Assembly (NCBI GenBank): GCA_963727625.1
Contig: CAVSHR010000009.1
Location: 160,001-224,000 of the forward strand
DNA from: an uncultured delta proteobacterium
Lineage (GTDB): Bacteria > Desulfobacterota > Binatia > UBA9968
Direction: 5' to 3'
Length of the DNA stretch: 64,000 bases
Shown here: piece after piece, positions 1 through 64,000 of the stretch
Numbering within the stretch: position 1 is the stretch's first letter
Layout of the letters: each line of letters begins with the position of its first letter
The notes under the pieces: model-generated
Database searches by the model: none
What the model was told of the DNA's origin: nothing
What the model saw: only the letters and a program-made list of their open reading frames with translations
Made by a program: the position numbers and the translations under genes

Positions 1-220
1 GCGTTTGAAGATTGAGCGTAATGCTTTTCTTGCCGCGATTGTACGCCCAGAAATTAGGCTGATCGCCGCCCAAGTCCCAACCGCGGAACGGATCGCCGCC
101 CTTGGGATTTTCTACTTTGATCACCTCCGCGCCCATGTCGGCAAGCAACATGGCGCCGTACGGCCCGGATATAAAATTGCCGAGCTCCAAAACTCGGATG
201 CCTTCCAGACAACCGTTCAT
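1..220 (-). CDS. CaiB/BaiF family III CoA-transferase, N-terminal part (runs off window edge); tandem paralog of 270..1445
   Basis: Manual translation from ATG at 220: MNGCLEGIRVLELGNFISGPYGAMLLADMGAEVIKVENPKGGDPFRGWDLGGDQPNFWAYNRGKKSITLNLQT; GGAG upstream; absent from ORF track. Confidence 0.9.
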   Translation of the reverse strand, partial: MNGCLEGIRVLELGNFISGPYGAMLLADMGAEVIKVENPKGGDPFRGWDLGGDQPNFWAYNRGKKSITLNLQT

Positions 221-269
221 CTTGCTCTCCCCAATTTTGCTTGACGATCTTTGCGTTCTTGCGCGAGAA

Positions 270-1445
270 TCAGATGATCCCCTTTTCTTTAAACTCTGCG
301 ACCTTGCTGTCGTCGTAGCCCAAAGATTTTAGAAACTCGCCATTATTTTCACCGAGCTCCGGCGGCGGCGCGGGATGGGGCGACGGAGTATCGCTGTGGG
401 TCAAGGGAAACTTGACCGTGCGAATCGTCGGCTTATCTTTGCGCTCGATGGCGATTTCCATCCCCATATGCACGACCTGCGGATCGTGGAAAACTTCTTT
501 CAGATTGTAGACCGGCGTATGCGGCACGTCGTTGGCCTCGAGCCGCTCGATCCACAGCGAGCGCGGCTGTTCCTTGAAAAACACCGCGAAGGTCCTGTTG
601 AGCTCGTCGTAGTTGGCGCGCCGGTCTGGTCTTGACTTGAAGCGCGGATCTTCGATCAGCTCCGGATGACGGACCGACTTGCACAGCCCTTCCCAGAATT
701 TTTGCGGTGACGATAGGTGGATCGCCAGCATGGCGTCGTCGGCACAGGCAAAGGCGTAGGTCTGAGACTGGCGCGGCCGCGTGTAGGGGCCGGGCACCTT
801 GCCATGAGCCAGGGTTTCAGTCGCCGGCGCGTTCAAGAACGCCAGAATGGAGCCCACCATGGTGGCATCGACCTGCTGGCCCTTGCCGGTGCGCGTGCGT
901 GCCATCAGCGCGCCCAAAATTCCCAGAGCGGAAAACATGCCGCTCAAGCAGTCCGCGTAGGCCGGACCGACGGGTTTGGGATTGTGCGGATCCATCAAGA
1001 CGCTCATCATGCCGCCCATGCCTTGACCGACGGTGTCATAGGCCGGCCGCTTGACGTAGGGCCCGGTCGGGCCGGTGCCGGTGATCGAGCAGCAAACGAT
1101 TTTCTCATTGATTTTGCACAGCGATTCGAAATCAATACCGAGCTTCTTGGTCACGCCCGGCCGATAATTGTCCATCACCACGTCGGACTGCTTTACCAAG
1201 CCGTAGAACACTTCCTTCCCTTCGGGGGTCTGTAAATTGAGCGTCACGCTTTTCTTGCCGCGATTGTAGGCCCAAAAATTCGGCTGGTCGCCGCCGAAAT
1301 CCCAACCGCGAAAAGGATCGCCGCCCTTGGGATTTTCTACTTTGATCACTTCCGCGCCCATATCGGCGAGCAACATAGCGCCGTAGGGCCCGGAAATAAA
1401 ATTGCCCAATTCCAAAACTCTGATTCCGTCCAAACACCCTTTCAT
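270..1445 (-). CDS. CaiB/BaiF family III CoA-transferase
   Basis: LADMGAEVIKVE, NRGKKSVTLNL, DNYRPG motifs; catalytic Asp in AYADCLSG. Confidence 0.95.
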   Translation of the reverse strand: MKGCLDGIRVLELGNFISGPYGAMLLADMGAEVIKVENPKGGDPFRGWDFGGDQPNFWAYNRGKKSVTLNLQTPEGKEVFYGLVKQSDVVMDNYRPGVTKKLGIDFESLCKINEKIVCCSITGTGPTGPYVKRPAYDTVGQGMGGMMSVLMDPHNPKPVGPAYADCLSGMFSALGILGALMARTRTGKGQQVDATMVGSILAFLNAPATETLAHGKVPGPYTRPRQSQTYAFACADDAMLAIHLSSPQKFWEGLCKSVRHPELIEDPRFKSRPDRRANYDELNRTFAVFFKEQPRSLWIERLEANDVPHTPVYNLKEVFHDPQVVHMGMEIAIERKDKPTIRTVKFPLTHSDTPSPHPAPPPELGENNGEFLKSLGYDDSKVAEFKEKGII

Positions 1446-1510
1446 TCTTGTCTCCTATTTTTCAGTCTTAGTTCTTCCTCACGTCTCGTGCCTAACGCCT
1501 GTCTTGGTGT

Positions 1511-1560
1511 AAACGATTTGAAGTGAGCGTCGCGGTCGAACGGCTTGAACGTTTTGAACG
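1511..1560 (+). repeat. Dispersed intergenic element with ~9-nt TTGAACG periodicity
   Basis: Aligns ungapped with 15081-15121 (about 32/41 by eye). Confidence 0.6.
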
Positions 1561-1679
1561 CTCCATGCTCTTGCCTATCGCCTCACGCCTCTTGCCTTGG
1601 TCCTCATGCCTTCCTATTGCCTATGGCCTTCGGCTTCGGATAAGAAACTTTCATATATCCCAATCATAAGGAGCACAAG

Positions 1680-3047
1680 ATGGCGACGCCTCCCCCTGTC
1701 ACCGACAAACTGGCCGAGTTCGTTTACCAAACGGAATTTTCATCAATCTCGGAGCAAACCCGCGTCAACGCCAAGCTGCATATTCTCGACACGCTGGGTG
1801 TTGCTCTTGCCGGCGTCGATCAACCTGCGGCGCATATCGCCCTCGCGTACTGCGAACGCCTGGGCGTTTCCAAAGCAGCATCGATCTGGGGCACGATGTC
1901 AAAAACATCGGTCTCGACCGCGGCCTTCGCGAACGGGCTGCTCGCCCACGCGTTGGACTTCGACGACTGGGACGCTTTGATCCACGTCGGCCATCCGAGC
2001 AGCATGCTCGTTGGCGCCGCGCTGCCGCTGGCGGAAAACCTTGGCGCATCGGGGAAAGACTTGCTCAAGGCTTATGTGCTCGGCATCGAACTGATCTGCA
2101 AGCTCGCGGCGAACGCTCCCAACGTGCAAGACCGCGGCTTTCACAGCACGCCGGTTTTCGGCAGCCTAGGTGCCGCAGTTGCTTGCGCGAGCTTATTGCA
2201 GCTCAATCCCGACAAAATCAAGGCGGCCCTGGGCGTTGCCGCCTCGGCCGCCGGCGGCATTCATCGCCAGCAGGGTTCCATGGTCAAACCGTTTCACGCC
2301 GGCAACTCGGCGCGCAACGGGGTCGAAGCCGCGCTGCTCGCCCAGGCCGGCTTCACCGCCGACGCGGCGATCCTCGAAGCGCCGCGCGGCTTCTGCGACA
2401 CCTTTTTCGGCCCGGCAACCTGCGACTACGAGAAAATGATCACCGACATCGGCAATCCCTACTTTCTCGAATCACCGGGACTGGGACTCAAATGGCACCC
2501 ATGCAGCGCACCGCAGTTCCTCGCCGCCGACGCCGCGCTTCATTTAAAGCGCGAACACGACATCGGATATCAAGACGTAGCGAAAATGAAAGTAAGCATC
2601 CCGCCGCTGCGCTACCAGCGCCACTATGCCGCCGAAGTCAAAACCGGCCTGCGCGGCAAATTTGCCATCAACTATGTCGTCGCCATGTGTTTCTTATACG
2701 GCAAGCTTGAACTCAACACCTTCACCGACGAAACGGTCAATCAGCCGATAGTTCAAGACGCCCTCAGCAAAGTTCACGTCATTTGCGACGAGAGCATTCC
2801 CGAGCCCGGCCCCTACTGCCCGGTGAGCGTGGAACTGAACGACGGCAAACGCTTTACCTTTACGGCAAAAATCGCCAAAGGCCACCCGCAAAATCCCATG
2901 ACCGAGAACGAAGTCGAAGATAAGTTTCTCGGCAACGCCAAGTCTGCGATCCCCGCGCGGCAAGCTGCCGAGCTCGCCGCGATCGTGCGCGATCTTGAAT
3001 CCGTTGACAATGTGCGGCGCTTAATCGAACTGCTCACGCCCGCCTGA
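1680..3047 (+). CDS. MmgE/PrpD family protein
   Basis: LDTLGV, NGLLAHALDFDD, HPSS, GFHST, KPFHAG, KWHPCS motifs; AAGGAG RBS. Confidence 0.95.
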   Translation: MATPPPVTDKLAEFVYQTEFSSISEQTRVNAKLHILDTLGVALAGVDQPAAHIALAYCERLGVSKAASIWGTMSKTSVSTAAFANGLLAHALDFDDWDALIHVGHPSSMLVGAALPLAENLGASGKDLLKAYVLGIELICKLAANAPNVQDRGFHSTPVFGSLGAAVACASLLQLNPDKIKAALGVAASAAGGIHRQQGSMVKPFHAGNSARNGVEAALLAQAGFTADAAILEAPRGFCDTFFGPATCDYEKMITDIGNPYFLESPGLGLKWHPCSAPQFLAADAALHLKREHDIGYQDVAKMKVSIPPLRYQRHYAAEVKTGLRGKFAINYVVAMCFLYGKLELNTFTDETVNQPIVQDALSKVHVICDESIPEPGPYCPVSVELNDGKRFTFTAKIAKGHPQNPMTENEVEDKFLGNAKSAIPARQAAELAAIVRDLESVDNVRRLIELLTPA

Positions 3048-3109
3048 ATCATCTCTTTCCCCGCGGCTTTTCATGCCCGCTTGGACAACGATAGTCGCTT
3101 TCGGCGCGA

Positions 3110-3952
3110 TCACCTGCGCATCGCCGCTCGGGGAGTTTTGTAGCGGTTGTAGCTCCAAATATATTGACTCGGACAACGCCGCACTAGCTGTTCGATCGCG
3201 CCATTGAGTCTGGTCTCGTCGAAATTTTCCCGCGGCACCGAGTGGTATTCGATGCGATAGCCTTTTGCCTGCGGCAGCCGCTCGGCGAAACCGGCGATCA
3301 GCGCCGCCCCGGTGGCGCGCTGGAGTTTTTTCACCAGGGTCGTCGTATATGCCGGCCTGCCGAAGAAATCCGCCCACGCCCCGCCTTTTGAATTGGGCGC
3401 CTGGTCCGGCGGCAGGCCGACCGCTTCGCCACGTTTCAAAGCGCTCAAGAGCTGCTCGACGCCTTTTAAATCGGCGGGCGCCATGGATACTCCCGCGTTC
3501 CGGCCGCCGGCCAGCACAACAGGTTGACGCCATGGTTCTCGCGGCACACGGTACAAGACCGTCAGCGGCAGACGCCGCCCCGTGTAACGCACCGCGATTG
3601 GAAACGAGCCGAGATGAGGTAAAAGAAAGATAATACCTTGGCCGCCGCGCTGCGCCGCTTCAACGCTTTCCCAACCCGTGCAATCGATGCATAGACGATC
3701 GATCTCGGCGTGCGGCGCATACCAGGCTTTGAGCCACTCGGAGACGCCTCGGCCCGATTCAACAATCACTTCTTTGAGCAGCGCCCGATACTCTCGATCG
3801 TCGGAGCAGATACCGCTTTGATAGAGATTGTCCCTAAGGCGCGCCGCATCGACCCGCGCGCAGCGATATCCGATCCAGCCGACCAGCGCGCCGCTGTGGT
3901 AGTACCAGCGCATCGGCAAGCGGGCCAATAAATTCAAGAATGCAATAAGCAT
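3110..3952 (-). CDS. Lipid A biosynthesis (LpxL/HtrB-like) lysophospholipid acyltransferase
   Basis: PHLGSF, PDQAP, FFGRPAYT, PSQYIWSYNRYK motifs. Confidence 0.85.
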   Translation of the reverse strand: MLIAFLNLLARLPMRWYYHSGALVGWIGYRCARVDAARLRDNLYQSGICSDDREYRALLKEVIVESGRGVSEWLKAWYAPHAEIDRLCIDCTGWESVEAAQRGGQGIIFLLPHLGSFPIAVRYTGRRLPLTVLYRVPREPWRQPVVLAGGRNAGVSMAPADLKGVEQLLSALKRGEAVGLPPDQAPNSKGGAWADFFGRPAYTTTLVKKLQRATGAALIAGFAERLPQAKGYRIEYHSVPRENFDETRLNGAIEQLVRRCPSQYIWSYNRYKTPRAAMRR

Positions 3953-4154
3953 GGAACTATAATGACCGCTCGGAATTAGAACTTGCGGCTATGCGCCGGC
4001 GTCGAAGGATTCGCCGCCCGAATCTATGGGTCCGCTGCGATGATGTCAAACTTCACGTCAGCTCTTGCTCGCGTGGACATCATCAATTAACTACAGTAAA
4101 GAAGCGTTTTGTGTTGACTGCAAATCCATTGAAAATCGAGCTTGGAGGCCAGCC

Positions 4155-6275
4155 GTGTCCAGCGATAAACCCTTATCTCCGCTTTTCGACGCCGATCGCC
4201 TCGCCATCATCGGCGCCAGCGAGCGCAATCACTACGCCGTCAATATCTTCAAAAACCTGCAGAACCTTGGCTTCGATCTGTCGAAAATTATACCGATCAA
4301 TCCCGGCCGCCCGGAGGTTTTCGGATTGAAAGCCTATCCGAGCGTCGCCGAAGTGCCTGGCGAAATTCCCCTGGCCGTCATCGCGGTCAACAACAAGGCG
4401 GTGGTTGCCGTCGTCGAGGAGGCCGGCAAAAAAGGCGTGAAGGCCGGCGTGATCTTCGCCGACGGCTTCGCCGAGGGGGGCGAAGCGGGAAAGAAGCTTC
4501 AAGCAGATCTGACCGCGGCGGCCAAAGCGGCCAATCTCAAATTGCTCGGCCCCAACTGCATGGGTTTTGTCTCCATGCGCGCCAAGCTCGGCATCTGGGG
4601 CGGCGAGCTTCCGAAAAACCTGCGCCCGGGCAACATCGGCTGCATCTTTCAAAGCAGCGGCATGATGAATCTCTTGATGATGGCCGGCGCCAAGCGCGGC
4701 CTGGGTTTTCACGTTTGCGCCAGCGGCGGCAACGAGATCGTGCTCAACTCCGCCGACTATCTGGCCTATCTGGCCGAGTGTCCCGAGATCGAGGTCATCG
4801 CGACCTATTTCGAAGCCGCGCCTAAAGAGCCGGAACGTTTTGCCGCGGCCTTGGATCGCGCGATTGCCAATGGCAAGAGCGTTTTGGTTCTGCGCGCCGG
4901 AAAAACCGAGCGCGCCAAGCGTAACGTCATCGCCCATACCGGCCAGCTCGCCGGCTCGGCCGCGGCGTGGGATGCTTTTTTTGAACAGCATGGCGCGATC
5001 ATCGTCAACGACCTTGACGACTTGATCGATACCACGGCTTTATTCGCCGGCGCCAAAATTCGTCCGGACAAACACGAACGCGGTGTCGGCTTGATCACGA
5101 TCTCCGGCGGCGATTGCACGCTGCTTTCCGACATCGCCGAACAGGAAGGCATAACCGTGCCCGATCTCAGCCCGGAGACCCAAAAAATGCTGGTCGAAAG
5201 TCTCGACAAGCCGACACTGCTCGGCAATCCGCTCGACGTCGAAGATTTGCAGCGCATCAACCCCGAAGCCTTTGACCGCTGCTTAGAAAAGTTCTTTCAA
5301 GAACCGAAGATCGACATGCTCGGGGTGCGCTTGAATTTGCCCGAGACGATCACGCCGCCATCCGAAAAGCTCTACACGCAGATGTCTAATTTGAGCAAAG
5401 CCGCCGACAAACGCGTCTTCGTTCTGACCCGCGCCACTGAACCTCCCGCGCCGGTCTGGTACGACAGGCTCGCCGGTCTCGATCTCACCTTCACCGGCGA
5501 TTATCGCAAGTCGCTTCGCGCCATGAGCCGGTTGCGCAAAAACGAGCGCGACCGCGCCATCGGCCGCTTCGCGCCGGCGACGCGAAGCGCAGCCCAACCG
5601 AAGCACGCCGTTTTAACTTCCGGCGTCATGTCGTACCTGGAGAGCGAAAATTTACTGAAGTCCTATGGCATTGCGCTGGCGCCGTCGGTCCTGGCGCAGT
5701 CGTCGGCCGAAGCGATACAAGCAGCAGAGAAACTCGGCTATCCCTGCGTGCTCAAAGCGGCGTCAACAGAGATTCCGCACAAAACCGAGTTCGGCGCCCT
5801 CCGGTTGAACCTGCAAGATCATGCAGCCGTGCAAGCCGCCTACGATGAAATCCTCGCCGGGGTCAAAGCCAAAAAGCCGGATGCGAAGATCGAAGGCGTA
5901 CTCGTGCAAAAGCAGATGAAAGGGGTGGAGTGCCTGCTCGGCGTTTCCCGCGACGAGCAGCTCGGCCCGACACTGGTCATGGGCTTGGGCGGCGTTTTTG
6001 TCGAAATCCTCGCCGATGTGCAGCTCCGCATTCCCCCGATCAGCGCCGCCGAAGCCAGGCGCGCGCTCGAAAGCCTCAAAGGCGAAAAAATATTCTCCGG
6101 CGCGCGCGGCGCCCTTCCCGTCGATCTCGAGGCCCTCGCCGACATGGCCGCGCGCCTCTCCTGGCTCGCCTATGACCTGCGCGACAGGATCGCTGAATTG
6201 GATTTGAATCCCGTAGTCGTGCTGCCACGGGGCCAAGGTGCGTTCGCCGTCGACGCGCTGGTGGTGGCGCGTTAG
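4155..6275 (+). CDS. Acetate/acyl-CoA ligase (ADP-forming) family, fused CoA-binding and ATP-grasp domains
   Basis: IIGAS, LLGPNCMG, AHTGQLAG, NPLD, HKTEFG, ELDLNP; GTG start after GGAGG chosen. Confidence 0.92.
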   Translation: MSSDKPLSPLFDADRLAIIGASERNHYAVNIFKNLQNLGFDLSKIIPINPGRPEVFGLKAYPSVAEVPGEIPLAVIAVNNKAVVAVVEEAGKKGVKAGVIFADGFAEGGEAGKKLQADLTAAAKAANLKLLGPNCMGFVSMRAKLGIWGGELPKNLRPGNIGCIFQSSGMMNLLMMAGAKRGLGFHVCASGGNEIVLNSADYLAYLAECPEIEVIATYFEAAPKEPERFAAALDRAIANGKSVLVLRAGKTERAKRNVIAHTGQLAGSAAAWDAFFEQHGAIIVNDLDDLIDTTALFAGAKIRPDKHERGVGLITISGGDCTLLSDIAEQEGITVPDLSPETQKMLVESLDKPTLLGNPLDVEDLQRINPEAFDRCLEKFFQEPKIDMLGVRLNLPETITPPSEKLYTQMSNLSKAADKRVFVLTRATEPPAPVWYDRLAGLDLTFTGDYRKSLRAMSRLRKNERDRAIGRFAPATRSAAQPKHAVLTSGVMSYLESENLLKSYGIALAPSVLAQSSAEAIQAAEKLGYPCVLKAASTEIPHKTEFGALRLNLQDHAAVQAAYDEILAGVKAKKPDAKIEGVLVQKQMKGVECLLGVSRDEQLGPTLVMGLGGVFVEILADVQLRIPPISAAEARRALESLKGEKIFSGARGALPVDLEALADMAARLSWLAYDLRDRIAELDLNPVVVLPRGQGAFAVDALVVAR

Positions 6276-6572
6276 CGTGCTTGATGCCCTGCGGGGAGAG
6301 TTTAAGCGCTTTTGTTGACGTCCATCTGGTTCAAGAGAGCGAGATGGCCGCCGCCACTGAGAACGGTCGGCCAAACCGGGACATCATTCGCTCCGATCCT
6401 TAGGATCATTAAGTTGCTGTCCGAATCCCAGGCGCAGATAACACGGCCGGAAAATTAGCTCGTCCCCTTTAATTTTAAATTTGCCCCTCGACTTAGAAAA
6501 TTGATTTTACTAATGTGGCCCGATAGCGCCGTTGCGCTTACTTGACAACTTCTTCCCAGGAGGAACCGCACG

Positions 6573-7550
6573 ATGAAAAAAATCACCCTCTCGATGATCT
6601 CGCTGATGATCGGCGTGTTTTTGCTTGCCGGCGAAACAGCCTTTGCCATCGATAAAGTCAACGTCACTCTGCCGTCCAAGTCGTTTCAGTTCATCATCTT
6701 TCCGCTCGCCAAGGAGCGGGGTTATATGAAGGAGGAAGGGATCGATCTCAACATCGTCGTCATGGCCTCCACTGCCGGCCTTCAAGCCGTGCTCGCCGGC
6801 GAAATGGATTTCACGGGCTCGGGGAGCAGCGCCCTGGTCGCCGTCACTCGGGGCAATGCTCCGCTCAAAACCGTGCTGGCCGTCAACGACCAGGTGCTAC
6901 AGTGGCTGATGGTCCGGCCGCAGTACGGCTCTTTCAAGGATCTAAAGGGTAAAAAGATCGCGGTCACCGGCGTCGCCTCGGTGGCAACGTTCATGTTGAA
7001 AAAAGTCGCGCCAAAGTTCGGCCTCGACGCCAACAAGGATCTGACGTTTCTAGCGCTGCCGGCGGGTCAGCGCCTAGGGGCGCTCACTTCCGGGGTCGTG
7101 GATGCCGGGCTATTGAGCTCGGAGGAACGTTTTGCCGCTCTCGATCAAGGCATGAAAGAGGTCTTGTATCTGGGCAAGGAGGTCAAGAATTCCTGGGGCA
7201 CGGTGGCAACCAACGACCAATTCATCAAGGAAAAACCCAAGTTGATGCATGGATTCATGCGCGCGCTCCTCAAAGCCCTGCGGCTGGTCAGGCAGAACCG
7301 CGAGGTCGCGATGGATACGATGATGAAATTTTCCCAGTTAAACCGGAACTTGGCGGCGCGCACCTACGACAGTATGATTGGAACTTTTACGACCAACGGC
7401 GTGGTCGACGAAGAAACACAGAGAAACGATCTCGACATCGTTGGCGAGGTCGTCAAATCCACCAAGGAAGTACCCATCGAGCGCGCCTACGATTTCAGCT
7501 TTGCCAAGAAAGCCGACAGCGAGCTGACCCAAGCCGGCTGGAAACCTTAG
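6573..7550 (+). CDS. ABC transporter substrate-binding protein (NitT/TauT, NMT1/SsuA-like)
   Basis: Signal peptide; KERGYMKEEG, DLKGKKIAV, YDFSF; AGGAGG RBS. Confidence 0.9.
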   Translation: MKKITLSMISLMIGVFLLAGETAFAIDKVNVTLPSKSFQFIIFPLAKERGYMKEEGIDLNIVVMASTAGLQAVLAGEMDFTGSGSSALVAVTRGNAPLKTVLAVNDQVLQWLMVRPQYGSFKDLKGKKIAVTGVASVATFMLKKVAPKFGLDANKDLTFLALPAGQRLGALTSGVVDAGLLSSEERFAALDQGMKEVLYLGKEVKNSWGTVATNDQFIKEKPKLMHGFMRALLKALRLVRQNREVAMDTMMKFSQLNRNLAARTYDSMIGTFTTNGVVDEETQRNDLDIVGEVVKSTKEVPIERAYDFSFAKKADSELTQAGWKP

Positions 7551-7709
7551 ACAGTTTCTACGAGGGAGGTCTTGCGGGCCTCGGCGCGAAAGGGGAATCG
7601 CATGATTTTCCGCCGGCTCTGCTCAATCTACTATCCTCCGACTTGTTCACGGCTCTGGCCAAGAAAATCGGGTTGTCGAATTATGACCGCGTCTTAATGA
7701 TTCCCTCTT

Positions 7710-8656
7710 TCATGGCAAAAAGCTGAGGTCGACGATTTGCGCGACGGTCAATCCTTTGGCTTTCGGGTCCTCCCGGGCAAAGTCTGCTATACATCCGCTT
7801 CAAGTCCCTTGATCGTCGGGCGCCCATCGTCCGGAAGGGAACGACTATAGACGTCAAACGCCTTCTCCGCGATCTCGCGGTCGTTCAGTCTGCTGAGCGC
7901 CATCATTTTTCGGACCGCCTCCTCCTTATGGGTTTTGAAAAAACGGATTGCTTCGAGGTAGGCGGCCATGAAGCGCCTGACGAGCGGCGCCTGCGCCTGG
8001 AGATATTCCTCCCGCGCCACGATGTTGACGTGAGGGAATTCGACGCCCTTGGCAACGAAATCGAGGAGCGGGTTCAGGCCGAGCTTTTGCGCCGCCAGCG
8101 CCTCTTCCGGGCTCAGGACCGTGGCGTCGATCGTTCCGGCTTTGAGCGCCACCAACCGGGACTGCGAGCCCCCGACCTGGAGGATCGTGACGTCGGCAGG
8201 GGTCAAGCCCAATTGCCCGAGCGCGAGTCGGACAACGAAGTCTGTGTTACTGCCAAAACGGCTGATGCCGATCTTTTTGCCACGCAACTGCTCTGAGTTC
8301 GTGATGCGGCTGCTGGTGATCAAAACGTACGGCAAAATGTTGGTGACGCCGCCGATGATTTTGAGCCTAGCGCCCCTCAGATAGGCGTTGAGAAACGGCG
8401 GGCCGCCGGTTTGGAGGAGATCGAGACTCTTCCCTATCAACGCTTGCGTCGAGAGCGAACCGCCGGCGATGAAGACCATTTCGAGCGTAAGGCCGTGTTT
8501 GCGGAAGATGCCGGCGTCCTGTGCGACGTAAAGCGGCGCGGCTCCGTAAAAACCGTTGAAGCCGACGTGCAGCGTCGTGGACTGAGCAGCGGCGGGTCGT
8601 GCGCTAATCAATAAGAGAGCGAGCACTAAAATTGCATGGATGGTGATCCGTTTCAT
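7710..8656 (-). pseudogene. NitT/TauT-type substrate-binding protein with a frameshift near the C-terminus
   Basis: ORF stops at TAG 7787 after KGLEADV; a shifted frame continues IADFAREDPKAKGLTVAQIVDLSFLP*, the typical family C-terminus. Confidence 0.75.
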
Positions 8657-8911
8657 ACCGACCTCCATTAATCGCACCTAAATTGCCTCTTATGGTCGGT
8701 GTCGGTCAAGACAATAAATTATTCGTGCTCTTTTCCTTTTTTTAACGCTGCGACGTCGCGACCCCTGACACAAGAGCACATTTCTGTAGACAAAAACTTC
8801 AACACTAAAAGCTTACCGAGACTCTTCTGAACAGGTATAGTTATTCTGTCCATATCGAAATGAAGGATAGCGGAGGATTCACCTATTCCCCCGGACCAAG
8901 AAAGCCACAAG

Positions 8912-10408
8912 ATGACGCATGCAGATAACAACCCTGCCGCCGCGCGATTTGCCTTCGACAATACCTATGCGCGCGAACTCGAGGGTTTCTACGTGCCTTG
9001 GAAGTCGGCGCAAGTGGCGCGGCCCAGGTTGATTAAGCTCAACCGTGAGCTGGCTGAAGAATTGGCGCTGGATGCCGGTGCTCTCGATTCCGAGGAAGGC
9101 GCAAGAATCTTTGCCGGCAATGAGACACCCGAGGGAGCGGTCCCCTTGGCCCAAGCGTACGCCGGCCACCAGTTCGGCGGCTTCGCGCCCCAACTTGGCG
9201 ACGGGCGGGCGCTGCTGCTGGGCGAGGTGATCGACCGCAGCGGACGTCGTCGTGACATTCAGCTCAAAGGTTCGGGCCCCACCCCCTTTTCGCGTGCCGG
9301 CGACGGCCGGGCAGCCCTCGGGCCCGTGTTGCGTGAATATCTGATCGGCGAAGCGATGCACGCGCTTGGTATCCCGACCACCCGGGCGCTTGCCGCAGTC
9401 GTCACGGGCGAGCCCGTCTATCGCGAGACTGCGCTGCCGGGCGCGGTTTTGACGCGCGTCGCTGCCAGCCACATCCGTGTCGGCACCTTCCAAATCTTCG
9501 CCGCCCGCGGCGAGGCGGGCAAGGTGCGTCGCCTGGCCGATTACGTCATCGATCGCCATTACCCGGAGCTGAAGGGCCACACGAACCCTTATCTGGGATT
9601 GATCGAGCGCGTGTGCGACCAACAAGCGGCGCTCATTGCCGGCTGGATGCATGTGGGCTTCATCCATGGCGTGATGAACACCGACAATATGGCGATCTCC
9701 GGTGAGACGATCGACTACGGACCATGCGCCTTCATGGATCATTATGATCCGGCCACCGTCTTCAGCTCCATCGACGCGCGCGGCCGCTATGCCTACGCCA
9801 ATCAGCCCAACATAGCGCAGTGGAACCTCGCGCGGCTGGCGGAGACGCTCTTACCCCTGATCGATGCTGATAAACACCGCGCCATCGCACGCGCCACCGA
9901 GACGGTCAACGCCTTTCCGGAACAATACCAACGCCGCTGGCTCAAAGGCATGCGCGCCAAGCTCGGCCTGATCGATGAGGACGAGGCCGACCTCAACCTC
10001 GCCGAGGGATTTCTCAAGGCCATGCAAGGCAACAAAGCCGATTTCACGCTGGCTTTCCGTTACCTCGCCGATGCGGCCTTAGGCCAGGAGAAATCACTTC
10101 GCGCGCTGTTTGCCGATCCGTCGGCCTACGATGACTGGAGCAGACACTGGCGGGCGCGACTTTCGCGCGAGGCGGTGGCACCTTCGGAGCGAGCGCAGGC
10201 GATGCGGCGCGCCAATCCCGCGTTCATTCCGCGCAATCATCGAGTCGAGGAAGCCTTGAGCGCTGCAGTGGAACGGGACGATTACGCGCCTTTTACGACG
10301 CTGCTGAATATCCTATCACGCCCCTTCGACGATCAGCCGGAGCTTGCCGCCTTCGCCGAACCTGCGCCGGAAGGACGCGAGCGCTACCAAACTTTCTGAG
10401 GCACATGA
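8912..10408 (+). CDS. selO: SelO/YdiU protein adenylyltransferase, predicted selenoprotein (Sec496, C-terminus YQTF-U-GT, 498 aa)
   Basis: [32 protein letters not shown] motifs; TTC TGA GGC ACA TGA at 10394-10408 matches the subfamily ending TFCGT. Confidence 0.9.
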
Positions 10409-10412
10409 CTCA

Positions 10413-10429
10413 CGCGTCCGGGTGACGCG
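10413..10429 (+). promoter_or_regulatory. Putative bacterial SECIS hairpin for selO
   Basis: CGCGTC-CGGGT-GACGCG; 13 nt separate UGA 10397-10399 from the stem; G in first two loop positions. Confidence 0.7.
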
Positions 10430-10533
10430 AAGAATTTTCCAGGGGAAAATTTGACACATTTGGATGGTCGCGCAATTCTTCCATCGAAACGAATCGCTTG
10501 TGGATGTTTGAAAAGGAGCTAGGTCGACGCGGC

Positions 10534-11289
10534 ATGGCGCAAAAATTCTACGTAGTATGGGCAGGGCGGCAGACCGGCGTATTCACTGATTGGGCGACTA
10601 CTCTGCGGGCCGTGGACGGGTATGCTGGGGCGCGCTTCAAGTCCTATCCGACCCGCGCGGATGCAGAGGAAGCTTTTCGCAGCGGCGCCGCAAGCGTTGG
10701 GCCCAAAACGCCGAGCAAGCAAAAGAGCGGCACAGATAATAGCGAACACCGCGCCGCGCATACCGCTCACCGGTTCGATGTCAGCATTTATTGCGACGGC
10801 GCCTGCGAACCCAACCCCGGCAATGCCGGCTCCGGCATCGTGGTGTATCGAGCCGGCAAACTCGCTGAATTATGGTATGGCCTGTACAACCCCATGGGGA
10901 CCAACAACACCGCCGAACTGAACGCGCTCTATCACGCCTTGCGCATGGCCGAAGCAGAAATCAAAGCCGGCCACACCGTCGAGGTGTGCAGCGACTCCGC
11001 GTACTCGATCAACTGCATTCGGAGTTGGGCACCGAACTGGGAAAAAAAAAGCTGGAAAAAACCCGGCGGCGAAATCAAGAACCTGGAAATCATCCAGGAC
11101 TGTTACGCGATCTACCGGCGCATTAAAAAAGAACTCACGCTCACCCACGTCGCCGGCCACGCCGGAACCGAAGGCAACGAGCTCGCCGACCGCATGGCCA
11201 TGCTCGGCGCGCAGCGTAAAGAAAAAAAACTGCGTCTGTATCGGGAAAAATTGCATATTCCGACGCTGCTCAAGCTGCGGGCGGGGTGA
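10534..11289 (+). CDS. rnhA: Ribonuclease HI with N-terminal hybrid-binding (caulimovirus viroplasmin-like) domain
   Basis: KFYVVWAGRQTGVFTDW N-domain; YCDGAC, TNNTAEL, SDSAY, HVAGHAG, GNELAD. Confidence 0.92.
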   Translation: MAQKFYVVWAGRQTGVFTDWATTLRAVDGYAGARFKSYPTRADAEEAFRSGAASVGPKTPSKQKSGTDNSEHRAAHTAHRFDVSIYCDGACEPNPGNAGSGIVVYRAGKLAELWYGLYNPMGTNNTAELNALYHALRMAEAEIKAGHTVEVCSDSAYSINCIRSWAPNWEKKSWKKPGGEIKNLEIIQDCYAIYRRIKKELTLTHVAGHAGTEGNELADRMAMLGAQRKEKKLRLYREKLHIPTLLKLRAG

Positions 11290-11369
11290 TCAAGAACATA
11301 TGCTTATGCTAACGAGAGCCAATACGCTTGAACTTGAAGGAACCGCCAAGGACCTTTCAAGCCCGATCA

Positions 11370-12464
11370 TTAATGCTTCCCCGTGGCCGAAACGTAGCCG
11401 GTCTCTGCTAATTTGCCGCCTCGCGCATTGTTCCCGCCGCCGCTCACCGATAACGATTCAGGCATATTGAACTTGCGCCGATAGGCGCTCGCCGTGAGAC
11501 CCGTGAGGCGCTTGAATAGGCGGCGGAAAAAAGTTGGGTCTTCGTAACCAACTTGCCAGCCGATTTCATCCACCGGAGCATTCGTTCGTTCCAACCGCCG
11601 CTTGGCGTCGTCGATGCGCAAGCGCTGGACATATTCGATGGGCGCGCATCCCGTCGCTTTCTTGAAGCGGCGCTTAAAGCTGCGCTCGGCGACGCCGGAA
11701 AGACGCGCGGCTTGCTCGACGGGGCGCGCTACCGAGAAGTGCCCGTTCAGCCATTTCTGGACCTCAATGATCACGGAATCGCCGTGATCCATCGCCGGCT
11801 CGAACATGACATAGGGCGACAAACCCTCGACGTGCCACTGAAAGGCAAAAAACTTGGCGATCCCTTGCGCGGCGGTTGGGCCGGCATGCTGAGAAATCAA
11901 GTACAAAATCAAGTCATGCCACGACGTCGATGCCCCCGACATGATAAATCGATCGCGCTCCCCGACTGCCACCAATGCTTTCTCGAGGCGCAAATGTACG
12001 TTGGGAAAATTTTTCCGAAAGGTTGGCCCGTAAATCCAGTGAAGCGTAGCTTCTTTACCATCCAACAAACCGGTTTCTGCCAATAAAAGCACACCGGAAC
12101 AGGTTGAACACAACTGCGCCCCTTTTTTATGCATATCCGTCAACCAACGGATGACGTTGGGGTACCTGCCCTTGTGCCACTCGCCTCGCTCAACGAGCAC
12201 CGAAGGGATGATAATCACATCGGTGAAAGTTACGTCCTCGATCCAACGCGTCACTGGGATCGGAATCCCGCTCGCTGTTTGCGCTACGCCGCGCTCTGTC
12301 GAAATAATTTCAACGTTGAATGGGGCTTCAAGTGGCAATGCATCATTGTATGTCGAGAGCAACGGAAAAGAGTTCAACACGTCGTATAGACCGATCAAGG
12401 TCGAAGCCATGACCTCGGGAAACACTAACAAACTAACATGGAGCGATTTTTTCCCGGTCACCAT
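11370..12464 (-). CDS. GlxA-family AraC transcriptional regulator (DJ-1/PfpI domain plus HTH)
   Basis: STCSG, GLLDGKEATLHW, VGYEDPTFFRRLFKR. Confidence 0.93.
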   Translation of the reverse strand: MVTGKKSLHVSLLVFPEVMASTLIGLYDVLNSFPLLSTYNDALPLEAPFNVEIISTERGVAQTASGIPIPVTRWIEDVTFTDVIIIPSVLVERGEWHKGRYPNVIRWLTDMHKKGAQLCSTCSGVLLLAETGLLDGKEATLHWIYGPTFRKNFPNVHLRLEKALVAVGERDRFIMSGASTSWHDLILYLISQHAGPTAAQGIAKFFAFQWHVEGLSPYVMFEPAMDHGDSVIIEVQKWLNGHFSVARPVEQAARLSGVAERSFKRRFKKATGCAPIEYVQRLRIDDAKRRLERTNAPVDEIGWQVGYEDPTFFRRLFKRLTGLTASAYRRKFNMPESLSVSGGGNNARGGKLAETGYVSATGKH

Positions 12465-12581
12465 CGATTATCCCCCTCTGGCACGAACGAACCGTTTCTG
12501 ACCTTTTCCGCTCTTACCCAATCAGCAACAGAAGATTACCTTGGCAAGCATAAGTACAATCCAATTTAGGAGGATAAACCC

Positions 12582-13640
12582 ATGAAGGTCAACGAACAAA
12601 AGCTCAAAACATTAGTTGAAACAGCCGTCACCGATCTTGCTGCGGGTTACGGCGGCGTGATGATCGGTTTGGGACACAAACTGGGACTGTACAAGGTGAT
12701 GGCCGGTCGGGGGCCGCTAAGCTCCGTTGAAGTTGCCAAATCCGGCGGCTGCGCTGAGCGCTACGTGCGCGAATGGCTCAATAGCCAAGCGGCCGCTGGA
12801 TATGTCGACTACCACTCTTCCAGCCAAACCTACGAACTCACACCCGAACAAGCGATGGTCCTGGCTGACGAAGACAGCCCGGTATTTTTTCCGCCGGCCT
12901 GGGAAGTACCGCTAGCGATGTGGTTCGACGAGGACAAAGCACTCGATGCGTTCCGCACCGGCAAGGGTATCGGTTGGGACGATCATAGCGCCCCCTTGTA
13001 CCATGGCGTGGCGGCATTTTATCGCAACGCCTATCAAAACCATCTTGTTGCAGATTGGCTGCCGGCGCTAACAGGCGTCGTCACGAAATTACAGGCCGGT
13101 GCAAGAGTTGCCGATATCGGCTGCGGCCATGGTTACTCCACCATCTTCATGGCCGAAGCTTATCCCGAGTCACGCTTTTGGGGTTTCGATTTTCACTCGG
13201 GCTCGATCGCCGTCGCGCAACGCCAAGCGCGGGAGCGCGGCGTCATTGACCGGGTGAACTTCGAGGTCGCTGACGCCAAGACGTATCCCGCGCAAAATTT
13301 TGACTTGATCTGCTTTTTTGACTGCCTTCACGACATGGGCGATCCGGTTGGGGCGGCTCGGCACGCGCGCGAGTCGTTGGCCAATAATGGATCGGTCATG
13401 CTCGTTGAGCCCTTTGCTAACGACTGCATCGAAGACAATTTGAATCCCATCGGGCGTATATATTATTCGGCCTCGACAACTCTTTGTTGCGCCCATTCAT
13501 TATCCGAAGACGGCGGGGTTGCGCTCGGCGCTCAAGCAGGCGAACAGAAATTAGCCCGCGTCTTTGAGAAGGCCGGATTCAGTAAATTTCGTTGCGCTAT
13601 GAAAACACCCTTCAATTTGATTCTCGAAGCACAGCCGTGA
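12582..13640 (+). CDS. SAM-dependent methyltransferase with N-terminal winged helix (Rv2258c-like)
   Basis: ERYVREWL, ADIGCGHG, FDCLHDMGDP, LGAQAGE; divergent from the GlxA regulator. Confidence 0.92.
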   Translation: MKVNEQKLKTLVETAVTDLAAGYGGVMIGLGHKLGLYKVMAGRGPLSSVEVAKSGGCAERYVREWLNSQAAAGYVDYHSSSQTYELTPEQAMVLADEDSPVFFPPAWEVPLAMWFDEDKALDAFRTGKGIGWDDHSAPLYHGVAAFYRNAYQNHLVADWLPALTGVVTKLQAGARVADIGCGHGYSTIFMAEAYPESRFWGFDFHSGSIAVAQRQARERGVIDRVNFEVADAKTYPAQNFDLICFFDCLHDMGDPVGAARHARESLANNGSVMLVEPFANDCIEDNLNPIGRIYYSASTTLCCAHSLSEDGGVALGAQAGEQKLARVFEKAGFSKFRCAMKTPFNLILEAQP

Positions 13641-13782
13641 GAGGAGCAATGGCCACCCAATGACTATCATACGCTACGCAGGTTCCTGTAGTATGTAACA
13701 TGTAGGCTCCAACGCCCTCGAACCTTTCGAGGAATATGCAGGAAAGGGCCGCTTCCCATGAAGCGGTAGCGAATCGCAAACG

Positions 13783-14949
13783 ATGAAGCACAGCAAGGAA
13801 AGAATTCTCACCACCCACGTCGGCAGCCTGACGCGCCCGGTGGAAATCATCGACGCCATGCGGGCCAGAGTGAACAAAGAGCCCTACGACCGGGAACTTT
13901 TTGCCGAGAGTTTACGCAAAGGCGTAGCGGAGGTCGTGCGCGCACAGGCCGAAGTCGGTATCGACGTCGTCAGCGACGGCGAGTTCAGCAAGTCGGGCTT
14001 CGCGGCTTATATCAACGAACGGCTCGGCGGATTCGAGCGCCGGCCGGGCAATCCCGGCGACTCCGGCGTATCGCGAGGCAAGGACCGCAGGGACTTCGCC
14101 GACTTCTATCGCGAGTATGACCGCCTTACGCAGTCCCATCGTCCGGTGAGGGTGAGATGGGTGTGCACCGGGCCGATCACCTACGATCCGACCCTCCTCC
14201 GGATCGATATCGCCAATTTCAAAGCGGCGCTGGCGGTCGTACCCGTGGCAGAAGCGTTCATGCCGGTGGCCGCGCCGATCACCGTGGAGACCGACCGCCC
14301 GAACGAGTACTACCCGAGCCAGGAAGCTTACCTATACGCCATCGCGGATGCGCTCAAGCAGGAGTACAAGGCGATTGTCGACGCCGGCTTTCTGGTCCAA
14401 CTGGACGATCCCTGGATTACCGCGCGCTGGGATCAGATGCTGCCCAACATCGATCTGAAAGGATTTCAAAACTTTTGTGAAACGCGGATCGAAGCGACCA
14501 ACTACGCATTGGCGGACATTCCGCGGGAGCGCATCCGCTACCACATCTGCTGGGGCAGCTGGCATGGGCCGCACAGCACGGACATCCCGATCAAGCACAT
14601 TCAGTCGCTAATCCTGAAGGTCAAGGCCGGCGCCTATCTCTTCGAAGCGGCCAACGTGCGCCATGAGCATGAATGGGCGGTGTGGCAGGACGTCAAGCCG
14701 CCGGAGGGAACGGTGCTAATCCCCGGCGTCGTCACCCACGCGACAAATCTAATAGAGCACCCCGAGCTCGTGGCGCAGCGCATTGTCCGGCTCGCCAAGC
14801 TCGTCGGACGGGAAAACGTCCTCGCCGGCACCGACTGCGGCTTTTCCCAGGGCCCCTTCAGCGCCAAGGTCCACCCATCGATCCAGTGGGCAAAGCTCAA
14901 GGCGTTGGTCGAGGGGACGGAGCTGGCGAGCAAGGAGCTGTGGCCTTAA
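13783..14949 (+). CDS. Cobalamin-independent methionine synthase II family protein
   Basis: TTHVGSL, DVVSDGE, HICWG, FEAAN, GTDCGF Zn-ligand motifs. Confidence 0.92.
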   Translation: MKHSKERILTTHVGSLTRPVEIIDAMRARVNKEPYDRELFAESLRKGVAEVVRAQAEVGIDVVSDGEFSKSGFAAYINERLGGFERRPGNPGDSGVSRGKDRRDFADFYREYDRLTQSHRPVRVRWVCTGPITYDPTLLRIDIANFKAALAVVPVAEAFMPVAAPITVETDRPNEYYPSQEAYLYAIADALKQEYKAIVDAGFLVQLDDPWITARWDQMLPNIDLKGFQNFCETRIEATNYALADIPRERIRYHICWGSWHGPHSTDIPIKHIQSLILKVKAGAYLFEAANVRHEHEWAVWQDVKPPEGTVLIPGVVTHATNLIEHPELVAQRIVRLAKLVGRENVLAGTDCGFSQGPFSAKVHPSIQWAKLKALVEGTELASKELWP

Positions 14950-15080
14950 GGCTGTTTGTGGGCTGTTCGCGCTTTCCCCTGAATCAGGATTATCAAGAAT
15001 GGAAAGCCCGGCTCCGGACTTCGACCTGTGATGATGAAATTTTTGAGTTCGACAAACAATTTAGCATCCGCTGGACTGAT

Positions 15081-15124
15081 AAACGGCTTGAACGGAGCGA
15101 AGCGATTGAACGGTTTGAACGGCT
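15081..15124 (+). repeat. Dispersed intergenic TTGAACG-type element
   Basis: Reverse complement matches part of the 26573-26654 element (about 28/32); also similar to 1511-1560. Confidence 0.65.
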
Positions 15125-15220
15125 TAGCCATTCAGTAATGAAAGTCACAGTTGAAAACTTTGCAACTTTCACGGGTGAAATAAAAAGCTAAAAAGCAAAT
15201 ACGCCGTTTCCGATTTTCCG

Positions 15221-16123
15221 ATGGCTGAAAACCTCTCCGACATGTTCGTAACCACCGAGCCAGCCTTGCTGACCACCGGCTGGGGCCGCACCGAAGGACC
15301 GCTCTGGCATTCTGGCGGGTATGTGACCTTTGTGGATATGGAAGCGAGCCGGCTTCTGCGCTGGGACCCAAACGGGTCGGTAAGGGTCGTGCGCAAGAAT
15401 ACCGGAGAGGGAAACGGCTGCACCCTCGACCGCCAGGGCCGTCTTATCATGTGCGAAGGCGCCGATCACCGGCGCATCACCCGGATGGCAGCAGACGGCA
15501 CGGTCACGGCCATCGCCGAGCGCTGGCAAGAAAAACGGTTCAACAAGCCCAACGACGTGGTGTGCCGCTCCGACGGCAGCATCTATTTCACCGACCCCGA
15601 GCTGCGTGTTCCAGCAGGGCTGCGGGAGATCGGCTTTTCCGGCGTATTTCGCATCGACCCGAGCGGCAACGTGCATCTGGCCACCGACGAGTGCGAGTAC
15701 CCCAACGGCCTGGCGTTCTCTCCCGATGAGTCGGTGCTGTACATAGCGATCAGCCGGCTGGACGAGCGCTGTTTCCAGGAAGCCGAACGCGGCGAGGTTT
15801 GTACCCATCGGCGTATCCGAGCCTTCGACGTCGCCCCCGACGGCACTCTCAGCAACAACCGCGTGTTCTGTGATATGTCCTCGGCGGCGCCCGGCGTCCC
15901 CGACGGCATGAAAGTCGATACCAAAGGTCGACTGTTTTGCGTCGGCTCCGGCGGCATCTGGGTGATAGCTCCATCGGGTGCGGTCATCTGTATCGTCAAG
16001 ATGCCGGAGGTGATTCGCAACCTCGCTTTCGGCGGACCGGACTTTCGCACCCTGTATCTCACCCCACGCAGTTCGCTCTTAAAACTCGAGGTCAAAACGT
16101 CAGGGATTGGGGCATTCAATTAG
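15221..16123 (+). CDS. SMP-30/gluconolactonase/LRE family protein
   Basis: TEGPLW, GNG, NKPNDV, FTDP, PNGLAFSPD, PDGMKVD. Confidence 0.93.
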   Translation: MAENLSDMFVTTEPALLTTGWGRTEGPLWHSGGYVTFVDMEASRLLRWDPNGSVRVVRKNTGEGNGCTLDRQGRLIMCEGADHRRITRMAADGTVTAIAERWQEKRFNKPNDVVCRSDGSIYFTDPELRVPAGLREIGFSGVFRIDPSGNVHLATDECEYPNGLAFSPDESVLYIAISRLDERCFQEAERGEVCTHRRIRAFDVAPDGTLSNNRVFCDMSSAAPGVPDGMKVDTKGRLFCVGSGGIWVIAPSGAVICIVKMPEVIRNLAFGGPDFRTLYLTPRSSLLKLEVKTSGIGAFN

Positions 16124-16161
16124 TCGGACGCTAAGTGCAAAACCTCACCGGTAGGAACTAA

Positions 16162-16326
16162 ATGGCAGCGGAGCTCATAAGCATGCATCCGCTCAAAATT
16201 CTCAAACCGCCGGTCGAGATCCCGGGATTCACCATGTGCCAGGGCTGTCATGAGATCCACCGTAATGATCCGGGTCACCGGTGGCTGCGCGATGCGCTTA
16301 TCGATGCCGCCAAGGAAAGAAACTAA
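16162..16326 (+). pseudogene. C-terminal remnant of a LysR-family regulator
   Basis: Manual translation ...LKILKPPVEIPGFTMCQGCHEIHRNDPGHRWLRDAL... resembles the LysR C-terminal DPGHRWLR motif. Confidence 0.6.
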
Positions 16327-16702
16327 ATGAAGGCCGGCTCAAGACTGGCGCAATGCCAAATTTGCGTTAGATAAACTTACTGACCTTTCCGAGGGCTCGC
16401 GTGAAGATGTCGTCAAAAATCTCTTTACAGGATTCTTTTAAATCCTGCTACCTGCTAAATTCCAATGGTAGACGCCAGAACCCGACCCCAGAACCGGCCC
16501 GTAAATGATCCGGCGCGAGAATCGGAGTTGAGGATTTCCGGTCGAGTGCGCAACGCGGCCGCCCGTTTGGCGATGAGCGCTGGATCGTCGGATTTGCCCA
16601 TCGGCTTGGGCTAGAATTGACGCTGCTTTATCGGCCGGATAGAGTTCTAACCGGACCGCAGGAAGAGTAAAAAATTGATGATGCGGCTATGGAGGACACA
16701 CG

Positions 16703-17590
16703 ATGGAAGATAAAATGCGCGTTTGCATGCCACCCGATCCGAACCCGAAAAAGCCAAAGTTTACCCCGCCACCAAACACTTGCGATACCCATTGTCACAT
16801 CTTCGGACCGCCCCAAGTGTTTCCCTATTCCGAACGGCGACGTTACACACCGCCCGCTGCGCCAATCGAGCACTACTTGATGATGCTGGACGTCATCGGT
16901 GTTGACCGTGGCATCATCGTTCAGCCAAATGTTCACGACACCGACAATCGGGTGTCGGTTGACGCCATCGCGCGGAGCAACGGCAGGCTACGCGGAGTCG
17001 GACGCATCGATGACGACACCAGCGACAAAGAACTCGAGGAGATGCACCAAGGCGGCATACGGGGGATCCGTTTCGAGTTCGTCGAGGGTCGCCGCGGTAG
17101 CACGAACATTCCCCTCTTCGAACGCATGATCGAACGCATCCGCCCCTTCGGTTGGCATATCGAGCTTCATGTGGACCCCAAGGTGTTAGTGCAGCACGCG
17201 GATTGGTTTCGGGGCTTGGACTCGGTCTCGGTGGTCGACCATTTCGCGCGGCTTCGCAGCGCAGACGGGATCAATCAACCCGCCTTCAAGCTGTTGTTGG
17301 AGCTGATGGAACGACCCAATTACTGGGTCAAGATCTCCGGTGCCGATCAACGTACCGATGCACCCTATCCCTATGCTGACGTCGTGCCCTTTGCGCGCGC
17401 TTTGATCGCAGCCGCCCCGGACCGAATTCTCTGGGGCACCAACTGGCCACACTCCAACATGTTCGTGAATGGCCGCACGCCCAACGACGGGCTGCTGCTC
17501 AATCTCATGCTCGACTTCGCGCCTGACGAGTCGATAAGGAATCGGATCTTGGTGGATAACCCGGCTCGCATGTTCGGCTTCGACAAATGA
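16703..17590 (+). CDS. Amidohydrolase family 2, LigI (2-pyrone-4,6-dicarboxylate lactonase)-like
   Basis: CDTHCHIFGP, VVDHF, WVKISG, LWGTNWPH, ILVDNPA. Confidence 0.9.
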   Translation: MEDKMRVCMPPDPNPKKPKFTPPPNTCDTHCHIFGPPQVFPYSERRRYTPPAAPIEHYLMMLDVIGVDRGIIVQPNVHDTDNRVSVDAIARSNGRLRGVGRIDDDTSDKELEEMHQGGIRGIRFEFVEGRRGSTNIPLFERMIERIRPFGWHIELHVDPKVLVQHADWFRGLDSVSVVDHFARLRSADGINQPAFKLLLELMERPNYWVKISGADQRTDAPYPYADVVPFARALIAAAPDRILWGTNWPHSNMFVNGRTPNDGLLLNLMLDFAPDESIRNRILVDNPARMFGFDK

Positions 17591-17727
17591 ACGTGACAAT
17601 TTATCCCGGACGTATGTCACGATCGCGGTCTGATCGGACCGATGGATCTATCGGCCGACGGTCATTGCACAAGCGGCGCTAAATAAAGTACTAGAGATTC
17701 GACATTGCTACAGCCAGGAGTGGGAAC

Positions 17728-18276
17728 ATGCCGAGAATACCGGCGTTGAGCCGAGACGAGATGGACGCGGAGCAGCAAAAGGTCTACGACGCGACCGTGG
17801 CACAGACGGGACGGGTCGGCCGCGGACCATCGGTTGGCTATGCCTATTCGCCGGGCCTGTGGCAGATTCACAACGCATCGAGCGCGCATCTGCTTGACTG
17901 TTCATTGACACCTGCGCAGGTTCGGATCGTGTCGTTGATGACCGCGCGACACTGGAACTCCGCTTACCCCTGGAGCGCACAAGCTGCGACCGCGTTGACC
18001 GCGGGCGTCGACCGCGCCGTGATTGAGGCCATCAACGCGGGGGAACAGCCGAAATTCACGGACAGCGCCGACGAGATGGTGCACGCCGTGGCGCGTGAAC
18101 TGCTGGCGACCGGATCGCTAACAGACGACATCTTCAAGGCCGCTGAATCGACGATTGGCTATCAGCGCCTCGCCGACGTGGTTGGAGTGATCGGTCATTT
18201 CTCTACAACTGCAATGATGGCAAATGTAGTTGGCGCCGAACCGCAGCCGGACGCGCCATCGCACCTCAAGCCGTAA
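17728..18276 (+). CDS. Carboxymuconolactone decarboxylase/AhpD-like family protein
   Basis: MPRIP..EMDAEQQKVYD, GP..SP, TARHW pattern. Confidence 0.8.
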   Translation: MPRIPALSRDEMDAEQQKVYDATVAQTGRVGRGPSVGYAYSPGLWQIHNASSAHLLDCSLTPAQVRIVSLMTARHWNSAYPWSAQAATALTAGVDRAVIEAINAGEQPKFTDSADEMVHAVARELLATGSLTDDIFKAAESTIGYQRLADVVGVIGHFSTTAMMANVVGAEPQPDAPSHLKP

Positions 18277-18631
18277 GCGCGAAGTTTGCGAAAAAGATGT
18301 GGCGGACGAGTTCCGGCAGCCATGGCTCTTCTGAAAACAAACAGGCCAGGCGACCCGCCAGGAGCCCGCTGCGGGGAAACAGCGACGGTTTTCGAAAAGG
18401 ACTGCCGAGCGCATCGCAGACTCGTTGCAGATCGCGCCACATGTGGTTCCCCTTGGCCGGATAAATATTGAAGGGAGAATCGTTCCAGCCTTGCGCCTTG
18501 AAGATCGGTCCACGCAGAAACGGCCGCCAGACCAATCGAACGCCCGCCCGTTGCGCGGCCTCTTCGATTCGGAGAGCCGCCGGATAAGAATAGCTGCTGG
18601 CGAACTCGAACCAGAATTCAATGGGTTTTAT
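18266..18631 (-). pseudogene. Truncated 2-hydroxychromene-2-carboxylate isomerase (DsbA/GST-kappa family)
   Basis: IEFWFEFASSYSYPAA...WRPFL...KGNHMWRD; apparent start is ATA, and the C-terminal part is missing where it meets the CMD gene. Confidence 0.75.
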
Positions 18632-18818
18632 AATAACGAGCCACCAATCGCATCCCTAGTAAGCCGCTGCTGAGATCGCTAAACCACTTTCCAACTTTCG
18701 GATCGGTCTCGATCTTTTTCCGCATACCTCGATGATCCCGGCTCGCTAAACCCTTGTCCAAATCTCCGAAGCGGTCACCGATCATCTGCTGCCGGACCTG
18801 TTTCTTGCAAAAATCCAG

Positions 18819-19220
18819 TCACCAGCGTTGATACGACAACCCCGGAATTCTCGGAAAGCTGCGCTCGTCGCGAGTGGTGACGATATAGCCCTTCGTCAAC
18901 GCCGTGGCGGCGATGATGAGATCGTGCGGACCGACCGCCGTTCCATTGGCTGAAAGCTCCGCAGAGAGCCGAGCGTGGATTCGGGCGGCAACGGCATCAA
19001 AAGAAATGACCGGGAACCGGGCCAGCAGGCCTTCGACAAAGGCCTCTCGTCTGCGGCGCTGCGCCGGGTTGGCGGCGCGATGAACCCCATGGAGCAACTC
19101 CGATGCGGTGATCGCCGAAATCGCAAAATCCTCCTCGGCGTATTCCGCCAACTGGGATTGTAGTTTGAGACGGTCCCGCTCCCAGGCGATTAGAACGCTC
19201 GAATCGATCAGGATCCCCAT
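18819..19220 (-). CDS. vapC: PIN-domain toxin VapC
   Basis: ILIDSSVLI, SAITASEL, DLIIAATAL, TRD acidic PIN motifs. Confidence 0.92.
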   Translation of the reverse strand: MGILIDSSVLIAWERDRLKLQSQLAEYAEEDFAISAITASELLHGVHRAANPAQRRRREAFVEGLLARFPVISFDAVAARIHARLSAELSANGTAVGPHDLIIAATALTKGYIVTTRDERSFPRIPGLSYQRW

Positions 19221-19558
19221 GGCGAGTCAGGAACCGCAGGCGTTTGTTTCGTCCTGTCCTCTACCGCATCCCAGTAGCCGGGATCGGGTTTGGGCAGGGA
19301 ATGGAGCAAAGTCAGAAAATCGGCGCCGGTGAACCGCGGCGGTGTCACATGGGACATTTCACACACCGGCTCCCCGCCGCGCTCAATCACAAAGGTTTCT
19401 CCGCGGTAGCAAACCCGATCGAGTAATTCGGAAAAGCTGCGCGCCGCTTCCGTCGCTGAAATGACCCGGCTTCCTTTGACCGAATGCGCCGCATAAGTTC
19501 GCGGCTCCGGCTTCGAGCGTTTTCGCCCGCGAGATTTTCCTTTTTTGCCAGGTTTCAT
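19208..19558 (-). CDS. Phd/YefM-family antitoxin (VapB partner)
   Basis: ISATEAARSFSELLDRV..GETFVIERGG; overlaps the vapC start. Confidence 0.88.
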   Translation of the reverse strand: MKPGKKGKSRGRKRSKPEPRTYAAHSVKGSRVISATEAARSFSELLDRVCYRGETFVIERGGEPVCEMSHVTPPRFTGADFLTLLHSLPKPDPGYWDAVEDRTKQTPAVPDSPWGS

Positions 19559-19561
19559 AAT

Positions 19562-19595
19562 AATCTGATTATCTGATTTCTAATTAAATTGTCAA
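19562..19595 (-). promoter_or_regulatory. Sigma70-like promoter with tandem AATCAGAT operator upstream of the antitoxin
   Basis: Minus strand TTGACA-16nt-GATAAT overlapping AATCAGAT AATCAGAT. Confidence 0.5.
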
Positions 19596-19822
19596 ATCGC
19601 CGCAGCAGATCAATGATGCGTCACAGAGTCTGCAGGGGTGATTGGGGTCGCTGGTTAGGGTTGTGCCTGGATACTTAAACAATCGCGTAACAGCGGCACC
19701 CTTAAGTGGCGATTCACGTCGCTCTTATTCATTCAAATTGAGAAGTTGTTCGAATGGGTCAAGGAAAAAACGAGTCAGCGGGGGCAAGCAGCAACGACAT
19801 CGCGTCTGGACCTTGTGAGCGC

Positions 19823-20833
19823 TCACTGGGCCTTCTTCATTCGATCGAACTGGGACTTGAATTTTTCGCAAGGGTCTTGGTCGTCGACGCGCGGCGTAAA
19901 CCAGACGTAATCGAAAGGAAATCGGCCATTGGGAAATGAGAGAGCGTAACTCTGCGGTTGGGGCTTCTGTTTGTCGACTTCGACGAAAGCGATGCTAATC
20001 ACCTGCTTTTCCGGCGCCTTTGCCCTGAGATGAACCGGAATGCCGTAATCGTTGCGGACATGACCCGCTCCGGCCACCAGGATCGCACCGTCGGGATCGC
20101 CTGCCGCGATCAAGCTCTGCGCCATCTGAGCGTCTCTAGCCCGCTGTACCTCCACCATCGCTTTCACGCTTTTCTCGGATGCGTAGCCGCAATGAGCGTC
20201 GCGTATATCAGCCGCCATTCTGGCGAACACAGTTTCGGGGGGCGACTGGTCGAGACCCAGTTCATGCGCAACCCCCGGCCCGAGGGCTGACGGGCCGTCC
20301 CGGGTCATCTTTCTCGCAGTCGCAAGCGGCAGATTGGTCGCGACGATCCGAAGTTTTGCTTGAAGGGCGGCCTCGGCGATGGGTTGATACATCGCCCAAT
20401 CCGGCCATCCGCGTTTGTTCCAATTAACCGCCCGACCAAGCCCCGCGGCATCGTTCGGAGCGGCGGCGAGATGGCCGGCGATCGTGCCGGCGTCGTCAAG
20501 GCTGAGCATTTCGAAACCCACTGCGGGACGTCGTCCAACGGCAATCAGGCTCCGGAGCACTTCGGCCTGGAGCATGTGGTGGTCGGGGTTGTCATGCCGC
20601 TCGCCCAAGAGGATGAAGTCCGCGCGAGCTAAACGTTTGACCAGACTCCGCCGATCGATGAATCGAGCAGAAGAGACGTCCCAAATACGCCCGGTGAGAG
20701 GATGAATTCGACCCAGGGGTGATTGCCATGACGTGGCCGAGCAGCCCGCGACGGCGCATGCCGCCACGCCCAGGAACATCGCGAGCAGACTCGCCGTATC
20801 GGGTCTCACAGTGAAATACCCTATCGTTCTCAC
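19823..20833 (-). CDS. ChaN family (haem-uptake) lipoprotein
   Basis: Lipobox VAGC; LLGERHDNPDHH, FEM, QRARD..MA, AGAGHV; true start may be downstream. Confidence 0.88.
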   Translation of the reverse strand: MRTIGYFTVRPDTASLLAMFLGVAACAVAGCSATSWQSPLGRIHPLTGRIWDVSSARFIDRRSLVKRLARADFILLGERHDNPDHHMLQAEVLRSLIAVGRRPAVGFEMLSLDDAGTIAGHLAAAPNDAAGLGRAVNWNKRGWPDWAMYQPIAEAALQAKLRIVATNLPLATARKMTRDGPSALGPGVAHELGLDQSPPETVFARMAADIRDAHCGYASEKSVKAMVEVQRARDAQMAQSLIAAGDPDGAILVAGAGHVRNDYGIPVHLRAKAPEKQVISIAFVEVDKQKPQPQSYALSFPNGRFPFDYVWFTPRVDDQDPCEKFKSQFDRMKKAQ

Positions 20834-20923
20834 TCCGCTAAGCTTTGGGCCCTACCATCGGTTTTGGCTGATCCCAGCCTCCGGTATCTCTCGTCCAACT
20901 GCAACATGAACACTCCGGTTCCT

Positions 20924-21322
20924 TCACGGAATAACCGCGATGGCGTTGATCTCCAGCAGCAGCTCGGGCCGCGCCAGCGCCGCCACCTGCACCATCGTGC
21001 TGGTCGGGAAATTCGATCCCAAAACTTCGCGCCGGGTTTCGTTGATGTCACGGTGGTGGCGCACATCGGTGGTGAAGACGTTCAGCGCGACGACATCGTT
21101 GACCGTGCCGCCGGCGGCTTCGACGGCGCGTTGAATCTTCCCCAGGACAAAACGCGTCTGTGCCTTGGCGTCGTCGACGCCGACGACCTTGCCGTCATGA
21201 TCCGAAGCGGTCTGGCCGGCGATGAATACCATCCGGCCCGGCTGGGCGACGTTGACCAGTGAATAACTTCCGCGCGGCACCGGCAGCCCATCGGGATTGA
21301 ATGCGGTCTTGGCCATCGGCAT
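20924..21322 (-). CDS. RidA/YjgF family protein
   Basis: YS, IAGQTA, FPTSTMVQVAAL, EINAIA. Confidence 0.9.
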   Translation of the reverse strand: MPMAKTAFNPDGLPVPRGSYSLVNVAQPGRMVFIAGQTASDHDGKVVGVDDAKAQTRFVLGKIQRAVEAAGGTVNDVVALNVFTTDVRHHRDINETRREVLGSNFPTSTMVQVAALARPELLLEINAIAVIP

Positions 21323-21354
21323 GTCCTCCCATTATTGGCCGTTAAAGTAACGAA

Positions 21355-21427
21355 CGTGTTCCAGCCGTTCCAAACGCTCAAAAAGTTCCAGCCGTTTAAG
21401 ACTCGGACGCTCAAGACTTCCCGAGAG
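21355..21427 (+). repeat. Dispersed intergenic element (GTTCCAG.. units plus conserved 43-nt tail)
   Basis: Tail 38/43 identical to 26612-26654. Confidence 0.75.
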
Positions 21428-21472
21428 GGATAGTCTAGGTGAAACTTTTACATCTCGACTCTTTCGTTCGCC

Positions 21473-22153
21473 TTATTTCACCGCAAAGCAGTAAATCCGC
21501 CCTCCTCCTCCGCGCGGAGCGGTATCGGCGCAGCTTCCATTCTCATGTGACGAGTTCCATATGGCGTACCTCCCGGACGGATCGCCGCCAGGCCCCAAGC
21601 CATCCGAGTGACCTACCTGAGCTTGTTGGTCTTTCGCCTCCGATGTCCAATCGTTGCAGGTCTTTCCTACCATGAGCCTGCCGTCGGCCGTCGAGCCGGT
21701 CAGAATGTCATGCACGGTGGGTTTTGGTGAACCCGGCCAATTACCCGGAACTCGCTGCCCGTGCTCGTCGAGAAACATGTCGGCGTCTCCTTTGCGGGCA
21801 TGCAGCTCGTCAAGATCCTTCGCGACTACGACGCCCTTGGCATTCGACCAAGGGCCAGTGCCGATTCGACTGCGAGCGTCGGTCGGCTTGTTGCCGTTGT
21901 CGGGATCCCGCTCGGCGCTCAAGTAGGCGCGCCAGGTCTTGTTGCCGAGACCGACGGCGCTCGCCAGCTGCTGGCAAATCTTATCGGCTCCCCGTAGCCC
22001 GCCCAAGTTGACCGTCTTGCTCCCAGTGCTACTGACAAAAAAGCTCATGGCAGGACTGGTCTGCGCGCTTTCAGCGCCACTGCTCTGGCCCCCGTCACTA
22101 CTGACGGCGCCGAGCGCCGCCATCGCGGCGAGAATAAAGATACGTTGCTTCAT
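21473..22153 (-). CDS. Secreted endostatin/C-type-lectin-fold protein
   Basis: Signal peptide; NLGGLRGADKICQ, WRAYLS, HDILTGS, TCNDWTS, RIYCFA. Confidence 0.8.
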   Translation of the reverse strand: MKQRIFILAAMAALGAVSSDGGQSSGAESAQTSPAMSFFVSSTGSKTVNLGGLRGADKICQQLASAVGLGNKTWRAYLSAERDPDNGNKPTDARSRIGTGPWSNAKGVVVAKDLDELHARKGDADMFLDEHGQRVPGNWPGSPKPTVHDILTGSTADGRLMVGKTCNDWTSEAKDQQAQVGHSDGLGPGGDPSGRYAIWNSSHENGSCADTAPRGGGGRIYCFAVK

Positions 22154-22650
22154 AAGCTTTTCCTTTCGCCAAATATTTAGGACGCCTCTCCGTTCAAAAA
22201 ACCTGTTCGTGTTTCGTGATTGCGTCTCCGGATCAATCCAGGACTTTGCGTCTAACCAAATCGCGATGAGCTTTGTCCGTTTCTTGCCAAAAAGCAAGAT
22301 CGTCGGGGGGCAGCATGACGATCATCGCAATTCATCGACGGCACTCCGTCCACTGGGCCGGCCAACGCGATCGCATCTCACTGATATTGCCATGGCGCAA
22401 TCGACCCCTGCGGCACTCGATGCCTCGCTCACCGAGAATCCAGCGGGGCTTCCCTCGCTCCGCATACGCTTGTATGGCGGCGGGTGGCTCCATGGTTGAC
22501 TTAAAATTTCTCGGCTTCATAAAGTTATAGATGTCACTCGCTCACGCGGCGGCCGAAAGCGGCGAGTCGCGCGCTCAACATCGGTCGCGACAAAATCCTG
22601 CGGGGCGGGGACAAAACAAGAAAAACTTACCCACACAGAAGGAGGTCGCC

Positions 22651-23688
22651 TTGAAGCTACAAAATTTATGGATCGTTGCTTTTGCCTTCGCTCTCATTAC
22701 CGTACCTCAGCTCGGAGCGAACGCCGCTCGCGCGCAGGAAAGAAGAGAACGGTTCGAAATACTTGTGCCCTCTCCGCCCGGCGGGTCCCGAGATGTCTAC
22801 GCGAGAGTCGTGGCGCGTCAAATCGGCAAATACCTGCCCGGCAATCCCACGGTCATCGTTAAAAATATGCCCGGGGCCGGCGGCGACATCATGTTGAACT
22901 TCCTCTACCATCGCGCCAAAAAGGACGGCAGCGTCTTTGCGACGGGCACCAACGCCATGTACCGAGCCCAACGCCTCGGCCTCAAGTCGGCGCAATACGA
23001 TTTACGCAAGTTCAATTTCGTTGGCGCGATGCCGGAGAGTCCCTATCTGCTCGTCATTCGCTACGACCATCCGGTGAAATCCTATCAGGAACTTCTGACC
23101 ACGAAAAAGCCGGTCTATTACGGCATGGAAAGGCCCTTTGGCGGCGGCTCCACTGAGCTCGTCGGCAACGCCTTGAAAGACGCGCTGGGCGCGCACCTGA
23201 GTTTCGTCACGGGCTACAAGGGCTCGGCGCTCCGCGTCAACGCGATCATGCGTAAGGAAATCGATACGACGTTGGATCGCCTGTCGACGGCTGAAGATTA
23301 CCTCAAGGAGAAGAAGCTTCGGATTCTTTTGGTTCTGACCTACGCCGACAGGGTTCCGGCAGAACTGCGCGGCGACGCTCCCGAATGGTTCAAGCTCGAT
23401 CTCAGCCCCGAGGTGCGGGAATTGTCCGATTTCGTCGTCACGCCCACCGATCTCGACAAGAGCTATTTAGCTCCGCCCGATGTGCCTGCGGAGCGCGTCA
23501 AAAACTTGCGCGACGCTTTCGAAAAGGTGCTTGCGGAACCGGGGGTTCAGAAATTTCTCAAGGACCGGGTCGCCGTCAGTCCCTCTATAACGGGTGAAGA
23601 TTTGCAGAATAAAGTCGTGCCTCGGCTCCTCGGCGTGAGCGAAGCGACCGTGACCAAAGTCAAGGCGTGGTTTGAAGAGAAAAAATAG
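22651..23688 (+). CDS. Tripartite tricarboxylate transporter substrate-binding protein (Bug/TctC family), orphan
   Basis: PPGGSRDVYAR, LPGNPTVIVKNMPGAGG, GYKG; TTG start after AAGGAGG. Confidence 0.9.
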   Translation: MKLQNLWIVAFAFALITVPQLGANAARAQERRERFEILVPSPPGGSRDVYARVVARQIGKYLPGNPTVIVKNMPGAGGDIMLNFLYHRAKKDGSVFATGTNAMYRAQRLGLKSAQYDLRKFNFVGAMPESPYLLVIRYDHPVKSYQELLTTKKPVYYGMERPFGGGSTELVGNALKDALGAHLSFVTGYKGSALRVNAIMRKEIDTTLDRLSTAEDYLKEKKLRILLVLTYADRVPAELRGDAPEWFKLDLSPEVRELSDFVVTPTDLDKSYLAPPDVPAERVKNLRDAFEKVLAEPGVQKFLKDRVAVSPSITGEDLQNKVVPRLLGVSEATVTKVKAWFEEKK

Positions 23689-23792
23689 CGGCGATTGCGC
23701 AGCCGCCCAACTCAAAAAAATTAGCGAATGGGTTCCCATCGTTCCAACGGATCGGTGGCCCCAGGGTAATCGAAAGAAATAATCCCATCGGC

Positions 23793-24116
23793 TCAGGCCG
23801 CTCGCGGAGTTGTGATGATCTGAGACAGCTCGTGCTCCGTTGCTCCGAGAGTGATGAGGGAGCGAATCAAGAGATCCAAGGAGACCGACGGGTCGCCCGC
23901 TTCCATCTTGGCAACCCGCGATTGGCTCGACTTAAGTTTTGCAGCGAGGTCCAGTTGAAATAAACCCTTTTGTTGCCGTCGCTGTCGCAAATCTGCCGCG
24001 AGCTTAATCTTCAGTTCGATGTATGCGGACTCCTCGTTGGAGAGACCCAAGAATTCCTCGACGGTGCCAACTTTCCAACCCTTTGCTTGCAAACGTTTTT
24101 TCTGATCGCTAGTCAT
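23793..24116 (-). CDS. XRE-family HTH antitoxin (HigA-like)
   Basis: GWKVGTVEEFLGL, SSQSRVAKMEAGDPSVSLDLL. Confidence 0.85.
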   Translation of the reverse strand: MTSDQKKRLQAKGWKVGTVEEFLGLSNEESAYIELKIKLAADLRQRRQQKGLFQLDLAAKLKSSQSRVAKMEAGDPSVSLDLLIRSLITLGATEHELSQIITTPRAA

Positions 24117-24132
24117 TGCCCAGTTACCGCGT

Positions 24133-24231
24133 TCAAAGTAAGTCACCCGCTTCCAATCCGGCCTTCAACGAAAATGGAGGAGTTTGAACCTCCCCTTCCA
24201 GCCAGACGAGCGGTTTATCTCCCGAGACCAC
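24133..24231 (-). pseudogene. Truncated RelE/HigB-like toxin (N-terminal ~32 aa only)
   Basis: Manual translation VVSGDKPLVWLEGEVQTPPFSLKAGLEAGDLL* directly upstream of the antitoxin. Confidence 0.65.
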
Positions 24232-24296
24232 CAACTCAACTGAATATCAGATTCGACATGTCGTCGATGATCAATGACCGGCAGCCGCAATCGCGA

Positions 24297-25343
24297 TCAG
24301 TATCCCCAGCGCGCTGCCACATCCTTCACCCGCTGATATTCCGGCGCTAATTCTTTGCGCTGCAGCAATTCCTGAAGGGCTTCGCTGACCAGATCCTGGG
24401 CGCATACGCTTTCGATCGGCGGAACCTCGTAATTGAGCTCGCCGAGCTTTGCTTCTTCCTTCAGCATGTCTTCGAACCCGGTCGCCAAACCGTCGATCGG
24501 AAACGGCATCGCCTCCAGGTCGCGCGGGGTGCGATTTGGATTATTTTCCACCACGCGCTCTTCCGGATCGGGGCTGAGAAAACGCAGCCGCTTTTCCAAA
24601 TTGATGAGGTAGTCGTAATTTTTCGGCATGTCACGCACGAACCAGTAGGCGCGAATCATCGCCTTGAGAAAACTCTTGACCATCTCCGGCTTTTCCTCGA
24701 GGATCCGGCCGGTGGCCGCGATGATCCGCTCGGGCCGCCCGTCGGGATATTGATCGGCGGGACTGACGAGCACGTTGCAGCCCTCGCGCTTTAAATCCTC
24801 GGCGTCCCAAGTTGGCACCGGCGCGCACTCCACCCTGCCGGTTCGGATGGCGTTCTTGAGCAGATGGTGGGCCACGCCGATACGCACCCATTCGACGTCG
24901 CGTTCCAAATCCAACCCGGCCTTCTTGAGCTGAATCTGAATCGCCCAATGGCGGATGCTGTTGAAGTCGCTGATGCCGACCCGCTTGCCCTTCAGGTTCG
25001 CCAAAGACTTGATATGCGGCGGCGCAACCCAAACGTTGGTGTGCTGATTGCGCCAGCCGGCGATGATGTACAGATCGGCGCCGCGCGCGCGCTGATAAAA
25101 CACCGTGCGCGATTGGACGTCGAGCGCGATGTCGACGGACTTTTCTTTCATCGCCTGGGAAATAGCCAATTTCTCCAGGCCGAAGGGCACCATCGAGTCA
25201 TGGGAAATTTGATAATTTAAAAACCCCTCCGCACTTCGGAGGCCCTCGTCGTACAAATAGTTCATCTCGTGCGCCGCCATCACCGGCACCTGATGGAGCA
25301 CGTGATAGCAAGTGGGCGCGATGCGCAGTTTACCGTCGAGCAT
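24297..25343 (-). CDS. NitT/TauT periplasmic-binding-fold protein lacking a signal peptide
   Basis: GADLYIIAG, LKGKRVGIS, GLDLERDV, EKPEMVKSFLKA; in-frame TAA two codons upstream of the ATG. Confidence 0.8.
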   Translation of the reverse strand: MLDGKLRIAPTCYHVLHQVPVMAAHEMNYLYDEGLRSAEGFLNYQISHDSMVPFGLEKLAISQAMKEKSVDIALDVQSRTVFYQRARGADLYIIAGWRNQHTNVWVAPPHIKSLANLKGKRVGISDFNSIRHWAIQIQLKKAGLDLERDVEWVRIGVAHHLLKNAIRTGRVECAPVPTWDAEDLKREGCNVLVSPADQYPDGRPERIIAATGRILEEKPEMVKSFLKAMIRAYWFVRDMPKNYDYLINLEKRLRFLSPDPEERVVENNPNRTPRDLEAMPFPIDGLATGFEDMLKEEAKLGELNYEVPPIESVCAQDLVSEALQELLQRKELAPEYQRVKDVAARWGY

Positions 25344-25501
25344 GGGTTATCTCACTTTCTGGTTATCGATTTTTGCCGCTGGCCTTGGATAACTCCAAGC
25401 GGACGGCGCTGTCAACGCGTCTTCTCCGGCGCCAATCCACGGCGGATTTTTTTACCGACAAGGTCGTTGCTCGAAGATTTTTTGCGTGATAAGGGCGGAC
25501 T

Positions 25502-26494
25502 ATGAACTACAGTCTAGTGAAGATGCATTTTCGTTGGTTGACCGTGCTCGGTTGCTTGTGTGCTTTGCTCGCCGTGCCGCGCTCGGCTTTCGCGCAGGAT
25601 CTCCGCCGCATCTACTACGGCACCACGGCCTCGGTCTCCCATTTGCCGGTTTGGGTCGCCAGGGACAACGGCATGTTTGCCAAGCGCGGTTTGGACGTCG
25701 AGCCGGTGCAAATCCGCGGCGGCGCTTTGATCACCATGGGAATCATGAGCGGGCAATTGCAATTCTCCGGCGCAGGCGCGGCGTCGGTCATCGCGGCGCG
25801 CATCAAAGGCGGTGACGTCGTGCTGCTCGCCTGCCCGACCAATTTAGAGCCGATCTATCTGATCACTCGCCCGGAGATAAAGTCGCCAGCCGAATTGAAA
25901 GGCAAGCAGAGTGCGGTCACCCGCCTGGGCTCCTCCACGCACTTCTACTTGCGAGCCGCTTTGAGAGACATCGGCCTTGACCCGGAAAAGGACATGACCA
26001 TCCTGCAGCTCGGTGCCGGTCCGGAAATCGCTGCGGCCCTGGAAACCGGCAGGATCGCCGCGGCGGCGCTGAACATCCGCTACGCGCTGCCGTTTTTGGA
26101 GCGCAATTGGCCAGTGCTGGTCGATCTGAGCAAGACCGATTTGATCTATCCCTCCTCCTGCGTCACCAGCAGCCGCGCCTTCGTCAAAGCCGAGCCCAAG
26201 CTGGTCGAGAATTTTCTCGCCGCTTACAACGAGGCGATACAACTGATCAAGAAAGACCCGGCCCCGGCGGAACGTTCGCTCGCCAAGTGGTCCCGGGAGA
26301 AAGATTCCGACGTGGTCGCTAAATCCGTCGAGTCGCACCGCCGCATTCTAAATTCTCCTCCCTACGTCCCCGATAAAGGGATTGAGACCGTCGTCGAGGA
26401 CCTGGCAACGCGCACCAAGGTACCGAAAGAATTCATCGGCCATCCCGAACTATTTCGTGACAACGGTCCCTTGGAACGCGCCATCAAACGATGA
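25502..26494 (+). CDS. ABC transporter substrate-binding protein (NitT/TauT)
   Basis: Signal peptide; LPVWVA..GMFAKRGLDVE, ELKGK, GLDPEKD. Confidence 0.9.
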   Translation: MNYSLVKMHFRWLTVLGCLCALLAVPRSAFAQDLRRIYYGTTASVSHLPVWVARDNGMFAKRGLDVEPVQIRGGALITMGIMSGQLQFSGAGAASVIAARIKGGDVVLLACPTNLEPIYLITRPEIKSPAELKGKQSAVTRLGSSTHFYLRAALRDIGLDPEKDMTILQLGAGPEIAAALETGRIAAAALNIRYALPFLERNWPVLVDLSKTDLIYPSSCVTSSRAFVKAEPKLVENFLAAYNEAIQLIKKDPAPAERSLAKWSREKDSDVVAKSVESHRRILNSPPYVPDKGIETVVEDLATRTKVPKEFIGHPELFRDNGPLERAIKR

Positions 26495-26572
26495 GTTGGC
26501 CGCGGAGAGCAATAAGGGTCAGAGCTATGATCGTCAATTCTTGGACTTTCGCAAACCGATCAAATTAGCGAG

Positions 26573-26654
26573 CGTGTTCCAGTCGCTCCGTGCGTTCCAT
26601 TGCTTCGCTCCGTTCCAGTCGTTTAGGAGTCGGACGCTCATGACTGCCCGAGAG
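26573..26654 (+). repeat. Dispersed intergenic element, copy of 21355-21427
   Basis: Shared gttccag.cgttta.ga.tcggacgctca.gact.cccgagag. Confidence 0.75.
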
Positions 26655-26737
26655 TTCAGGAATATTCGAAAAGTCCAACTTCTTCGACTTCCCTTTTTTC
26701 CGGCTCGCGCGCCGCGCGCTGCTCGCGGCTTAATTCG

Positions 26738-27091
26738 TTAACTCTCATCAGCCAACAGTGTTCCAAGCTTTTGCAAAACCTCATCCGTGGCTTTCCGCGG
26801 CAGTTTGCAAATGAACTCGGCTTTTCGAACGCGCCAATCAAGACTCTTCACCTGATCCGCCAGAACGACTCCGGCGAGCTTTGATCCCGAAGGAATCGCC
26901 ACCTCGAATGGATAGCCTTTGATTTGGCTTGTGATCGAACACAGGATCGCTAGGCCAACCTTACCGTTGTACGCGGAAGGAGAAAGCACCAGCGCGGGAC
27001 GACGTCCGGCTTGCTCGTGCCCCGCTTGTGGATTAAGGGCTATCCAAACCGCGTCGCCGCGGGCGGGAACGTACCGTCGTGCCATCACCAA
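26738..27091 (-). CDS. mazF: MazF/PemK endoribonuclease toxin
   Basis: YVPARGD, PQAGHEQAGRRPALVLSP, KGYPFEV, DQVKSLDW. Confidence 0.95.
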   Translation of the reverse strand: MVMARRYVPARGDAVWIALNPQAGHEQAGRRPALVLSPSAYNGKVGLAILCSITSQIKGYPFEVAIPSGSKLAGVVLADQVKSLDWRVRKAEFICKLPRKATDEVLQKLGTLLADES

Positions 27092-27327
27092 ATCTCGCGG
27101 CCTGCACGACGACCGAAATCCACTTCCCTATGCAGGTTTTTCTTATTCACCTTGGCCAAAAGCTCGCTGAGAGATATTTTTTTATGTTCCACGCGGGTCG
27201 CAATGACCTTGCCCTCGGAAACCGCTAAGTTTAACACCGTCCCTTCCATGACTTCCGCGTCTTTAGCCAAGGGTTTGGGAATTCTAAGAGCTAAACTATT
27301 TCCCCATTTTTGAACTCGGACGTGCAT
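27085..27327 (-). CDS. mazE: MazE/AbrB antitoxin
   Basis: VQKWGNSLALRIPK, LSELL, HREVDFG..GREIW; GGAGG RBS. Confidence 0.95.
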   Translation of the reverse strand: MHVRVQKWGNSLALRIPKPLAKDAEVMEGTVLNLAVSEGKVIATRVEHKKISLSELLAKVNKKNLHREVDFGRRAGREIW

Positions 27328-27357
27328 CAGCAGAACCTCCCGTCGGTCTCTACAATG

Positions 27358-27386
27358 AAGATACAATTCAGTCTGAATTCGGTCAA
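27358..27386 (-). promoter_or_regulatory. Sigma70 promoter of mazEF
   Basis: Minus strand TTGACC-17nt-TATCTT. Confidence 0.6.
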
Positions 27387-27553
27387 GCTTTGATGGTGTT
27401 GCCTGTCGGCGGAGGATGCGCACTGTGTACAACCGAGGTCACCGTTCAGCACAGCCATCGAAGCGATTGGAAAGCGCCCCGGCAAAGTTGCAAAATGGCT
27501 GCGCGGCAAGTTTTGAAGGAGCCGCGTAAATTTGCGGCGGAGGCAACGGTTTT

Positions 27554-28431
27554 ATGACCCCCATGATGAATATGTACGAGACGATCCGCGAGAATTTGCA
27601 TTTCAATAAATTCGCGGTGGGGGGAGCTGCTTTTCGTGGAGTACAAGTGCCCGATCGAGCAAGAGGCCGCCGGCGTGTGGACGCCGATGGATTATTTTGT
27701 TCATGCGCTGAGCGGCAAAAAAAACCTGGCGGTCTACAGAGGGATCCTGCACCTTAGAAAAGGGCCAGACGTTGTTTTTCAAGAAAGGCGCCGCCATCCT
27801 GCACCAGGAGTTCAAGGACGATTTCTGCCTTTTGCTGTTTTTCGTTTCGGATGATTTTATCCGCGGTGTCGTCAGGGAAATTGCCGGCCAGTTGAGCAGG
27901 AGGCATGCTGGCGAAGTGCTCCGCAAAGGCGCGATACTCGTCAACGGCGATGTGACCCTGGCGGCTTATTTTCAATCCATGCTGGCCTATTTCACGGCGA
28001 CGGCAAAGCCGGCGGAAAAATTGTTGACGCTCAAACTGAAGGAATTGATCGTGACCCTATTGCTGGGAGGCAACAATCCCGAGCTCGCGGCCTACTTTCA
28101 ATCGCTCCTCAAAAGAGCTGCGCCGCCGCTGTCACAAATCATGGAGGCGAATTTTTGTTACAACCTCGCGCTGGAAGATTTCGCGAAACTCTCCCATCGC
28201 AGTCTGTCCACCTTCAAACGCGACTTCCGCAAGTCCTACAACCAACCGCCCGACAAGTGGCTATTGCAAAAGCGGTTGGAATACTCAGCCGTGCTGCTAA
28301 AAAATTCCACCCTGAACTTGTCGCAAGCCGTCCTGGATTGCGGCTTCGAAGACCTTTCCCATTTCAGCCGGGCGTTCAAGCAAAAATTCGGCAGGTCCCC
28401 GGCGAATTACCGTAAGGAAACAGGCTGCTGA
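27554..28431 (+). pseudogene. AraC-family regulator split by two +1 homopolymer frameshifts
   Basis: Removing one G from the G6 run (~27619-27624) and one A from the A8 run (~27717-27724) joins three ORFs (FAVGELLFVEYKCP...SGKKTWRS...LFFKKGA); C-terminal SLSTFKRDF and CGFEDLSHFSRAFK. Confidence 0.8.
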
Positions 28432-28673
28432 AAAAGACCCATATGCTCCGTTGCGCAATCCACTCGCGTCAACGCACTGCCAATGTTCGGCTCCGCTCGG
28501 CGATTCATCGCGCGTCTCGCCTCTGGATCTTTTTGAGCAGCCTGCAAGAGATCTTTATTCAGCAGCCTGCCAGGCGAAAGACCCGCTCAGTCAAATATCT
28601 GAACTCCCAGACAAAGCGCCGTTCTCCCAGCCGCTGTAACGTTGCGTTACATTAACCGGCAAGAAGGTCGATT

Positions 28674-29194
28674 ATGAATTACACTAACGCATCCCAATGG
28701 ATCGAGGTCGCTCACAGTCTCGGCGAGGAATTCGCCGGCCGGGCCGAGTCCCATGATGAGGGCGACACATTTGTCAGCCGTAACTAAACGGCGCTGAAAG
28801 AGCGGCGCCTGTTCACCGCGACGGTCCCCGAGGAACTGGGCGGGGGCGTAGCCTCGCACCGCGAGATCTCAGACATGCTGCGCACACTCGCCCGATATTG
28901 CGGCTCCACGGCGCTGGCGCTCTCGATGGACCAGCATCTCATCGCCGCTGCAATTTGGAAGTACCGGAGCGGCCAGGGCGGCGAGGCCATGCTCAAGAGC
29001 GTCGCCGAAAAACCAACGTGGCCAACGCCGCCATCCGCGTGGTCACCAGGGCGATGGAAATTGTCGGCGGTGCGGGTTTTTATCGGGGTTTCGGTCTGGA
29101 GCGGATGTTTCGCGACGTGCAGGCGGCACGCTATCATCCGCTGCCGGAAAACGATCAGGTGAAGTTTTCGGGCGAGTATCTATTGCGGGACTGA
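28674..29194 (+). pseudogene. Acyl-CoA dehydrogenase pseudogene (premature TAA and large internal deletion)
   Basis: HDEGDTFVSRN*..VPEELGGG..CGSTALALSM joined out of frame to C-terminal GGAGFY..LERMFRDVQAARYHP. Confidence 0.85.
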
Positions 29195-29222
29195 CGCATC
29201 TCGCGCGGAACCGGATTATTCG

Positions 29223-29463
29223 ACCACAAAGAGCACAAAAAAATCTGAATTCGTGTCCTTCGCAATACTATGTTTGAGAGTTTTCGCGGCTTGCGCAAAT
29301 TTCCCGACTCATGAAACATCTCGGATTCGGATCTTTCTCCCGCCAAGGCGCCAAGGACGCCAAGTTCGGAAAAATAGCCTTCTCTTTCTTTGCGGCCTTT
29401 GCGTCTTTGCGGGAGATACTCCGAGTTTTGGCTGCGGCTCTGCCGCGCTGTGCGCTTCGTGGT
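29223..29463. repeat. Nested palindromic intergenic element built from ~9-nt repeats
   Basis: tctcccgccaaggcgccaaggacgccaag (29336-29364) is inverted against ctttgcggcctttgcgtctttgcgggaga (29388-29416), inside outer accacaaagagcacaa...tgcgcttcgtggt arms. Confidence 0.65.
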
Positions 29464-29870
29464 GAGCTCAATCAAGGTCGGTGCGCGGCCTGAGAGTCTC
29501 GCAACAAAGATATTACCTGTGAAAACAGAGAGTCCCGACGGAGTTCTGCTATGGTAATAGACCTGACCTGGTTCTCCGTTTCCTTTCAACGATGGGTTGA
29601 CTCACGAAATTTTTTGCCGCTATTTGGCTCTTGCGATTTATCGATGCCGCGCCGCAGATGACCGCCTTCTATACTTGAAAGGAAGCGCTCAAAAACGCTG
29701 GAAAATAATATAGTTTTGGCCTTGTTCTCAAAGATTTTTTTTTATAGCTTGGTCAACTGGGCGGTACGACTCCCATTTTTTGCCGGGGCGATCTTCGACT
29801 GGTTACCCGGCCGGGACCTCAAAATGACTCATGATGATGGTACGGTAAAATCGAAACAGGAGGTAATTCC

Positions 29871-30935
29871 ATGCAAGTTCAATCGGTCACAAGACGGCGA
29901 TTTCTGAAAACCGCAAGCGCGCTTGGCGGCCTTGCGCTGCTAATGCCCTTTGAAGGGCTAAATGCACTGGCGGCTAATTGCTACCAAGGAAAGCCGACCG
30001 TGCAATGGATCGTGCCCTATTCACCGGGGGGCGGCTTCGATACCTATTCTCGCCTGATTCAGCCCTACTTTGCCAAGAAGGCGGGAGCCGAGGTGGTTAT
30101 CCGAAACGTGACGGGAGCGGGAGGAATCAACGGGTTCCGCGAGTTGTATCGGGCCAAGCCGGACGGCCACACCGTAGGGATTCTCTTTGGATCGGGAGTC
30201 ATACTCTCCAAGCTGATCGGCAAAATGAAGATCACCCTGTCGGATTATACAGTTTTAGGTCGAATTGCGCCGGAGCAGCCGGTCTGGGCTTTCGGGAAGA
30301 ACTCGAAGTACTCGGATATATGGGATGTGGTCAAGAGTAAAAGACCCATCGTCGGGGTTGGGACCGGCCCCGGCAGCGCAAGCTTGTTCGACCAGTTCGC
30401 CTCGGCCTCGTTTATAGGGGTTCTGGATCGTCTCAAGATCGTGTCGGGTTTCAAAGGGAGCCGCCAGGCAACGCTTTCGGTCATTCGGGGCGAGGAAGAT
30501 CTTGGGGTTTACAATTTCTCATCGGTCCAAGATCGAATTGACAACGGGGATCTCCGGCCGTTTATGTCGCTCACCGAAGAGCCGGTGGGTCAGGATGATC
30601 CGAAGATGAAAGGCGTTCCGACCCTCTTCGACGTGCTGAAGAAAGTTCACCGCGAACAAGAAATCGACGATGCGAAGGGGCTGGACAGCATCTACAAGGT
30701 CGCCCGCGTGATCGCTGCACCCCCGGGCATTAAAGGCGATCTTCTCAAGTGTATGGGAGGAGCGCTCTTTGAGGCCATGTCAGATGACGCTTTCAAGGCC
30801 GCGGCGAGGAAGGGCAAGCGTCCGCTCGATGCGGCGAATGCGGAAGATCTGCAAGCGCCGCTTAAATCGGCAGTCGCGTTTGCGGCGAAATTTGCGTCTC
30901 GCTACAACGATTTTCTGAAGAAATCTGGAATGTAA
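29871..30935 (+). CDS. tctC: Tripartite tricarboxylate transporter substrate-binding protein with Tat signal
   Basis: TRRRFLK twin-arginine motif; VPYSPGGGFDTYSR, NVTGAGG, KPDGHT. Confidence 0.9.
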   Translation: MQVQSVTRRRFLKTASALGGLALLMPFEGLNALAANCYQGKPTVQWIVPYSPGGGFDTYSRLIQPYFAKKAGAEVVIRNVTGAGGINGFRELYRAKPDGHTVGILFGSGVILSKLIGKMKITLSDYTVLGRIAPEQPVWAFGKNSKYSDIWDVVKSKRPIVGVGTGPGSASLFDQFASASFIGVLDRLKIVSGFKGSRQATLSVIRGEEDLGVYNFSSVQDRIDNGDLRPFMSLTEEPVGQDDPKMKGVPTLFDVLKKVHREQEIDDAKGLDSIYKVARVIAAPPGIKGDLLKCMGGALFEAMSDDAFKAAARKGKRPLDAANAEDLQAPLKSAVAFAAKFASRYNDFLKKSGM

Positions 30936-30956
30936 CCGAAAGAGGACTTAGACAGG

Positions 30957-30986
30957 GCCGGCAGGAAGATCAGTCCTGCCGGCTTT
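30957..30986 (+). terminator. 10-bp GC-rich hairpin between tctC and tctA (attenuator or mRNA stabiliser)
   Basis: GCCGGCAGGA-agatcag-TCCTGCCGGC-TTT. Confidence 0.6.
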
Positions 30987-31005
30987 GAATCCTGCAAGCA
31001 CAAAA

Positions 31006-32514
31006 ATGCCGATTTATCAGGCCGCCCTCGACGGTTTTTGGTTAAGCTTTTCTTACCCAAACATCATTTATCCCATCGCGGGAACCGTGATCGGCCTGAT
31101 CTTCGGTATTCTTCCGGGAGTCGGTGCCATCACGGCCATGGCCCTGCTCCTCCCCTTTACTTTCAGCTGGGGCTTGGTGCCCGTAATACTTTTGTTTGCC
31201 GCGATCCAGGGTGGGAGCTCACAGGGGGGTTCGATCACTGCGATCCTGGTTAACATCCCAGGAACTGCCCCTAACGCCGCTACGGTTCTCGATGGCTACC
31301 CCATGTCGCAGAGGGGCGAAGCTAAGACAGCGATCGGCGCCTCAGCGAGCGCATCGGCACTTGGTGCGGTGTTTGGTGTCGCAGTTCTGGTGCTTCTCAT
31401 ACCCGTGATGCAGGCGATTGTTTTGGCTTTCGGCCCGCCGGAATTTTTGATGTTGGCCGTTCTGGGTTTGACGGTGATCGCCGTCGTTACCGAGGGCAAC
31501 GTCATAAAAGGCCTTGCGGCGGCCGGCTTGGGCCTGATGTTCGCTTTCTTCGGCGAGGATCCTCTGACGGCTACGCCGCGGTTCAGCTTTGGCATCGAAT
31601 ATCTCTGGGACGGCTTGAAACTGGTGCCTGTATTTCTCGGCATCTTTGCTATCGGCGAAATGATCGATATGGCAGTCAGCGGTCGCCACACCATTTCCGG
31701 AAAAGAATCGCTGCAAGCCCTAACCGGGAACGTTTGGGACGGAGTCTTCTCTGTATTTCGCCACTTCTCGATTTTTATTCGGTCCTCGCTGATTGGTACC
31801 CTCATCGGCATTATCCCGGGGATCGGCGGAACGGTGGCGGGTTTCATCGCCTACGGCCAGGCGGTCCAGACGGCAAAGGACCGCGAGAATTTCGGCCGGG
31901 GTGACATCCGCGGAGTCATCGCGCCACAAGCGGCGAATGACGCCAAGGACGGAGGGGCGCTGGTACCGACAGTGACATTCGGGATACCGGGGAGCGAGGG
32001 GATGGCCATGCTGCTGGTTGCCATGACGCTTCATGGCATTGTCCCAGGCAAGGAGCTGATGACGAACCATCTCGTCGAAGTCTTTCTGCTGATCTGGGCT
32101 CTGGTTATCTCCAACGTGCTCAGCTCAATCTTGGCTGTCGCCATCGTCGATATCGCAGCTTGGATCACGGTGATCCGGACCCAACTCCTGGTACCGGCGA
32201 TCTTTATACTTTCGATGATCGGCGCCTACGCCTATGAGTATAACATGGGAGACGTTGTGGTCGGCTTCGTCTTTGGCTTCCTCGGATATTATATGAAGAA
32301 GCATGCTTACCCTAGAATTTCCCTGGTTATTGCTCTGGTATTGGGCGGGCTGGTCGAGAGGTCGTTGATCCAAACTATACAGCTACAAAATCTGGGTCAG
32401 ATCAACTTCATCACCAGACCCATCACTCAGGCTCTTATTGTGCTGACGCTGTTAGCACTGGCATTGCCTTACGTTCGCGCAAGGAAAAGAAACATCAAAA
32501 AGGATGAATCGTGA
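31006..32514 (+). CDS. tctA: Tripartite tricarboxylate transporter large permease
   Basis: GILPG, GSITAILVNIPGT, DGYPM, AANDA, FGIPG. Confidence 0.95.
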   Translation: MPIYQAALDGFWLSFSYPNIIYPIAGTVIGLIFGILPGVGAITAMALLLPFTFSWGLVPVILLFAAIQGGSSQGGSITAILVNIPGTAPNAATVLDGYPMSQRGEAKTAIGASASASALGAVFGVAVLVLLIPVMQAIVLAFGPPEFLMLAVLGLTVIAVVTEGNVIKGLAAAGLGLMFAFFGEDPLTATPRFSFGIEYLWDGLKLVPVFLGIFAIGEMIDMAVSGRHTISGKESLQALTGNVWDGVFSVFRHFSIFIRSSLIGTLIGIIPGIGGTVAGFIAYGQAVQTAKDRENFGRGDIRGVIAPQAANDAKDGGALVPTVTFGIPGSEGMAMLLVAMTLHGIVPGKELMTNHLVEVFLLIWALVISNVLSSILAVAIVDIAAWITVIRTQLLVPAIFILSMIGAYAYEYNMGDVVVGFVFGFLGYYMKKHAYPRISLVIALVLGGLVERSLIQTIQLQNLGQINFITRPITQALIVLTLLALALPYVRARKRNIKKDES

Positions 32515-33044
32515 AGGAAGCGATGCCGATGCCGAGCAGAGAGAAAGGGATCGTTTCGCTCCTGCTGTTGATTTTCTTATCCTTTCTTGTGACGCGCTCG
32601 CTGGCCTATCCGTTACGGGCAAGGTTGGCACCATTGGTGGTAGGTCTCCTGACTTGGGGTCTGGTTTTTTTTCAGACCTTGTTCGATTGGTTTCCGGCCT
32701 TCGAAAAGCGCTTTGCCGCCTTGCATGGCGAGAGTCTCTTTACCGGCGAACTCTCGTCGATGGCTTTGGAGAAAAACGAAAGCTTCGCTGTTTTGCGAAA
32801 GCGGGAAGGGGCTCTATTTTTCTGGCTTTCCGGTCTCCTGTTGGCTTCCTATCTATTCGGTCTGATTATCTCGATGCCGTTATTTGCTCTCGCCTATCTG
32901 CGTTTCTGGTCCAAAGAGCGCTGGCTGATGGCGGTCGCTTACAGTTTGGTTGTATGGTTGATAATTTACTCGCTGCTTGTACAACTGCTGCGTGCGCAGC
33001 TTCCGGTGCCCCATCTGCTCGAGTGGTTAAGCATGACCCACTGA
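32511..33044 (+). CDS. tctB: Tripartite tricarboxylate transporter small membrane subunit
   Basis: Four to five hydrophobic segments; 4-nt overlap with the tctA stop. Confidence 0.8.
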   Translation: MKEAMPMPSREKGIVSLLLLIFLSFLVTRSLAYPLRARLAPLVVGLLTWGLVFFQTLFDWFPAFEKRFAALHGESLFTGELSSMALEKNESFAVLRKREGALFFWLSGLLLASYLFGLIISMPLFALAYLRFWSKERWLMAVAYSLVVWLIIYSLLVQLLRAQLPVPHLLEWLSMTH

Positions 33045-33760
33045 ACGCGGGGTTGGGGCTTTGTAAATTTTTCGTGGAGCGCAACCTCCGGAGGAAGGGC
33101 CAAGCGAATCTTTAAAACCACAGACAGGATCGGCGGGCGGTTAACCCTGCTCTGATCGTCACTCAGGACTCTTTCCACGCCGCTATCAGAACCAAGACCG
33201 CTTTCTTACCATCGGCGAACAACATCAAATTCTTGTCGGCGGCAAGTAAAAACGCAATCACTGGATCCCGTCTTTACTTTTGATGTTTCTCAACCAAGCG
33301 CTGAAAAATGTTTTGCCTCCCTCAAAAGCCCAATGCTTCAGAAGACGTTCGCCCGCACGCTGCTCGACTGGAGACTTGCTGCCTTAGCTACCGGTGATTT
33401 AGCCTAAGTGCCGCGTAGCGGGACTGATTTTGCCGTATTGTTCCCGAACTCGCCCTCCGCATCTCGCCGGCCAATATTTCATTTGCCAGCGACTGGTACG
33501 GTTGCCCTTTCCATTTATCGGTCTTGCGGAGCCGGCCCAAAACTTTCGCGTCTCAACGAATCACGGTGAGCTTTCTCGGTCGTCGACCGCTCCTCTGCGA
33601 TCTTCGCTGGAAATTCGGCCTCGGTGATGACGCCGTTTTAGATGATCAGTTTGGCGAGCGCGTCCGTCCGAAGCGAAGTTTGAAAATAATGGCTCCGGCG
33701 TGCTGACCGGTTGTCTTTCATCTCGGGTCGCCTTGTTCCCGCGTTATTTTCGGAGCCAAG

Positions 33761-34144
33761 TCAGGTTTCGATTCTCGCGGCTCGCTGTATGCCCCAGCGG
33801 GCGCCGACCCAACCGCATCCAAAGACAATCACGACCGTCGCCGCGACCACGATCAGGTCGCTCTTCGTCATAGAGGCGAGGGGCGTCTTTAACACATCGC
33901 CGAATTCGTGCCACAGGCCGCTCAGATAGACGATCGCTGCGCCGATAATCAGCCCAACTAGCAACCCGACCCCGCAAATGACCGCCTGCATTCCGACTCT
34001 AAGGTTATGATCTATGGAAGTTACAGGTCTCCTGGCCACGGGCATGCACCTCCTGCGTATGGAGTCGTTCCAATACACTATCAAAAGCGCGTCCTGTTCC
34101 TTATGCAACCCCCCTACAATTTCGAATGGCCACGAGTTCTTCAA
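33761..34144 (-). CDS. Small hypothetical membrane protein (start uncertain)
   Basis: Two hydrophobic helices in the C-terminal part. Confidence 0.45.
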   Translation of the reverse strand: MKNSWPFEIVGGLHKEQDALLIVYWNDSIRRRCMPVARRPVTSIDHNLRVGMQAVICGVGLLVGLIIGAAIVYLSGLWHEFGDVLKTPLASMTKSDLIVVAATVVIVFGCGWVGARWGIQRAARIET

Positions 34145-34504
34145 CTACGCGGCTTGCGTCGTTACTTTTGACGGGTCTCAGCCATGGCCGCGGTTGGCCG
34201 GCCGACCCGACGCACAGAAGAAAGCTGCATACCGGAAAGTCTGGACTCGCCGGTAAAGCAAGCCGTTAAAAATCCGAAGTTTTAGAGGCCGATGGAGACG
34301 GTCAGCATGCCGATCGAACCACGCTCAATGCCGTCAACGGCGTACGCGACGTTGTCGGTTTTTTCCTGAAGGCCGATGACGTAGAGCAGCGGCAGGCCGA
34401 GAACGACCTTCAGGAGCTCGTCGATGGACGTTCTGCGCGCTCAAGGGCGGCCCCGATACCCAATTTCGTTGAGCCTTGGGTTTGTTCCGTCTGTTTCTTC
34501 TATT

Positions 34505-35062
34505 TCAGCTTGCGTGTAACTTCTCCGGCTGTCTCAAGCCACAGGTGGCTCTCCATTCTCCGGGTTCGCTTTCGATGAGCTTGAATAATCTCTGGTACTC
34601 TTCAACCTGCGAGTTCCCTTCCCATGGAATGCTCTTGAAGGTGATCCCGGCGTCGCGGTCCAAGATCCAGAGCGAGCGATAGTAAAAGCCACCGTGGGGA
34701 TGCTCTTCGCTACGGATCAGGCCGTAGCGCCGCGCTATTTCGAGATTGCTGTCCGAGACGTAGCGGTAGGGGAGCTCCTCGCCGAAGAGCGCGAGAGCAT
34801 ATTGGCGATGCTTTTCGAGCGAATCGGGCGAGATCATGACGAGATCGGCTCCCGCTTTGAGGATTTTCGCATAATCCTGCTTCAACGAAGCAGCCATGCC
34901 GGCGGCTCAGTTCGGGTGAAATCGGTAGCTATCCTGGGTCGTGAGAATGAGTTTCTCATGGCGCGCGGACAGTTGATGCAGCGGAAGCCTGCCGTCATAT
35001 GTTTCGATGAGAAACTCGGGAGCTTTGACTCCGACTCGAGGTCCTTTCGGTTTGGCGATCAT
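34505..35062 (-). CDS. AhpC/TSA peroxiredoxin-like protein, predicted selenoprotein (Sec52, 185 aa)
   Basis: ATG 35062 after GAGGAG; MIAKPKGPRVGVKAPEF...DSYRFHPN-TGA-AAGMAASLK in frame with ORF 34505..34897 (ISPDS, YVSDSNLEIARRYG, RSLWILD). Confidence 0.85.
34869..34899 (-). promoter_or_regulatory. Putative SECIS hairpin of the peroxiredoxin-like gene
   Basis: GCAUGG-CUGCUUC-GUU-GAAGCAG-GA-UUAUGC; 13 nt separate UGA (34909-34907) from the upper stem; loop starts GU. Confidence 0.75.
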
Positions 35063-35202
35063 ATCGATGCTCCTCGTCGCCCACTTATTGTTGCCGTCTG
35101 ATTATCGGCAAACCGCATCATGCTCCGCAGATCTTAACGCTTGCCGCTCAGACCTTGGCAACCTAGATCCTTGCCGAACGCATTTTTTGTGCGCCGCCGG
35201 GA

Positions 35203-35811
35203 TCAACCATAGCCAAAAACTTTTCGCTCCACGGTTCCGGCCTCGGCATCGTACCAGTTGCGCCAGGCGCTCTCCATCTCACGGCTCCGGATAACCACGC
35301 TCCAGTTTTCCGTCCGGGCGATGATGGCATGGGGCGCGCCGATTGGAATGATCAGGACCTCTCCCGCGCGTTGACGGATCGGCGCTATCGGGCGCAACTC
35401 CGCTCGACCCGGTTCGCTGCCGTCGTCTGTGCGCTGGTAAATTTGTTGGACCGTCTCGCCCTCGAGAATTCCATAGACGGCCCAGCCGAGCTCGCCATGA
35501 TCGTGCGGCTGGCGGCTCGTCGTGGAGCGCTGGTGCGTTGGGCGGATGCAAAAGAGATGCTGCGGATCGGTGTAGAGTCTCCAGGAACCATAACCATCCG
35601 GATCCACCGGCTGCCCATAAGGGATGGCCTTCCGGCACAGAACCCGTGCCAACGATTCTTTGATCTGATCAAGGGAGACGGGATTGGCCAGAAAGCGTTC
35701 CAGGGATTCCTTGGTCCGGCCAAGAATTCGGCTGATCGTTGTCTCCGATTCGAAGTTAGAGCGCACTTCCGAGATAAGGTCGCGCACGGGATCAGTTGAC
35801 TGACTCATCAT
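35203..35811 (-). CDS. Cupin, cysteine/thiol dioxygenase-like
   Basis: PHDH..WAVYGILEG, YQRTDDGSEPGRAEL, PH three-His pattern. Confidence 0.75.
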   Translation of the reverse strand: MMSQSTDPVRDLISEVRSNFESETTISRILGRTKESLERFLANPVSLDQIKESLARVLCRKAIPYGQPVDPDGYGSWRLYTDPQHLFCIRPTHQRSTTSRQPHDHGELGWAVYGILEGETVQQIYQRTDDGSEPGRAELRPIAPIRQRAGEVLIIPIGAPHAIIARTENWSVVIRSREMESAWRNWYDAEAGTVERKVFGYG

Positions 35812-36199
35812 TCTTTTTCCTCAGTTTTTGAATTTGATCCGAGTGATGGAATCATGCGGCGGCGCCTCCTTGCTTCCTATATCAGCTTGCGTCAAATCGG
35901 CACAAGCGCACGTCCTGTCGGAACCATGGATCCGGGTCCGATAGAGATCGTTACTTGAAAAGGCTCCCCACCCGCAAATGACCCTCGACTGGCCTCGCTC
36001 AGAGGTCGCCTGCACTTTTTAGCGCGAGGGAAGACCTTGCCCTTGGTTTTGGCGATGTTTATAAATCTCTCCCGCGAAGTTGACTTAGGCAAAAAGCGCT
36101 TTATCGTAGAATCTGTTTCATACTCGACCCGGACCGTGCCGCTTTCGCGTTTTTATTTTCACTGTTGATTCGTGAGAGGCGCAGCCCCGGAGGGAATTT

Positions 36200-37957
36200 A
36201 TGGAAAGCAGCGCCACGAGCTTGCCATCACGAAGTTTCTTTCAGCGCCTCCTGGCCTTCGACCGATCGGTCGGCGCCGGTCACAATCCCCTCTGGCTCTT
36301 CGTGCCGATCGGGTTGATCGTTGCTTATCTGGTTTTGCCGCCGCTGTTTTTCATCGTTTACTCGAGCTTCGTCCCGCCTCTCGAAGCTCCAAGCCAAGCG
36401 CTCACGTTTTCGAATTATTTCGATATTTTTGCCTCGCTCGACGAATTCAAGGAACTCGCGTGGAATTCATTGGTCTTTTCGGTGGGGAGCTCCGCTTGGG
36501 CGCTGTTCTTCGGTACCACATTGGCATGGCTAGCCGAACGCAGCAATGCGCCGTTTCGGAGCGTCGCCTACGTTTCGGCCTTTGTCTCCTTCGCCGTTCC
36601 CGGCTTGATCAAAGTTATCGGCTGGATCCTTTTGCTTGGTCCAGAAGCCGGGTTTTTGAACGTTGCCTTTGGGTCGATAACGGGGATCATGCCGATCTTT
36701 GATATCTTTTCCATGAGCGGCATGGTTTTGATCGAAGGATTTCTATGGACTCCGGTGGTGTTTTTATTAATGGCCACGCCGTTTCGATCCATGGACCCCT
36801 CGCTCGAAGAGGCCGCCGTGGTCGCCGGCAGCACCAATTGGCAGGTATTTAAAAAAGTAACCTTTCCGATGGCGATGCCGAGCGTTTTGTCGGTGCTCAT
36901 GCTGACTTTCATCCGCAGCCTTGAAGCCTTCGAAATCCCCGCGTTGGTTGGCATCCCCGCCGGTGTCCAGGTTTTTACCACGCAGATATACCTGCAGTTG
37001 ACCGAAGGCTACATTCCGGAATACGGGTTCGCCAGCGCCTATTCGGTGCTGCTCATCGCCGTAGTGGGTTTGGCGCTGATTCCTTACTACCGCGTCACTA
37101 AAAACGTTCACAGATTCACCACCGTCACCGGCAAGGGTTTCAATCCGCGCCGCATCGATCTCGGAAAACTGCGCTTGCTCGGCGGCGCGCTACTTTTGAT
37201 CTTGCCGCTCCTGCAGCTGTTGCCGCTTCTGGCTTTGCTCTGGTCTTCCCTGACGCCTTACTTGCAGCCGCCGTCCATGGCGGCGTTCAAAGAGCTTTCG
37301 TTCAATCACTATATTGAAGCCTTCAGCAATGACCAGTTGATGTCGTCGATCACCAACAGCCTGGTCATCAGCATCACTTCGGCAAGCGGCGCGGTATTCA
37401 TCGCCTTCGTCGCCGCCTGGATCGTAGCCCGGACAAGCCTGCGCTCGCGCTGGACGTTGGACCGCATGATCATGCTGCCGCTGGTTTTCCCGGGCATCGT
37501 CATGGCCGTGGCCATCTTGAAAATGTATCTAACCATCCCCGTTCCGATCTACGGCACAATCTGGATCATGGTGGTCGCTTTTGCCGCACGGTACCTGCCC
37601 TATGCCATGCGCTTTTGTCATTCCGGCTTGCTTGGAATCCACAAAGAGTTGGAGGAAAGCGCCACCGCCAGCGGCGCGACTTGGGGGCAGGCGGTGCGCA
37701 ATGTTGTCGTGCCTTTGATGATGCCGGCGCTCTTCGCGGCATGGATTTACATATTCTTGATCACAATCCGGGAACTCGCGATGGCCCTTTTGCTCTATAG
37801 CCCGGGATCGGAAGTCATCTCCGTCGTCATTTGGGAATTATGGGAGAACGGCCATGTCGGGACGCTGGCGGCGTACGCCTTGGGCATTACCGCGGGTACG
37901 GTGCTGTTGGCCGCCCTGTTTCACAAAATCAGTCGTAGCTACAGCTTAACTGTTTAG
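36200..37957 (+). CDS. ABC transporter permease, FbpB/ThiP-like (two BPD domains)
   Basis: MDPSLEEAA..G and HKELEESA..SGA EAA loops. Confidence 0.93.
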   Translation: MESSATSLPSRSFFQRLLAFDRSVGAGHNPLWLFVPIGLIVAYLVLPPLFFIVYSSFVPPLEAPSQALTFSNYFDIFASLDEFKELAWNSLVFSVGSSAWALFFGTTLAWLAERSNAPFRSVAYVSAFVSFAVPGLIKVIGWILLLGPEAGFLNVAFGSITGIMPIFDIFSMSGMVLIEGFLWTPVVFLLMATPFRSMDPSLEEAAVVAGSTNWQVFKKVTFPMAMPSVLSVLMLTFIRSLEAFEIPALVGIPAGVQVFTTQIYLQLTEGYIPEYGFASAYSVLLIAVVGLALIPYYRVTKNVHRFTTVTGKGFNPRRIDLGKLRLLGGALLLILPLLQLLPLLALLWSSLTPYLQPPSMAAFKELSFNHYIEAFSNDQLMSSITNSLVISITSASGAVFIAFVAAWIVARTSLRSRWTLDRMIMLPLVFPGIVMAVAILKMYLTIPVPIYGTIWIMVVAFAARYLPYAMRFCHSGLLGIHKELEESATASGATWGQAVRNVVVPLMMPALFAAWIYIFLITIRELAMALLLYSPGSEVISVVIWELWENGHVGTLAAYALGITAGTVLLAALFHKISRSYSLTV

Positions 37958-38123
37958 TCAATAATGGCGGAGAGTCTAGTCGAGAATATGGCTAGATCAC
38001 TGACGTGGAATTCATCGTGCCGTGAAGGGTTTAAATTTGACTGAAAAATAACAGCTGCGCCGATGGGCTAGGCAGAGTTCAAACCTAGTCCCATCGGCGC
38101 GCAAGTTCGTTTGTAGAATTCTC

Positions 38124-39167
38124 TTAGTTTCGCCCAACCTGTTTGAGCAGTTTATTCCAACCCTTTTCGGCTTTAACATACTCCATGGTGGCCATGCCCC
38201 GCTCCGGTTGATAGCTCGGGAAGGGGTAATCTTTCCAAGCGACGGCATAGTGCAATTTTTCCAGAATGCTTTGACCGCCGTCGCTGAGGAGGAAATCGAT
38301 GAAGAGCAATGCAGCGTGGGGATGCGGCCCGTTCTTGATAACCGCCGCGCCGCCGGCGTTGGCCGGGACCAAATCCATGGGAACCCACTTGACTGGCGCT
38401 CCGCTATCGACCTTCGCCAACACGTGATTGCGGAAGATCGTCGGCGAGCCAAGAACTTCACCGGCGATGATCAAATCCCGCAACGCCGCGCCGGAAATTT
38501 TGAATAGCTTAACGTCCTGTTTTTTGTACTTGTTCAAATACTCCTTGCCTTTTACTTTCAGCATCGTGCCGATGACCCGGTCGCCGGTGCTGTTGAGCTG
38601 CATGCCCATTTTCCCTTTCCACACCGGTTTGAGCAAATCGTCGAAGTTTTTCGGCACGTCCTTTTCGGCGACCAGCTTGGTGTTATAACCGAAGCCGATG
38701 AACGACACTCGATCATTGACCCAAAACATATTGCCGCCCTTATCGTCGTATCTAGCGGTCTCCGGGTAGCGTTTCAGCACGGGCGAATTGTAGGGTTGAA
38801 GAATTTTCTTGTCGCGCAACAACATGAGCGTGCCCGGTGTGGTTTCGAGGGCATCCACTATGAAACGTCCGGCCTGGGCTTCGTTGAGTATTTTCGGCGT
38901 CAAATCCTTGCTGCCAGCACGGTAGACTTCGATTTTCACATCGGGATATTTATTTCCAAAGGCCTTCACGATCGCCTTGTACGAGGCACCGGCCAGAGAC
39001 GTATACCAGACAATCTTGCCTTCTTTTTTTGCGCCCTCTAAAAGCATCTGTTCACGGTCCGCGCCCTTGTACGTGGCTAACTCATCCGCCGTCTTCGGTT
39101 TGCTTTGCGCCCAAAGCGGCGACGACATCATGATACTTACAGCAGCAACCAAGCTGACAACCTTCAT
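38124..39167 (-). CDS. Extracellular solute-binding protein (Fe3+/thiamine-type, family 1)
   Basis: Signal peptide; AKKEGKIVWYTS, YNTKLV, PHPHAALLFIDFLLS. Confidence 0.9.
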   Translation of the reverse strand: MKVVSLVAAVSIMMSSPLWAQSKPKTADELATYKGADREQMLLEGAKKEGKIVWYTSLAGASYKAIVKAFGNKYPDVKIEVYRAGSKDLTPKILNEAQAGRFIVDALETTPGTLMLLRDKKILQPYNSPVLKRYPETARYDDKGGNMFWVNDRVSFIGFGYNTKLVAEKDVPKNFDDLLKPVWKGKMGMQLNSTGDRVIGTMLKVKGKEYLNKYKKQDVKLFKISGAALRDLIIAGEVLGSPTIFRNHVLAKVDSGAPVKWVPMDLVPANAGGAAVIKNGPHPHAALLFIDFLLSDGGQSILEKLHYAVAWKDYPFPSYQPERGMATMEYVKAEKGWNKLLKQVGRN

Positions 39168-39512
39168 ATCGCTTCTCCTTTCGCTCTCGAATCTTGCATA
39201 AATGGTCCCATCCTACTTTATCCTAGAACTGTGGATTTCTAAGTCAATCACTCGAGGCCGGATTTTTCTCCTGGCTTTTCCATTCCGAAATCTGTGCGGT
39301 GCCGAAGTCCTGCTCAGCACGACGGTCTGCCGCTGGACGCCAGAGCTCAGAACCCGAGAACCGTAGCCCTCGGCTCCTGACCAGAGTTGTTTAGAATGAC
39401 TCATCAAATTGGGACTTAGAATAATCAACTGCCGGACGGATTCCGCGAAGGTGGAAAACTGTTTTCGATTGCGATAAGTGAAAACTCTATACTTTGAGGA
39501 TTTGAATCAAGT

Positions 39513-40694
39513 ATGATTTCCGGAGCTCTTGAAGGAACCACTTGCATCGACGTCAGCGGCCACGTCGCCGGACCCTACGCCAGCAGTTTGCTCGGCGATC
39601 TTGGCTGCGAAGTGATCAAGGTAGAATTGCCCAACGGCGGCGACACCCACCGCGGGCGTAATCCGAAATACGAAGGCTACGGACCGAGCTTTCGCGCGCT
39701 CAACCGCAACAAGAAGAGCGTCACCCTCGATCTGCGGCACAAAAAAGGCAGCGAGATTGTGCTCAAGCTTTTGGCAACAGCGGATATCTTCCTCGAAAAC
39801 TTCCGTCCGCCGACCAGAGCCAAACTTGGGCTCGACTACGACGAGCTGGCGAAGCTAAATCCGAAATTGATTCACTGTTCGATCTCCGGCTACGGCCAGA
39901 GCGGCCCTTACCGCGACAAGCCCGGTTTCGACACCATCGGCCAGGCGTTGAGCGGCATGATGAGCCTGGTTACCGATCTCGACGACCCGAAGGTCGCCGG
40001 CGTTTCTTTCGTCGATCATTCCGCCGGAATCTTTGCCGCCCACGGCATCATGGCCGCGCTTTTGGCGCGGGCGAAAACCGGGCGCGGCCAGTTCATCGAC
40101 GTTTCCCTGTTACAAGTGGCGATCGCTTTCATTGAATCCCACGTCGCCGATTACCTGAACGGCGGCGAGGCGGTTTCGCGGGAAAATTTTCCCAAGGGAC
40201 GAATTTATAGCCTGCTCGACTGTGACGGGAAGCCTTTCATGGTTCACCTTTCGGGCCACAACGAAGCCTGGGAAGGACTGCTGCAAGCAGCAGAGCTCGA
40301 CAACCTGGCCGGCGACCCACGCTTCGCCAACCGCAAACAGCGCACCGATCGCCACGATGAGATCGTCAGGATATTGCGCGAGCAGTTTAGCAAAAAGCCG
40401 CGTGAATACTGGCTACGCAGACTCGACGCCAAGAGTATTCCCAACGCGCCGATCAACACGATCCAAGAAGTTTTCGACAACCCCCAGATCAAGCATCTCG
40501 GAATTCCCAAGCGGATCAGCCATCCGAAAATGGGCGCGAGCAAGCTGGTGGGCAGTCCGATCAATATGTCGGACACCCCGCCACAGTTCTTTCGTCCCGC
40601 GCCGCTGTTAGGCGAGAATACCGAAGAAGTGTTGGGAAAGTTGGGTTACGACAATAACGCCTTGAATGAATTAAGAGTGAGCGGAGTAATATAG
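39513..40694 (+). CDS. CaiB/BaiF family III CoA-transferase
   Basis: NRNKKSVTLDL, ENFRP, SISGYGQSGPY, catalytic Asp in FVDHSAG. Confidence 0.95.
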   Translation: MISGALEGTTCIDVSGHVAGPYASSLLGDLGCEVIKVELPNGGDTHRGRNPKYEGYGPSFRALNRNKKSVTLDLRHKKGSEIVLKLLATADIFLENFRPPTRAKLGLDYDELAKLNPKLIHCSISGYGQSGPYRDKPGFDTIGQALSGMMSLVTDLDDPKVAGVSFVDHSAGIFAAHGIMAALLARAKTGRGQFIDVSLLQVAIAFIESHVADYLNGGEAVSRENFPKGRIYSLLDCDGKPFMVHLSGHNEAWEGLLQAAELDNLAGDPRFANRKQRTDRHDEIVRILREQFSKKPREYWLRRLDAKSIPNAPINTIQEVFDNPQIKHLGIPKRISHPKMGASKLVGSPINMSDTPPQFFRPAPLLGENTEEVLGKLGYDNNALNELRVSGVI

Positions 40695-40783
40695 AACCTT
40701 TGTTTGGAGTCTAGCGTCTCGTGTCTGCTGTTAACGCTGGACGCTAAACCCTGGACGCCAGACTGGAGAAAAAAGGAGCAACT

Positions 40784-41998
40784 ATGGATTTTAATGTATC
40801 AGCGGACCCGCCTCATGTCGTGGAATTTCGCAAAGAGGTCGCGGCCTGGATGGCCGAGCAGTTCAAAGGCCACGAGCACCTGCGTTGGTCGGCGTCTTGG
40901 TCGACGCGCGAGGACCAAGACGAGTACAAGTTTCGCCGCGGGTTGGCCGAAAAGTTAGGCGCCAAAGGCTGGCTGTTTCCGCTTTATCCGAAAAAATACG
41001 GTGGCGCCGAGCTCACGGTCGAACACCAGATGGTGCTCGAAACCGAGCTGTTCAATTACGGCCTCAACCTCTCTCACGTATTCTACACCCTGGCGCGCAT
41101 CGTCGCGCCGGTGCTGATCCGCTGGGGCACCGAAGAACAGAAGAATGAATTCTTGGAGCCGATCATGCGCGCGCAAATTTGCGTGTGGCAGGTGCTCACC
41201 GAACCGCACGGCGGCAGCGACATCGCCAATTGCCAAACCAAGGCGATCCGCGACGGCGATGACTACGTCGTCAACGGCCAGAAAGTCATGGTCGGCCATC
41301 ATCTGCCGCCGGACTATCTGTGGACACTGGTGTGCACCAACCCGGGAGGCAAACGCCACGAAAATCTTGCGTGGCTGCATATCCCGGCCAACCTGCCGGG
41401 CATCACCATCCAGCACATGAACATGATGATGGGCATCAAGAACTCCGTGTTCTTCGACAACGTGCGCGTGCCGGCGAAATATTTAATCGGCGGCGAGAAC
41501 AACGGCTGGAAGGTCGCCAGCACCCACATGGAGCTCGAACACGGCGGCGACGGCCGCATCGGCGCCGATCCGCTGATCGAGCGCGTCGTCGAGTACTGCC
41601 GCAAGACCCACATCGATGGCAAGCCGATCCTCGAAGACCCGCGCGTGCGCGATCTGATCGCCGACATGACGATCGAATTGAATACACTGCGCCGTTTCAA
41701 TCAGCTGATTTACTGGCGGCGATTTGCCAAAAAACCGCATCCCTACGGCGGCCCGCAGCAGCGTTACTACCAGCGTATGCTGCGTCTGCGCAACGGCGAG
41801 CGCCTGCAGGCGATCATGGGCGCCGACGCCTTGGAGCAGAATTTATCCGTGCACGAAGTGGTCGATTTTGAATACGCCGTGCGCACCGGCCCCGGCCAGT
41901 TGCACGGCGGCGGCACTCTCGATACCGACCGCTTGATTTTTGCCCGTCGTCTCGGCCTCGGCCGTCCGACCACGGAGAAAGCGCCGGAAACCGACTAA
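40784..41998 (+). CDS. Acyl-CoA dehydrogenase (long subunit of a probable alpha2beta2 pair)
   Basis: KYGGA, LTEPHGGSD, VVNGQK, VFFDNVRVP, GENNGW. Confidence 0.92.
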   Translation: MDFNVSADPPHVVEFRKEVAAWMAEQFKGHEHLRWSASWSTREDQDEYKFRRGLAEKLGAKGWLFPLYPKKYGGAELTVEHQMVLETELFNYGLNLSHVFYTLARIVAPVLIRWGTEEQKNEFLEPIMRAQICVWQVLTEPHGGSDIANCQTKAIRDGDDYVVNGQKVMVGHHLPPDYLWTLVCTNPGGKRHENLAWLHIPANLPGITIQHMNMMMGIKNSVFFDNVRVPAKYLIGGENNGWKVASTHMELEHGGDGRIGADPLIERVVEYCRKTHIDGKPILEDPRVRDLIADMTIELNTLRRFNQLIYWRRFAKKPHPYGGPQQRYYQRMLRLRNGERLQAIMGADALEQNLSVHEVVDFEYAVRTGPGQLHGGGTLDTDRLIFARRLGLGRPTTEKAPETD

Positions 41999-41999
41999 T

Positions 42000-42083
42000 A
42001 GGCATGAGACGAAAGGCGCGAGCCGTGAGCAAGAAACAGAGTTAGGATCTGACTCGCGCCTCATGCCTCACGACTCACGCCTC
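42000..42083. repeat. Inverted arrays of degenerate heptamer repeats
   Basis: AGGCATG AGACGAA AGGCGCG AGCCGTG ... CTCGCGC CTCATGC CTCACGA CTCACGC. Confidence 0.7.
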
Positions 42084-42098
42084 GATAGGAGTTAAACC

Positions 42099-43220
42099 AT
42101 GGACTTGTCGTTAACTGAGACCCAGGAAGAATTTAAAAAAGTAGCGGAGGACTTCGTCAAAGCGGAAGTTCCCGCGCACCAGATGACCCAGTGGTACAAG
42201 AACAAGCAAACCTTCCAACCGCAGCTGGTCAAAAAAGCCGCTGGAATCGGCTGGCTCGGCATGATGTTGCCCGAGGAGTACGGCGGTTCCGGCGTGTCAA
42301 CGATGGATTGCGCCGTAGTGTTCGAGGCGTTGGGGCACGGACCCGTTCCCGGGCCGCTTTTCACTTCGGGGGTGCTCAGCGCCCAGATGATTTTCGAAGC
42401 GTGCACCGAAGCACAGAGAAAAGCCTTGTTACCCGCCATTTGCGACGGCTCATCGATCGTTGTGCCCGCGATCACCGATAAGGCCGCCTATTGGGGACCG
42501 GAGGCGGTCGAGACGCGCCTGAGTAAAACTCCCCGCGGCTACCTCATGAACGGCACCAAACGCTTTGTCTTCGATGGCCAAGCAGCGACGAGTTTCCTCT
42601 GTGCCGCGCGCACCGAGGAAGGCAAAGTGGTCTTCTTGCTCGTCGACGCCAAGAGCCCCGGCGTCACGATCACGCCCCACGTCGGATTCTTTGTTTCCGT
42701 CGCCGAAGTGCGTTTCGACAAAGTGGCCGTCGATCCGGCGAATCTGCTTGGTTCGAGCGGCGCAAGCTGGACCACGCTCGAAGCGGCTTTGGACAAAGCC
42801 TTGCCGGTACTCTCCGCCTATCAGGTCGGCGCCACTCAGGAAGTGTTTGACACGACCTGCGAGTACACGCGCACCCGCGTCGTCTTCGGCCAGCCCATCG
42901 GCCGCTTCCAACGCGTGCAGGATCACTGTGTCGATATTTCGATCAATCTCGATATGGCGCGCTGGGCGACCTACGAAACCATATGGCGCATCGACAGCGG
43001 CATGCCAGCCCGCGCCGCGGTGCACGAAGCCAAAGCAACCGCCAGCGACGGTTATTATCACGGGACCAATTATGCGCACATGGTTTGGGCCGGACCCGGC
43101 ACCGACTACAGTCATCCGATGATGGCGCACAGCGTGCTCGCGCACACGCTCTATCAATATTTGGGCACGCCGGGGCACCATAAACGACTGATGATCGACG
43201 CGCTTTATCCCAGAGCGTAA
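42099..43220 (+). CDS. Acyl-CoA dehydrogenase (short partner subunit)
   Basis: PEEYGGSG, NGTKRFV, RVVFGQPIGRFQRVQ. Confidence 0.92.
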   Translation: MDLSLTETQEEFKKVAEDFVKAEVPAHQMTQWYKNKQTFQPQLVKKAAGIGWLGMMLPEEYGGSGVSTMDCAVVFEALGHGPVPGPLFTSGVLSAQMIFEACTEAQRKALLPAICDGSSIVVPAITDKAAYWGPEAVETRLSKTPRGYLMNGTKRFVFDGQAATSFLCAARTEEGKVVFLLVDAKSPGVTITPHVGFFVSVAEVRFDKVAVDPANLLGSSGASWTTLEAALDKALPVLSAYQVGATQEVFDTTCEYTRTRVVFGQPIGRFQRVQDHCVDISINLDMARWATYETIWRIDSGMPARAAVHEAKATASDGYYHGTNYAHMVWAGPGTDYSHPMMAHSVLAHTLYQYLGTPGHHKRLMIDALYPRA

Positions 43221-43224
43221 TAAA

Positions 43225-43296
43225 ATGTCTCGTGTCTGGAGTTCCGAGTCTGGCATTTTTCCAAAACCCGAGGCTCTAGACGCGAGACCTGAGACA
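43225..43296. repeat. Degenerate heptamer inverted repeat, possible terminator
   Basis: tgtctcgtgtctggag...ctctagacgcgagacctgagaca; related element at ~40704-40766. Confidence 0.55.
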
Positions 43297-44352
43297 GATT
43301 TTTAGCTCAGAAGGAATATCGTTATATCAAAGCCAAACTGGTGCGCGCCTGCGACGATTATGCGGGCAAATTCCGGAACTTTCTAAGCTTATGATTTACA
43401 ACGATCTCGCGAGCAATTTTGAGTTAATTTTCTTAAAATCGATAAGCGCGCGAAATTAAAAGGAGCTAGGTAAAATCGCAAAACTGCTCAAAAAGAAAAT
43501 CAGTGAGCTGCTGCTCATTTGGCATGCAGTTCTGCTCAATTATTGAGGTTTGTAAAATATTGTGACGGATCGCAATGCTTTTTCCCCTATGAATGTCGGC
43601 CAAAAGCTAGTCACTATAATCTGCAAACATCAATAGTAGTCACAACGAGCAGAATTCATTCCGACGTATACCCTCGCAGTCAAGCAAGTCCCGGGAAAAA
43701 CCGGGAAAAACTAAGCGCTGGACAAATTAAACGCGGTTGAGTAAGTAGAGCAGCGGATCGCTGGACCGACTGGCGGCGCAACCGTCGACCGCTCTGATAG
43801 CTTCCACGCGAGGTCGAACCCAATACGCCAGGCACTCAGTACGCCGAGGGTGAACAATTTAGAATAGAAGTTTCTACCAATAACTCACTGACAACTCTGA
43901 TCAAACGGAAGAGAGTTGTGAGTATGGATAACGGGTAACGGTTTCGTACAGTCGTTTTGGTCTGGCGCCGGGCATCAAAAGACCTCGGACTTCCGGTCGT
44001 GCCCAGGGCTTCTTCGATGACGCCAGCAATTTTTGGCCACCGTCGTCTGACTGGATTGAAAACGGTTGCGGAAAAATTCTTAAACGGGTATGAGCTGGAC
44101 TTGATTGCCATGCAAAGCGCCGCCGGTCGTTGCCATAATGTCGTTCTCCTGCTTCGATTTCGCGCCCGAGACGCTGCCCGGATACTCGCCAGCCTCTGAC
44201 TGTGCCGGTCACGTTTGATTTCCACGAATCAGCATTCCAAGGGCAAAGGATGTCACCGCGCGTCATGCCGACTTGCTTGATTTCGGCGTGGATCGACTGC
44301 AAAAGTTGTCGATGAAAAATACACAGATGTAATTAGACATGGGAGGTCAGTA

Positions 44353-45408
44353 ATGATGAAGTTGCTAAGAATGATCACAGTCGCCCTGCTGTTGGTTCCG
44401 TCCATACTCGACGCGCAAACGCGCAAGCCGATGACGATCGCCGAGTTGGTCACTTATAAAGGCGCCGACCGGGAGCAGGTCCTTTACAACGGCGCAAAAG
44501 CCGAAGGGAAAGTGACCTGGTATACCTCGCTCGCTGGAAACTCGTACAAAGCGATGGTCAAAGCTTTCCAAAGTAAATATCCCGGCGTAAGTGTTGAAGC
44601 CTATCGGGTATCGGGCTCGGACATGACTACACGGATGTACGAGGAATCAAAAGCCAAAAGATATATCGCCGACACCGTCGAAACTACCGAGGGCAATTTG
44701 ATGTTCATGCGCGAAGCCTTTCTTTTGCGCCCCTATCACTCGCCGTATTTTGCCTCCTATCCGGAAGACGCCAAGGAAAAAAGCGAAAAAGGTTTATATT
44801 TTTGGGGCATCGCCCGCGAGTCCTATATCGGCTTCGCTTACAACACCAAACTTCTTCCCAAGAATGCCGTGCCGAAGAACTTTGAAGGATTGCTTCATCC
44901 CGCGCTGAAAAACCGCATGGGCGTGTCGGTGAGCGATCCGACTTATAAAGTTATCGGCGCCATGATCAAGACCAGGGGGCTGGAGTTCGTCAAAAAGCTC
45001 AAGGTCCAGGGTATCGCCCTGCATACGATCATCCCGCCGGCGCTGCTCGACTTGATCGCCTCGGGTGAAGTGCTCGCCTCGCCGGTGATCTTTCGCAACC
45101 ACACTTTGAACGCCATCGCCAAAGGAGCGCCGGTGGCTTGGGTGCCGATGGACCTCGTGCCGACCAACGTTGGCGGCGCCGCGATCTCCGTCCAACCGCC
45201 CCATCCCCATGGCGCTTTGCTTTTAGCGGACTACCTGTTGGGTCCCGAAGGCCAGGCGGTGCTGGCAAAATTTGAATATGGCAGCGCAAAGAAGAACCTG
45301 GGTTTCAAACGCTGGCGCCCGGACCATGGCGTAGCCACCGAGAAATACGAAAAAGAGCTCGAACGTTGGGAAAAGCTGATGAAGGAAATCAGCCGCGGGG
45401 CGATGTAA
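44353..45408 (+). CDS. Extracellular solute-binding protein (family 1), paralog of 38124..39167
   Basis: YKGADREQ, WYTSLAG, WVPMDLVP, PHPHGALL shared with the paralog. Confidence 0.9.
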   Translation: MMKLLRMITVALLLVPSILDAQTRKPMTIAELVTYKGADREQVLYNGAKAEGKVTWYTSLAGNSYKAMVKAFQSKYPGVSVEAYRVSGSDMTTRMYEESKAKRYIADTVETTEGNLMFMREAFLLRPYHSPYFASYPEDAKEKSEKGLYFWGIARESYIGFAYNTKLLPKNAVPKNFEGLLHPALKNRMGVSVSDPTYKVIGAMIKTRGLEFVKKLKVQGIALHTIIPPALLDLIASGEVLASPVIFRNHTLNAIAKGAPVAWVPMDLVPTNVGGAAISVQPPHPHGALLLADYLLGPEGQAVLAKFEYGSAKKNLGFKRWRPDHGVATEKYEKELERWEKLMKEISRGAM

Positions 45409-45548
45409 CAAATTAGCCAAAGGCCGTTCAAGCTGCGCGCCGCTATATCAAGAATCGTCGAAGGCCCCGAAGGATGAAGATCTCTATATTTCAGACTTCG
45501 TGGCCTTCCCGGCGGCCTTGTTTTGATCTTTGGATCGCCGCCGATATC

Positions 45549-45849
45549 CTACTTTTGCTCGTAGAGCTTGTTGAAAAACCCGCTTTTCTCCAGCTTCTGC
45601 GCGAGCGCGACCACAGAGATCAACAACGCGATCATCCCCCCTTCCGGAAAAACGCTTTCATCAAATTCTCCTTCCGCCGCGGCAAGTCTGATCCGAAGCA
45701 GCGACAAAGGGCAAATCTTCTTCTTTGGGATCGATGGCAAGATACACGGTGCCGAGGAGCCTCTCATGGGAACCGGTTGGGCCGAAAGAGGCGCCGCCGA
45801 TGAAAGCCGTCTTAGCGGTAAACTCCAGGCGGATTTGATTGCGCGACAT
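45549..45849 (-). pseudogene. Chimeric remnant: alpha/beta-hydrolase-domain N-terminus joined to an SBP-like C-terminus
   Basis: RLEFTAKTAFIGGASFGPTGSHERLLGTVYLAIDP, then KLEKSGFFNKLY in another frame. Confidence 0.5.
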
Positions 45850-45882
45850 CGACGCGTCCTCCCGATCTCGATCAGCGGTGGT

Positions 45883-47616
45883 TCATTCTCGTCGCGGTTC
45901 CATCGCGGCGTTTACGCCGCAGATATAACCCTGGGTGGCACAGCGGCCCATGCCATGCTGATTGAAGCCGCCCGCCGACTCGCCGGCGCAATACAGACCG
46001 GGAATGACTTTCCCGTTCATGTCGACCACTTGGCAGCTCGCGTTGATACGCAGGCCGGAACGCGTGTCGTGGACAATGACCGTTCCCCAGGCGGCGTAGA
46101 ACGGCGGCTTTTCGATCTTGTACTTGGGCGCGGGCTTGCCAAAATCCTCATCTATCCCTTTATCGACGAATGAGTTGTAGCGCTCGACGGTGGCCCGCAA
46201 CACTTCGCCTTTCATCGGCTTCGTCTGATACTCGTTCTTGATCGCCGCGGCAAGCTCTGGAATTGTGTTGGCGCTAAAAAAATATCCGTCGGTGTCGACG
46301 TAGGGCGGCACCACTTTCCAGCCCTCGCGCGCCACCGCGTCGGCGTCGAAGATCGCCCATTGCGGCCCAGCGGGATAGTCGGGCGGCTCGGAGTATTCGT
46401 TCATCGCCAGCGCGGCATGAACGAAATTGTATTTCGTCGGGTTGTAGCCGAGCTTCTCCATGTTGCGATAATCGTTGGGCGTATACGGCGTTACTTGTTG
46501 ACCGTTGTTGCCATGCGGCGGATCCCCCTTGGTCTCGTCGTAAAATCGCTTGCCGACTTGATTGACGAGGATGAGATCCTGCCATTCTTTGACATTGAAA
46601 CCGGTCGCCTTTACCAGTGGAAAGATCGGGCTCTCCACCTTCCACGTGGTGTAATTGTATTTCGTCGCCAGCGCGCGCTGCGCGCGCATGGTCGCGCCGT
46701 TCTCCATCGCTTGATGATTCAATCCCCACAACGACGCGCCGATGGCCATCGCCGCCAACTCGCCGCTGGCGTCCTGATAGCTGTAAGGTTCACCACCCAC
46801 CTGCACCTCGGGCGTCAAGCGCGGATCGAACATGCGGCGAAACTCCACATGGCTGGTGCTGCCGCCGGTGGCGACGATCACCGCCTTGCGCGCGCGCAGC
46901 GCCACGGTCGGTTTGGCCCTGTCAATGTTGCCCTCGGAGCGAAAACTTTTCAGCGGCGTCGACGCACCCGGCATGATATGCGGGTTGTATTGTGCCGTGA
47001 TGCCGATCACGCGGCCGGCAGCATCGGCTTCCTCGCGCAGAATGCTGGTCATTTTGTAATTCAACAGAAACCGCACGCCTTTCTTGCGCGCGCGCGCTTC
47101 CAGCGGTCGAATCACCAGAGTGCCATTGGCGGCGTTGGGACTTTCGAGACCCGCGCCTTGTTTCCACACCACGTGGTTTTCCCGGGGCGCCGAGTTGCCG
47201 GTGGTCGAGGCACCGTGATTGTCCGGCGCCTTATCGTCGAAAACAACGCCGTTTTCCAGCAGGAATTCGAACACAATCGCGCAGTGATCCGCGAACGCGC
47301 GCATTACGGCGCGGTCGTTATAGCGAAAATCAGGCGTGCCGTTGGGCTGGACGATCGACCAATCGGTGAGATCGGAAAAGACTACATCCGGCGAGTCTTC
47401 GATGCCGTATTTTCTCTGTGCACTGGTGCCGCCGCCGAGCGCCATATGCCCGCCGCTCAAAATCGCGTGCCCGCCGACGTCGTAATTCGCCTCCACGACG
47501 ATGACCGACGCGCCGCCCTCCACCGCCTTGATCGCCGCCGGCAGCCCCGCCGCCCCCGACCCGATCACCAATACGTCCGTCTCAAGATCCCACTTATTCG
47601 GTGCTGCTTGTCCCAT
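45883..47616 (-). CDS. FAD-dependent oxidoreductase (fumarate reductase flavoprotein/KstD-like, FAD_binding_2)
   Basis: VIGSGAAG, VATGG, DEDFGK, IPGLYCAGESAGG. Confidence 0.9.
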   Translation of the reverse strand: MGQAAPNKWDLETDVLVIGSGAAGLPAAIKAVEGGASVIVVEANYDVGGHAILSGGHMALGGGTSAQRKYGIEDSPDVVFSDLTDWSIVQPNGTPDFRYNDRAVMRAFADHCAIVFEFLLENGVVFDDKAPDNHGASTTGNSAPRENHVVWKQGAGLESPNAANGTLVIRPLEARARKKGVRFLLNYKMTSILREEADAAGRVIGITAQYNPHIMPGASTPLKSFRSEGNIDRAKPTVALRARKAVIVATGGSTSHVEFRRMFDPRLTPEVQVGGEPYSYQDASGELAAMAIGASLWGLNHQAMENGATMRAQRALATKYNYTTWKVESPIFPLVKATGFNVKEWQDLILVNQVGKRFYDETKGDPPHGNNGQQVTPYTPNDYRNMEKLGYNPTKYNFVHAALAMNEYSEPPDYPAGPQWAIFDADAVAREGWKVVPPYVDTDGYFFSANTIPELAAAIKNEYQTKPMKGEVLRATVERYNSFVDKGIDEDFGKPAPKYKIEKPPFYAAWGTVIVHDTRSGLRINASCQVVDMNGKVIPGLYCAGESAGGFNQHGMGRCATQGYICGVNAAMEPRRE

Positions 47617-47715
47617 GCCTTATGTTCCTTCAGTTAGAGTTCAGCATCGATTACAACCGTAAAAGTTAAAATACAATAGATGGAAAACTCTTACAGTGTG
47701 ATTTCAATGACCCGA

Positions 47716-47991
47716 GCGATCTTGCAGCAGCAAATTTTTCCCGATTTTATCGTCTCGCCGGAGCTGCATCCGGGAATCGGTGACGCGGCCTACGCCTTCG
47801 ACCCCGACGGCCACTGCCTGGAACCGACCTGTGCCATGGAACAGGTCGGCTGGGATGGCAAACCGCGGCCGAAAGAGCTGCGCCGCAAGGTCAATCCTAA
47901 CAACTGGCCCGATAGGCTTGAGCCGCTGTCAGACACCTATACCGGCGAACCCTTCACGGCCCTTGGGCTTAAGTTTAAAATTCAAGAATAG
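47716..47991 (+). pseudogene. C-terminal remnant of a VOC/glyoxalase (extradiol dioxygenase-like) protein
   Basis: ELHPGI..AYAFDPDGHCLE..MEQVGWDGKPRP. Confidence 0.6.
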
Positions 47992-48174
47992 CGCGGAGGA
48001 GATCTGTGACCGATCTCTCCCGTTGAGTTTTTGCCCTTACTTCTTAAGGCTGGCTGCTCTTTAAGCAACAATTGTCTTGCTCCTCTGTTTTGATATATAG
48101 CAATCCATAGTGCGTTTCGGGTTTCACTCACCCGAAGCCGCCGAGCCGAGACCGGAAACCGCGAGAACCTAACG

Positions 48175-49866
48175 ATGAATATGATGATGCGTAATCCCAC
48201 CCAGTTGCTGTTCCTTTTTACCACAGCAGCGCTGGCCTATTTGGTTCTGCCGCCGTTTTTCTTCATTCTTCACACCAGTTTGGTAACCGACCGCGGACTT
48301 CAAGCCGGCTCATTCACGATTCAGCACTTCATCAACATTATCGACTCTCTCGGCGACGTTAAAACTTTGCTAAGCAATTCGTTGATCTACGCGGTGAGCA
48401 GTTCAGCCGTGGCACTCGTTTACGGCACCGCCCTCGCCTGGCTCGCCGAGCGCAGCGATGCGCCGTTTCGCAAACTCGCCTACGTCTCCGCCTACGTATC
48501 CTTCGCCATCCCGGGCATTATTAAGGTCGTCGGCTGGATCATGTTGCTCGGGCCCAAGGCGGGCATGCTAAATGCCGTCGGGATGGCGCTCATCGGGGCG
48601 CCTTTTTTAAACATCTTTTCCATGGGCGGCATGATCTTGGTGGAAAGTTTTCTCTGGATACCCATCGTTTTCTTGCTTATGTCGACGCCGTTCCGTTCCA
48701 TGGACCCGTCATTGGAGGAAGCCGCAACCACCGCGGGCAGCAGCAGTTGGCAGGTATTTCGCCGGGTAACTTTTCCCTTAGCGGTGCCCAGCGTACTGGC
48801 CGTGCTGATTTTAACCTTCATACGCTCTTTGGAAGCCTTCGAGATTCCGGCTCTGATCGGTATTCCCGCCGGCATCGAAGTGCTGACAACGAAAATTTAT
48901 TTGCAGATTAAAGGCGGCCTCATTCCCAAGTACGGCGAGGCCAGCGCATACTCGATAGTCCTGATCTGTCTGGTCGCGCTCGGACTAATTCCTTATTACC
49001 GGATCACCAGCAAAACCTATAAATTCACGACCATCAGCGGCAAAAACTTTCGCCCCAGTCGCATTGCGTTGGGAAAATGGCGCTGGTTCGGCGGCATGCT
49101 CATGCTGGTATTGCCGCTGCTCCAGTTTTTTCCCATCGCTGCCATCGCCTGGTCGTCTTTTTTGCCCTTTGCCCAGGTGCCGTCGTGGAAGGCGCTGGAG
49201 CTTTTGACCGTCGGTAATTACATCACGGCGTTCAATGACAGCGGCATCATCCGCTCGATCATGAACAGTTTAACCGTGAGCGTCTCGTCGGCAACCATCG
49301 CGGTGATCATCACCTTTTTCGCCGCCTGGTTGATCGTGCGCGCGTCGATCAAGGGGCGCTGGATCCTCGATCACATGGCGATGCTGCCGCTGGTTTTTCC
49401 CGGCATCGTCATGGGCATCGCGATTTTGAAAATGTATCTGATATTGCCGATTCCAGTTTACGGCACGATCTGGATTCTGGTGCTGGCATTCGTCGCCCGC
49501 TATCTGCCCTACGGCATCCGCTTTAGCCATTCGGCGCTCTTGGGCCTGCATAAAGAGCTCGAAGAAGGTGCCTTGGCGAGCGGCGCCAGCTGGTTACAAA
49601 TGGTTCGCCACGTCGTCGTGCCGCTGATCATGCCGGCGCTTTTGGCCGGCTGGATCTATATTTTTCTGATCACGTTCAAGGAACTCTCCATCGCGCTGCT
49701 GCTCTACTCGCCCGGGTCGCAAGTTGTGGCGGTGACGATTTGGGAGCTGTGGGACAACGGCCATGTCGGCGAGTTGGCGGCCTTCAGCTTGATCATTACC
49801 ATCGGCACCGTGTTTGTCGGTTCGGTCTTTCTCAACATCGCCCAGCGTTACGGGCTGCAGGACTAA
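48175..49866 (+). CDS. ABC transporter permease, FbpB-like; paralog of 36200..37957
   Basis: MDPSLEEAA, IRSLEAFEIPAL, HKELEE. Confidence 0.93.
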   Translation: MNMMMRNPTQLLFLFTTAALAYLVLPPFFFILHTSLVTDRGLQAGSFTIQHFINIIDSLGDVKTLLSNSLIYAVSSSAVALVYGTALAWLAERSDAPFRKLAYVSAYVSFAIPGIIKVVGWIMLLGPKAGMLNAVGMALIGAPFLNIFSMGGMILVESFLWIPIVFLLMSTPFRSMDPSLEEAATTAGSSSWQVFRRVTFPLAVPSVLAVLILTFIRSLEAFEIPALIGIPAGIEVLTTKIYLQIKGGLIPKYGEASAYSIVLICLVALGLIPYYRITSKTYKFTTISGKNFRPSRIALGKWRWFGGMLMLVLPLLQFFPIAAIAWSSFLPFAQVPSWKALELLTVGNYITAFNDSGIIRSIMNSLTVSVSSATIAVIITFFAAWLIVRASIKGRWILDHMAMLPLVFPGIVMGIAILKMYLILPIPVYGTIWILVLAFVARYLPYGIRFSHSALLGLHKELEEGALASGASWLQMVRHVVVPLIMPALLAGWIYIFLITFKELSIALLLYSPGSQVVAVTIWELWDNGHVGELAAFSLIITIGTVFVGSVFLNIAQRYGLQD

Positions 49867-49983
49867 CTGGACGAGCATGCTCCGGTTGAACTTTGAACTT
49901 TTGAACCTTGAACAACTCACATCATTCAAATGTTCAAGGGTTCAAGGTTCAACGATTGTCTTTCAGATTTTGGAGGTTTGATC

Positions 49984-50988
49984 GTGGATTTTAAAATCAT
50001 CGATGCCGACGCCCATCATTTGGACGGGCCGGCCTATAAGCAATATCTACCCGAAAAATATCGCGCCCGCAGCGGCCCCTATTTTCCGTCATTCGGCTGG
50101 GACATTTTTTTGAACAACACCACCGGCCGCAAACCGACCACTCCGGACGAATACTGCAAAGACTTGGACGTGGAAAAAATCGGCGATGCCGTGGCCTATC
50201 CGAGCAACGCTTTGTCTATCGGTCTCGTGCGCGAACTCGATCTCGCCGCCGAGCTGGCGAAAGCCTATAACGACTGGGCCTGCGAATTTTGCAAGACTAG
50301 CGGCAATCGGGTCAAGTACGCCGCCGTCATCGCGCCGCAGGTTGTGCCCGAGGCCGTGAAAGAGGTCCGCCGCGCCGTCACCGAAAAAGGCGCGGTCGGT
50401 GTGATGATGCCGACCTACGTCCAACAGGGACTGGATCTCGGCCAGCCGCAATTCGATCCGATCTACGCCGAAGCCCAGGGCCTCGGCGTCCCGGTCGGTT
50501 TTCATGCCACCGCGCAGGTCGCCGTCGGAAACACCCGTTTTCACAAATATCTCGGCGTGCACATGACCTCGCATCCCTTCGAGCAGATGCTGTCGATCGT
50601 CTCGATTATCTCCAACGGCGTGCTCGACCGCTTTCCCATGCTGAAAGTCGGTTTTCTTGAGGCCGGCGTCGGCTTTTTGCCCTACTGGATGGAGCGCTTC
50701 GACGAGAAGTATCACCTGAGAAGCGCCGAGATGGAGCCGCTCAAGATGCTGCCGAGCGAATACATCAAAGATCATCGCTGCTACTTCACCTGTGAGGGCG
50801 AAGAGTCCGCGCTGCCGCTGGTCATTGAGCAGTTCGGCGACAAATGCATGATGTACGCCTCCGACTATCCGCATTGGGACATGGAGTGGCCGCATAGCGT
50901 CAGCCAGGTCGTCCGCCGCAAGGACATCACCGACAAGACCAAGCAGAATATCCTCGCGGACAACGCCAAAGCTTTCTATCGGTTCTAG
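49984..50988 (+). CDS. Amidohydrolase family 2 (decarboxylase/hydratase-like)
   Basis: IIDADAH, AYNDW, FLEAG, YASDYPHWD; GTG start after GGAGG. Confidence 0.92.
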   Translation: MDFKIIDADAHHLDGPAYKQYLPEKYRARSGPYFPSFGWDIFLNNTTGRKPTTPDEYCKDLDVEKIGDAVAYPSNALSIGLVRELDLAAELAKAYNDWACEFCKTSGNRVKYAAVIAPQVVPEAVKEVRRAVTEKGAVGVMMPTYVQQGLDLGQPQFDPIYAEAQGLGVPVGFHATAQVAVGNTRFHKYLGVHMTSHPFEQMLSIVSIISNGVLDRFPMLKVGFLEAGVGFLPYWMERFDEKYHLRSAEMEPLKMLPSEYIKDHRCYFTCEGEESALPLVIEQFGDKCMMYASDYPHWDMEWPHSVSQVVRRKDITDKTKQNILADNAKAFYRF

Positions 50989-51107
50989 CCCCATTGCTAG
51001 ATGCCGAACCGCGTGTGCTCGTGAGCGCGGCTCGTTGCACATGAGCGCGCGTTGAACTATTGAACGTTTGAACCCTTGAACGAACCTAAACCCACGGAGA
51101 ATTGAAA

Positions 51108-51920
51108 ATGACCGATCTAAAATTTATCACCGCCAACATCGACGAATCCGCCGGCATCGCCTGGCTGACGCTCAACCGTCCGGAAAAGAAAAACGCACTG
51201 AGCATCGCCCTGCTCGCCGAGCTTTCGAGCACCCTCCGATCCCTCGCCGAGAACGACAAAATCCGCTGCATCGTCACCGCCGGCGCCGGCGATTCCTACT
51301 CGTCGGGGCGCGACCTCTACGACATGCGCGGGCAGAATAACCGCCGGCGCACGCGCGGTTTCGGCGGCGTTGCCGAGATTGTCGATATTATGCGCAAGCT
51401 GCCGCAAGTCACGGTCGCCAAAGTGCGCGGCTGGTGCCTGGGCGGCGGCTTGGCGTTGATCAACGGCCACGACCTCGTGATCAGCGGAGACAATGCAAAA
51501 TTCGGCATGCCCGAAGTGATCCGCGGCAGCTACGGCGCCACGGCGACGCCGTCGTTATTTCACGCCGGCATCCCGTTCAAGAAGGCGTTCTTTATTTCCC
51601 TCACCGGCAGGAATCTTACCGGCGCAGAAGCCGAACGGGTTGGATTGGTTTCGGATGTCGTGCCCGAAAAAGAGCTCGACAGTTATGTCGACACGCTGGC
51701 GCAAGAGCTCGCCAGCCGCAACGGTGCGACCCTGGAAAACGCCAAGATCGCCGCCTACATGCAAAAAGATTTACCCTTCGACATGGCCCTGCGCGCCGAC
51801 GACTTGGTGCAGCACCGGCTGCGCTACTATACCAACCCGCTGAGCGACGTCGAAGGCTATCTCCACTCGCAAAAAGGCGGCGCATCGGTCAAATACGTGA
51901 AGCCGGAAGACCGGAAGTAG
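51108..51920 (+). CDS. Enoyl-CoA hydratase/isomerase family protein
   Basis: TLNRPEKKNALS, SSGRDL, GWCLGGG, FGMPEV. Confidence 0.92.
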   Translation: MTDLKFITANIDESAGIAWLTLNRPEKKNALSIALLAELSSTLRSLAENDKIRCIVTAGAGDSYSSGRDLYDMRGQNNRRRTRGFGGVAEIVDIMRKLPQVTVAKVRGWCLGGGLALINGHDLVISGDNAKFGMPEVIRGSYGATATPSLFHAGIPFKKAFFISLTGRNLTGAEAERVGLVSDVVPEKELDSYVDTLAQELASRNGATLENAKIAAYMQKDLPFDMALRADDLVQHRLRYYTNPLSDVEGYLHSQKGGASVKYVKPEDRK

Positions 51921-51949
51921 TCCTGCTAGCGTCAAATTTGGCTGCTGCG

Positions 51950-52198
51950 TTAAATTCCCAGCCCTCGAACCCACGCGATTCGAGAAAACAGACTTTTTCT
52001 TAATCGCATTGAGTTTTCTCCTGGTTTGACGCAGCCAGTGCAGGTAATTTGATCGCGCCTGGCTGGACCCTGGTCTTTGGCATAGCCGACGAGCAGCAAG
52101 TGTTTTGAGCAAGTCGATCGATTGCACCGGAAGCAAACTCCACCAGCGAATTTTTCAAATCGCGCTGAACAAACGTGGCAGATCCAGGGAATGATCAT
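51950..52198 (-). CDS. Small Cys-rich putative zinc-finger protein
   Basis: CHVC..CFRC...CSKH...CTGC; ATGA overlap with the upstream glycosylase stop. Confidence 0.65.
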   Translation of the reverse strand: MIIPWICHVCSARFEKFAGGVCFRCNRSTCSKHLLLVGYAKDQGPARRDQITCTGCVKPGENSMRLRKSLFSRIAWVRGLGI

Positions 52199-52884
52199 TT
52201 AGTTTTTTGAAGATTCTCCAGCGATCGCCAGAGATACCAGGACGCTATCGAGCGATAGGGCCGCCAGCTCTCGGCGACACGCGGCAGCAGTGTCGTGGAT
52301 TTTCGATTCTTGCCGTAGAGCAGCCGCGCGGCGCGCTGCAGACCGGCGTCGCCAAGAGCCAACACGTCCAGCCGCTTTAAGCCGAACAGTAAAAACATCT
52401 CGGCCGTCCAACGGCCGATGCCGGGGACGATGACAAGTTTTTCGATCACTGCTTCGTCGTCAAGGGCCGTGATGGCGGAAAATTCCAGCCGGCCGTCGCT
52501 CACATGCAATGCCAATTCGCGGATGTAGCGCGCCTTCGCCTTCGACAGTCCGGCGCCGCGTAACTGCTCATCGGCCAGGGTAAGAACTTTGGCGGCTTGA
52601 CACGGCATGCCGACCAGCGCGCCGACTCGCTGTTTGATCGTCGCGGCGGCCTTGACGGACAGTTGCTGGCTGATGATCGAATTCGCCAGCATGTGAAACG
52701 GCTCGAACTCGCGCTCGGCGAGCGGGCATTGGCCGTGAATGGCGATCAGCCGTTTCATGATTGGATCGCGCCGAGCCAAGTGACGCTCGGCTTTACGAAT
52801 CACTTTCACAACTTCGGCTCGAGCTTGTTCGGAATTAGATTGGTGGGCGATCGCGGTGGCGAGCATCACAGTCGGCTTCGCCAC
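52195..52884 (-). CDS. DNA-3-methyladenine glycosylase II (AlkA-like, HhH-GPD)
   Basis: IISQQLS, GLSKAK, PGIGRWTAEMFL, WRPYRS. Confidence 0.93.
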   Translation of the reverse strand: MAKPTVMLATAIAHQSNSEQARAEVVKVIRKAERHLARRDPIMKRLIAIHGQCPLAEREFEPFHMLANSIISQQLSVKAAATIKQRVGALVGMPCQAAKVLTLADEQLRGAGLSKAKARYIRELALHVSDGRLEFSAITALDDEAVIEKLVIVPGIGRWTAEMFLLFGLKRLDVLALGDAGLQRAARLLYGKNRKSTTLLPRVAESWRPYRSIASWYLWRSLENLQKTK

Positions 52885-55292
52885 TATTTGAGCACCTGGC
52901 GCTCGACGAGATCCTGGATCTCCGCGCTCGACATGCCGAGAATTTCGCCGAGCACGGTTTCATTGTCTTCGCCTGCGACATGGGTAAAGCTGCGCGGCGC
53001 AAAGGTTTGCCCCGCCAGGCGCACCGAGGGGCCGGCGCGGGTCACCCAACCGATCTGCGGATGAAAGACTTCGCGGGCAAAGCCCCGCTCGCGCAAATGC
53101 GGGTCGCGATAGAGATCCTCGGCGGTTTGCACCGCGCCGGCGGCGATCCCCTGGCGCTGCAACATCATCATCAGCTGATGCGGCGTATATTGGGCGGTCC
53201 ACTTACCGATCCAATAATCCAACTCCTCGCGATAGGCCACCCGGGAGGCCGGTTCGGCAAATCGGTGGTCCGACAACCACTCGCGATGGCCGGCAAACTC
53301 GCAGAAACGAATCCACTCCTCTTGGGTTTCGATCACAATCGCACACCAGCGATCGTCTCCCTTGCAACGGTAACAGCCATGCGGTGCGGCGGTGGCGCTG
53401 AAGTTTCCTTGGGGCTGAGGCTCACGGCCATTGACCAAATACTCTAATAACGCCGGTCCGATCATCGACGCAGCGGTTTCCGCCTGGGAGATATCGATAT
53501 ACTGACCATTGCCAGTGCGCTGGCGGTAGTGCAGCGCGGCAAGAATCGCCAGCGTGCCGTAGGACGGCGCGATGTAATCAGGAAATGCCGTCTGGCAACC
53601 GGCGCCCGGACGCTCGATTCCCGGATCGCGCCACAGGTAGGCCATGCCGGAATAAGACATGAGAATCGGCCCAAAGCTCACATAGTCGCGCCGCGGCCCG
53701 GTCTGGCCGAATGCTTGGAGGCTCGCCATGATGATCTCGGGCCGGATCTCCTTCACCCGCGCATAATCGAGGCCCCAGCTTGCCATTACCCGCGCGCTAA
53801 AATTCTCGACGACCACGTCGGACTTGGCGATGAGCCGTTTTGCCAGCGCGACTCCTTCCGGGTGTTTCATATCGATGACGATCCGGCGCCGTCCGCGATT
53901 GCTCTCGAGATCAGAGGCGATTTGGAACTTCTGGCCGCGCTGCGGACTGCGCGCGACGCGGCTGGCTTCGATCGAAATAACCTCGGCCCCATGCTCGGCC
54001 AGTAGCGCCCCGAGCGCGGGGCCGACGACGCCGGTGGGAAAACTGATGACGCGGACGCCTTCGAAAAGATTGTTTCCTGCCGCCGGTGCCGCGTTAACGC
54101 CGCGGCTTTCGTTAAGCCAGGCCGATGGTTGGGCCAGCTCCCGCCCGATTTGCACCTGGTGCTCGCCGAGCAGTGGCGCGCCCCGCTCGATGCGCCAAGG
54201 ACTCTCGGAGAACCGATAAGGATCGCCTGGAAAGCTATGGCGGCCGAGACGCGGGTGGTCCACTGTGGCGAGGTAGTTTCGGTGTTGCGTCTGTTCGTCG
54301 GCGAGAAATGCGCTCGGCGGGTTGATTGGTGCGGCCGCCAGTCGCAGTGACTGAAACTCCTCGAAGAATTTTTTGACTTCGTAATTGAGCGTTCGCGCTT
54401 CCACGAGCCGGTCGATTTGCTCGCGCAGCGGAAACCGGTTCTGGACGTTTTCCAGCTTGGGATCGAGCAGTTCCGACGGCCGGCCCAGCCATTCGACAAA
54501 GCGGCGCCAGTGATCCGGCTGGTTGACAAAGATACGCGCATAGCCGTCGCGGCATTGGTAGGTTTCCGCAACCGTGGTTGACTGACTGTGGCCGGTGCGC
54601 GCAGGGATTTCACCGGTGGTGCTGTAACGCGTCATGATGCGCAGAAACGGGTCGGCGGCCAGGACATCTTGCAGCGACACCTCGACATGCTCGCCTCGCC
54701 CGGTGACGCGACGGTTGTACAGCGCCACTAGAGTACCGAAGGCGGCGTGCACCGAGCCCAAATGGTACGCGACGTCGCATGGTCCCATAAGCGGCGCCCG
54801 GCTCGGATGGCCGCAAAGATTCATCAAACCGCCCATCGCGAAAGCCACGATGTTAAGGGCTTTGAAATCGCGATAGGGCCCTGATTGCCCGAAGCCGTTG
54901 ATCGAGGTTAAGACCAGTGTTGGATTGACGGACTGAAGAGTCAGATAGCCAAGGCCGTGACGGTCAAGGTAGCCGGCCGGTTTGTCCTCAATGAGCACAT
55001 CCGCTTCATGGACAAGATTGCGCAGGTGCCGGCGGTCCCCATCGTCTTCCAAGTTTAAGACGGTGCCCCGTTTGTTCGTGTGAAAAGACGCGAAAGAAAG
55101 ACTTTGCTCGGGATCGGCCTGGTCGTTTTTAAACGGCCCTTCCGCCCGCATGGGATCGCCGCCGGGCGGTTCGATCAGAATCACTTCGGCGCCGAGGTTG
55201 GCGAGCAACAGGCCGCAGTATCCGCCCATCCGTCCCGTATAATCCAGGACGCGCAGACCGCTCAGCGCCCCCTTGGCGGCTTCAGTAGACAT
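52884..55292 (-). CDS. Two-domain (fused) CaiB/BaiF CoA-transferase
   Basis: Two repeats of the GAEVI / N..(K/R)R / GFGQ.GP motifs over 802 aa. Confidence 0.92.
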   Translation of the reverse strand: MSTEAAKGALSGLRVLDYTGRMGGYCGLLLANLGAEVILIEPPGGDPMRAEGPFKNDQADPEQSLSFASFHTNKRGTVLNLEDDGDRRHLRNLVHEADVLIEDKPAGYLDRHGLGYLTLQSVNPTLVLTSINGFGQSGPYRDFKALNIVAFAMGGLMNLCGHPSRAPLMGPCDVAYHLGSVHAAFGTLVALYNRRVTGRGEHVEVSLQDVLAADPFLRIMTRYSTTGEIPARTGHSQSTTVAETYQCRDGYARIFVNQPDHWRRFVEWLGRPSELLDPKLENVQNRFPLREQIDRLVEARTLNYEVKKFFEEFQSLRLAAAPINPPSAFLADEQTQHRNYLATVDHPRLGRHSFPGDPYRFSESPWRIERGAPLLGEHQVQIGRELAQPSAWLNESRGVNAAPAAGNNLFEGVRVISFPTGVVGPALGALLAEHGAEVISIEASRVARSPQRGQKFQIASDLESNRGRRRIVIDMKHPEGVALAKRLIAKSDVVVENFSARVMASWGLDYARVKEIRPEIIMASLQAFGQTGPRRDYVSFGPILMSYSGMAYLWRDPGIERPGAGCQTAFPDYIAPSYGTLAILAALHYRQRTGNGQYIDISQAETAASMIGPALLEYLVNGREPQPQGNFSATAAPHGCYRCKGDDRWCAIVIETQEEWIRFCEFAGHREWLSDHRFAEPASRVAYREELDYWIGKWTAQYTPHQLMMMLQRQGIAAGAVQTAEDLYRDPHLRERGFAREVFHPQIGWVTRAGPSVRLAGQTFAPRSFTHVAGEDNETVLGEILGMSSAEIQDLVERQVLK

Positions 55293-55641
55293 CGTAGAGC
55301 TCCATCGTTGGTTAACCGAAGGTGGTGTTTCGAGTATATTTGCACAAGGCTATCGGAGACAAGAGGCGCCGGCTTGTCGTCAATCGACAATACCTGCACG
55401 TCGTCAGACAACCTTGGCCGACTTAGAATTTACCAAAACACAGCTTCTACGGCGGCGATTGGATTCAGGCGCCGTAGATTTGACACAATTCATTCCGCTG
55501 GAGAAAAGCACGATCAGGCGTAAGGCTGCCGACGGATGGATTCGCGTAAAAATTAGGCGCTCACAAATTTCGCTGAACCGTTGCCGCACGCGACGAGGAT
55601 GTTGTCGTGCGGTTGGGCGCGCGAGTTTTAGCCGGTAGCAA

Positions 55642-57156
55642 CTAAGGCTGAACGGCGGGGATCGGCGTGCCGTTGGTGTCAAAAATTTCCACTTTGCCGT
55701 AATGATCGAGAATGCTTTTGATCTTGCTCGCATCACCGACGACGACTAGTTGCAACGCGCCTGGGTCTAAATATTTGCGCGCCACCCGTTGCACGTCATC
55801 TGCCGTAACGGCCATGATCTTGGCGGCATAGGTATCCCAATAGTCGGCGGCGAAACTATACTCTTTGATGATGATCGCAAAGCCAAGCACCCGCGTCGGC
55901 TGTTCGAGCGAGAGCGCAAAGCTCGCCGCGATGGCGCGCTTGCTCGCTTCGAGTTCCACCGCCGTGACTTTTTCGTCGCGCATGCGGCGGATCTCGTTAA
56001 AAAATTCAACCAGCGCGCCTTCAGTAACCTCAGTGCGCATGTTACCGGCGGCGCGCCAGGGCCCCGGATAACGCTGCGCGCTGAAATCGCTGTAGACACC
56101 GTAAGTATAGCCTTTTCCCTCGCGCAGATTGAGAAATAATCGAGAAGAAACGCCGCCGCCGATCACGTAATTCATCACCACCATCGCCATATAATCGCGG
56201 CTACGCCGATCGATGGCAATGTTGCCCAGTGCCACCGCAGTTTGGACTGAGTTGGGCCGATTGACCAGCAGTACTCGGCGCGCTCTTGCCGGCGCGGGGT
56301 CGCGCGGCCAGACCTGTTTCGGACCGCTCTTTTTCCAAACCGCCAGCCGTTTTTCCAATTTTCCGATTAACTCTTTCGCGTGCACGTCCCCGGCAATACC
56401 CAGGATCGCATTCTGTGGCGCGTAACGATTGCGGTGCCAGCGTTCCAGTGTTTCCCGGTTAAACCGGTCGATCGAGGCTAAACTCGGCGCCACGTTGGCT
56501 GCCGGATGGTCGCCGTAGACCGCGCGGTTAAAGCGCTCCCTAATGAGAAACCCCGACGAAGACCGCTGTTGGCGCAGCTGTGCTCGCTGACGCTGCTTGA
56601 GCTTTTCAAGCTCGTCGGCGGGAAAACTCGGATGGAGCAGGATATCGACAACGATGTCGAGCCATGCATCGAAGTTGTCGCTCAAACCCGACGCACTCAA
56701 CACCGTGTCCGGCGCGCCAAACGAAGAACCGGCGCCGATCGCCGCACCAAGCCGGTCGATCGCTTCAGCGATCTGCACGCTCGTGCGCGTTTTCGTACCC
56801 TCGCGAAGCATGAGCGCGGTCGTGTTGGCCAATCCGGTCGCATCGGCCGGCTCGAATAACGCGCCGGCACCTCCGATATGCAACTGCAAGTTGACATAGG
56901 GCGCCCGGCGGTCTTCGAGAATTAAAACGGTCAATCCGTTTTTAAGCTTCGTTTCGATCGGCCGCGGCAATTTCGCCCGCAAGATTTCGTGCGACACCGG
57001 CGCCTGATTTTTGCGCTCGACCTTGCTGGGAGACGGAGCAACCGGCTCCTGGCTCTGCAGCAGCGGCGCCGCCGTCAAGAACAAAAGTGCCACGAGCGCG
57101 AGGCTGAATTTAATATTCAACCCGAACCGCGCGAGAGTTTTCCTAAAGGTCTTCAT
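55642..57156 (-). CDS. M16 (pitrilysin) peptidase, inactive subunit
   Basis: LKNGL, SSRLFLNLREGKGYTYG; HxxEH replaced by NTTAL. Confidence 0.9.
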   Translation of the reverse strand: MKTFRKTLARFGLNIKFSLALVALLFLTAAPLLQSQEPVAPSPSKVERKNQAPVSHEILRAKLPRPIETKLKNGLTVLILEDRRAPYVNLQLHIGGAGALFEPADATGLANTTALMLREGTKTRTSVQIAEAIDRLGAAIGAGSSFGAPDTVLSASGLSDNFDAWLDIVVDILLHPSFPADELEKLKQRQRAQLRQQRSSSGFLIRERFNRAVYGDHPAANVAPSLASIDRFNRETLERWHRNRYAPQNAILGIAGDVHAKELIGKLEKRLAVWKKSGPKQVWPRDPAPARARRVLLVNRPNSVQTAVALGNIAIDRRSRDYMAMVVMNYVIGGGVSSRLFLNLREGKGYTYGVYSDFSAQRYPGPWRAAGNMRTEVTEGALVEFFNEIRRMRDEKVTAVELEASKRAIAASFALSLEQPTRVLGFAIIIKEYSFAADYWDTYAAKIMAVTADDVQRVARKYLDPGALQLVVVGDASKIKSILDHYGKVEIFDTNGTPIPAVQP

Positions 57157-57162
57157 TGACGT

Positions 57163-58605
57163 TTAGCGTTCGCCGGGCGATTTCGGCATGGTGATCACGA
57201 CCGTGCGCCGGTTGGGCTTGAAGTACTGACGCGCCACTCGTTGCAGGTCCGCGACCGTGACGCGTTCGTATTTAGACCAGATTGTATTGATCAAATGCGG
57301 ATCGTTGTAATAAATCGCAAAATGACCCAGCGCATTGGCGCGCGAGCGGGAGCTATAGAGCCGCTGCGCCCGCTGGCGCCGCAGCTGCATCTGGACTTTT
57401 TTGAGCTCCCAATCCGCCACCGGCTGATTTTGCAACCGTGCGATCTCGTCGCCCAAAAGATTTTCAAGCTCGCCAAGCTCGGCGCCCGGCCGGGCCATGA
57501 TGCTAAACCAGAATAGTGAAGGCCCGCGCTGTTCATTGGTGTCGGCGTCGACCCTCAGCGCCAGCTCCTTTTCTTTGACAAACTTCTGATAGAGCCGCGA
57601 CGACACTCCGTTCGACAGCACGCTGCCGAGCATGTCGAGCGCATACCAATCGGGCGTATTGCCCGGGGGGATTTTGTAGACGATGTCCAACCGCGCTGTC
57701 CGGGCGAAGACGTCCTCGACGACCTTGCGCCGCTCGGCGGTTTGCTCGGGTTCGGTCGTCTCCGGCAGGGCCGGCGGCGATTGCGCCGGAATCTTTTCGA
57801 AATATTTTTTGATCAAACCGAGCGCGACCTCGGTATTAAAATCGCCGACGAGAGATAATGCCGCGTTGTTAGGCGCATAATAGGTGCGAAAAAATTCCTC
57901 CGCCTCCTCGACCGTCGCGGCGTTCAGGTCTTGCATCGAACCAATGGTGGAGTGTTTGTAGGAAAATTGATCGTAGGCCAAATCGATGACCGCCTCGTAG
58001 GTCTTGCCGTAGGGGCGGTTGTCGGTTCTTTGCCGGCGCTCCTCCTGCACGGTCAGGCGTTGGTTGTCGAAGTTCGCCTGGGTGATATTCGGCGCACGCA
58101 TCCGGTCAGCCTCGAGAAAAATCCCGAGCTCCAGCTGGTTCGCCGGCAGGGTCTCGAAATAATTGGTGCGGTCTGCGTTGGTCGTGCCGTTGGCGCTGCC
58201 GCCGTTGTTTTGCACCAGAATGAAATGCTCGCCCTTGCCGACATTCTCCGAACCTTGAAACAGCAGATGCTCGAAGAGATGGGCGAAGCCGGTGCGGCCG
58301 GGCTTTTCGTCGCGCGAGCCGACGTTGTAGGTGACACAGATCGAATAAGTCGGCGCGCGGTGGTCTTCGGCGAGCAAAACTCGCAAACCGTTTTTAAGCT
58401 TGAATTCCTTGAAAGCCAGATCGTAAGAGTTTGACCGCTGCGCCGTTTTTGCCGCCGGACGGACCTTGGTCGGATGAAGTCGCCGTTTGGCGTTTTTCGA
58501 TTGGGCCGCGTCACCGGCAAAAGGCAGGGCGATAAGCCCCGCGACCAGCCACGTCGCAGACAAGTTCACACACCATTGGGCCCAAGAAATTACCCGAGAA
58601 AACAA
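57163..58605 (-). CDS. M16 (pitrilysin) zinc peptidase, active subunit
   Basis: GFAHLFEH, NGTT, EADRM, YYAPNNA. Confidence 0.93.
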   Translation of the reverse strand: MFSRVISWAQWCVNLSATWLVAGLIALPFAGDAAQSKNAKRRLHPTKVRPAAKTAQRSNSYDLAFKEFKLKNGLRVLLAEDHRAPTYSICVTYNVGSRDEKPGRTGFAHLFEHLLFQGSENVGKGEHFILVQNNGGSANGTTNADRTNYFETLPANQLELGIFLEADRMRAPNITQANFDNQRLTVQEERRQRTDNRPYGKTYEAVIDLAYDQFSYKHSTIGSMQDLNAATVEEAEEFFRTYYAPNNAALSLVGDFNTEVALGLIKKYFEKIPAQSPPALPETTEPEQTAERRKVVEDVFARTARLDIVYKIPPGNTPDWYALDMLGSVLSNGVSSRLYQKFVKEKELALRVDADTNEQRGPSLFWFSIMARPGAELGELENLLGDEIARLQNQPVADWELKKVQMQLRRQRAQRLYSSRSRANALGHFAIYYNDPHLINTIWSKYERVTVADLQRVARQYFKPNRRTVVITMPKSPGER

Positions 58606-58705
58606 TTCATCGCTCCCGCAGAACCAGGCTTCCTTCCAATCTCATCCCTTGTACCATCATTCAGCGCGACAAGGAAATTAGCACCGCTCGCCGACAACCG
58701 GGAAA

Positions 58706-58729
58706 CCGTTGACAGCCCGGCGTCAACGG
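58706..58729. promoter_or_regulatory. Perfect 8-bp inverted repeat (operator or back-to-back -35 boxes) between divergent genes
   Basis: CCGTTGAC-N8-GTCAACGG. Confidence 0.45.
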
Positions 58730-58778
58730 CATATGGGAAGGTTCGAGGCTGGTCAAATTTCAAAAACGGAGGTCAACA

Positions 58779-59516
58779 ATGAAAAATTCCTGGGCAACGG
58801 TGCCCGTCGATCAAAGCCCCATGCGTTTATACTTAAGCGAACCGGATGGCAGCGGTCCGTTTCCGGCCATCGTGGTGATCCAGAATCAGGATGGAGTCAC
58901 CGAGTTCACTCAAGAAATGACCCGCAGAGTCGCCGAGGCCGGTTACGTCGCCATCGCCCCGGAGCTCTATCATCGCGAAGGCGAGCCTAAATCTCCCGAA
59001 CAGGTCGCCAACCTAAAACACATGCGCCGGGACGCCAATGTTCTCAACGACATCAACGCCACGATCACTTTTTTGCGCGGCTGCGCCAACGTCAACACTG
59101 CAAAGCTGGGCATCGTCGGCTTCTGCATGGGCGGGCGCGTGGCGTTTTTAATGGCGGCAGCGGGCCCTGCGTTCAGCGCCGCAGTGGATTTTTACGGCGG
59201 TGGCGTCTATTCGCAATGGGGCGACCGCCCGGCGCCGTCGGAGCTTGTGGCCAATGTTTCCTGCCCGCTACAGGGCCACTTCGGTGAGCTCGATAAGAAT
59301 CCGCCGCCCGATGAGATGCGCAAGCTCGACGCCGAGTTGACTCGATTGGCCAAGGAACATGAGTTCTTTTTCTACGACGACTGCCCGCACGGCTTTAACA
59401 AAAAAGGCTGGAAAGGCTATCGGCCCGAGGCTGACGCCATATCTTGGGCACGGAGTCTGGAATTTTTCTCCAAACACCTGGGCGACACGGTTGCCAAAAA
59501 ATCTGCCGCCGGCTAA
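58779..59516 (+). CDS. Dienelactone hydrolase family protein
   Basis: GFCMGG nucleophile elbow, FYGG, GELD, HGF. Confidence 0.93.
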   Translation: MKNSWATVPVDQSPMRLYLSEPDGSGPFPAIVVIQNQDGVTEFTQEMTRRVAEAGYVAIAPELYHREGEPKSPEQVANLKHMRRDANVLNDINATITFLRGCANVNTAKLGIVGFCMGGRVAFLMAAAGPAFSAAVDFYGGGVYSQWGDRPAPSELVANVSCPLQGHFGELDKNPPPDEMRKLDAELTRLAKEHEFFFYDDCPHGFNKKGWKGYRPEADAISWARSLEFFSKHLGDTVAKKSAAG

Positions 59517-59531
59517 ACGAAGCAAAAGGCC

Positions 59532-59843
59532 ATGGTAATAAAAGCGTTCCTGCGCGCGAGGGGCGCGCTATTCATAGCGTCTGCGGCTCTGGTCGCCGAA
59601 TCCAAGGTGCTCAACATCGGTTGAAGCGAGGGATCGAGTTGGACGGCGCTGCCGGACCGCATCGCTACCGAGCGCGGTTTCTTCGAGAAAGAAGGCCTCA
59701 AGGTTTGCTACATCCAGTTTCAGGGCACCAACCTGATGCTCAGCGTGCTGATGGCCAACGAACTCGACTATGTCACGATCCTGCCCTTCATCGCCGGCGC
59801 CGGCAGTCCCGACGCGCGCTTCGTCGAGCGTGCCCAGAAGTGA
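59532..59843 (+). pseudogene. NitT/TauT substrate-binding protein remnant (nonsense codon and internal deletion)
   Basis: VLNIG*SEGSSWTALPDRIATERGFFEKEGL..., then jumps to DARFVERAQK*; about 100 codons. Confidence 0.7.
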
Positions 59844-59930
59844 CCTAGCTTAAATCCATTCCGCAGCGAACCGCCGAAAATAAAGCGACCGCACGGAGAG
59901 TTGCTGCACAGCGCAGCTGATACCGCCGCT

Positions 59931-61619
59931 TTAATTCTCGCGCGCATGCGGTTTCAAGATCTTTCCCGGCAGTGCTCCCGTGGCCCCGCCGTTTTCAATG
60001 ACCACTTCGCCATTGACGATCGTGTACGGAACTCCTACGGCGTTTTGAATCATGCGTGTTTCATTGCCGGGCAGATCCTGAACGTACTCGGGCTCCAGCG
60101 TATTGACGGTCGCGGCGTCGAAGACCGCAATATCGGCGGCGTAGCCGGGCTGTAGCAAGCCCCGGTCGCTCAGGCCGAAAATCGACGCGACGCGAAAGGT
60201 GAGCTTGTTCACAGCCTCTTCCAAACTCATGATGCCGCAGTCGCGCACCCAGCGGCCGAGGAATGCCGTGGCGTAACCGAATCGTGCATCGTAACCCATG
60301 TGCGCGCCGGCGTCGGACTGACCGATCATCACCGCCGGATGTTTGAGGATTTCGCATACCGCGTTGGGGTCTCCCTGAGTGTTCGTGTGCACGAAACGAG
60401 TTTCGAGATCCTCTTCGAGCGACAGATCCAGAAAGAAATCGAGACCGTCCTTGCCTTGAGCCGCGGCAATCTCCTGCACAGATCTCTTTTCCAAAGATTT
60501 ATTCTTGACGAGCTTCACGTGATCGACGAAGATGACGTCCCAACGCCGCGGAAACACCGACGGTGACTGATCCGCAATCGCCTCGGCGTAGAGTTTCTTC
60601 CTGACTTCGGGATCGGCGAACATCTGCTTGCGCGCCGGCACCGGACCGAACATCGCTGCCTTCCAGGTGGGAAATTCATCGAAGCACTGAGCGTCGAGCA
60701 GCGTGTAGCGGTTTTGAAACGGTTTGGCCTGGGTCATGGCATAAATCGGCAACCCTTCGTCTTTAATCACCTTGGCGGTGGCTTCCAGCATGCCCTTCCA
60801 TTGAACGGGCCGGCTCCAGCTATGGCTGATGCTCTGCCACAGGACCGGCCTTCCGGTGCGCCGCGCCATGTCCGCTGCGTAGGCGATACGTCCGCGTGAG
60901 TCCGCGCCGCCGCCGCTTAACTGCACCACCCCCGAATTCATTTCACCTAGGACATCGAGCAACGAGCCCAGCTCCTCGTCCGACGCGAGCCGGCTGGCGA
61001 CCGGCTTCTTGTCCTCCCGGACATGGCGGGGATTCTGATTGGTGGAAAAACCCACGGCGCCCGCCTCCATGCCCGCGCGTACCAAATCTTTCATCTTGGC
61101 GATTTCTTCCGACGTCGCCTGGCGCTCCACCGCATCTTCGCCCATGACATAGTGGCGCACGGCGATATGGCCCACCAATGCCGCGGCGTTGACGCCGAGA
61201 CGCGTACCCAAGGCGTTGAGATACTCACCGGTCGAAGTCCATTTCCACTGAATGCCTTCTTCGAGCACGCGCCGGCTGATTGCCTCGACACGCACGAAAC
61301 TTTTAATCACCGCGTCGCGATCTTCAGGCTTCGCCGGCGCTAGACTCAAACCGCAGTTGCCGACGACCACGGAGGTTACGCCGTGAAAACAAGACGAGGT
61401 GCCGAGCGGGTCCCAAAACAATTGCGCGTCGAGGTGGGTATGCGGGTCGATGAATCCCGGCGCCACAGCCAAGCCGTCGAGCTTGAGTGTGCGTTTGGCA
61501 GCGTTGTTGAGACGGCCGATTTCAACAATCTTACCGTCCTTAATACCGACGTCGCCGTGGTAACCCGCCATTCCTGAGCCGTCGTATATCCTGCCGTTTT
61601 TCAGTAACAGATCGAACAT
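59931..61619 (-). CDS. N-acyl-D-amino-acid deacylase family amidohydrolase
   Basis: IYDGSG, APGFIDPHTHLD, GNCG, SDAGAH, DRGLL..GYAAD. Confidence 0.93.
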   Translation of the reverse strand: MFDLLLKNGRIYDGSGMAGYHGDVGIKDGKIVEIGRLNNAAKRTLKLDGLAVAPGFIDPHTHLDAQLFWDPLGTSSCFHGVTSVVVGNCGLSLAPAKPEDRDAVIKSFVRVEAISRRVLEEGIQWKWTSTGEYLNALGTRLGVNAAALVGHIAVRHYVMGEDAVERQATSEEIAKMKDLVRAGMEAGAVGFSTNQNPRHVREDKKPVASRLASDEELGSLLDVLGEMNSGVVQLSGGGADSRGRIAYAADMARRTGRPVLWQSISHSWSRPVQWKGMLEATAKVIKDEGLPIYAMTQAKPFQNRYTLLDAQCFDEFPTWKAAMFGPVPARKQMFADPEVRKKLYAEAIADQSPSVFPRRWDVIFVDHVKLVKNKSLEKRSVQEIAAAQGKDGLDFFLDLSLEEDLETRFVHTNTQGDPNAVCEILKHPAVMIGQSDAGAHMGYDARFGYATAFLGRWVRDCGIMSLEEAVNKLTFRVASIFGLSDRGLLQPGYAADIAVFDAATVNTLEPEYVQDLPGNETRMIQNAVGVPYTIVNGEVVIENGGATGALPGKILKPHAREN

Positions 61620-61775
61620 AGCGCGTTCTCCTCTAGGCAAATTTTGCTAGCTTGGAAGCGGACCATTCTCTCCGCCGATGGGTCCGACGTTAGTCGATAT
61701 GAGCGATGACCGTCAAGAGTTTTGACGAAGAAGGATTTGGAGAATATGACCGGGCTCGACCGGGATTAAAAGGTG

Positions 61776-62843
61776 TCAAACGTTCAACGTCACGCCCAGT
61801 CCCGGACCGTCGGGCACTCGTATTGCGCCTTCGACGACTTCGAATCCGTCGACCAAATCACCGTCGAGCTCTTCGAACTCGGCAATCTCGGATGGCACGA
61901 TGATACCTGGAGTGGAGCTGATGAAATGCGCTTGGGCGGCTTCGACCAAGCGCGTCGTCCCGGTGCCACCGACATGGCAGGACAAACCGAAAGATTGGCA
62001 GGCATCGACTACCGCCCGGCTTTTGCGAATGCCGCCGAGTTTGAGCAGTTTGATGCTCACCGCCTTGGCGGCCTTCGCCGCCGCAATTTTAGCGACGTCA
62101 TCCGGCGTGTTCACTGACTGATCCGCAAGCACAAGAGGCGTCACCGCTCGATTCACCTTTGCCATGTCCTCGATATCATCCGCCGGCACCGGCTGTTCGA
62201 CCATGGTCAATCCCTCCGGGGTCAGCTGATCGATCACGCGGATCGCCGTCGCGGCGTCGTAAGCGCCGTTGAAGTCCGCGGTAAATTGAATGCCCGGACC
62301 GACAGCGGCGCGGACCGCTCGGAATCGTTCCAGATCGGCTGCTGCCCCCGCACCGAGTTTAACCTTCAGGAAGCGATAACCCCGCTTGACCAACTGTGCG
62401 GCCCGCTCGGCCATAAAACCGGTCGAGCCCATGCCGAGCATTTTTAGCACCGGGATGGTTTCATGCGTGCGGCCGCCGAGAAAAGTCGATAGAGATCGAT
62501 TCTCTGTCTTGGCGGCGAGATCGAGCAAGGCCATTTCCACCGCTACCAAGTGGCGTGCATAATTAGGCAATTGCCGCCCCAACTCTGTCATGAGGGAATC
62601 GATTTCGAGCGCATCCCGGTCAACAAGCGATTTCTCGGTCACCCGTTTAAGCGCAGCGATGCCGGGCTCAAAAGTCGCGTCATCCCTAGGCATCACCGAA
62701 GCGGCGCCGATACCGGTCATGCCGTTGTCGGCACCTAACTTGATGTACAGCACCCGCACCGCATCCGCGCTATAGCTCGCCGTCTGCCAGCGATACTTGC
62801 GCCGCAAACAATGCGGGTAAAAGCTAATGTCGACGATCTTCAT
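61776..62843 (-). CDS. Mandelate racemase/muconate cycloisomerase (enolase superfamily)
   Basis: KVK, DFN, EQP, DQS, KLLKLGG, PGLG. Confidence 0.9.
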   Translation of the reverse strand: MKIVDISFYPHCLRRKYRWQTASYSADAVRVLYIKLGADNGMTGIGAASVMPRDDATFEPGIAALKRVTEKSLVDRDALEIDSLMTELGRQLPNYARHLVAVEMALLDLAAKTENRSLSTFLGGRTHETIPVLKMLGMGSTGFMAERAAQLVKRGYRFLKVKLGAGAAADLERFRAVRAAVGPGIQFTADFNGAYDAATAIRVIDQLTPEGLTMVEQPVPADDIEDMAKVNRAVTPLVLADQSVNTPDDVAKIAAAKAAKAVSIKLLKLGGIRKSRAVVDACQSFGLSCHVGGTGTTRLVEAAQAHFISSTPGIIVPSEIAEFEELDGDLVDGFEVVEGAIRVPDGPGLGVTLNV

Positions 62844-62885
62844 CGGCGTGGTCCCGCTACTGGTACATGTTGGCCCGGCTCGAAC

Positions 62886-63296
62886 TCAAACTATTTTCTG
62901 CGCGCTGAGGATTGGCTCATAGAGCATCTGGATGACGATGCCGTCGGGATCGGCACAGTAAAAAGACGCGCTGCCGTCGCGATGGACTTTGAACGGATGG
63001 ACGATCGCGACGCCTTTGGCGCGAAACTCCTGCTCCAGCGCCTCGACCCGCTCGATACTCTCGACCAGAAAGCCTAGATGGTCGAGCTGGCTTTCTGCGC
63101 CATGCTGAAACAGATTGGGCGAAACCTCATGAAACGCTAAATTATCCCAGCCCAAAGAGAGATAAACGTTACGCGGATCGGGTTCCCAAACAGTATCCAT
63201 GCCGAGAACATCTCGATAAAAACTCTTTGCCCGCGCCGCGTCGCGCACCTTGAGTGCGATATGGCGCATGCCCTTAAGACCGCTGATACGGCTCAT
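62886..63296 (-). CDS. VOC/glyoxalase family protein
   Basis: RHIALKV, FYRDVLG, LDHLGF, FYCADPDG. Confidence 0.88.
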   Translation of the reverse strand: MSRISGLKGMRHIALKVRDAARAKSFYRDVLGMDTVWEPDPRNVYLSLGWDNLAFHEVSPNLFQHGAESQLDHLGFLVESIERVEALEQEFRAKGVAIVHPFKVHRDGSASFYCADPDGIVIQMLYEPILSAQKIV

Positions 63297-63390
63297 GCTT
63301 CGGACTATAGCACAACGGGGCAAAATTGCAGGCCTCAGCGCTACGTTGCACCCCTTGCGAGCGCCAGATAAAAGCGGGATTATTTTCACC

Positions 63391-64000
63391 ATGAAAGAAG
63401 CACGCTGGTGGCATACCGAGACCGACGGCAGGATTCTCTGCACGCTGTGCCCGCGTTTTTGCCGTATCGGCGACGGCCAGGCTGGCTTCTGTTATATTCG
63501 CAAGAACGTCGGCGGAACTCTTTACTCCCTCGGTTACGGCTCCTCCACCGGCTTCGCCATCGATCCCATCGAGAAAAAGCCTCTCAATCATTTTTTGCCG
63601 GGCAGTGAAATTTTAAGCTTCGGCACCGCCGGCTGTAACCTGGGCTGCCGTTTTTGCCAGAACTGGAGCATCAGCAAAGCGAAGCTGGACGAAGCCCAAA
63701 GCGTAAACACGCTGCCGGAAGAGGTCATCAAACTCGCCCTCAAACAAAAAGTGCCAAGCATCGCTTTCACCTACAACGATCCGGTAATCTGGGGCGAATT
63801 CGTCATCGACATCTCGCGCTTGGCGCGCGAGCACGGCCTTAAAAGTGTGATGGTCACTGCCGGTTACATCACCCCGGAGGCGCGCCCGGAAGTTTTTCGC
63901 TATATCGACGCCGCCAACGTCGACCTCAAAGCCTTTACCGAGCGTTTCTATCACCGCTTGACCTTTTCTCACCTCGATCCGGTGCTCGACACGCTCAAAT
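63391..64000 (+). CDS. amrS: AmmeMemoRadiSam system radical SAM enzyme, partial (runs off window)
   Basis: Manual translation: CTLCPRFC, DPIEKKPL.HF.PG, GCNLGCRFCQNW (CxxxCxxC), AFTYNDP, NVDLKAF. Confidence 0.92.
   Translation, partial: MKEARWWHTETDGRILCTLCPRFCRIGDGQAGFCYIRKNVGGTLYSLGYGSSTGFAIDPIEKKPLNHFLPGSEILSFGTAGCNLGCRFCQNWSISKAKLDEAQSVNTLPEEVIKLALKQKVPSIAFTYNDPVIWGEFVIDISRLAREHGLKSVMVTAGYITPEARPEVFRYIDAANVDLKAFTERFYHRLTFSHLDPVLDTLK

Follow-up and report, generated by a model that had tools for sequence, protein, structure and literature searches.

The gene examined here raises the question of whether an in-frame TGA near the 3′ end of a bacterial SelO/YdiU coding sequence ends the protein or encodes selenocysteine (Sec). 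The gene occupies positions 8912–10408 on the forward strand of the window, by which we mean the whole 64,000-nucleotide stretch that was analyzed. It closes with TAC CAA ACT TTC TGA GGC ACA TGA, or Y-Q-T-F-TGA-G-T-stop, in which the first TGA (10397–10399) is codon 496 and is followed on the same strand by codons for Gly497 and Thr498 and the true stop TGA (10400–10408 together). The protein has 498 residues if the first TGA is read as Sec, and 495 amino acids otherwise. The original prediction, that this first TGA encodes Sec, started from the gene end at 10397–10408, which we found in the sequence exactly as described.

The identity of the gene was clear from profile and structure comparisons. 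The product matched the Pfam SelO family (PF02696) with an E-value of 7.9e-119 and a score of 397.9 bits (cut-off 22.8), with residues 14–467 covering profile positions 6–464 of 466, and it matched the solved SelO/YdiU structures 9jym, 6iii, 6k20 and 6eac at E-values of about 1e-104 over residues 8–496. Its HGVMNTDNM block is identical to that of the solved SelO sequences and its DYGP aligns with their DYGP or DFGP; HGVMNTDN and the DYG/DFG-like block are what we take to be the catalytic blocks of SelO. Judged by its sequence, the gene product is a SelO/YdiU-type protein AMPylase, predicted to transfer AMP (or UMP) to Ser, Thr or Tyr, and the source genome has no second copy of SelO.

As currently called, the protein stops at the first TGA. 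The ORF listing ends the gene at 10399, giving 495 amino acids, and the window's own database protein is also 495 amino acids long, in agreement with the expectation that gene callers would clip the last three residues. Among the 120 closest database protein clusters, 45 end in TF or TY. These calls are what a plain stop codon would give, in which case the product would be a SelO three residues shorter and without a C-terminal Cys, and the hairpin found downstream would be a terminator or an mRNA-stability element. We regard this as very improbable, given the codons beyond the TGA, the distribution of the hairpin and the Sec machinery of the relatives, each of which is described below. If the TGA is instead read as Sec, current annotation silently shortens such SelO proteins (as in these 45 clusters) at the residue proposed to be regulatory.

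We compared 142 unique full-length relatives, consisting of 40 TGA forms, 34 close Cys forms and 68 distant Cys forms, so that codon 496 was TGA in 40 and TGC or TGT in 102. The TFCGT ending that had been expected of YdiU proteins was seen among the relatives aligned, and in each of the four solved SelO sequences it is the C-terminal Cys that aligns with U496. Among the 19 related genomes with SelO, the codon was TGA in 12 and TGC in 7. We also asked whether the TGA could have arisen through faulty sequencing or assembly, or through a nonsense mutation that is recent and confined to this genome; the chance of this is negligible, and for the clade the explanation is refuted by the presence of the same TGA in 11 other related genomes and 27 metagenome contigs. 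A simple nonsense mutation would also leave close relatives that all have Cys and a hairpin that is not conserved, and we found 40 TGA forms, 38 of them with the hairpin. In public Logan contigs, four run sets matched the window at 9800–10312 and 10532–10598, while 10313–10528, a stretch that includes the TGA, had no match; none of the 21 listed sequencing runs held half of the sampled words.

All 40 TGA forms continue with Gly, Thr and a stop codon. The Gly codon is GGC in 27, GGT in 11 and GGG in 2, the Thr codon is ACC in 37, ACT in 2 and ACA in 1, and the stop is TGA in 38 and TAA in 2, meaning that only synonymous changes occur after the TGA. This retention of GGN-ACN-stop is unlike the behavior of untranslated sequence and argues against a plain stop at codon 496. 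By this measure, the two codons and the stop beyond the TGA are under purifying selection.

Wholly 3′ of the true stop, at 10414–10430 on the forward strand, lies a hairpin of the bacterial SECIS type, with CGCGTC (10414–10419) and GACGCG (10425–10430) forming a 6-bp stem around the 5-nt loop CGGGT (10420–10424). A hairpin had been noted after the gene and is present as described, except that its last base, 10430, falls one past the end (10429) that had been given. It starts 14 nt, and its loop 20 nt, after the UGA, and in ViennaRNA the hairpin alone folds at −9.0 kcal/mol. Published criteria for bacterial SECIS (bSECIS) elements are a loop of 3–9 nt, a stem of 4–16 bp and a G at loop position 1 or 2, together with 16–37 nt from the UGA to the loop and a minimum free energy of −7.5 kcal/mol or lower (PMC13188914). 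With a loop of 5 nt, a stem of 6 bp, a G at position 2, a spacing of 20 nt and an energy of −9.0 kcal/mol, the window's hairpin agrees on every count with this consensus (the bSECISearch model). It differs from the consensus in its position, since bSECIS elements typically lie inside the coding region (PMC13188914) and this one lies entirely past the true stop, as a consequence of Sec being only two codons from the end of the gene.

The hairpin is conserved with the TGA and only with the TGA. We found GCGTC-NGGGN-GACGC at a fixed distance in 38 of the 40 Sec forms; of the two that remain, L152 is cut by the contig end and L157 has a remodelled, stronger stem with a GGU loop in the same place (−11.9 kcal/mol). 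No Cys form had the hairpin, whether close (0/34) or distant (0/68; 0/102 in all). All 38 of these Sec forms keep the three Gs of the loop, and 37 have C as its first base, while the fifth base may be any of the four. Mean identity across the hairpin stretch was 0.90 among Sec forms versus 0.42 just downstream; nearby third codon positions gave 0.73, and close Cys forms gave 0.52 over the corresponding stretch. The stem is short, measuring 5 bp in most relatives, and energies among Sec forms ranged from −7.2 to −13.9 kcal/mol; in 32-nt folds, 28 of the 38 reached −7.5 kcal/mol and 10 were weaker. Across Sec forms the stem is invariant and does not covary, so the evidence for the structure comes from its conservation and from L157, the one remodelled case, and not from compensatory changes.

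The exact core of the hairpin occurs once in the 6.6-Mb genome, which, together with its presence in 38/40 TGA and 0/102 Cys orthologues, indicates that the hairpin is more than a chance structure. A repeat element was considered and rejected, as matches to the core with one or two mismatches were scattered and none lay in the same context. A terminator was likewise rejected, as a consensus scan made no call and the stem is not immediately followed by a run of Ts. Both observations also weigh against the plain-stop explanation, under which the Cys forms would need a terminator too, yet none of the close Cys forms has the hairpin. A search of 10300–10540 against Rfam families, including the SECIS models, gave no matches at E-values up to 10. 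Across the whole genome, a search for loops of this type downstream of in-frame TGAs gave seven matches, of which only the one at SelO looked meaningful, and so no shared SECIS consensus was derived for the organism; the stretch after the selD UGA of the same genome folds differently and has no visible likeness to the SelO hairpin. The SelO hairpin is a compact bacterial SECIS candidate placed after a stop codon, and one that would be easy to test.

The source genome encodes the machinery for Sec decoding. The genes selA, selB and selD are adjacent on contig C5, with scores of 527 bits for SelA, 397.5 bits for SelB (cut-off 242) and 377 bits for SelD, and selD itself contains one in-frame TGA. 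A tRNA-Sec was found both by ARAGORN and with the Rfam model RF01852 (76.7 bits), so that each of the components that the original prediction had named (selA, selB, selC and selD) is accounted for. All but one of 41 related genomes also gave a SelA match (40 of 41), a retention of the Sec machinery that speaks further against a plain stop. Full-length SelA was present in all seven related genomes with a Cys-SelO (E-values of about 1e-157 to 1e-161), so we rejected the idea that Cys forms arose because the Sec trait had been lost.

Taken together, the pairing of UGA with Cys in alignments, the linkage of the hairpin to the UGA, the selection acting after the UGA and the complete Sec machinery strongly support reading the first TGA as selenocysteine, in line with the original prediction. 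We consider it very probable, from these sequence comparisons, that the gene encodes a 498-residue SelO/YdiU AMPylase with an antepenultimate Sec (…Y-Q-T-F-U-G-T), with decoding directed by the hairpin; that Sec496 and Cys272 would form a redox gate is plausible. We propose that at the UGA at 10397–10399, SelB carrying Sec-tRNA(Sec) would bind the hairpin at 10414–10430 through its G-rich apical loop, that Sec would be inserted and two further residues added, and that translation would then end at the TGA at 10406–10408.

Release factor and SelB compete at a UGA codon, and an extension of the Sec reading, which we put forward tentatively, is that decoding is partial. Two products would then be made, one of full length that contains Sec and has the redox gate, the other ending at Phe495 and lacking the gate, in a ratio set by selenium supply and SelB activity. 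Termination would cost only three residues, since the UGA lies two codons before the true stop, and would leave the kinase-like domain otherwise intact; the short stem and modest folding energies of the hairpin also fit with incomplete decoding. That Gly-Thr-stop and the hairpin are so strictly conserved shows, on the other hand, that it is the full-length product that is selected for, although a truncated by-product would still be compatible with this. If partial decoding does occur, selenium supply could decide between a redox-gated full-length AMPylase and an ungated form three residues shorter.

With Sec assigned to position 496, the candidate for its redox partner is Cys272, the Cys of DYGPCAF at the start of the activation segment (TGC codon at 9725–9727, forward strand). 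Cys is present at this position in 142 of 142 relatives, and apart from position 496 (Cys or Sec, also 142/142) no other column is invariant for Cys or Sec. The invariance makes a pairing of Sec496 with Cys272 plausible, as had been suggested, and the bond itself is inferred from the example of E. coli SelO, in which the C-terminal Cys476 forms a disulfide with an activation-loop Cys and thereby controls activity. In the window's protein, Sec496 and Cys272 would form a reversible selenenylsulfide, providing a selenium-based redox gate on AMPylation.

The partner residues do not occupy the same site in the two kinds of protein. The position of E. coli Cys272, within FICNHSD, corresponds to Phe284 in the window and not to the window's Cys272, and the Phe284 position was not among the columns listed as containing Cys, for which at least 5 of the 142 relatives had to have it. 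Conversely, the site of the window's Cys272 is Phe in E. coli and P. syringae, whose partner Cys comes 12 residues later. A pattern search for activation-loop Cys types in a phylum sample matched only 10 of 22 loci. The lack of an E. coli-type partner Cys leaves room for another role, in which Sec496, instead of pairing with Cys272, would react with other molecules, joining a target protein or a thiol of low molecular weight in a short-lived selenenylsulfide, as has been proposed for human SelO; a precedent is the H2O2-dependent complex that human SelO forms with another protein via its C-terminal CxxU (PMC3994087). We view this role as possible but rather doubtful, as Cys272 is invariant throughout the TF[C/U]GT subfamily, whereas the other SelO subfamily has an aromatic residue at this site and carries the FICNHSD or HICNHSD Cys instead. 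Such a pattern looks like that of a relocated intramolecular partner, and the two roles could coexist.

We also considered how Sec and Cys forms are distributed. By its sequence, the window's gene belongs to a large Binatia-like soil clade in which Sec and Cys forms of SelO are mixed. In the phylum sample, SelO was detected at E-values up to 1e-20 in 23 of 401 genomes, and none of the 20 C-termini read there showed a C-terminal TGA outside the window's own clade: 10 ended in TFCGT or TYCGT, 9 in SCSS, and 1 was cut by a contig end. A quick tree of 84 rows, built after trimming the final 9 residues, implied 14 changes between Sec and Cys by parsimony, only 2 of them forced by well-supported branches, and two basal groups and all 10 outgroup rows have Cys.

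At position −5 from residue 496 the window has Arg, and all 40 Sec forms have R, H or S, with no Cys near the Sec. One interpretation, which we offer as speculative, is that the TF[C/U]GT SelO of this clade acquired Sec independently of the Desulfosediminicola ganghwensis case discussed below and of eukaryotes, using a minimal 3′-UTR SECIS, and that a single genus-level clade alternates between Sec496 with no nearby Cys and a SECIS, and Cys496 with a Cys at −5 (C-x4-C) and a decayed hairpin. When the association of the −5 Cys was tested with independent pairs, just 2 pairs could be used, too few to give the test any power. If the alternation is real, one selenol would be functionally traded against a dithiol. 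With dozens of natural Sec/Cys pairs at 78–90% identity and SelA nearly universal among the related genomes, the clade is well suited to studying how selenium contributes to redox regulation in a protein AMPylase.

Before 2025, Sec in SelO was described as limited to animals and a few protists, with an invariant Cys in all prokaryotes (PMC3281104; PMC7278666). The original prediction had left open whether a Sec-containing bacterial SelO was already on record, and one is: a ‘selenoprotein O-like’ protein of D. ganghwensis was a deep-Sep prediction of 2025 (PMC12013277), and a 2026 review includes it, as WP_136798779.1, among the prokaryotic selenoproteins (PMC13188914). The window's gene is therefore not the first Sec-containing bacterial SelO but an added case from another lineage. 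The two share membership of PF02696/COG0397 in a bacterium, an in-frame TGA, Cys homologues and a predicted bSECIS, and both are computational only. They differ in lineage, the relatives here being Candidatus Binatia or Deltaproteobacteria MAGs, and the text of the 2025 paper does not give the position of the Sec in the D. ganghwensis protein (PMC12013277).

Vertebrate SelO has Sec near its C-terminus, as the original prediction stated, the human protein ending in CVTUSS (PMC3281104). The window's protein resembles human and vertebrate SELENOO in belonging to the same family, in having Sec third from the C-terminus (Uxx>) and in its proposed redox role. It differs in that SELENOO has a CxxU motif and a eukaryotic 3′-UTR SECIS, whereas here there is no Cys near the Sec and decoding would rely on SelB and on a small hairpin that begins 14 nt past the UGA.

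Among Cys-containing proteins, the role that the original prediction gave to the C-terminal Cys of E. coli SelO in a regulatory disulfide is correct, the bond being Cys272–Cys476 (PMC7278666). The window's protein shares with the SelO (YdiU) of E. coli, Salmonella and P. syringae the AMPylase/UMPylase fold, the catalytic blocks and a C-terminal position at which their Cys aligns with Sec496. Theirs is a Cys in proteins that end in …SC plus two residues, in place of TF[C/U]GT here, and the partner site is exchanged, with their FICNHSD Cys at Phe284 here and their Phe at Cys272. Even so, the E. coli disulfide joins the same two regions of the protein as those that contain Cys272 and position 496 in the window.

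The open reading frame that begins at 8912 on the forward strand encodes SelO, and its 3′ end reads TAC CAA ACT TTC, followed by TGA (10397–10399), GGC ACA and a second TGA (10406–10408). The original prediction had described this gene end (Y-Q-T-F-TGA-G-T-stop) together with a hairpin behind it, and both are present as described. In the ORF listing the product has 495 aa and ends at 10399, and with the first TGA read as U it has 498 residues and the C-terminus YQTFUGT. This product matched the Pfam SelO family (PF02696; E = 7.9e-119, residues 14–467) and the solved SelO/YdiU structures 9jym, 6iii, 6k20 and 6eac (E about 1e-104, residues 8–496). When aligned with these structures, its HGVMNTDNM block was identical, its DYGP lay opposite DYGP or DFGP, and residue 496, encoded by the first TGA, lay opposite their C-terminal Cys. 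The gene is present in one copy in its own genome (6.6 Mb, 15 contigs). Its neighbors are two NMT1-like substrate-binding proteins upstream and, downstream, an RNase H1 whose N-terminal domain is of the RNase H1 (Cauli_VI) type (10498–11289, forward strand) and a DJ-1/PfpI-AraC fusion regulator (11370–12464, reverse strand), none of which has an obvious functional link to SelO.

The hairpin starts five bases past the TGA at 10406–10408 on the forward strand and consists of CGCGTC (10414–10419), the loop CGGGT (10420–10424) and GACGCG (10425–10430). It appears in the minimum-energy fold calculated with ViennaRNA. The consensus for bacterial SECIS (bSECIS) elements, as given in the legend to Fig. 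2 of a 2026 review, comprises a loop of 3–9 nt, a stem of 4–16 bp, a G at loop position 1 or 2, a UGA-to-loop distance of 16–37 nt and an MFE of −7.5 kcal/mol or lower (PMC13188914). The hairpin agrees with this consensus at every point, having a 5-nt loop with G at position 2 followed by another G, a 6-bp stem, a UGA-to-loop distance of 20 nt and, folded alone, an MFE of −9.0 kcal/mol. The exact hairpin occurs once in its own genome, was not scored as a terminator, and its region matched no Rfam family. Its one unusual feature is that it lies wholly 3′ of the true stop codon, because the Sec sits just two codons from the end. In E. coli, Sec can be inserted at the C-terminus with the help of engineered bacterial SECIS elements downstream of the stop, which makes a post-stop SECIS mechanistically feasible. 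The minimum-energy fold also contains a second, A/U-rich hairpin (UUUUCC-AGG-GGAAAA type) at 10434–10450, where the sequence varies among relatives.

SelO was found in 19 of 41 related genomes, with TGA at codon 496 in 12 (the window's included) and TGC in seven. We then pooled the window's gene with 80 loci from species-representative genomes and 80 metagenome loci, keeping full-length genes and dropping identical ones, which gave a set of 142. The original prediction had proposed tabulating TGA against TGC/TGT at this codon along with hairpin conservation, and both codon types occurred (40 vs 102). All of the TGA codons fell among the 74 genes with at least 72% identity, the other 34 of which carried TGC/TGT, and the 68 more distant genes all encoded Cys. 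In all 40 Sec forms the TGA was followed by Gly (GGC 27, GGT 11, GGG 2), Thr (ACC 37, ACT 2, ACA 1) and an in-frame stop (TGA 38, TAA 2); since all the changes are synonymous, this stretch looks translated, unlike sequence past a real stop. A GCGTC-NGGGN-GACGC hairpin stood at a constant offset in 38 of the 40 Sec forms and in none of the 102 Cys forms. One Sec-form contig (L152) ends within the hairpin, and a metagenome contig (L157) is the sole Sec form with a differently built stem, longer and stronger (−11.9 kcal/mol), which stands in the same position and has a GGU loop, apparently a remodeled SECIS. Per-position identity in this non-coding stretch was 0.90 among Sec forms and 0.52 among close Cys forms, and among Sec forms it was 0.73 at the adjoining third codon positions and 0.42 in the next 17 bases. 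Within the 38 loops the three Gs were constant, the first base was C in 37, and the fifth was any of the four letters.

In 40 independent sequences the TGA goes together with Gly-Thr-stop and the hairpin, and against this linkage a plain stop at the TGA, a sequencing error there, and a hairpin acting as a terminator all fail. The same linkage supports the selenoprotein reading of the original prediction, and we consider it very probable from these comparisons that the TGA at 10397–10399 is decoded as Sec. Partial decoding of the UGA, which would yield the full-length protein and one three residues shorter, is possible and may be biologically relevant.

Several other loci deserve mention. Many close Cys forms (e.g., L063, L079, L146 and L149) carry a hairpin look-alike equally far past the stop, such as GAGTC-AGGGA-GACGC, which has one stem mismatch and altered loop ends and does not fold; this may be either the remnant of a lost SECIS or a SECIS precursor. 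Two genomes (G004, locus L036; G003, locus L037) have a second open frame of ~97 codons lying 3–5 kb away from the full-length SelO. Its match is confined to SelO residues ~409–498 (69–70% identity), it ends in TFCGT, and it resembles a free-standing C-terminal fragment or a partial duplicate. In another genome (L032/L035, G018:C13:143336-144815), SelO is broken into two frames near residue 351–354, which makes it a pseudogene or else the product of an indel-type assembly error, and its hairpin has a 6-nt loop with one additional C. Finally, an N-terminal fragment at a contig end (L060, G251:C471:4178-4810; residues 11–220, 57% identity) contains one in-frame TGA distant from the C-terminus.

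The Sec machinery, for which the original prediction had named selA, selB, selC and selD, was found in full in the window's own genome. Adjacent head-to-tail selA (527 bits), selB (397.5 bits, cut-off 242) and selD (377 bits) lie outside the window at C5:715340-719466, and ~50 kb away ARAGORN identified tRNA-Sec (anticodon tca; C5:768830-768924), which Rfam RF01852 also supports (76.7 bits, cut-off 47). SelD is itself a selenoprotein, judging by an in-frame TGA (C5:718570) at the site AAG-U-AAKLGP. SelA was present in 40 of the 41 related genomes sampled; loss of the Sec trait fails as the origin of the Cys forms, because all seven Cys-SelO genomes retain it.

The closest genomes are MAGs labeled "Candidatus Binatia bacterium," "Deltaproteobacteria bacterium" or similar, and pieces of contigs sharing at least 99% identity with parts of the window came from three soil-metagenome runs in two studies, one of which may be the source sample. 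In a phylum sample, SelO (E up to 1e-20) was found in 23 of 401 genomes, and none of these had a C-terminal TGA outside the window's clade. A quick tree built from 74 clade members and 10 outgroup rows showed Sec and Cys forms intermingled, with 14 changes by parsimony, only two of them forced by well-supported branches; Cys was the state of the outgroup and the two deepest clade branches. Five residues before position 496, 26 of the 34 close Cys forms had a second Cys (C-Y-x-T-F-C-G-T), and the 40 Sec forms had Arg (28, including the window at 10382–10384), His (11) or Ser (1), these being raw counts that ignore kinship. A partial gene outside the 142-gene set (L034) combines Cys at this position with TGA.

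E. coli SelO activity is described as controlled by a disulfide that links Cys272 of the activation loop to the C-terminal Cys476, the residue that is Sec in higher eukaryotes (PMC7278666). Opposite the E. coli Cys272 (FICNHSD), the window's SelO has Phe284, and opposite its own Cys272 (DYGPCAF) the SelO proteins of E. coli and P. syringae have Phe. The only invariant Cys/Sec columns in the 142 relatives were 272 and 496. A regular expression matched 10 of 22 loci; in these matches D[YF]GPCAF was present in eight of eight more distant members ending in TFCGT/TYCGT, and one member had Tyr at the Cys272 position and the HICNHSD Cys instead. Given the alignments, the column invariance and the motif in distant members, pairing of Sec496 with Cys272, as first proposed in the original prediction, is the best available hypothesis, plausible rather than probable. 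Alternatively, or in addition to this pairing, Sec496 might act between molecules, by analogy with the CxxU motif of human SelO.

A 2012 family survey describes Sec in SelO as limited to Metazoa plus a few small eukaryotes (PMC3281104), and a 2020 review describes an invariant Cys in SelO of all prokaryotes (PMC7278666). The 2025 deep-Sep article then reported Sec-containing SelO homologues as "first detected in certain bacteria," with Desulfosediminicola ganghwensis as the species named, and presented TGA- and Cys-containing homologues with a predicted bSECIS (PMC12013277), and the 2026 review has an entry for a "selenoprotein O-like protein" (PF02696, WP_136798779.1; PMC13188914). The main text of the BSepDB paper mentions neither SelO nor Binatia, and we found no further literature reports of bacterial Sec-SelO, with figures and supplementary lists being places where this clade might appear. 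The very probably Sec-containing bacterial SelO described here is thus not the first, its kind having been known computationally since 2025. It is an unusually well-replicated case with a minimal SECIS distal to the stop codon, and the natural Sec/Cys pairs in the clade make selenium's role in SelO directly testable. Compared with the bacterial Sec-SelO of 2025, the window's case comes from a different lineage, one that lives in soil and is apparently abundant.
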